A stretch of 32,000 bases of DNA from Candidatus Babelota bacterium (GTDB lineage Bacteria > Babelota > Babeliae > Babelales > Vermiphilaceae). The stretch is from contig JBDHVY010000001.1 in NCBI GenBank assembly GCA_039809905.1, positions 90,001 through 122,000 of the forward strand, given 5' to 3'. Of this stretch, positions 1 to 32,000 are shown piece after piece. How positions within the stretch are numbered: the first letter of the stretch is position 1; each line of letters opens with the position of its first letter. The notes beneath the pieces were generated by a model. The model was not told the origin of the DNA and searched no databases. It was given only the letters and a program-made list of their open reading frames with translations. A program made the translations under genes and the position numbers.

Positions 1-15924: not shown

Positions 15925-18522
15925 TTATTTCGAAAAAAACGGCTTCAAATACCTTCCCGTATGACTTTGTGCAGACTGCGCAACTTCTTGCGGAGTACCT
16001 TGTGCAATAATTTGCCCACCGCCATCACCGCCTTCAGGGCCAAGATCAATAAGATAGTCAACTGTTTTAAGCACATCAAGATTATGCTCAATAAGAATCA
16101 TAGAATTATTTTTATCAACTAATCGATTGAGCACGATCAACAGTTTTTCAATATCACTATTATGCAATCCTGTTGTTGGTTCGTCTAGAATATATAATGT
16201 ATGCTGTTCACGCTTAGCCAATTCATCAACTAATTTTATACGCTGCGCTTCACCGCCAGATAATGTAGTTGAAGGCTGACCTAATGTAATATAATCAAGG
16301 CCAACATCACATAATAATTGCAAACGTTTCGCAATTGTTTTGTGATGCTCAAAAAATGTTAATGCTTCATATACGGTCATATTAAGCACATCCGCAATCG
16401 ATTTACCTTTATATAAAATCGATAAAGTTTCTTGATTATAACGAGTTCCATTGCAAGCTTTACACGTCATAATAACTTCAGGCAAAAAGTGCATTTCAAC
16501 TTTGATAACACCATCACCAGAACATTCAAAACATCTTCCAGCTGCAACATTAAAACTAAATCTACCGACTGCATATCCACGTGCATTACTTTCAGGCAAC
16601 GATGCAAATAATTTTCTCATTTCATCAAAAATACCCAAATATGTTGCAGGGTTAGAACGCGGAGTACGCCCAATAGGACTTTGATCAATTACTACAAGGC
16701 TTTGCAAATCCTGCGCTCCTTGCAAACTACCAGCAGCACCAGGCAATGCATTTTTATGTATTCTTTTAAATCCACCAGAAAATTCTCTTTTTACTGCAGA
16801 AACTAACTGATCCATAATAAGAGTACTTTTTCCTGAACCGGATACACCTGAAACACCGCATAACACGCCAACAGGCATACGCAATGTAACATTTTTTAAG
16901 TTATGTTTATCAATATGATCCAAAACAATAAAGCCTTGTGGCTTACGTAATGTTTTTGGTCGCGCAATACCACGTTTTCCGCTTAAATATGCCCCCGTAA
17001 GAGAGTTTTTATTTTTAGAAAGTTCTTCTGGTGTACCGAACGCCGTTACATTCCCCCCAAGCACTCCCGCTGCAGGTCCCATATCAATGACATAATCAGC
17101 TTGTGTAATAGTATCCATATCATGTTCAACAACAACAACCGTGTTATCTTGATCTCGTAATGTTTTAAGCGTTTCAATTAAGCGATCATTATCACGTTGA
17201 TGCAATCCAATACTCGGCTCATCAAGGATATATAAAACACCGCTTAATGCTGAACCAATTTGTGATGCAAGTCTAATACGTTGACCTTCACCACCCGATA
17301 ATGTTCGCGCGGTACGATTGAGCGTTAAATAAGAAAGACCAACATCATTAATAAATGTTAATCTATTTTTAATTTCATTAATAAGACCTTGTGCTATTTC
17401 TTGCTGCTGTGCATCAAGAGATACTGTGTTAAAAAACTGTAATAACTGTTTGATTGACAAATTTCCTAATTCACAAATATCTTTATTCCCAACACGCACC
17501 GCCAAGGCATATTTATTAAGACGTTTTCCTTTACATTCGCTACACGTTTTTACTGTTGCATATTTATCACCAAAAAATTCGGGATAATCTGCTTTCCATG
17601 AATCACTACTTCCTGCAGCCCATGGCCATTCATTAATAGTACCCAATCCCTCACAGCCTTTACATGCACCAATGGGTGAGTTAAAAGAGAAACAACGTGG
17701 TTCTAATTCAGGAATTGATTGCGAACAGGAAATACACATGCGCTTAGATGAATAAAGATATTCTTTGTCACCTACAACAATTTTACAACTACCTTCTGCT
17801 AACGCAAAGGCTGCTTCAACCGCTTCTTGCAAACGAGATCTTTCATCAGCACTTACTTCAAGCGAATCAACAATAACATCAATAGTATGCTTGTGAGTCT
17901 TTTTTAGATTAAGATTTTTAATTTCATCGACTGATCTAAATTTATATCGCTCACCATCAATTTTGATACGATAATAGCCTTTTTCAAAAAGACGTAATAA
18001 ATCATTAACAAATTCACCTTTTTGCTCATGAACCACAGGCGCAAGCACTGAAATAGTTTTAAAACTAAAATCTTTATGCAACATCTGACAAATAGCATCA
18101 GCTGATTCTGCTTTAATCTCTAAATCACAGTTAGGGCAATATACTTTACCTATTCGAGCAAAAAGGATACGAAAATAATCATAGATTTCAGTAATAGTAC
18201 CCACTGTTGAACGCGGATTTGAGCCAACTGTTTTTTGCTCAATGGCAATAGCCGGACATAGACCATCAATACGATCAACATCAGGTTTTTTAGCCGCACC
18301 CAAAAATTGGCGAGCATATGATGATAAAGAATCAAGATAGCGTCTTTTACCTTCAGTAAATAAAACATCAAGAGCCAAAGAGCTTTTACCCGATCCAGAC
18401 GGCCCAGTAATCACTACAAGCTTGTTTTTAGGAATACTCACTTCAACATTTTTGAGATTATGTTCACGAGCACCAAAAATATTGATTGAGCGGTTTTTTA
18501 ATGAATCTATGATTTTTTTCAT
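15925..18522 (-). CDS. uvrA: Excinuclease ABC subunit UvrA (short form, insertion domain largely missing)
   Basis: 865 aa. GAREHNLKNV, GPSGSGKSSLA, LSGGEGQRIRLASQIG, a second Walker A GVSGSGKSTL, LSGGEAQRIKL and LYILDEPTTGLH are the canonical UvrA tandem ABC layout with zinc modules. Confidence 0.96.
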   Translation of the reverse strand: MKKIIDSLKNRSINIFGAREHNLKNVEVSIPKNKLVVITGPSGSGKSSLALDVLFTEGKRRYLDSLSSYARQFLGAAKKPDVDRIDGLCPAIAIEQKTVGSNPRSTVGTITEIYDYFRILFARIGKVYCPNCDLEIKAESADAICQMLHKDFSFKTISVLAPVVHEQKGEFVNDLLRLFEKGYYRIKIDGERYKFRSVDEIKNLNLKKTHKHTIDVIVDSLEVSADERSRLQEAVEAAFALAEGSCKIVVGDKEYLYSSKRMCISCSQSIPELEPRCFSFNSPIGACKGCEGLGTINEWPWAAGSSDSWKADYPEFFGDKYATVKTCSECKGKRLNKYALAVRVGNKDICELGNLSIKQLLQFFNTVSLDAQQQEIAQGLINEIKNRLTFINDVGLSYLTLNRTARTLSGGEGQRIRLASQIGSALSGVLYILDEPSIGLHQRDNDRLIETLKTLRDQDNTVVVVEHDMDTITQADYVIDMGPAAGVLGGNVTAFGTPEELSKNKNSLTGAYLSGKRGIARPKTLRKPQGFIVLDHIDKHNLKNVTLRMPVGVLCGVSGVSGSGKSTLIMDQLVSAVKREFSGGFKRIHKNALPGAAGSLQGAQDLQSLVVIDQSPIGRTPRSNPATYLGIFDEMRKLFASLPESNARGYAVGRFSFNVAAGRCFECSGDGVIKVEMHFLPEVIMTCKACNGTRYNQETLSILYKGKSIADVLNMTVYEALTFFEHHKTIAKRLQLLCDVGLDYITLGQPSTTLSGGEAQRIKLVDELAKREQHTLYILDEPTTGLHNSDIEKLLIVLNRLVDKNNSMILIEHNLDVLKTVDYLIDLGPEGGDGGGQIIAQGTPQEVAQSAQSHTGRYLKPFFSK

Positions 18523-18632
18523 GACTTTTTGTCCAAACGGCTAAAAAACGCCTAAAATAATTTCTCATTAGAATATAATATACCACATTTTTGAGATTTA
18601 GCCAAACCAGGTCAATCTCTATTAAGCTTTTT

Positions 18633-18660
18633 TTGATTTTTACCTTAAATACCGTATACT
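18633..18660 (+). promoter_or_regulatory. Candidate promoter for tRNA-His (TTGATT-N16-TATACT)
   Basis: The hexamers sit 27 nt upstream of the tRNA 5' end. This is an eye-call only in AT-rich DNA. Confidence 0.3.
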
Positions 18661-18686
18661 ATAATCACTTTGACATATATTGATAC

Positions 18687-18763
18687 GGTGGATGTAGCTC
18701 AGTTGGTAGAGCACCAGATTGTGGCTCTGGTTGTCGTGGGTTCGATCCCCACCATTCACCCCA
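18687..18763 (+). tRNA. tRNA-His (anticodon GTG), genomically encoded G-1 and CCA
   Basis: Hand-folded. G-1; acceptor GTGGATG/CATTCAC; D arm GCTC-AGTTGGTA-GAGC; anticodon arm CCAGA-TTGTGGC-TCTGG; T arm GTGGG-TTCGATC-CCCAC; discriminator C; CCA. Confidence 0.93.
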
Positions 18764-18784
18764 AATTTTTACCCCATGCTTCAT

Positions 18785-18829
18785 CTTATTTCACATGCGG
18801 GCCCCAATGAAGGGATAACAAAATTGGGG
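18785..18829 (+). promoter_or_regulatory. GGGG/CCCC hairpin motif copy (tRNA spacer)
   Basis: CTTATT-tcacatgc-GGG-CCCCAAT-gaagggataacaaa-ATTGGGG-ATAAAAAGG. 7 bp stem and 14 nt loop. Confidence 0.45.
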
Positions 18830-18857
18830 ATAAAAAGGCTGGACGATTTAGTAAAAA

Positions 18858-18902
18858 GTCGATTTTTGTGATCAGCTATCATGAGCTTTTGATCCAATCG
18901 AC
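18858..18902 (+). other. Composite imperfect hairpin in the tRNA-His/tRNA-Pro spacer
   Basis: GTCGATT-tttgt-GATC-AGCT-atcatg-AGCT-ttt-GATC-c-AATCGAC. Nested stems of 7, 4 and 4 bp. No T-tract follows. Confidence 0.4.
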
Positions 18903-18988
18903 TATTATTGAAAAAAACATTGAAAAAATAACGAAACCTGTTATTCTTTTCTAGTCTTTATGTCTCTCTTTAGAATATTGAATTGTAT

Positions 18989-19064
18989 CGGGGTGTGGCG
19001 CAATTGGTAGCGCACTCGCTTTGGGAGCGAGGGGTTGTCAGTTCGAGTCTGGCCACCCCGACCA
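18989..19064 (+). tRNA. tRNA-Pro (anticodon TGG), CCA encoded
   Basis: Hand-folded. Acceptor CGGGGTG/CACCCCG; D arm GCGC-AATTGGTA-GCGC; anticodon arm CTCGC-TTTGGGA-GCGAG; T arm GTCAG-TTCGAGT-CTGGC; discriminator A; CCA. Confidence 0.93.
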
Positions 19065-19086
19065 TTTTTTTAAAAAGGATTGGTCA

Positions 19087-20019
19087 ATGGCAAAGCACAT
19101 ATCCCATTCATTTTTTATTCTTATCTCTCTTTCTTTTTTCTTTATTCAATCATCTCAATCTTCATATGATCATAGCGCTCATGCACAAGCATGGACTCAC
19201 CTATATACTGAACAAATGACACCTGAAGATTTACAAATTACCGCAAACATGCTTTATTGTTTGTATTCCAACACTCTTATTGACTTAAAGATCCAAGAAT
19301 ATTTTAGTCCACTATCTGAATTAAGCCAGATCGTTCACAGCAATCTTTCCGATCCCATGAATCCTAATAATGAAATAGCTCAACTAAGAGTTCTTACAGA
19401 AAAAATTGCTTATCTCACTAAGATTCGTTTTTTATATACAAAGATACTTGATAATTGCTTAAATCATTATAATAAAAATCATATTGTTATTGTTGATGAT
19501 GCTCTTAAGGCATTGCAATTATACGCTGCAGATTCATTACGGGAATGGGCCGATAACAACAATCAATTTTTCATTGAGCATCTTGAAAATTCTGCACGTG
19601 TTATCGCTGAATGCGCTCAATCTATTCATTCTGCATCTAATACTCACAAAGCACTATCTCATGAAATTTTCCCTTTTATTGTAGATGAAAAAGATAAATC
19701 ACTTGCACTTATCAATGTAATCTTAAGAAGTACACCAACATTTATGAATGCTGCATACACTACCATGAATACGCTCAATAATATTTGCAACGATGCAATG
19801 AAAACGATCTGTTTTGGTGCGCATGTCTATAAACAACATTATCAAGCAGTGTATGAGATAATAACAGCGGAATCTTTTGATAAAAAATACGCAACATTGT
19901 TATTTCATGAACAGGGTATATTGCCAGAGGAATATATAGTACTTCTACCAGATGCAGATCATGTATTTGAACATATGCTTGAAACAAAAGAGCTTTTTGC
20001 TCAAGCACAATTAAAATAA
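19087..20019 (+). CDS. Exported helical hypothetical protein, paralog 1 of 3
   Basis: The track ORF starts at 19021 inside tRNA-Pro. ATG at 19087 has AAAAGGA upstream and gives MAKHISHSFFILISLSFFFIQSSQS. It shares TPEDLQITANMLYCLYS and LLPDADHVFEHMLETKELF with 20041..20982. Confidence 0.8.
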   Translation: MAKHISHSFFILISLSFFFIQSSQSSYDHSAHAQAWTHLYTEQMTPEDLQITANMLYCLYSNTLIDLKIQEYFSPLSELSQIVHSNLSDPMNPNNEIAQLRVLTEKIAYLTKIRFLYTKILDNCLNHYNKNHIVIVDDALKALQLYAADSLREWADNNNQFFIEHLENSARVIAECAQSIHSASNTHKALSHEIFPFIVDEKDKSLALINVILRSTPTFMNAAYTTMNTLNNICNDAMKTICFGAHVYKQHYQAVYEIITAESFDKKYATLLFHEQGILPEEYIVLLPDADHVFEHMLETKELFAQAQLK

Positions 20020-20040
20020 TTATTTAAGGATAATCTTACT

Positions 20041-20982
20041 ATGTTGGTCAAAAAAATCATATTCCTATCACTTACCATATCAACTTTTTGCTTGTTTCCT
20101 GTCCAAATGAACACACAAGATCTTCAATTTTTGCAAACATGGCAAACACAGCACATTGATCAGATGAATCACGCGGATTTGCAATTATTAGCAAATGTTC
20201 TTCATTTGTTACATAGCGTAGCGCTCATTGAATCAAAAACACGGCAATTTTCGCATCCAATTGCACGGCTTAATCAAACAATACGAACAAATATTGAACA
20301 GTACAAAAATGCTACTGAGGAACTCGCCACACTCAAAACCTTGCTTGATCGCCTTTCATTTGTGATAAATACACGTGCTATTTATAATCAAACATTAGCA
20401 ACATGCTTTGCTCATTACGAAAAAAATCCTTCTGATACTATTGAAGCAGCATTAACCAATCTTCAATTATTTGCTCAAAAAAAGTTGCGCAGTTGGGCGG
20501 AACAAGAATTGTTAGAAACAAGCAAGCTCCTTACAGAAAAAGCTGATATTGTTAATAATACCGCACAACTTTTTCAAGAAGCTTCGTTTCTTTATAAAGA
20601 GATGAGTAAAGGTAATATTCCGGTAAAATTATCACCAGAAGACGAAAAAAATAAACAGTTAATACTGCTTTCTATCCTTTTGGAAAGCAATTCTAAACTA
20701 TTTGCTATTTCTGAATACACGACTGATTCTTTGCTTGCAATGACTGATCACGCTACTGAAGTTATTAACGCAGGCACAGAAATATATAAACAATTTTACA
20801 TGGTCGTGTATAACAAACTGATGTCATCAGCAATTGATAAGAAATATACGACAACCTTGTTTAGCATGTATGATGTATTATCTGATGAATATAAATCACT
20901 GCTACCAGATGCAGATCATACATTTGAACATGCATTAAAAACAACGAAATTATATACACAAACTGAATATTCACCATTATAA
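20041..20982 (+). CDS. Exported helical hypothetical protein, paralog 2 of 3
   Basis: 313 aa; TAAGGAT upstream; signal-like N-terminus IIFLSLTISTFCLFPVQ. Shared motifs: NHADLQLLANVLHLLHS, YKQFYMVVYN (versus YKQHYQAVYE) and LLPDADHTFEHALKTTKLY. Confidence 0.8.
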   Translation: MLVKKIIFLSLTISTFCLFPVQMNTQDLQFLQTWQTQHIDQMNHADLQLLANVLHLLHSVALIESKTRQFSHPIARLNQTIRTNIEQYKNATEELATLKTLLDRLSFVINTRAIYNQTLATCFAHYEKNPSDTIEAALTNLQLFAQKKLRSWAEQELLETSKLLTEKADIVNNTAQLFQEASFLYKEMSKGNIPVKLSPEDEKNKQLILLSILLESNSKLFAISEYTTDSLLAMTDHATEVINAGTEIYKQFYMVVYNKLMSSAIDKKYTTTLFSMYDVLSDEYKSLLPDADHTFEHALKTTKLYTQTEYSPL

Positions 20983-21000
20983 AAAGAAAAGGTCACTCTG

Positions 21001-21546
21001 ATGAATAAATATTTTGCCTATTGTGCTTTAATTCTTCAAACAATATTTTGTGCTCAAGCAAATCAAGTTGCTACTTTTGAAAAGCTAACTCCAGAAATAT
21101 ACAAACAAGCTACAACCTGGTCTGAAAAAGTAGTTACTACATTAAACAAAAATTCTCAGTTAATATATCTCAATTTACTTGCTTTTAGTGCAGAAGGCGC
21201 GATTGAAGAATTTATAAAATGTAATGAATACATAGAATCGCAAGCATCTATGCATGATTCATACAAAGATCTTGGACTCACCATTATGGAAATCATCACC
21301 AAATATGCTGATAATATCCAAAGAAAAATTGAGCTCAAGAAAAATATCACAGAAAAACAAAAAAATCAGTTATGGGAAAAACTCGAGATTAAAGTACAAG
21401 AACTTATGGCATATATTAATTCTATATATTATCAGTCTCTTTACGGTCTCGTTGCACAAAATAATACATCTCCTGTATATATGTTTGACGAAAATGGCTT
21501 ATTACCAGAAGAAAAACGTACAGAACTTTTACCAAAGTCCTTGTAA
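21001..21546 (+). CDS. Exported helical hypothetical protein, short paralog 3 of 3
   Basis: 181 aa; AAAGGT upstream; signal-like N-terminus YFAYCALILQTIFCAQA. The end FDENGLLPEEKRTELLP parallels FHEQGILPEEYIVLLP of paralog 1. Confidence 0.7.
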   Translation: MNKYFAYCALILQTIFCAQANQVATFEKLTPEIYKQATTWSEKVVTTLNKNSQLIYLNLLAFSAEGAIEEFIKCNEYIESQASMHDSYKDLGLTIMEIITKYADNIQRKIELKKNITEKQKNQLWEKLEIKVQELMAYINSIYYQSLYGLVAQNNTSPVYMFDENGLLPEEKRTELLPKSL

Positions 21547-21555
21547 TTCAAAGAA

Positions 21556-21612
21556 CTGAACACAACAAAAAGGCTTGCCCATAAAAAAGGCAAGCCTTTT
21601 TGTTGTGTTCAG
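21556..21612. terminator. Strong bidirectional-type terminator (24 bp perfect inverted repeat)
   Basis: CTGAACACAACAAAAAGGCTTGCC-cataaaaaa-GGCAAGCCTTTTTGTTGTGTTCAG. The inner GGCTTGCC/GGCAAGCC stem is followed by TTTTTG. It starts 10 nt after the 21546 stop. Confidence 0.75.
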
Positions 21613-21648
21613 TTAAAAACATATTTTATTATAATATTAAAAAAACCT

Positions 21649-21691
21649 CTTAATGTGGGGTCCCCCATTCGGCATATAATAGAGAATGGGG
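21649..21691 (+). promoter_or_regulatory. GGGG/CCCC hairpin motif copy upstream of 21735..22001
   Basis: CTTAAT-g-TGGGG-T-CCCCCATTC-ggcatataataga-GAATGGGG. The loop contains TATAAT. It is nearly identical to the copy at 29372..29413. Confidence 0.5.
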
Positions 21692-21734
21692 TTGTATTAA
21701 AAAACTAATTCTCTATAAAAACTTGGGGGACTCG

Positions 21735-22001
21735 ATGAAAATTAATGCTTGTGGTTTTGGGATTGCTGGCGCAGTAACATTTTGTTCTATGTATACACTT
21801 CTTGCTCTCGTGCTTAAATTTTTGCCGAATCAGACACTTAAATTTATTGGCATGATTCATATGATGCCAAAACTTGAGTATATTAAGCCATTTATCCAAG
21901 TAACTCCTCAGGCAATACTGCTTGGCTTGCTAACTCACACCATTGCGGTCTTTCTTTTTTTCTGGCTTACGGGAAAAATCTATAACCTCTTTCAAAGATA
22001 A
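21735..22001 (+). CDS. Small hydrophobic (membrane) hypothetical protein, 88 aa
   Basis: The track start at 21723 is TTG. ATG at 21735 is preceded by GGGGGA. Two or three hydrophobic stretches: FGIAGAVTFCSMYTLLALVL and AILLGLLTHTIAVFLFFWL. Confidence 0.6.
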   Translation: MKINACGFGIAGAVTFCSMYTLLALVLKFLPNQTLKFIGMIHMMPKLEYIKPFIQVTPQAILLGLLTHTIAVFLFFWLTGKIYNLFQR

Positions 22002-22031
22002 CCTTATATATTCATAATCAAACTTTCTGTT

Positions 22032-22075
22032 GAGGCTTTAGCTGGCTCTTATGAGCTAACCTAAAGCCTTTTTGT
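22032..22075 (+). terminator. Rho-independent terminator after 21735..22001
   Basis: AGGCTTTAG (22032-22040) pairs with CTAAAGCCT (22060-22068), followed by TTTTTGTTATTTTT. Confidence 0.55.
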
Positions 22076-22165
22076 TATTTTTCATTACCAAATCTCTTGT
22101 TTTTTATGTAAAAAATTTACTATTATAAAATTAATGATTTTTATTATATTAAAAAAGGGGTTTTC

Positions 22166-22699
22166 ATGAAAAAACAAATATTATTACTATGCTCTGCATT
22201 TGCTATATCATTTAATCTTTCTGCCTTAACTGATGCTCAAGCTAAACAACAGGGACAACAACTTATGAGCGGTCTGGTAAGTGGACATAACCTTGCTTTT
22301 GGTAAAGATAATTTATATAAAGAAGCTCTTGATTTAGGTATGTGGAATAAAGCAATTTCCAACATAAAATCCTTTGCAACAACTATTATGGAAGAAAACA
22401 AAAATTTCCTTGGCATGAGAGATTCTACTCTCAAAGATGCTTTATCAAAAATAGAAAAAGCAGACATCGATCTTGTTAATGCTATTAAAGTAACCCGCGG
22501 AGTTCTTAGTTCACCCGCAAATGTTACAAAACAGGTCGGCATATTGAATAAAATAAAAACTGATATGTTAAATGTTCAAAAATCATTGAAATCATCAATG
22601 TCTTCTGTTGCAAAAGACGAAGCACGAAAAATACTTAATAATACAGCAATGTTTATTGAAACAACTGCCACAAAGGCAATAAAAGACGCTCAAAAATAA
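22166..22699 (+). CDS. Exported helical hypothetical protein (177 aa)
   Basis: ATG with AAGGGG upstream. Signal-like N-terminus MKKQILLLCSAFAISFNLSA. A clean terminator follows. Confidence 0.75.
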   Translation: MKKQILLLCSAFAISFNLSALTDAQAKQQGQQLMSGLVSGHNLAFGKDNLYKEALDLGMWNKAISNIKSFATTIMEENKNFLGMRDSTLKDALSKIEKADIDLVNAIKVTRGVLSSPANVTKQVGILNKIKTDMLNVQKSLKSSMSSVAKDEARKILNNTAMFIETTATKAIKDAQK

Positions 22700-22716
22700 T
22701 TTCGCCTAAAAATAAT

Positions 22717-22752
22717 AAAAAGCTTCCTCTGTCAAAAGAGGAAGCTTTTTTA
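22717..22752 (+). terminator. Rho-independent terminator after 22166..22699
   Basis: AAAAGCTTCCTCT-gtcaaa-AGAGGAAGCTTTTTT. Confidence 0.75.
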
Positions 22753-22809
22753 TACCTAAAAATATTTTTTAATCGTGCTATGCTGTTGATAAAGAAATTC
22801 GATAAAACT

Positions 22810-22851
22810 CTTAATACGGAGCCCCCATATGAAACAACGTAAAATATGGGG
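22810..22851 (+). promoter_or_regulatory. GGGG/CCCC hairpin motif copy upstream of rodA-like gene
   Basis: CTTAAT-ac-GGAG-CCCCCATAT-gaaacaacgtaaa-ATATGGGG. It ends 12 nt before the ATG at 22864. Confidence 0.5.
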
Positions 22852-22863
22852 TAAATAATACCT

Positions 22864-23967
22864 ATGGCTCTCAATATTAATCATCGCACAACAGCTCGCT
22901 CATTTGATTTTATAACGTTTTTTTTAATAATAGCTCTTGCTGCATGCGGACTTTTATTCGTTTTTAGCGCAACTCACACAATTGAAAAGCCTTTTTCGCA
23001 TTTTTTTATTAAACAATCCTTCGGTATAATTGCAGGAATAATTATTTATTTTTTGTGTCTTATTCCTGATTATCGAAATCTTATCCGATGGGGATATGTG
23101 GCATACTTTGGCATTATGGCACTGTTAATTTTTACACTCATCAAAGGAAGCATCGGCATGGGGGGCAGACGTTGGATTAATGTCATTTTTTTTAAATTTC
23201 AACCCTCTGAACTAGCAAAATGTATACTTCCTGCATACATGATTAACTGTCTTTATGTACAAAAAAAAACAATTATAAACTCATTCGGCCTCTTTATTCC
23301 ATTACTCACCATGCTTACCGCAAGCTTTATACTTATTCTTAAACAACCAGATCTTGGAACCGCTCTTATTGTACTCTTTTCCGGCCTCATTTTATGTTGG
23401 TTTGCAGGATTAAATAAAAAGTTTTTTCTGTATGCCATTATTGCCACCGTAGTCATGGCGCCATTAATATGGTCTTTTGTGTTACGGGATTACCAAAAAA
23501 ATCGTATCCTTGTTTTCTGCGGTCAAGGTAATCATAAAAAAGAAGGTTATCAAATAGAACAAGCACATATTGCAATTGGCTCGGGAGGATTGTGGGGAAA
23601 AGGTTTATTTAATGGCACACAAAATAAATTACGTTTTTTACCTGAAAGTAGAACTGATTTTATTTTTGCAGTACTGTGCGAAGAATGGGGCTTAATAGGA
23701 GCTCTTGCGGTATTATTATGTTATATTTTTCTCTTTTTTAGATCATTTTTACTCATAAGACAAGTAAAAGATCCCTATGCCCAACTTTTTGCGATAGGTC
23801 TTTTGCTCCATATCATTTTAGCAACGATTATTAATATCGGCATGGTTTTGGGTATCATGCCAATTGTTGGCATTCCACTCCCTCTAATGAGTTATGGATT
23901 AAGTAACTTATGGATTACGTTTGCATGTCTTGGAGGTTTTCAAAATGTTATGCTACGCTGTAGGTAA
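22864..23967 (+). CDS. rodA: SEDS-family peptidoglycan polymerase, RodA-like (RodA/FtsW)
   Basis: 367 aa polytopic protein. QPSELAK, KQPDLGTALI, EQAHIAIGSGGLWGKG, LPESRTDFIFAVLCEEWGLIGA and GIPLPLMSYGLSN are SEDS motifs. The IAIGSGG..GKG block is closer to RodA than to FtsW as I remember them. Confidence 0.85.
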   Translation: MALNINHRTTARSFDFITFFLIIALAACGLLFVFSATHTIEKPFSHFFIKQSFGIIAGIIIYFLCLIPDYRNLIRWGYVAYFGIMALLIFTLIKGSIGMGGRRWINVIFFKFQPSELAKCILPAYMINCLYVQKKTIINSFGLFIPLLTMLTASFILILKQPDLGTALIVLFSGLILCWFAGLNKKFFLYAIIATVVMAPLIWSFVLRDYQKNRILVFCGQGNHKKEGYQIEQAHIAIGSGGLWGKGLFNGTQNKLRFLPESRTDFIFAVLCEEWGLIGALAVLLCYIFLFFRSFLLIRQVKDPYAQLFAIGLLLHIILATIINIGMVLGIMPIVGIPLPLMSYGLSNLWITFACLGGFQNVMLRCR

Positions 23968-24026
23968 ATTTAGCCCAACCTACACTACGTTACAATTGGG
24001 CACCCATTAAACACATAGAAAAATAT

Positions 24027-25031
24027 ATGATGAAACCACTCATACTTGACCTAGGCGAGACGCCAGAAGAACGCGCGCATGATTTTTTTCCAAAAACATT
24101 TGATGATTACATAGGACAAAAAGATCTTAAAGAAAAACTTTCTATTTATACTCAAGCAGCTAAAATGCGCAATGAACCTCTCGACCATTTATTATTATTT
24201 GGCCCTCCTGGTCTTGGCAAAACAACATTATCAACAATTATGGCCCAGGTAATGGATGTAAATATTAAATTATGCAGCGGTCCCATGATAGAACGTACTG
24301 GTGATCTTGTCAGTATTCTATCAAGTTTGCAACCACGGGATATTTTTTTTATTGATGAGATTCATCGCCTACCTGCAACAGTTGAAGAAGTTTTATACAG
24401 TGCAATGGAACAATATCGTGTTGATGTGATTATTGGTCAAGGAGCCGGTGCAAAATCAGTCAGTCTTCCCATACACCCATTTACACTTGTTGGAGCAACA
24501 ACAAAAAGCGGAATTATTTCTGCACCTTTGAGAAGTCGTTTTGGTATTAACGAACGTCTTGATTTTTATAGTGATGAAGAATTACGAGATATAGTACTGC
24601 AAAGTGCACGCTTCCTTAATCTTTCTATCACATCAGATGCCGCACTTATGATTGGAGCTTGTTCACGCGGAACTCCACGTATCGCAAAAAAATTAATTCG
24701 CCGTATCCGTGATTTATCGCAAGTACGTAATATACCAGCAGATAAAAAATTTGTAGAAGATTCACTCCATTTTTTAGGCATTGATCATGATGGTCTTACT
24801 GCAGTTGATATATCAATTTTACAAAAAATAGTCTGTAATTTTAATGGCGGACCTGTTGGTCTTGATACTCTTGCAGCACTTGTTGGTGAAGATACTGATA
24901 CGATTGAGCTTGCATACGAACCGTATTTATTGCGCAAAGGATATCTTGAAAAAACTTCGCGTGGCAGGCAAATTCCTGCAAAAATATTACCACAATTAAT
25001 TAAAAGATTTTTGGGGCAGCAGACATTATAA
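24027..25031 (+). CDS. ruvB: Holliday junction branch migration helicase RuvB
   Basis: 334 aa. FDDYIGQ, GPPGLGKTTL, IFFIDEIHRL, LVGATT, SRFGI and GTPRIA are canonical RuvB AAA+ motifs. Confidence 0.96.
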   Translation: MMKPLILDLGETPEERAHDFFPKTFDDYIGQKDLKEKLSIYTQAAKMRNEPLDHLLLFGPPGLGKTTLSTIMAQVMDVNIKLCSGPMIERTGDLVSILSSLQPRDIFFIDEIHRLPATVEEVLYSAMEQYRVDVIIGQGAGAKSVSLPIHPFTLVGATTKSGIISAPLRSRFGINERLDFYSDEELRDIVLQSARFLNLSITSDAALMIGACSRGTPRIAKKLIRRIRDLSQVRNIPADKKFVEDSLHFLGIDHDGLTAVDISILQKIVCNFNGGPVGLDTLAALVGEDTDTIELAYEPYLLRKGYLEKTSRGRQIPAKILPQLIKRFLGQQTL

Positions 25032-25984
25032 TGCAATTTTTAGACATATTCATGAATTATATATTTATTTTTACCATGTTATTAACTATGTTTATATATT
25101 CACATTGCAGCAAACCTGTGAGCTCAGAAAAACTATTACATGCTCTTATTGATCAGCATAATCAACCAACACCGAGCTTGTTAGAATTGCTTAAAGAAAC
25201 AGATTCTCCCCACGCCGGCACTTTTGAATCTATTACACAAGCCACTCAATTATGGCTACGACCAGCAGCAAAAGAGCGTTGGCAGGTTAGTAATGATTCA
25301 ACAGAAAACAAAAAAACTCGATTATTAAAACTCTTTGAAAATCTTTGTCTTGTACAAAAAGTGGAACCTTTAAAAAAATCTTATACTTATGCCATACTTT
25401 TTGGAAGTACATTAGATGATGTTCGTGATAGACTTTCTCATTTAATAACGCTGTGGGATGAAGGAATTCATTTTAATTCACTTATCATCCTTGCCAGTGA
25501 ACGACCATTAGATACAACTCTGGAAAATCAGGAAAACTTATTAAACAACAACTATCAAGGTTTATCATCTAAAAAAACATGGCATTTTAATGGACATTTT
25601 CCAACCACTGAATCTGAAATGATTAAGTTTGTATTTGAACAAGCAGAAACTCCTGCCGCATGGAATAATATACCGCATGTTTTTATTAATACACCACTAC
25701 AAAAAACAAACCTCAATGAGCTCAGACGTCCTAATACAGAAGATACTATTATTCATTGGCTAAAAGAATATAATCCACAGCCAGGCTCTATATTGGCTAT
25801 ATCAAATCAGCCATTTATTGGTTATCAAAATGCTGTTTTACAAAAAAATATCCCGCAAACATTTTCAATAGAAACAGTAGGAAGCGCTTACCACAGCAAT
25901 GAATCTATAACATCATTTTTTGATACCTTAGCACGCTGGATCTATAACCAAAATAACATAATCCAAAATCAACAAGCTAAATAG
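25031..25984 (+). CDS. Membrane-anchored hypothetical protein, possibly DUF218/YdcF-SanA-like
   Basis: Its ATG overlaps the ruvB stop (TAATG). N-terminal TM IFIFTMLLTMFIY. YAILFGSTLDDVRDRL...IILASERP, RPNTEDTI and ILAISNQPFIGYQ loosely recall DUF218 blocks (GG..., S.NT.EN, LVTS..HM.R). The family call is tentative. Confidence 0.6.
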   Translation: MQFLDIFMNYIFIFTMLLTMFIYSHCSKPVSSEKLLHALIDQHNQPTPSLLELLKETDSPHAGTFESITQATQLWLRPAAKERWQVSNDSTENKKTRLLKLFENLCLVQKVEPLKKSYTYAILFGSTLDDVRDRLSHLITLWDEGIHFNSLIILASERPLDTTLENQENLLNNNYQGLSSKKTWHFNGHFPTTESEMIKFVFEQAETPAAWNNIPHVFINTPLQKTNLNELRRPNTEDTIIHWLKEYNPQPGSILAISNQPFIGYQNAVLQKNIPQTFSIETVGSAYHSNESITSFFDTLARWIYNQNNIIQNQQAK

Positions 25985-26000
25985 TGATAACCATTAAAAC

Positions 26001-26048
26001 AAAAAAAGATAGGTTATCAGAAACTAGTCTGCTAACCTATCTTTTTTT
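26001..26048. terminator. Bidirectional terminator between convergent genes
   Basis: AAAAAAAGATAGGTTA-tcagaaactagtctgc-TAACCTATCTTTTTTT. Confidence 0.7.
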
Positions 26049-26065
26049 GTTACTTATCAAAAATT

Positions 26066-26911
26066 TTATTGCTGTTGCCACACTACAAAAAACGATCCTT
26101 TATCTGGCAATAATGCTGAAGTAAGATCTTTTGGCGCGCCATTATTAGTCACCATTTCAATACCAATATTTTGCCATGAATTATTACCAATTGGAGCGGT
26201 AACACCATTAATTGTAGCCATACAACCCCACATATACGCTGTTACAAAATCACTCAACGGAAGTATGCCATTCATATAAGGCGCTTCTATAATCCATTCA
26301 GCTGATTCACGCAACGCTGTTGAGGATTTGGTATATTTCGTTGGAATAGTATACGATACCTTTTGAGTATCATTCATTAATGTCATAACAAAAGTATTGT
26401 TACCAGCATATACAACAGATGCACTAATCACATCACCAGGATTAAGTGGGAATCCATTGATAACATAACTACCGCCTGGGTACATCTCAAACCATGCATA
26501 ATCTTGTTGAGCACCATTAATAGAATCATGTTCTGTACCTATTTGTTCAACTGTTGGGCTACCATATCCATCTATACCAACCCATAGAGAACTATAAGCA
26601 TCTGTATCTGTTGGTACAATTGTCGGAACAATCCATGAACCCGATACTGCTGAAACAGAATTTTTTGCTGGTTTGCTCAATTTGCTTGCAGCTGCATAAC
26701 CACTCCAATTGGTACTTGTAGTTTGTCCACTTGGAACACGTGCTGATCGAGGGCCTGGTATATGAGGATGAGAACAAGTCACTTCTTTTTTATCAACTTC
26801 AACGATTGTACATTCGATTTCTTGATAACCATGTGAATCATGCTTAGCTAATACACTACTGCATATTATTACCGACAACAATATATTGTAACGTGCAAAA
26901 CCACTATTCAT
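26066..26911 (-). CDS. Exported peptidase family G1 (eqolisin / scytalidoglutamic-type glutamic peptidase)
   Basis: 281 aa; AAGGAG 7 nt upstream; signal-like N-terminus. TNWSGYA, SLWVGIDGYGSPTVEQIGTE, DYAWFEMYP, GDVISASV and AEWIIEAP align block by block with remembered scytalidoglutamic peptidase SNWGGA, WVGIDGDTCQTAILQTG, YDAWYEWYP, GDSIQMSV and AEFIIED. This includes the catalytic Gln and Glu positions. Confidence 0.8.
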   Translation of the reverse strand: MNSGFARYNILLSVIICSSVLAKHDSHGYQEIECTIVEVDKKEVTCSHPHIPGPRSARVPSGQTTSTNWSGYAAASKLSKPAKNSVSAVSGSWIVPTIVPTDTDAYSSLWVGIDGYGSPTVEQIGTEHDSINGAQQDYAWFEMYPGGSYVINGFPLNPGDVISASVVYAGNNTFVMTLMNDTQKVSYTIPTKYTKSSTALRESAEWIIEAPYMNGILPLSDFVTAYMWGCMATINGVTAPIGNNSWQNIGIEMVTNNGAPKDLTSALLPDKGSFFVVWQQQ

Positions 26912-27081
26912 TGGACAACTCCTTATAAAAGAGGATATTAAAATATCTTTTCATAAAGAGCTCTAACATGACAAATAAACAAAGTCAATGTAAAAAGCCT
27001 CTTTACGATAAGGTAAAAAGGCTTTCATTTTTATTCTTTGATTACAGATTACTAATGTTTATTGAGCATCATTCTGTCTCT

Positions 27082-27480
27082 TTAAGATTTTAATCGAAGA
27101 AATTGTTTATAACCAGCCAATTCTCTTTTTAAGATGTTATATGTTGGAACAATTGGATATAAAAGACCAACGGTACCCAATCCCATAAGGGTTCTTCCAG
27201 TTAATTTGCAAATAGCTCCAGTATTCTTACCAACAAAATTGTCCGCATTCTCTTTTGTCGTTATTATAATCATTTCTTTTGATTCTGATGACATTATTCC
27301 AAAATCTAATGCTGTTTTTGAAAGACGGTTCAAATAAAATCCTATACCAATATTGGCGGCAGAAGTAACTTGTTGTAAAACATTTGATTTCTTTGATTGT
27401 TGCTGTTGCTGAGCCTGAGATACTGAGTAAGCACATAACAATGCTGCTATCAATGAAAGTGTTGCTAATCGATTTACCAT
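27082..27480 (-). CDS. Small exported hypothetical protein (132 aa)
   Basis: AAGGAG 7 nt upstream of the ATG. Signal-like N-terminus LATLSLIAALLCAYSVSQA followed by a poly-Q run. Confidence 0.7.
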   Translation of the reverse strand: MVNRLATLSLIAALLCAYSVSQAQQQQQSKKSNVLQQVTSAANIGIGFYLNRLSKTALDFGIMSSESKEMIIITTKENADNFVGKNTGAICKLTGRTLMGLGTVGLLYPIVPTYNILKRELAGYKQFLRLKS

Positions 27481-27621
27481 AGCAAAGCTCCTTAATAATT
27501 AAAATATTAGCATATAGCTGTATTCTCAATAAAATTAACATTAAAAATTCAATTTGTCAATCTCTGGGCCTGCCCTTTATAACACAAAAAATACCATAAA
27601 AAACCCCAAAATAGCTCAATA

Positions 27622-27659
27622 AATATGCCTCCCTGTGCTTTACAGCAAAGAGAGGCATA
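27622..27659 (-). terminator. Candidate terminator hairpin after the ankyrin gene
   Basis: ATATGCCTC (27622-27630) pairs with GAGGCATAT (27651-27659). The trailing T-tract on the minus strand is only modest. Confidence 0.4.
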
Positions 27660-27682
27660 TTGCTCATTATCGATTTTCAACA

Positions 27683-28435
27683 TTACTTTTTTTCGCTACC
27701 GGATAACAATTCTATCAATTCACTTGTTCCTATTTCACGCGCATAATCAAGTGCAGTTTTTTTTGCTAGATCCTTGATGTTTCGATCAATTGCCTTACAG
27801 CCCAAAAGCAGTTTTATTAATTTTTTACATCTTCCTAGAACAGCATAATGCAAAGACGTTCTTCCTTGGTAATCACCATTATTTACCGATGTTTTTGGAT
27901 TTCCTATAAGCAATTCTATAATTTTGAAATAATTATCTTTGTATGAACTATTCATTGCAAAATAGCCCTTGATAGCAGTATGAAGCGACGTATTATATGC
28001 TTCATTAAGAATATTTGGATTAGCACCAGCATCTAACAACGCTTTAGTTGCCGGAACTTTTGCTTGCGCAACAGCAAAACTAAGAGCTGTGCATCCATTT
28101 TTGTTTTCTATATCTTTGTTGGTTCTTGTATCAGCGCATAATACTTTTAAAATATCGGCATTATTTGCTCTTGCAGCCCAATGAATTAATGCATGTTCTT
28201 TTTGAGTTCCTTGTTCATTGGGATTTAATTTTTTACGTAACAGTAATCGTTCAATGGTCTCTGTTCCATGGGGGAGATTGTATAATGATTCAATAGCGCA
28301 TTGATCTTCTTTTTTAACAGCCTCGACAAGTTTTTCACAATAATCACTATCAGACATCGGATTAATCCGTGATAGCTGCGCGCTGAAAACCGAGGTAAAA
28401 GATATAATAGATAGCAGCACTAATAGAAAATTCAT
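27683..28435 (-). CDS. Exported ankyrin-repeat protein
   Basis: I prefer ATG at 28435 (GAAGGA upstream), giving MNFLLVLLSIISFTSVFSA. ANK repeats: HALIHWAARANNADILKVL, NGCTALSFAVAQAKVPATKALLDAGANPN, NTSLHTAI, GRTSLHYAVLGRCKKLIKLLL and KTALDYA. Confidence 0.85.
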   Translation of the reverse strand: MNFLLVLLSIISFTSVFSAQLSRINPMSDSDYCEKLVEAVKKEDQCAIESLYNLPHGTETIERLLLRKKLNPNEQGTQKEHALIHWAARANNADILKVLCADTRTNKDIENKNGCTALSFAVAQAKVPATKALLDAGANPNILNEAYNTSLHTAIKGYFAMNSSYKDNYFKIIELLIGNPKTSVNNGDYQGRTSLHYAVLGRCKKLIKLLLGCKAIDRNIKDLAKKTALDYAREIGTSELIELLSGSEKK

Positions 28436-28607
28436 ATTTGTCCTTCTTTTATGGTAAACATGCTCAACAAAAAATAATTTCGGCATACAATACCATATTT
28501 TTTTGATCATTGCATAAAAAAATATAACCACTGGACTGATCAAGCCATTCCCTATACACTAAAAATACAAGGTTAAATTACATACTAGCATTAAAGGTAG
28601 ATTACCA

Positions 28608-29321
28608 ATGGCAGGTCATAATAAATGGTCTCAAATTAAACATAAAAAAGCTAAAGAAGACGGCAAAAAATCTAAGATTTATACAAAAATCATTAAAGAA
28701 ATCACCATGACCGCTCGCGAAAACGGCGGCAATCCTGATCTTAATCCTCGCTTGCGACTCTTGCTTGAAAAAGGAAGAGAAGCAAACATGCCTATAGAAA
28801 ACGCTATACGCGCAATCAAAAAAGGCACAGGCGAACTTCCCGGAACTCAATACGAATCTTATACGTACGAAGGTTACGCACCGTATGGTATTGCAGTAAT
28901 GGTTGATGCAATAACTGATAACAAAAATCGTACTATTGCAGAGTTTCGTCGATTATTTTCTGAAAATGGTGGTAATTTAGGAGAATCGGGAACCGTTGGT
29001 TGGATGTTTGAAAAACTCGGCGCTGTTACTGCTACCGGAACTATTACCGAAGATGAGCTTCTTGAACATTTAATTGAATATGATATTAAAGATGTTCAGA
29101 TCAACGATGATTCATGTATCATACATTGCGATATTCGTGCTCTTGAATCAGTAAAAAATGCTATTGAAAAAGCAGGATTAAAGATCGAAAATTCAGGGCT
29201 TGAATGGGTTGCAAAAACAACCACTGAATTATCAGAAACTCAAACTGATAAAGTTCTTGAATTTTTATCAAAAATACAAGATCATGACGACGTAGAAAAT
29301 GTCTACACCAACTTGGGCTAA
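28608..29321 (+). CDS. yebC: YebC/PmpR-family transcriptional regulator/translation factor
   Basis: MAGHNKWSQIKHKKAKEDGKKSKIYTKIIKEI...GGNPDLNPRLR...A...NMP is the invariant YebC N-terminus. 237 aa is the typical length. Confidence 0.93.
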   Translation: MAGHNKWSQIKHKKAKEDGKKSKIYTKIIKEITMTARENGGNPDLNPRLRLLLEKGREANMPIENAIRAIKKGTGELPGTQYESYTYEGYAPYGIAVMVDAITDNKNRTIAEFRRLFSENGGNLGESGTVGWMFEKLGAVTATGTITEDELLEHLIEYDIKDVQINDDSCIIHCDIRALESVKNAIEKAGLKIENSGLEWVAKTTTELSETQTDKVLEFLSKIQDHDDVENVYTNLG

Positions 29322-29371
29322 ATAATAGCAAGAATCACTATAATAAACTGAAAAACAGTATCTAAAACTTT

Positions 29372-29413
29372 CTAAATATGGGGTCCCCAATCGACATATA
29401 ATAGAGATTGGGG
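29372..29413 (+). promoter_or_regulatory. GGGG/CCCC hairpin motif copy upstream of yicC
   Basis: CTAAAT-a-TGGGG-T-CCCCAATC-gacatataataga-GATTGGGG. It ends 18 nt before the yicC ATG. Confidence 0.5.
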
Positions 29414-29431
29414 CTAAAGGAAACAATCCTG

Positions 29432-30337
29432 ATGAAAAAATATACCATCACCAGCATGACAGGCTTTGCATCAAAAATATTTGTTTTAACAGCTCCATCA
29501 GGAGAACGTTCCACCGTTTCCATGAATTTAAAATCTCTCAATTCACGTTTTTTTGAAAGCACGGTAAAATTACCTATTGCATTATCACACTTGGAAACTA
29601 CTTTTACCAAACAATTCAAAGAAAGATTACGTCGAGGCCACGTTTATTTTACCGCGTATTTAAGCAACCCAAATATTTTTGAAGGTGCCATTACTCCCGC
29701 AATGACGATTATTGATAGCTACATTCAATCAATGAATCAGATCAAAACAAAATATCATTTTTCTGAAGATATTAAACTGGATAATGTTTTACGCTTGCCT
29801 AATATTTTCTCCAAAGAAGAACAGCAATTGGATGAAGAAACAACAAAGCTTATACAAGATGCTGCCGCTGATTTAATTGAAAAACTACTGCAAGAGAGAA
29901 CAACAGAAGGAAATTCATTAGCAATTGATCTTGATAACCGTATTGCTATTATACAAAAAGAAATGGCTCTTATTACCGAAAGAGCTCATGTATTTGTTGA
30001 AGAATCAAAAAAGAAAGTACATGCAACATTACAAGAAATTGGCGCTGATGAAAATTTGCTCGCTGACGCCCAAAAAAATGGCTTGTATGCTCTACTCAAT
30101 AAAATTGATATTCATGAAGAAATTACTCGTCTGAATAGTCATTTAGAAAATTTCGTAACTATTTTGCAGCAATCTGATATGGAAAAAGGCAAACGCCTTG
30201 ACTTTACCTTACAAGAATTAGGACGTGAAATTAATACGATTACGGCAAAATGCTCTGATTCAACAATTAGCACCCATGCGATTAACGTCAAAGTTGAAAT
30301 TGAGAAAATGCGTGAGCAGATTCAGAATATTGTATAA
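29432..30337 (+). CDS. yicC: YicC/YloC-family stress-induced protein (endoribonuclease family)
   Basis: The track start at 29408 is TTG. ATG at 29432 has AAAGGAAA upstream. SMTGFA, LKSLNSRFFE, DIHEEITRLNSHL and RLDFTLQELGREINTITAKC are YicC N- and C-terminal signatures. Confidence 0.9.
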   Translation: MKKYTITSMTGFASKIFVLTAPSGERSTVSMNLKSLNSRFFESTVKLPIALSHLETTFTKQFKERLRRGHVYFTAYLSNPNIFEGAITPAMTIIDSYIQSMNQIKTKYHFSEDIKLDNVLRLPNIFSKEEQQLDEETTKLIQDAAADLIEKLLQERTTEGNSLAIDLDNRIAIIQKEMALITERAHVFVEESKKKVHATLQEIGADENLLADAQKNGLYALLNKIDIHEEITRLNSHLENFVTILQQSDMEKGKRLDFTLQELGREINTITAKCSDSTISTHAINVKVEIEKMREQIQNIV

Positions 30338-30354
30338 GTTGCTCACGCATTTTT
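30305..30354 (+). terminator. Terminator whose 5' arm is the last codons of yicC
   Basis: AAAATGCGTGAGCA (30305-30318, coding) pairs with TGCTCACGCATTTT (30340-30354) and is followed by a T-run. The loop is 21 nt. Confidence 0.55.
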
Positions 30355-30404
30355 AGATCAAATATTAATTGCTAACCTTGATTGTTCAATCACTAAAAAT
30401 ATTT

Positions 30405-31217
30405 TTAGTAAGAAAACCACCTTTGCCAAAAAGATTTTTTAGCTTCTTCTTGTCTGCGCGTTGCAGACTTTAAGTGCAGCTTTGGATATAATGCAGCATC
30501 ATTTAATTCTTCTTTTATATTTTTCATACTTTCTTGAAAAAAACTGGCGGGCAATTTGCTTTGCTTAATAAAAGCAACTTTATCTAAAAGAGTTTCTATT
30601 TTTTCTCTATAACTTTCAGCATCAAATGTAAGAATATCTCGTGGTTCATAGTCTTTAGGCTCCGAGAACAACCGTATCTCGTCTCCTAATTTCCTCAGCT
30701 CTGACATGATAGAGTTTACCTTATCTGCTAATAATCCAAACAAGCATTTGTTTAAATCGATTTTAATAAGTAATTTATCGGCATAAATATAAACTTTTAC
30801 TAGCTCTTCTAACGATGAATCAGTTATTTTTATATTGTTTTTGCATTTATTTATTATTTCAACAATTTTCTTAAATGTTTCAATATCCGACAGACCAATA
30901 AGGGGATCCGCTGTATCCGCTAAAGCACTTCTTATAGCTTCACTCCAGTCAACATCGTCCTGAGAAAAAATTTGACCGTGCTCGATGTTATTTATTTCAT
31001 AAATATAAACTTGATTTTCCTTTAATTCTGATCGAATTTTATTTTTTTTATAGTTAAGTATCGCACTTGATCTCTTGCTTAAATCCATACGAGACATGGG
31101 TCTTTGCAGTCTAGGAACCGTACTCATTCCATAAATATCGCAGGTAATACACATCATCAAGAATAATACCTTTATAGATATGACAACCTTATTTTTATTG
31201 TAATTATTCATTTTCAT
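30405..31217 (-). CDS. Exported hypothetical protein (270 aa) carried on the segment between the two yicC 3' copies
   Basis: ATG start. Hydrophobic N-terminus VVISIKVLFLMMCITCDIYG. Ends with a basic/aromatic tail KKSFWQRWFSY. No recognisable family. Confidence 0.75.
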   Translation of the reverse strand: MKMNNYNKNKVVISIKVLFLMMCITCDIYGMSTVPRLQRPMSRMDLSKRSSAILNYKKNKIRSELKENQVYIYEINNIEHGQIFSQDDVDWSEAIRSALADTADPLIGLSDIETFKKIVEIINKCKNNIKITDSSLEELVKVYIYADKLLIKIDLNKCLFGLLADKVNSIMSELRKLGDEIRLFSEPKDYEPRDILTFDAESYREKIETLLDKVAFIKQSKLPASFFQESMKNIKEELNDAALYPKLHLKSATRRQEEAKKSFWQRWFSY

Positions 31218-31316
31218 ACAAAATCCCTACTTTTTATCGACATTATTAAATTTTATTAATATCACTAATACTATATCATTGTTTATTTTATATTTGCAAC
31301 AATTAACCTAAGGGCA

Positions 31317-31699
31317 CTATTGATATAATATCAATAAAGAAATGGTTATCATTGCTGAAAGAGCTCATGTATTTGTTGAAGAATCAAAAAAGAAAGTACA
31401 TGCAACATTACAAGAAATTGGCGCGGATGAAAATTTGCTCGCGCATTTACTCCATGCTCAATAAAATTGATATTCATGAAGAAATTACTCGTCTGAATAG
31501 TCATTTAGAAAATTTCGTAACTATTTTGCAGTAATCTGATATGGAAAAAGGCAAACGCCTTGACTTTACCTTGCAAGAATTAGGGCGTGAAATTAATACT
31601 ATTACGGCAAAATGCTCGGATTCAACCATTAGTTCTCATGCAATCAATGTTAAAGTTGAGATCGAGAAAATGCGCGAGCAAATTCAAAACATTGTATAA
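31317..31699 (+). pseudogene. yicC: Displaced, inactivated copy of the yicC 3' third
   Basis: Nucleotide-level match to 29950..30337. It lacks the 5' two thirds of the gene, carries a net 17-nt deletion/rearrangement at 31441-31456 (frameshift), and has CAA to TAA at 31532-31534. It ends with the same ATTGTATAA. Confidence 0.85.
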
Positions 31700-31711
31700 T
31701 TCTATTCGTTT

Positions 31712-31835
31712 CTGTAAATGGGGACCTCTTCCTTCGACCCGTCCTTCGCCAAGGCTTCGAAGGGCAAGCAAGCGTTTACTACTGAGCATGGTCGAAGTAT
31801 CAGGACGAGTGGGAATTTACGGAGTTGGGGTAAAG
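31712..31835 (+). repeat. GC-rich structured island flanked by GGGG-motif ends
   Basis: The flanks CTGTAAATGGGGACC and GTTGGGGTAAAG resemble the ends of the hairpin motif. The core is roughly 55 percent GC by hand count in a visibly AT-rich region. Nested stems: CTTCGACC (31732-39)/GGTCGAAG (31790-97) and CCTTCG (31743-48)/CGAAGG (31758-63). Confidence 0.45.
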
Positions 31836-31960
31836 CACATTCAAAATATTATCTAAAATTCCTTTTTCTTTCAGCATAATCAGACTATTCAACCTCATTG
31901 ACCTATGAACAAAAAAACCTTATTCTTTTTGTATACCCTGTTACATAATTAAAGGATATC

Positions 31961-32000: not shown

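Follow-up and report, generated by a model that had tools for sequence, protein, structure and literature searches.

What is the GGGG/CCCC hairpin that stands ahead of a DUF5676 gene at 21646-21693 of this DNA, and what are the similar hairpins found around it? In the 32,000-nucleotide stretch that was analysed (the window), the original prediction described five such hairpins and offered three roles for them, namely a lineage-specific promoter or operator, a regulatory hairpin in 5'-UTRs, or a REP-like element with orientation bias. We consider it probable, at roughly three chances in four, that the motif forms the conserved core of a small, mobile, palindromic repeat that is specific to one clade and REP/MITE-like in kind. 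Among the three roles, the REP-like one with orientation bias is supported, because the repeat is clade-restricted and insertion-polymorphic, its sub-families extend across unlinked loci and it forms inverted doublets; the promoter or operator is poorly supported, and a 5'-UTR hairpin is possible as a secondary role.

Source of the DNA and loci compared

The window has a G+C content of 34% and encodes rplU, mutS, uvrA, rodA, ruvB, yebC, yicC, two tRNAs and many ORFans, together with three WD40 proteins and one ankyrin protein. The relatives of its RodA place the source in the Dependentiae (TM6)/Babeliales, and the nearest species-level relatives by this protein are loci L001 (81% amino acid identity) and L002 (80%). 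Dependentiae are uncultured or host-dependent and have small genomes. The DNA surveyed from this clade of close relatives amounts to 184 kb and is 85% coding. When a metagenome was scanned with a sub-family pattern, 24 loci came up, nearly all of them genuine family members, and several of these lie on 270-440-kb contigs of a relative that is ~84% identical to the window at the DNA level.

Several features of the window genes were noticed along the way. The ORF at 26066-26911 (minus strand) matches Peptidase_A4 (PF01828, E = 5e-31), a mainly fungal family, and may have been acquired horizontally in this amoeba-associated lineage. Two WD40 paralogues (32% amino acid identity) have a near-identical promoter-like block, CCATTGATTTTCTTTTTGRATATTWTGTA, at 4026-4231 and 5909-6070 (minus strand), which is the 'TTGATT-type box' that had been tied to ORFans in the original prediction. 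The DNA block CTACCAGATGCAGATCATRYATTTGAACAT is common to the 3' ends of two neighbouring ORFan genes (19980-20019 and 20940-20982, plus strand), suggesting a gene family that was duplicated in tandem and whose C-terminus is conserved.

Hairpin copies in the window

The copies found in the window, with their covariance-model scores where the score refers to the unit, are as follows.

6476-6520, minus strand: copy 1, in the mutS-rplU spacer (rplU leader), 40.4 bits; box TCTTAGT 6519-6513, tag GGGG 6511-6508, arms (T)CCCAT 6506-6501 and ATGGGG 6483-6478
18770-18808, minus strand: inverted partner of copy 2, 25.9 bits, additional to the original prediction
18794-18831, plus strand: copy 2, in the tRNA-His/tRNA-Pro spacer, 34 bits; hairpin CCCCAAT...ATTGGGG, 18802-18829
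21646-21693, plus strand: copy 3, the focal copy, 41.6 bits; box CCTCTTAAT 21646-21654, G4 tag 21657-21660, T 21661, 5' arm CCCCATTC 21663-21670, 13-nt loop GGCATATAATAGA 21671-21683, 3' arm GAATGGGG 21684-21691
22808-22853, plus strand: copy 4, 40 bits, 12 nt before the rodA ATG (22864); box CTCTTAAT 22808-22815, tag GGAG 22818-22821, arms CCCCATAT 22823-22830 and ATATGGGG 22844-22851
23971-24009, minus strand: degenerate copy in the rodA-ruvB spacer, 20.7 bits, E about 0.003-0.007, additional to the original prediction
29326-29416, plus strand: copy 5 module, ~91 nt, TAGCAAGAATCAC...GATTGGGGCTA, of which the covariance-model core, 29377-29415, is the 3' part

All five hairpins of the original prediction are present with the stems and positions that it gave, and the pattern CCCCA-N15-24-TGGGG occurs four times in the 32-kb window, where dinucleotide-preserving shuffles give an expectation of 0.04. 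The copies had been said to end 12-160 nt before the downstream gene, and the measured range is 12 to 159 nt: 12 nt for rodA, 18 nt for yicC (ATG 29432), 43 nt for DUF5676 (ATG 21735), 77 nt for rplU (ATG 6400) and 159 nt for tRNA-Pro. The focal copy lies past the terminator of the upstream ORF, and its RNA is predicted to fold at -17.7 kcal/mol into the main hairpin and a small box:tag hairpin; for copy 4 the corresponding value is -13.6 kcal/mol (z = -2.97). The copy 5 module sits in the yebC-yicC spacer and directly precedes the yicC Shine-Dalgarno sequence (AAGGAAA). Copies 3 and 5 have, as first noted, near-identical loops that contain TATAAT. The loop of copy 1 belongs to the AAGAGTAGCGAAG sub-family, which is also found at a non-orthologous site in L002 (3959-3995), and an ortholog of copy 1 itself is kept in the relative L146 (1143-1181, 41.6 bits).

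A covariance-model search of the kind suggested with the original prediction, run on the window and its relatives, recovers seven copies in the window, two of which are antisense to the neighbouring genes. Hence, the statement that each copy lies on the strand of the downstream gene is correct for the five listed first, but the window holds two more on the opposite strand. The inverted partner of copy 2 is arranged head-to-head with it around a common GGGCCCC centre, lies antisense to the tRNA genes 6 nt off the tRNA-His 3' end, and folds together with copy 2 as two adjacent hairpins. The degenerate copy fills the rodA-ruvB spacer in antisense, 3 nt past the rodA stop codon and 17 nt before the ruvB ATG; in L002 the same spacer contains a strong antisense copy (11102-11142, 37.4 bits) and a sense copy (11188-11226) that abuts the ruvB ATG. 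Reading 3.2 kb further to the left of the window yielded one weak copy.

Anatomy of the repeat unit

The unit is ~50 nt long and consists of a pyrimidine-rich box, a G4 tag, a single T and a hairpin closed by CCCC/GGGG, with an 8-bp stem and a purine-rich loop of 13-15 nt. Of 37 solo copies, 33 have the box, TCTTAAT or TCTTTAA, placed 1-2 nt before the G run, and an A-rich stretch comes before the box. The CT(T/A)A(A/T)T box of the original consensus is therein retained, and the spacing of 0-8 nt attributed to copy 2 comes about because the 'box' of copy 2 is the loop of its inverted partner hairpin; likewise, its 5' 'GGG' is the 3' arm of that partner. The loops fall into two main types, ...ATATAAT(A/G)GAG... 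and ...GAAGAG(C/T)A(A/G)CGAAG...

Units also occur as inverted doublets. Head-to-head pairs, which have a common or nearly common GGGG(T/A)CCCC centre, were found in the window (18770/18794), twice in L002 (4192/4213 and 9679/9703) and in L146 (5337/5398), and one tail-to-tail pair was found in L160 (3259/3319). In such inverted pairs, the partner's loop stands where a unit would otherwise have its 'box'. Pairing of the box with the unit's own loop, or an extended palindrome centred on GGGG-T-CCCC, was considered and rejected (6.54 versus 6.43 +/- 0.12 with permuted partners).

Some sub-families carry ~40 extra nucleotides on the 5' side, giving a 91-nt module. Its ends, GCAAGAATC...GATTGGGGC, form an imperfect inverted repeat in which six of nine positions are complementary; a terminal inverted repeat was looked for in the ~50-nt units and none was found. 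The 91-nt copies are flanked by TA..TA in four cases and by TG..TG in one (L154). A 2-bp duplication could be compared with a single empty site, which is too diverged to confirm one. Among units in general, TA follows the 3' end in ~59%. Both the terminal inverted repeats and the target duplications are weak, and this counts against the mobile-repeat reading.

A repeat family restricted to one lineage

The family was defined by a covariance model, R1, which describes the core only (tag, stem, loop and stem; 39 positions, eight pairs) and was trained on five window copies and three copies from L002. Over 435 kb, R1 matches only the window, L001 and L002, and within the same 435 kb it gives no match in 13 more distant Dependentiae loci or in seven loci from other phyla. 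As a control we used 684 kb of viral contigs pre-selected for GGGGTCCCC...TGGGG, comprising 120 chance loci picked with the pattern GGGGTCCCCN{19,26}TGGGG, and obtained one weak match of 22 bits. The model is specific, since the distant loci are without matches and the control DNA gave this single weak one. In total, R1 finds 51 copies, 45 of them distinct, in the 184 kb of clade DNA, and seven in the 32-kb window. Against Rfam, only two tRNAs pass the gathering threshold, and the best sub-threshold matches have E values of 8-9. On the DNA compared, the repeat is confined to one narrow lineage of the Babeliales (Dependentiae/TM6).

Selection on the hairpin acts on one strand

The original prediction saw compensatory changes in the stems, and these are borne out by the 45 distinct copies, in which 94.2% of stem cells are paired compared with 77.9% in shuffles. 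Cells in which both sides have changed number 50 versus 16 in shuffles, a value reached in none of 500 shuffles, and structures slid by 1-3 columns are at most 57% paired. The alignment was fitted to R1 and thus somewhat favours the structure, but an effect this large, together with the slid controls, speaks for a genuine signal. Pairing is also strand-specific: there are 15 GU/UG cells and one AC/CA cell (p = 0.0005), and therefore the hairpin is selected as a single strand of the motif strand, either as RNA or as single-stranded DNA. The earlier conclusion that covariation reflects a selected hairpin is correct in this one-strand form. Selection for the hairpin on one strand fits self-propagation as well as it fits a function for the host.

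Insertion, loss and spread of units

Presence/absence polymorphism was observed at three orthologous sites, the yebC-yicC spacer, the tRNA-His leader and the trkH-trkA spacer. In L001 and L002, yebC is followed directly by AAATAAGGAAA(A)AC...CTGATG, with no ~91-nt block in between, and the sites of the yicC copy are therefore empty there. In the tRNA-His leader, a unit lies between a conserved promoter-like block and the tRNA in L001 only. In the trkH-trkA spacer, the window genome has only a scar, TTAATTGGGGGGTTAT; L145 has one unit there and L146 an inverted pair. Decay is also seen, as the copy orthologous to copy 2 lacks the 5' arm in L002 and the 3' arm in L001. At the other end of the range, identity is 100% over the 39-45 nt of two orthologous copies, set in flanks that are 88-90% identical, which hints at constraint on these copies.

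Closely similar units are also found at unrelated places. The 91-nt module recurs at the unlinked loci L148, L153, L154 and L157, upstream of unrelated genes and with 81-96% identity overall. Three unlinked loci are 92-96% identical to one another and 81-90% identical to the window copy; L148/L163 and L153 belong to a single 443-kb contig, and L157 to a different contig from that metagenome. Loop sub-families are likewise common to non-orthologous sites and to different genomes. The spacers upstream of DUF5676 and rodA were also aligned with L001 and L002 in search of empty sites, but are too diverged. A Shine-Dalgarno-derived origin of the G4 tag, in which a former Shine-Dalgarno sequence served as insertion target, was rejected, as the junction in the empty yicC site lacks a G run and the trkA case is on the wrong strand.

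The comparisons show that units have been inserted, lost and decayed at orthologous sites, that they occur singly or as inverted pairs and are tolerated in intergenic DNA only, and that the hairpin is kept by compensatory change on one strand. Beyond this, we hypothesize that copies spread in trans via a transposase encoded elsewhere in the genome; no transposase of the Y1/RAYT or DDE type was found among the 36 window ORFs and the unit-adjacent ORFs of the loci (~184 kb of clade DNA). The hairpin may persist either as a requirement of the mobilising enzyme or as a benefit to the transcript. Copies that lie in sense within leaders and operon spacers would be transcribed and act as stable stem-loops in the RNA, in the manner of REPs and Correia elements.

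Position and orientation relative to genes

All copies are intergenic, despite the 85% coding density of the 184 kb surveyed. Solo copies point toward a gene start or the 5' end of a tRNA rather than toward a gene end at a ratio of 21:6 (p = 0.006), or 17:6 (p = 0.035) when the copies of the original prediction are left out. In strictly co-directional spacers the ratio without those copies is 9:4, which is not significant, and neither is the count over all copies, with 17 sense versus 10 antisense, to which each doublet adds one copy per orientation. The bias of solo copies toward gene starts is suggestive rather than established. Among sense solos, 11 of 13 end no more than 60 nt before the start. 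In all four antisense solos the same (hairpin) end of the unit comes to within 10 nt of the point where the upstream gene stops. The 21:6 bias suggests selection for a host function or targeted insertion. We also considered the replication strand as the determinant of orientation and found no support for it, since orientation agrees with local GC skew in just 10 of 21 cases; replication-coupled single-strand transposition predicts a skew-linked orientation, and the lack of such a link is a point against the mobile repeat.

The copies were originally thought to precede housekeeping genes only. This does not hold in the relatives, where they are also found upstream of several ORFans without Pfam match and of EndoU-like nuclease, HipA-like and MerR regulator genes; rpoD, hisS, tRNAs and genes for a glycosyltransferase and a P-type ATPase follow copies as well. 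With such a mixture of downstream genes, including ORFans, the element is therefore not limited to housekeeping genes. As a separate observation, four of ~45 units lie within 7 nt of the end of a tRNA gene (L001 5350-5388, L167 3697-3735, L147 946-984 and window 18770-18808), 5' of tRNA-His and tRNA-Ser and 3' of tRNA-Leu and tRNA-His, which exceeds the expectation from the few tRNA genes in the sample.

Alternative explanations

The mobile repeat has to be weighed against readings in which the unit primarily serves the host. According to the first, it is a lineage-specific cis-regulatory RNA, that is, an exapted repeat whose transcribed hairpin and box control the stability, processing or translation of the downstream mRNA; selection would keep the element in leaders and operon spacers, and mobility would be only its route of arrival. 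The start-facing solos (21:6) and the 11 of 13 sense solos within 60 nt of a start speak for this reading, the strand on which pairing is selected is the sense strand for most solos, the orthologous copies are more conserved than their flanks, and the yicC copy sits within the yebC-yicC spacer just before the Shine-Dalgarno sequence. However, the bias shrinks to 9:4 or, with all copies, 17:10 in co-directional spacers, antisense copies and copies in convergent spacers are equally well formed, the tRNA-spacer ortholog has decayed in two relatives and the downstream genes have no common function. As the primary explanation we regard it as unlikely; as a secondary, exapted role, an RNA function for the host of sense copies in 5'-UTRs is possible.

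A variant of this combines mobility and function in a portable 5'-leader module, in which a BoxA-like or anti-Shine-Dalgarno-like box and a strand-specific RNA hairpin would together make a mobile nut-like or stabiliser site. This is a speculative proposal to which we give little credence. If it were true, the units would have been spread, and kept in sense just upstream of start codons and tRNA 5' ends, by an intracellular bacterium with a reduced genome and few regulators, which would use these leader modules as a generic post-transcriptional or elongation control.

We regard it as very unlikely that the unit is a promoter or operator, with the box as a -35-like element, the TATAAT of the loop as the -10 hexamer and the GGGGTCCCC palindrome in the spacer as the operator of a dimeric regulator, so that copies would mark a regulon or donate outward promoters. 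The TATAAT sub-family of the relatives does contain TTAATA-N18-TATAAT, matching 10 of 12 consensus positions, transcription is predicted to begin within the 3' arm, 10-60 nt ahead of start codons, and Correia elements are known to make promoters (PMC2649163). Yet no window copy reaches the threshold in a sigma-70 promoter scan, and promoter-like matches in this AT-rich window occur at chance level (59 versus 52 +/- 6.5). TATAAT is present in one sub-family only, about half of the unbiased copies have no -10-like hexamer in the loop, and the orientation bias is the same with or without a TATAAT loop. The L001 unit lies downstream of the conserved promoter-like block of tRNA-His, the window genes have ordinary promoter-like sites of the form TTGAyn-N17-TAnAAT, and copies are also found in antisense, between convergent genes and within an operon spacer. 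Finally, the asymmetry between GU and AC pairs points to a single-stranded form and not to recognition of the duplex.

Still more doubtful is a portable nut-like site, in which the box would act as BoxA for NusB/NusE and be followed by a BoxB-like hairpin, resulting in the recruitment of Nus factors in leaders. The box variants CCTCTTTAAC and CTCTTAAT agree with the BoxA consensus GYTCTTTAANA (PMC5725501) in 8-9 of 11 positions, the box is followed within ~8 nt by a hairpin whose loop is rich in purines, and units tend to be in sense in leaders, including those of rplU, a tRNA and rpoD. But the likeness is short and occurs in AT-rich sequence, the commonest variant, TCTTAAT, is one T short of the consensus, the first and last positions usually mismatch, and the same box is present on antisense copies. 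Intrinsic terminators can be dismissed, as no unit is among the terminator-like sites, T runs are lacking and the 3' flanks are mostly TA- or A-rich, and so can sigma-32, sigma-54 and sigma-28 promoters, for which the spacing is wrong on inspection.

Comparison with known repeat elements

The mobile repeat resembles REP/REPIN elements in being a short imperfect palindrome (~30-40 nt) that bears a conserved, unpaired tag on one side and has many intergenic copies, in its compensatory stem variation and sub-families, and in its head-to-head and tail-to-tail dimers with short spacers; transcription into RNA hairpins is plausible by analogy. To our knowledge, Dependentiae are not among the phyla that carry REPs. 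REP/REPIN elements are mobilised by RAYT tyrosine transposases (PMC3733652, PMC3337134), and REPs have a GTAG or CGTC tag and lie mostly after ORFs, near the 3' end of the upstream gene (PMC3733652). In contrast, the tag described here is GGGG(T) following TCTTAAT or TCTTTAA, most units lie close to the start of the downstream gene rather than after the upstream ORF, and the 91-nt sub-family with its 2-bp flanking repeats is not REP-like.

Correia elements (CREE/NEMIS), a MITE of Neisseria, are ~70-157 bp long, have inverted-repeat ends and a target duplication and are present in >100 copies; promoter creation, IHF binding and RNase III processing have been shown for CREE, whose terminal repeats measure 26 bp (PMC2649163). 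They have in common with the present family a non-coding, MITE-like form (here the 91-nt one), insertion polymorphism, a frequent location 5' of genes and a hairpin in the mRNA if transcribed. The 91-nt form differs in its 9-nt imperfect terminal inverted repeat and in the dominance of the internal/terminal G4-C4 hairpin, and there is no sequence similarity between the two families.

In the lambda nut sites and the BoxA-BoxB sites of rrn operons, a CUCUU(U)AA box is followed a few nucleotides on by a hairpin with a purine-rich loop, placed in sense in transcribed leaders. The succession of a box and a hairpin with a purine-rich loop is a possible likeness in sequence, which would serve as a lead and not as evidence of membership. 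The match to that consensus is partial, and the present family is a dispersed mobile repeat that includes antisense copies.

The repeat is thus a new family of a known kind, and a literature search on Dependentiae found no paper describing dispersed palindromic repeats. A defined family with a covariance model aids annotation, because hairpins of this G4/C4 type would be taken wrongly for regulatory motifs or terminators if the family were not recognised, and the insertion polymorphisms provide a marker for strain-level comparison. Whether a streamlined genome tolerates small mobile hairpins in its 5' leaders, or recruits them there, is a further question for which the family provides a natural test. 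Should the bias toward gene starts extend over the whole genome, this would set the family apart from classical REPs, which are concentrated after genes.

Other repeats and leader elements

Downstream of the repeat in the rplU leader, the block GGGCGTGGTTAAATAAAGTTAATGTGT (window 6419-6475, minus strand) has no match in Rfam and is identical in the ~84%-identical relative L146; it could be a leader element for ribosomal protein L21. A second, unrelated repeat, CACTCAGGGCGAACGGG(R)AGG, forms inverted pairs in L001 (7440-7456, minus, and 7529-7545, plus) and L002 (9656-9672, minus, and 9859-9875, plus), has degenerate copies near L002 4030 and 6960, and is absent from the window and the other loci. 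L003, a more distant relative whose rodA is 71% identical, has a repeated hairpin of its own, CCCAACGAAGCCTTGGCGAAGTTGGG, at 1798-1823 and 11098-11123 with similar flanks, and small hairpin repeats may be common in this group.

What the first reader, a model, noticed from the sequence alone, without database searches (positions are those of the whole stretch)
29950..31699. One-gene insertion flanked by intact and displaced yicC 3' ends; synonymous-only divergence implies a foreign allele
29950-30337 (the end of intact yicC) recurs at 31317-31699. Between the copies lies about 1 kb carrying a single exported ORFan (30405..31217, opposite strand). The right copy is dead: it lacks the 5' two thirds, has a net 17-nt deletion at 31441-31456, and has a CAA to TAA nonsense change at 31532. 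Identity is mosaic. About 190 nt (31356-31531) are near-identical apart from that indel, with 1 substitution. The last 168 nt carry 19 substitutions, of which 16 are synonymous third-position changes. For example, AINVKVEIEKMREQIQNIV is encoded identically in protein but with 10 silent differences. Decay of a local duplicate would not be silent-biased. The two 3' ends therefore diverged as functional genes in different lineages. One then arrived by recombination together with, or next to, the ORFan, and a later gene-conversion patch homogenised the middle. This resembles how integrative elements carry a replacement 3' end for their target gene, yet no integrase is present.
Basis: seen in the sequence. 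Interest (0 to 1): 0.7.

Follow-up and report, generated by a model that had tools for sequence, protein, structure and literature searches.

The report
Recombination scar: imported gene beside yicC
In an uncultured Dependentiae (TM6) bacterium, about 1.36 kb of DNA from a related lineage, carrying one secreted protein of unknown function plus a replacement end for the housekeeping gene yicC, recombined into yicC and left a dead chimeric copy of the gene's end behind; it is a clear but fairly ordinary scar of gene transfer by homologous recombination.

Summary
The last ~380 nt of intact yicC (29941/29957-30337) recur at 31318/31336-31699. Between them lies one minus-strand ORF (30405..31217). 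The right copy has a 17-nt deletion and a CAA>TAA stop. The 3' 126 nt differ at 18 sites, 17 of them third positions (pS 0.65, pN 0.01).

A ~91%-identical relative (L082) has the empty site: its yicC stop is followed directly by the homolog of window 31700 onward. Comparing both copies with L082 gives a blocky pattern (runs test p<1e-5):
- The intact gene is L082-like up to 30094 and foreign from 30095 to the stop.
- The fragment is foreign at its 5' end (31336-31356, 31443-31572) and L082-like at 31573-31659.
- Two tracts are identical between the copies, which I read as gene conversion.

This reciprocal chimerism is the topology of a single homologous crossover by circular or circularly permuted foreign DNA (Campbell-type insertion-duplication). 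It does not fit local duplication, and no integrase is present.

The cargo is not a strict orphan. Its one detectable homolog (28% identity, same length) sits in the same slot, convergent with yicC, in another Babeliales lineage. Its function is unknown.

Interest is modest.

The parts
29432..30337 (+). Intact yicC (301 aa). It is a chimera: L082-like (native) up to about 30094 and foreign-type from 30095 to the stop.
   Evidence: Pfam YicC-like_N and YicC-like_C. Divergence from L082 rises from about 2-3 to 9-12 differences per 60 nt at about 30100. pS against L082 is 0.00-0.12 over 29957-30061 (2 of 2.7 synonymous sites differ in the 4 codons 30083-30094) and 0.51-0.57 in 30095-30295.
29941..30337 (+). 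Left repeat copy (A). Secure homology runs from 29957; 29941-29956 is arguable.
30300..30358 (+). Terminator-like hairpin straddling the yicC stop. The A-specific coding end (30305-30318) pairs 14/14 with the insert's first bases (30340-30353) and is followed by TTTTT.
   Evidence: Inverted repeat I12. Fold -23.1 kcal/mol, z -5.1, 0 of 200 shuffles as good. The stem would be mismatched with the B or L082 coding variants. This links the foreign 3' end to the foreign flank.
30338..31317 (.). Unique inserted DNA, absent from L082: foreign flank, cargo ORF and its upstream region.
   Evidence: No counterpart in L082, L083 or L084. No inverted repeats at its ends.
30405..31217 (-). Cargo ORF, 270 aa. 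N-terminal hydrophobic signal-like segment, mostly helical, C-terminal RWFS motif. Function unknown.
   Evidence: ORF. Only itself found among 5.8e9 proteins. One homolog, P0122 (270 aa), by full HMMER search (E 1e-7; pairwise E 1e-17, 28% identity end to end). No Pfam, NCBIfam, PADLOC or PDB match. AF2 pLDDT 42.8, unusable.
31318..31336 (.). Joint between the cargo's upstream region and the foreign-type yicC fragment. Contains an 8+8 palindrome, ATTGATAT-A-ATATCAAT (31320-31336).
   Evidence: Alignment. Self reverse-complement hit. No yicC similarity further 5'.
31336..31356 (+). Fragment block S1: foreign-type (MVIIAE against MALITE in A and L082).
   Evidence: A equals L082 at all 5 variable sites and B differs. 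pS of B against L082 is 0.48; A against L082 is 0.
31357..31442 (+). Fragment block S2: nearly identical to A (1 difference, 31425) and L082-like. A converted tract that ends exactly at the deletion.
31442..31443 (+). Site of the 17-nt frameshifting deletion.
31443..31456 (+). Fragment block S3: foreign-type. It reads (G)IYSML in the old frame, the family consensus. A and L082 share the derived YALL.
31457..31572 (+). Fragment block S4: identical to A except the CAA>TAA stop at 31532. In both copies it is foreign-type (QSDME against QPDAE in L082, L083 and L084).
   Evidence: 18 sites where A=B and L082 differs. pS against L082 is 0.57-0.58.
31573..31659 (+). Fragment block S5: native. It matches L082 at 8 of the 9 sites where exactly one of A or B agrees with L082, including the shared derived TCT (Ser) and AAT.
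   Evidence: pS of B against L082 is 0.20 (background level); A against L082 is 0.51.
31660..31699 (+). Fragment block S6: ancestry unresolved.
   Evidence: A-B 6 differences, A-L082 5, B-L082 10.
31700..31726 (+). Native downstream flank, homologous to L082 3361-3384. Start of a GGGGxCC...TTGGGG hairpin.
31727..31824 (.). A separate 98-nt G+C-rich insertion in the hairpin loop, absent from L082. It is not part of the yicC event.
31825..32000 (+). Native flank and start (31962) of the next gene. In relatives this gene is a MutS2-like protein (MutS_III and MutS_V domains).
   Evidence: 89% identical to L082 3404-3564. Gene contexts.

Best explanation
The resident genome carried yebC-yicC-(hairpin)-mutS2-like, as its close relative L082 still does. 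DNA from a more distant Babeliales lineage was taken up. In that lineage a 270-aa secreted protein gene lies convergent with and just downstream of yicC.

The incoming piece was about 1.36 kb. It ran from about codon 170 of the donor's yicC, through the stop, its terminator arm and the cargo gene, to about 100 nt upstream of the cargo. It behaved as a circle or a circularly permuted molecule.

It recombined once with the resident yicC by homologous (RecA-type, 'ends-in' or Campbell) recombination. That single reciprocal exchange gave two products:
- An intact yicC made of resident 5' sequence and donor 3' sequence (switch at about 30095), followed by the donor flank and cargo.
- A 5'-truncated yicC made of donor 5' sequence and resident 3' sequence (switch at about 31572), still attached to the resident downstream flank.

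The 116 nt around the exchange (30095-30210 and 31457-31572) are donor-type in both copies. Gap or heteroduplex repair at the crossover would produce this, or a later conversion.

The useless fragment then lost 17 nt. It was converted once more by the intact gene over 31357-31442, a tract that stops at the deletion. It later acquired a stop codon at 31532 and one more substitution at 31425.

Shown:
- The repeat and the empty site.
- The silent-biased, near-saturated divergence.
- The blocky reciprocal ancestry.
- The cargo's single homolog in the same slot.

Inferred:
- A circular intermediate.
- RecA dependence.
- The order of events.
- Export of the cargo protein.
For: - Empty site in L082.
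- A against L082: pS 0.00-0.12 over 29957-30061, then 0.57 and 0.51 in 30095-30295. B against L082 runs the other way: 0.48 in S1, a divergent S3, 0.20 in S5. Background pS between window and L082 is 0.12-0.32.
- The site patterns come in runs: 13 runs among 50 sites, and 0 of 100,000 permutations gave as few.
- S3 of the fragment carries the family-consensus YSML codons, while A and L082 share the derived YALL. It cannot be a decayed copy of the resident gene.
- A's coding end forms a perfect 14-bp terminator stem with the first bases of the insert. The foreign 3' end and the insert therefore arrived as one unit.
- The cargo's only homolog, P0122, lies 171 nt downstream of and convergent with the YicC P0015, next to yebC, on JGI 3300045391. 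yicC-cargo adjacency is thus a natural donor arrangement.
- The yicC|mutS2 slot is variable among relatives: empty in L082 and L083, other ORFs in L084, L085 and L087.
- RuvB and MutS are encoded in the window, so recombination functions exist.
- An independent short-read contig spans the joints.
Against: - The last 40 nt (S6) do not fit. The fragment should be resident-type there, yet it differs from L082 at 10 sites while A differs at 5. A possible reason, offered as inference only: these codons are one arm of a lineage-specific terminator hairpin and co-vary with the flank.
- No donor genome is available, so the joint at 31317-31336 cannot be shown to be a circularisation point.
- The polarity rests on one close relative (L082) and on two others whose YicC is 83-86% identical in protein.
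- Only 4.8 kb of L082 is known.
- Nothing is known about DNA uptake in these bacteria.
- The deletion and the stop in the fragment rest on this assembly alone.
Confidence: 0.6

Rival explanations
1. Remnant of an integrase-driven island or prophage that targets the 3' end of yicC and carries a replacement end, as e14 and phage 21 do in E. coli icd. The integrase and most of the cargo were later deleted.
For: The outline is the same: intact target gene with a foreign, silently divergent 3' end, then the insert, then the displaced 3' end, plus an empty site in a relative.
Against: No recombinase in the 1-kb insert or among the 19 window ORFs scanned against Pfam. Foreign-type yicC sequence extends 150-230 nt upstream of the exchange point in the fragment (S1, S3, S4). 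A site-specific attP has no reason to carry that. There is no short identical core bounded by divergence on both sides. The insert is only one gene with its own terminator arm. The cargo's homolog sits beside yicC with no room for a fragment or an integrase (269-nt spacer).
Confidence: 0.1
2. Multi-step origin. The partial duplication (yicC-cargo-yicC') already existed in the donor lineage, or arose by illegitimate or bridged recombination during transformation (merodiploid formation). It then entered this genome by two ordinary crossovers, one in each yicC copy.
For: It gives the same final mosaic: N>F switch in copy A, F>N switch in copy B. Transformation is known to generate merodiploids in pneumococcus (PMC3784515, abstract only).
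Against: It needs more events. No other locus examined shows a yicC duplicate. The spacing in the P0122 contig leaves no room for one.
Confidence: 0.13
3. Reverse polarity. The duplicated arrangement is ancestral to the window and L082 lineages, and L082 lost the insert by recombination between the repeats.
For: A pop-out with a crossover between S3 and S5 would give exactly L082's pattern: A-like 5', B-like S5, B-type flank.
Against: L083 is also empty. All 4 differences between B and L082 in S5 are silent third-position changes. That suggests S5 spent most of the time since the split inside a working gene. The copies differ by only 2 substitutions in 200 nt of converted tract. This rival changes the timing, not the mechanism.
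Confidence: 0.08
4. Local tandem duplication or an old pair of yicC paralogs, followed by decay of one copy and chance insertion of an ORF.
For: The direct repeats flank the ORF.
Against: 17 of 18 differences in the 3' 127 nt are at third positions, with pN 0.01 against pS 0.65. The fragment carries consensus-type codons that the resident gene lacks. No relative has two copies. An empty site exists.
Confidence: 0.03
5. Assembly artefact: two co-occurring strains' yicC alleles were stitched in tandem.
For: The source is a metagenome-assembled genome, and a related long-read contig (L082) shows a frameshift that looks like a read error.
Against: An independent short-read contig reproduces 30181-31386 exactly and breaks where a two-copy repeat predicts. 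There is no shared sequence at 31317/31318 that could mislead an assembler. A second strain's working allele would not carry a 17-nt deletion and a stop.
Confidence: 0.03

Closest known systems
Campbell-type (insertion-duplication, 'ends-in') integration of circular DNA by a single homologous crossover. This is a textbook mechanism, used routinely for suicide-plasmid integration (own knowledge).
   Same: The insert is flanked by direct repeats of the homology segment. The left copy is resident 5' plus incoming 3'; the right copy is incoming 5' plus resident 3'. There is a conversion tract at the exchange. No element-encoded recombinase is needed.
   Different: Here it is a natural event between diverged alleles (silent sites near saturation) in an uncultured intracellular bacterium. 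The circular intermediate is inferred, not seen. One segment (S6) does not fit the simple pattern.
e14 and phage 21 integration into the 3' end of E. coli icd, leaving the displaced icd pseudogene fragment (own knowledge; Hill et al. 1989, Campbell et al. 1992, Wang et al. 1997; I could not retrieve these papers here).
   Same: A housekeeping gene stays intact because the incoming DNA supplies an alternative 3' end that differs mostly at silent sites. The old 3' end is left as a dead fragment on the far side of the insert.
   Different: Those elements encode a tyrosine integrase and recombine at a short core. Here there is no integrase, about 380 nt of homology, and foreign-type sequence on both sides of the exchange.
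3'-end displacement arrays of polymorphic toxin genes (Rhs, CdiA; meningococcal tpsA/tpsC cassettes, PMC3848433).
   Same: A new 3' end plus a downstream gene enters by recombination in the conserved part of the gene. The old 3' end is pushed downstream as an orphan.
   Different: In those systems the exchanged ends encode different toxins and the cargo is the matching immunity gene. Here the two ends encode the same protein apart from one Thr/Ser, so the replacement end is a by-product, not the point.
Homology-facilitated illegitimate recombination (one homologous anchor, one illegitimate joint; PMC3240628 abstract).
   Same: Foreign DNA with homology on one side only enters next to a conserved gene.
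   Different: HFIR would leave a fragment that is resident-type throughout. The fragment here is foreign-type in S1, S3 and S4.

Membership tests
YicC/YloC endoribonuclease family (the target gene) | YicC-like N-terminal and C-terminal domains in one roughly 290-300-aa protein | tested here: met
   PF03755 1.2e-29 and PF08340 8.4e-32 in 29432..30337. More than 1000 homologs at E<=1e-40. Nuclease activity not testable.
Integrase-mediated integrative element with replacement 3' end (e14/phage 21-icd type) | Element-encoded tyrosine or serine recombinase | tested here: not met
   The insert has one ORF with no family hit. No recombinase among the 19 window ORFs scanned against Pfam.
Integrase-mediated integrative element with replacement 3' end (e14/phage 21-icd type) | Direct repeats of the target's 3' end at both borders, and an empty site in relatives | tested here: met
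Integrase-mediated integrative element with replacement 3' end (e14/phage 21-icd type) | Homology limited to a short core plus the 3' remainder of the target | tested here: not met
   Foreign-type yicC sequence extends 150-230 nt 5' of the exchange in the fragment.
Campbell-type single-crossover insertion-duplication | Reciprocal chimerism of the two repeat copies | tested here: met
   A: native S1-S3, foreign S4-S5. B: foreign S1, S3 and S4, native S5. Runs test p<1e-5. S6 is inconclusive.
Campbell-type single-crossover insertion-duplication | Circular (or permuted) incoming molecule whose ends meet at a novel joint inside the insert | not testable with these tools
   The joint at 31317-31336 links cargo-upstream DNA to foreign-type yicC codon ~170. 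No donor sequence exists in the collections searched.
Transposon, IS or MITE | Terminal inverted repeats and a short target-site duplication; a transposase for autonomous elements | tested here: not met
   No inverted repeat pairs the borders 30338 and 31317. The flanking repeat is 380 nt of gene sequence. No transposase.
Polymorphic-toxin 3'-end displacement (Rhs/CdiA/TpsA) | Exchanged 3' ends encode different toxin domains, followed by an immunity gene | tested here: not met
   The two ends encode the same peptide except Thr/Ser. YicC is an RNase family, not a toxin-delivery protein.

The most novel reading that the evidence does not exclude
The structure is not a one-off scar. It would be the integrated form of an integrase-free, one-gene cassette that shuttles secreted effector-like ORFs between Babeliales lineages. 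The cassette carries a piece of a conserved housekeeping gene as its 'attachment site', enters by host homologous recombination as a small circle, and can leave again by recombination between the 380-nt direct repeats. A crossover 3' of 31532 would restore an intact yicC and release a 1.36-kb circle.

Against this:
- No second example was found in the window or in the related loci checked (L083, L084, L085, L087).
- The cargo family has only two known members.
Probability: 0.08. Interest if true: 0.6.

Novelty: new member of a known kind. Interest (0 to 1): 0.33.

Why it matters
Dependentiae are uncultured, obligate intracellular bacteria of protists. Their genomes are full of lineage-specific secreted proteins of unknown origin.

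This locus gives a dated, base-by-base record of how one such gene entered a genome. It came from a relative that is near saturation at silent sites. It entered by homologous recombination anchored in a conserved neighbour, without any mobile-element machinery. Gene conversion then followed between the resulting repeats.

It shows three things:
- These bacteria exchange DNA across species-level distances.
- The yicC|mutS2 spacer is a variable slot.
- A dead gene fragment can preserve the resident allele as a fossil.

It is a clean teaching case rather than a new principle.

Tried and rejected
- Function of the cargo. Pfam, NCBIfam, PADLOC and PDB-sequence searches gave nothing above noise. The single-sequence AlphaFold2 model had pLDDT 42.8, so I ran no fold search.
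- More members of the cargo family. A word-indexed search with the single protein and with the two-member profile, a full HMMER scan of 1.84e9 representatives, and two metagenome-contig scans found only P0122. The DNA of the P0122 contig could not be fetched.
- Donor allele. None of 121 YicC relatives combines the foreign markers (VIIAER, IYSML, SDMEKG). P0023 (MVIITERAH, GIYAML) and P0015/P0011 (PDMEKG) are only partly similar.
- Homology between the cargo and the ORFs that fill the same slot in L084, L085 and L087: none.
- RNA families in 29300-32000: none. The G+C-rich insert does not fold better than shuffles (z -0.15).
- Extension of the fragment's homology 5' of 31318: not significant.
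- Independent confirmation of the deletion and stop through small-ORF look-ups: nothing on record. The exact YicC protein could not be looked up either.
- Homology-facilitated illegitimate recombination and the 'whole fragment foreign' model. Both were rejected because neither allows the reciprocal swap seen between S1/S3 and S5.
- Literature on e14/icd was not retrievable in the held library.
Full report
**Where we are.** The window has 32-37% G+C. It encodes WD40 and ankyrin-repeat proteins, MutS, UvrA, RuvB, RodA/FtsW, YebC and YicC. The closest public genomes are metagenome-assembled Dependentiae (TM6) / Babeliales. The exact YicC and cargo proteins occur in NCBI on a 1,228,744-bp contig. 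This is presumably the source genome.

**The observation.**
- yicC (29432..30337, 301 aa, both YicC Pfam domains) is followed by a minus-strand 270-aa ORF (30405..31217), then by a second copy of the yicC 3' end.
- Alignment pairs 29957-30063 with 31336-31442 and 30093-30337 with 31455-31699. An arguable gapped stretch (29941-29956 / 31318-31335) precedes them. Nothing significant lies further 5'.
- The right copy (B) lacks codons 1 to about 170. It has a clean 17-nt deletion after 31442 and CAA>TAA at 31532.
- A Logan short-read contig (L001) equals window 30181-31386 at 100%. It stops exactly 30 nt beyond the last copy-specific bases on each side, as a k=31 graph would at a two-copy repeat. 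The arrangement is therefore not peculiar to one assembly.

**Silent bias and mosaic.** I split the repeat into six blocks.

| Block | Copy A coordinates | Differences between A and B |
|---|---|---|
| S1 | 29957-29977 | 5 (2 silent, 3 conservative replacements) |
| S2 | 29978-30063 | 1 |
| S3 | 30083-30094 | 7 |
| S4 | 30095-30210 | only the stop codon |
| S5+S6 | 30211-30337 | 18 (17 third positions; Sd 17, Nd 1; pS 0.65, pN 0.01) |

- Third-position excess: p=1e-7.
- Silent excess against codon expectation: p=3e-11.
- Silent differences in S2+S4 against the other blocks: Fisher p=2e-9.

Neutral decay of a local duplicate is excluded. The divergent blocks separated while both were parts of working genes, and silent sites are near saturation.

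**The empty site.** Among YicC relatives, a 4.8-kb ENA contig (L082) is about 91% identical in DNA over window 27678-30337. It continues from the yicC stop straight into the homolog of window 31700-31726 and 31825-31985. The next gene there starts MKFFS..., as at window 31962. L083 (yicC DNA 82% identical) is also empty. Relative to these, the window therefore carries an insertion of about 1.36 kb.

**Whose allele is where.** The three-way site patterns for A, B and L082 come in blocks.

| Block | Site pattern | Note |
|---|---|---|
| S1 | A=L082 at 5 of 5 variable sites | B differs |
| S2 | A=B | L082 differs at 3 sites, a background level |
| S3 | A=L082 at 5 of 7 variable sites, all three differ at 2 | B differs and carries the family-consensus Y-S-M-L codons; A and L082 share the derived Y-A-L-L |
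| S4 | A=B at 18 sites against L082 | includes QSDME against QPDAE |
| S5 | B=L082 at 8 of the 9 sites where exactly one copy agrees with L082 | includes shared derived TCT (Ser) and AAT |
| S6 | mixed | see below |

- A runs test gives 13 runs among 50 sites. None of 100,000 permutations gave as few.
- Pairwise pS, A against L082: 0.00 (S1), 0.12 (S2), 0.57 (S4), 0.51 (S5).
- Pairwise pS, B against L082: 0.48 (S1), 0.58 (S4), 0.20 (S5).
- Background pS between the window and L082 is 0.12 (yicC 5' part) to 0.32 (yebC).
- Values of 0.5-0.7 are what all three show against L083, L084 and L002.
- A sliding count shows A-L082 divergence jumping at about 30100.

So A is resident up to 30094 and foreign from 30095. 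B is foreign in S1, S3 and S4, and resident in S5 and in its flank.

**The foreign end and the insert are one unit.** A's last codons (30305-30318) pair 14/14 with 30340-30353, just after the stop, followed by TTTTT (I12). The fold is -23.1 kcal/mol, z -5.1. The stem uses A-specific silent variants; B's or L082's would mismatch. L082 has its own version of a stop-straddling stem with its own flank.

**Mechanism.** A reciprocal swap cannot be produced by gene conversion, which only copies. The swap here is A = N|F and B = F|N.
- It also cannot come from homology-facilitated illegitimate recombination. That would leave B wholly resident.
- Nor can it come from insertion of a wholly foreign block after an untouched resident gene. 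That would leave A resident in S5 and B foreign in S5.
- It is the signature of one reciprocal homologous crossover between the resident yicC and a molecule in which the cargo's upstream region is joined to foreign yicC codon ~170. That means a circle or a circular permutation of a 1.36-kb donor segment.
- S4 is foreign in both copies. It is the expected gap or heteroduplex repair tract at the exchange, or a later A>B conversion.
- S2 is resident-type in both copies and ends exactly at the 17-nt deletion. It is a later A>B conversion blocked by the heterology.
- The stop at 31532 and the change at 31425 lie inside converted tracts, so they came last.
- RuvB and MutS are encoded nearby.
- No integrase, transposase or terminal inverted repeats are present.

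**The cargo.**
- The word-indexed search of 5.8e9 proteins found only the protein itself.
- A full HMMER scan of 1.84e9 representatives found one homolog, P0122: 270 aa, E 1e-7, pairwise E 1e-17, 28% identity end to end, with the same N-terminal hydrophobic segment and C-terminal RWFS.
- P0122 lies on a 2973-bp JGI contig arranged as yebC, YicC (P0015, 79% identical to A), 171 nt, P0122 on the opposite strand, 269 nt, next gene. This is the donor-type arrangement the model requires. The 269-nt spacer leaves no room for a yicC fragment.
- A profile of the two proteins found no more members.
- No family, defence-system or solved-structure match was found. The AF2 model is unusable.
- The protein is probably exported (inference from the N-terminus) and mainly helical. 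Its function is unknown.

**A variable slot.** Between yicC and the MutS2-like gene, relatives carry different content:
- Nothing (L082, L083).
- A 296-338-aa minus-strand ORF of another family (L084, L087).
- That ORF plus a 265-aa ORF with an HEVGH motif (L085).

In L002 the gene immediately downstream of yicC is an ankyrin protein. In L003 large minus-strand ORFs follow yicC. None of the relatives' loci checked for repeats (L083, L084, L085, L087) has a yicC duplicate. The event here is singular.

**What does not fit.**
- In S6 (last 40 nt) B should be resident, but it differs from L082 at 10 sites, against 5 for A and 6 between A and B. S6 has only about 6 silent sites. Every pairwise comparison there is saturated. 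It is one arm of a lineage-specific hairpin, so co-variation with the flank may have erased the signal. This is an inference, and I leave S6 unresolved.
- The 17-nt deletion also creates a 22/24 inverted repeat with B's own 3' end (I2). A simple deletion suffices because the bases after it still read GIYSML, but a templated event cannot be excluded.

**Rivals.**
- A decayed integrase-driven island is disfavoured. There is no recombinase, and foreign yicC sequence lies 5' of the exchange.
- A pre-existing duplication in the donor, followed by two crossovers, gives the same product with more steps.
- L082 could be a pop-out revertant rather than a never-occupied site. This changes timing only. 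It is weakly disfavoured because all 4 differences between B and L082 in S5 are silent.
- Local duplication and assembly error are contradicted.

**Comparison with known systems.** The product looks like e14 or phage 21 in icd: a replacement 3' end, a displaced pseudo-end and silent divergence. The features tested fit host-driven Campbell-type insertion-duplication instead. It shares topology, but not purpose, with Rhs, CdiA and TpsA 3'-end displacement (PMC3848433). It is a new example of a known kind of event, in a phylum where gene flow is poorly documented.

**Verdict.** The interest is moderate-low. It is a well-resolved recombination scar that documents inter-lineage transfer of an effector-like gene, not a new mechanism.

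Noticed in passing
window 31727-31824; L084 17833-17946, 3409-3572, 17944-18098: A 98-nt G+C-rich segment sits inside the loop of the GGGGxCC...TTGGGG hairpin downstream of the yicC fragment. It is absent from L082. A 36-nt part matches two tandem 57-mers in L084 at 89%. L084 also has other G+C-rich palindromic repeats. This looks like a small G+C-rich repeat or MITE-like family in these A+T-rich genomes. There is no Rfam match and no fold better than shuffles.
   Followed up: partly
window 29380-29417 and 21657-21667; L082 3378-3409; L083 and L003 just after yicC: A recurring intergenic hairpin motif, GGGGTCCCCAA...TTGGGG, follows genes in this clade (2 matches in the window against 0.11 expected). 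It is probably a terminator or a repeated palindromic element.
   Followed up: partly
window 26993-27677 (ORF 27082..27480, minus strand): A second strain-specific one-gene difference from L082. About 685 nt, carrying a 132-aa ORF with a hydrophobic N-terminus, replace about 70 nt of unrelated sequence in L082. It lies between the peptidase A4 gene and the ankyrin gene and has no flanking duplication.
   Followed up: partly
window 31432-31455 and 31661-31684: The 17-nt deletion in the yicC fragment creates a 24-nt inverted repeat, 92% complementary, with the fragment's own 3' end. It could be chance or a templated (quasi-palindrome) mutation.
   Followed up: no
window 30300-30358; L082 3325-3372: The yicC terminator hairpin uses the last codons of the gene as its ascending arm, and each lineage has its own matching descending arm after the stop. 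Silent sites in the last ~13 codons may therefore be under RNA-structure selection.
   Followed up: partly
L084 10953..11969, L085 8081..8965, L087 7003..7893; L085 7251..8048: The yicC|mutS2 slot in relatives holds a different fast-evolving ORF family (40-50% identity among the three, hydrophobic N-termini). L085 also has a 265-aa ORF with an HEVGH metalloprotease-like motif. The slot is a hot spot for lineage-specific genes.
   Followed up: partly
L082 around 3025-3035: L082's yicC is split into 205-aa and 116-aa ORFs by one extra base next to an A-run. This is probably a long-read homopolymer error rather than a real pseudogene.
   Followed up: no
window 2037-5908 and 10848-12665: Three WD40 beta-propeller genes. 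The two adjacent ones (2037..4025 and 4232..5908) share repeated 40-43-nt units and a 68-nt repeat in their upstream regions (4036-4103 / 5935-6002). They appear to be recent tandem paralogs.
   Followed up: no
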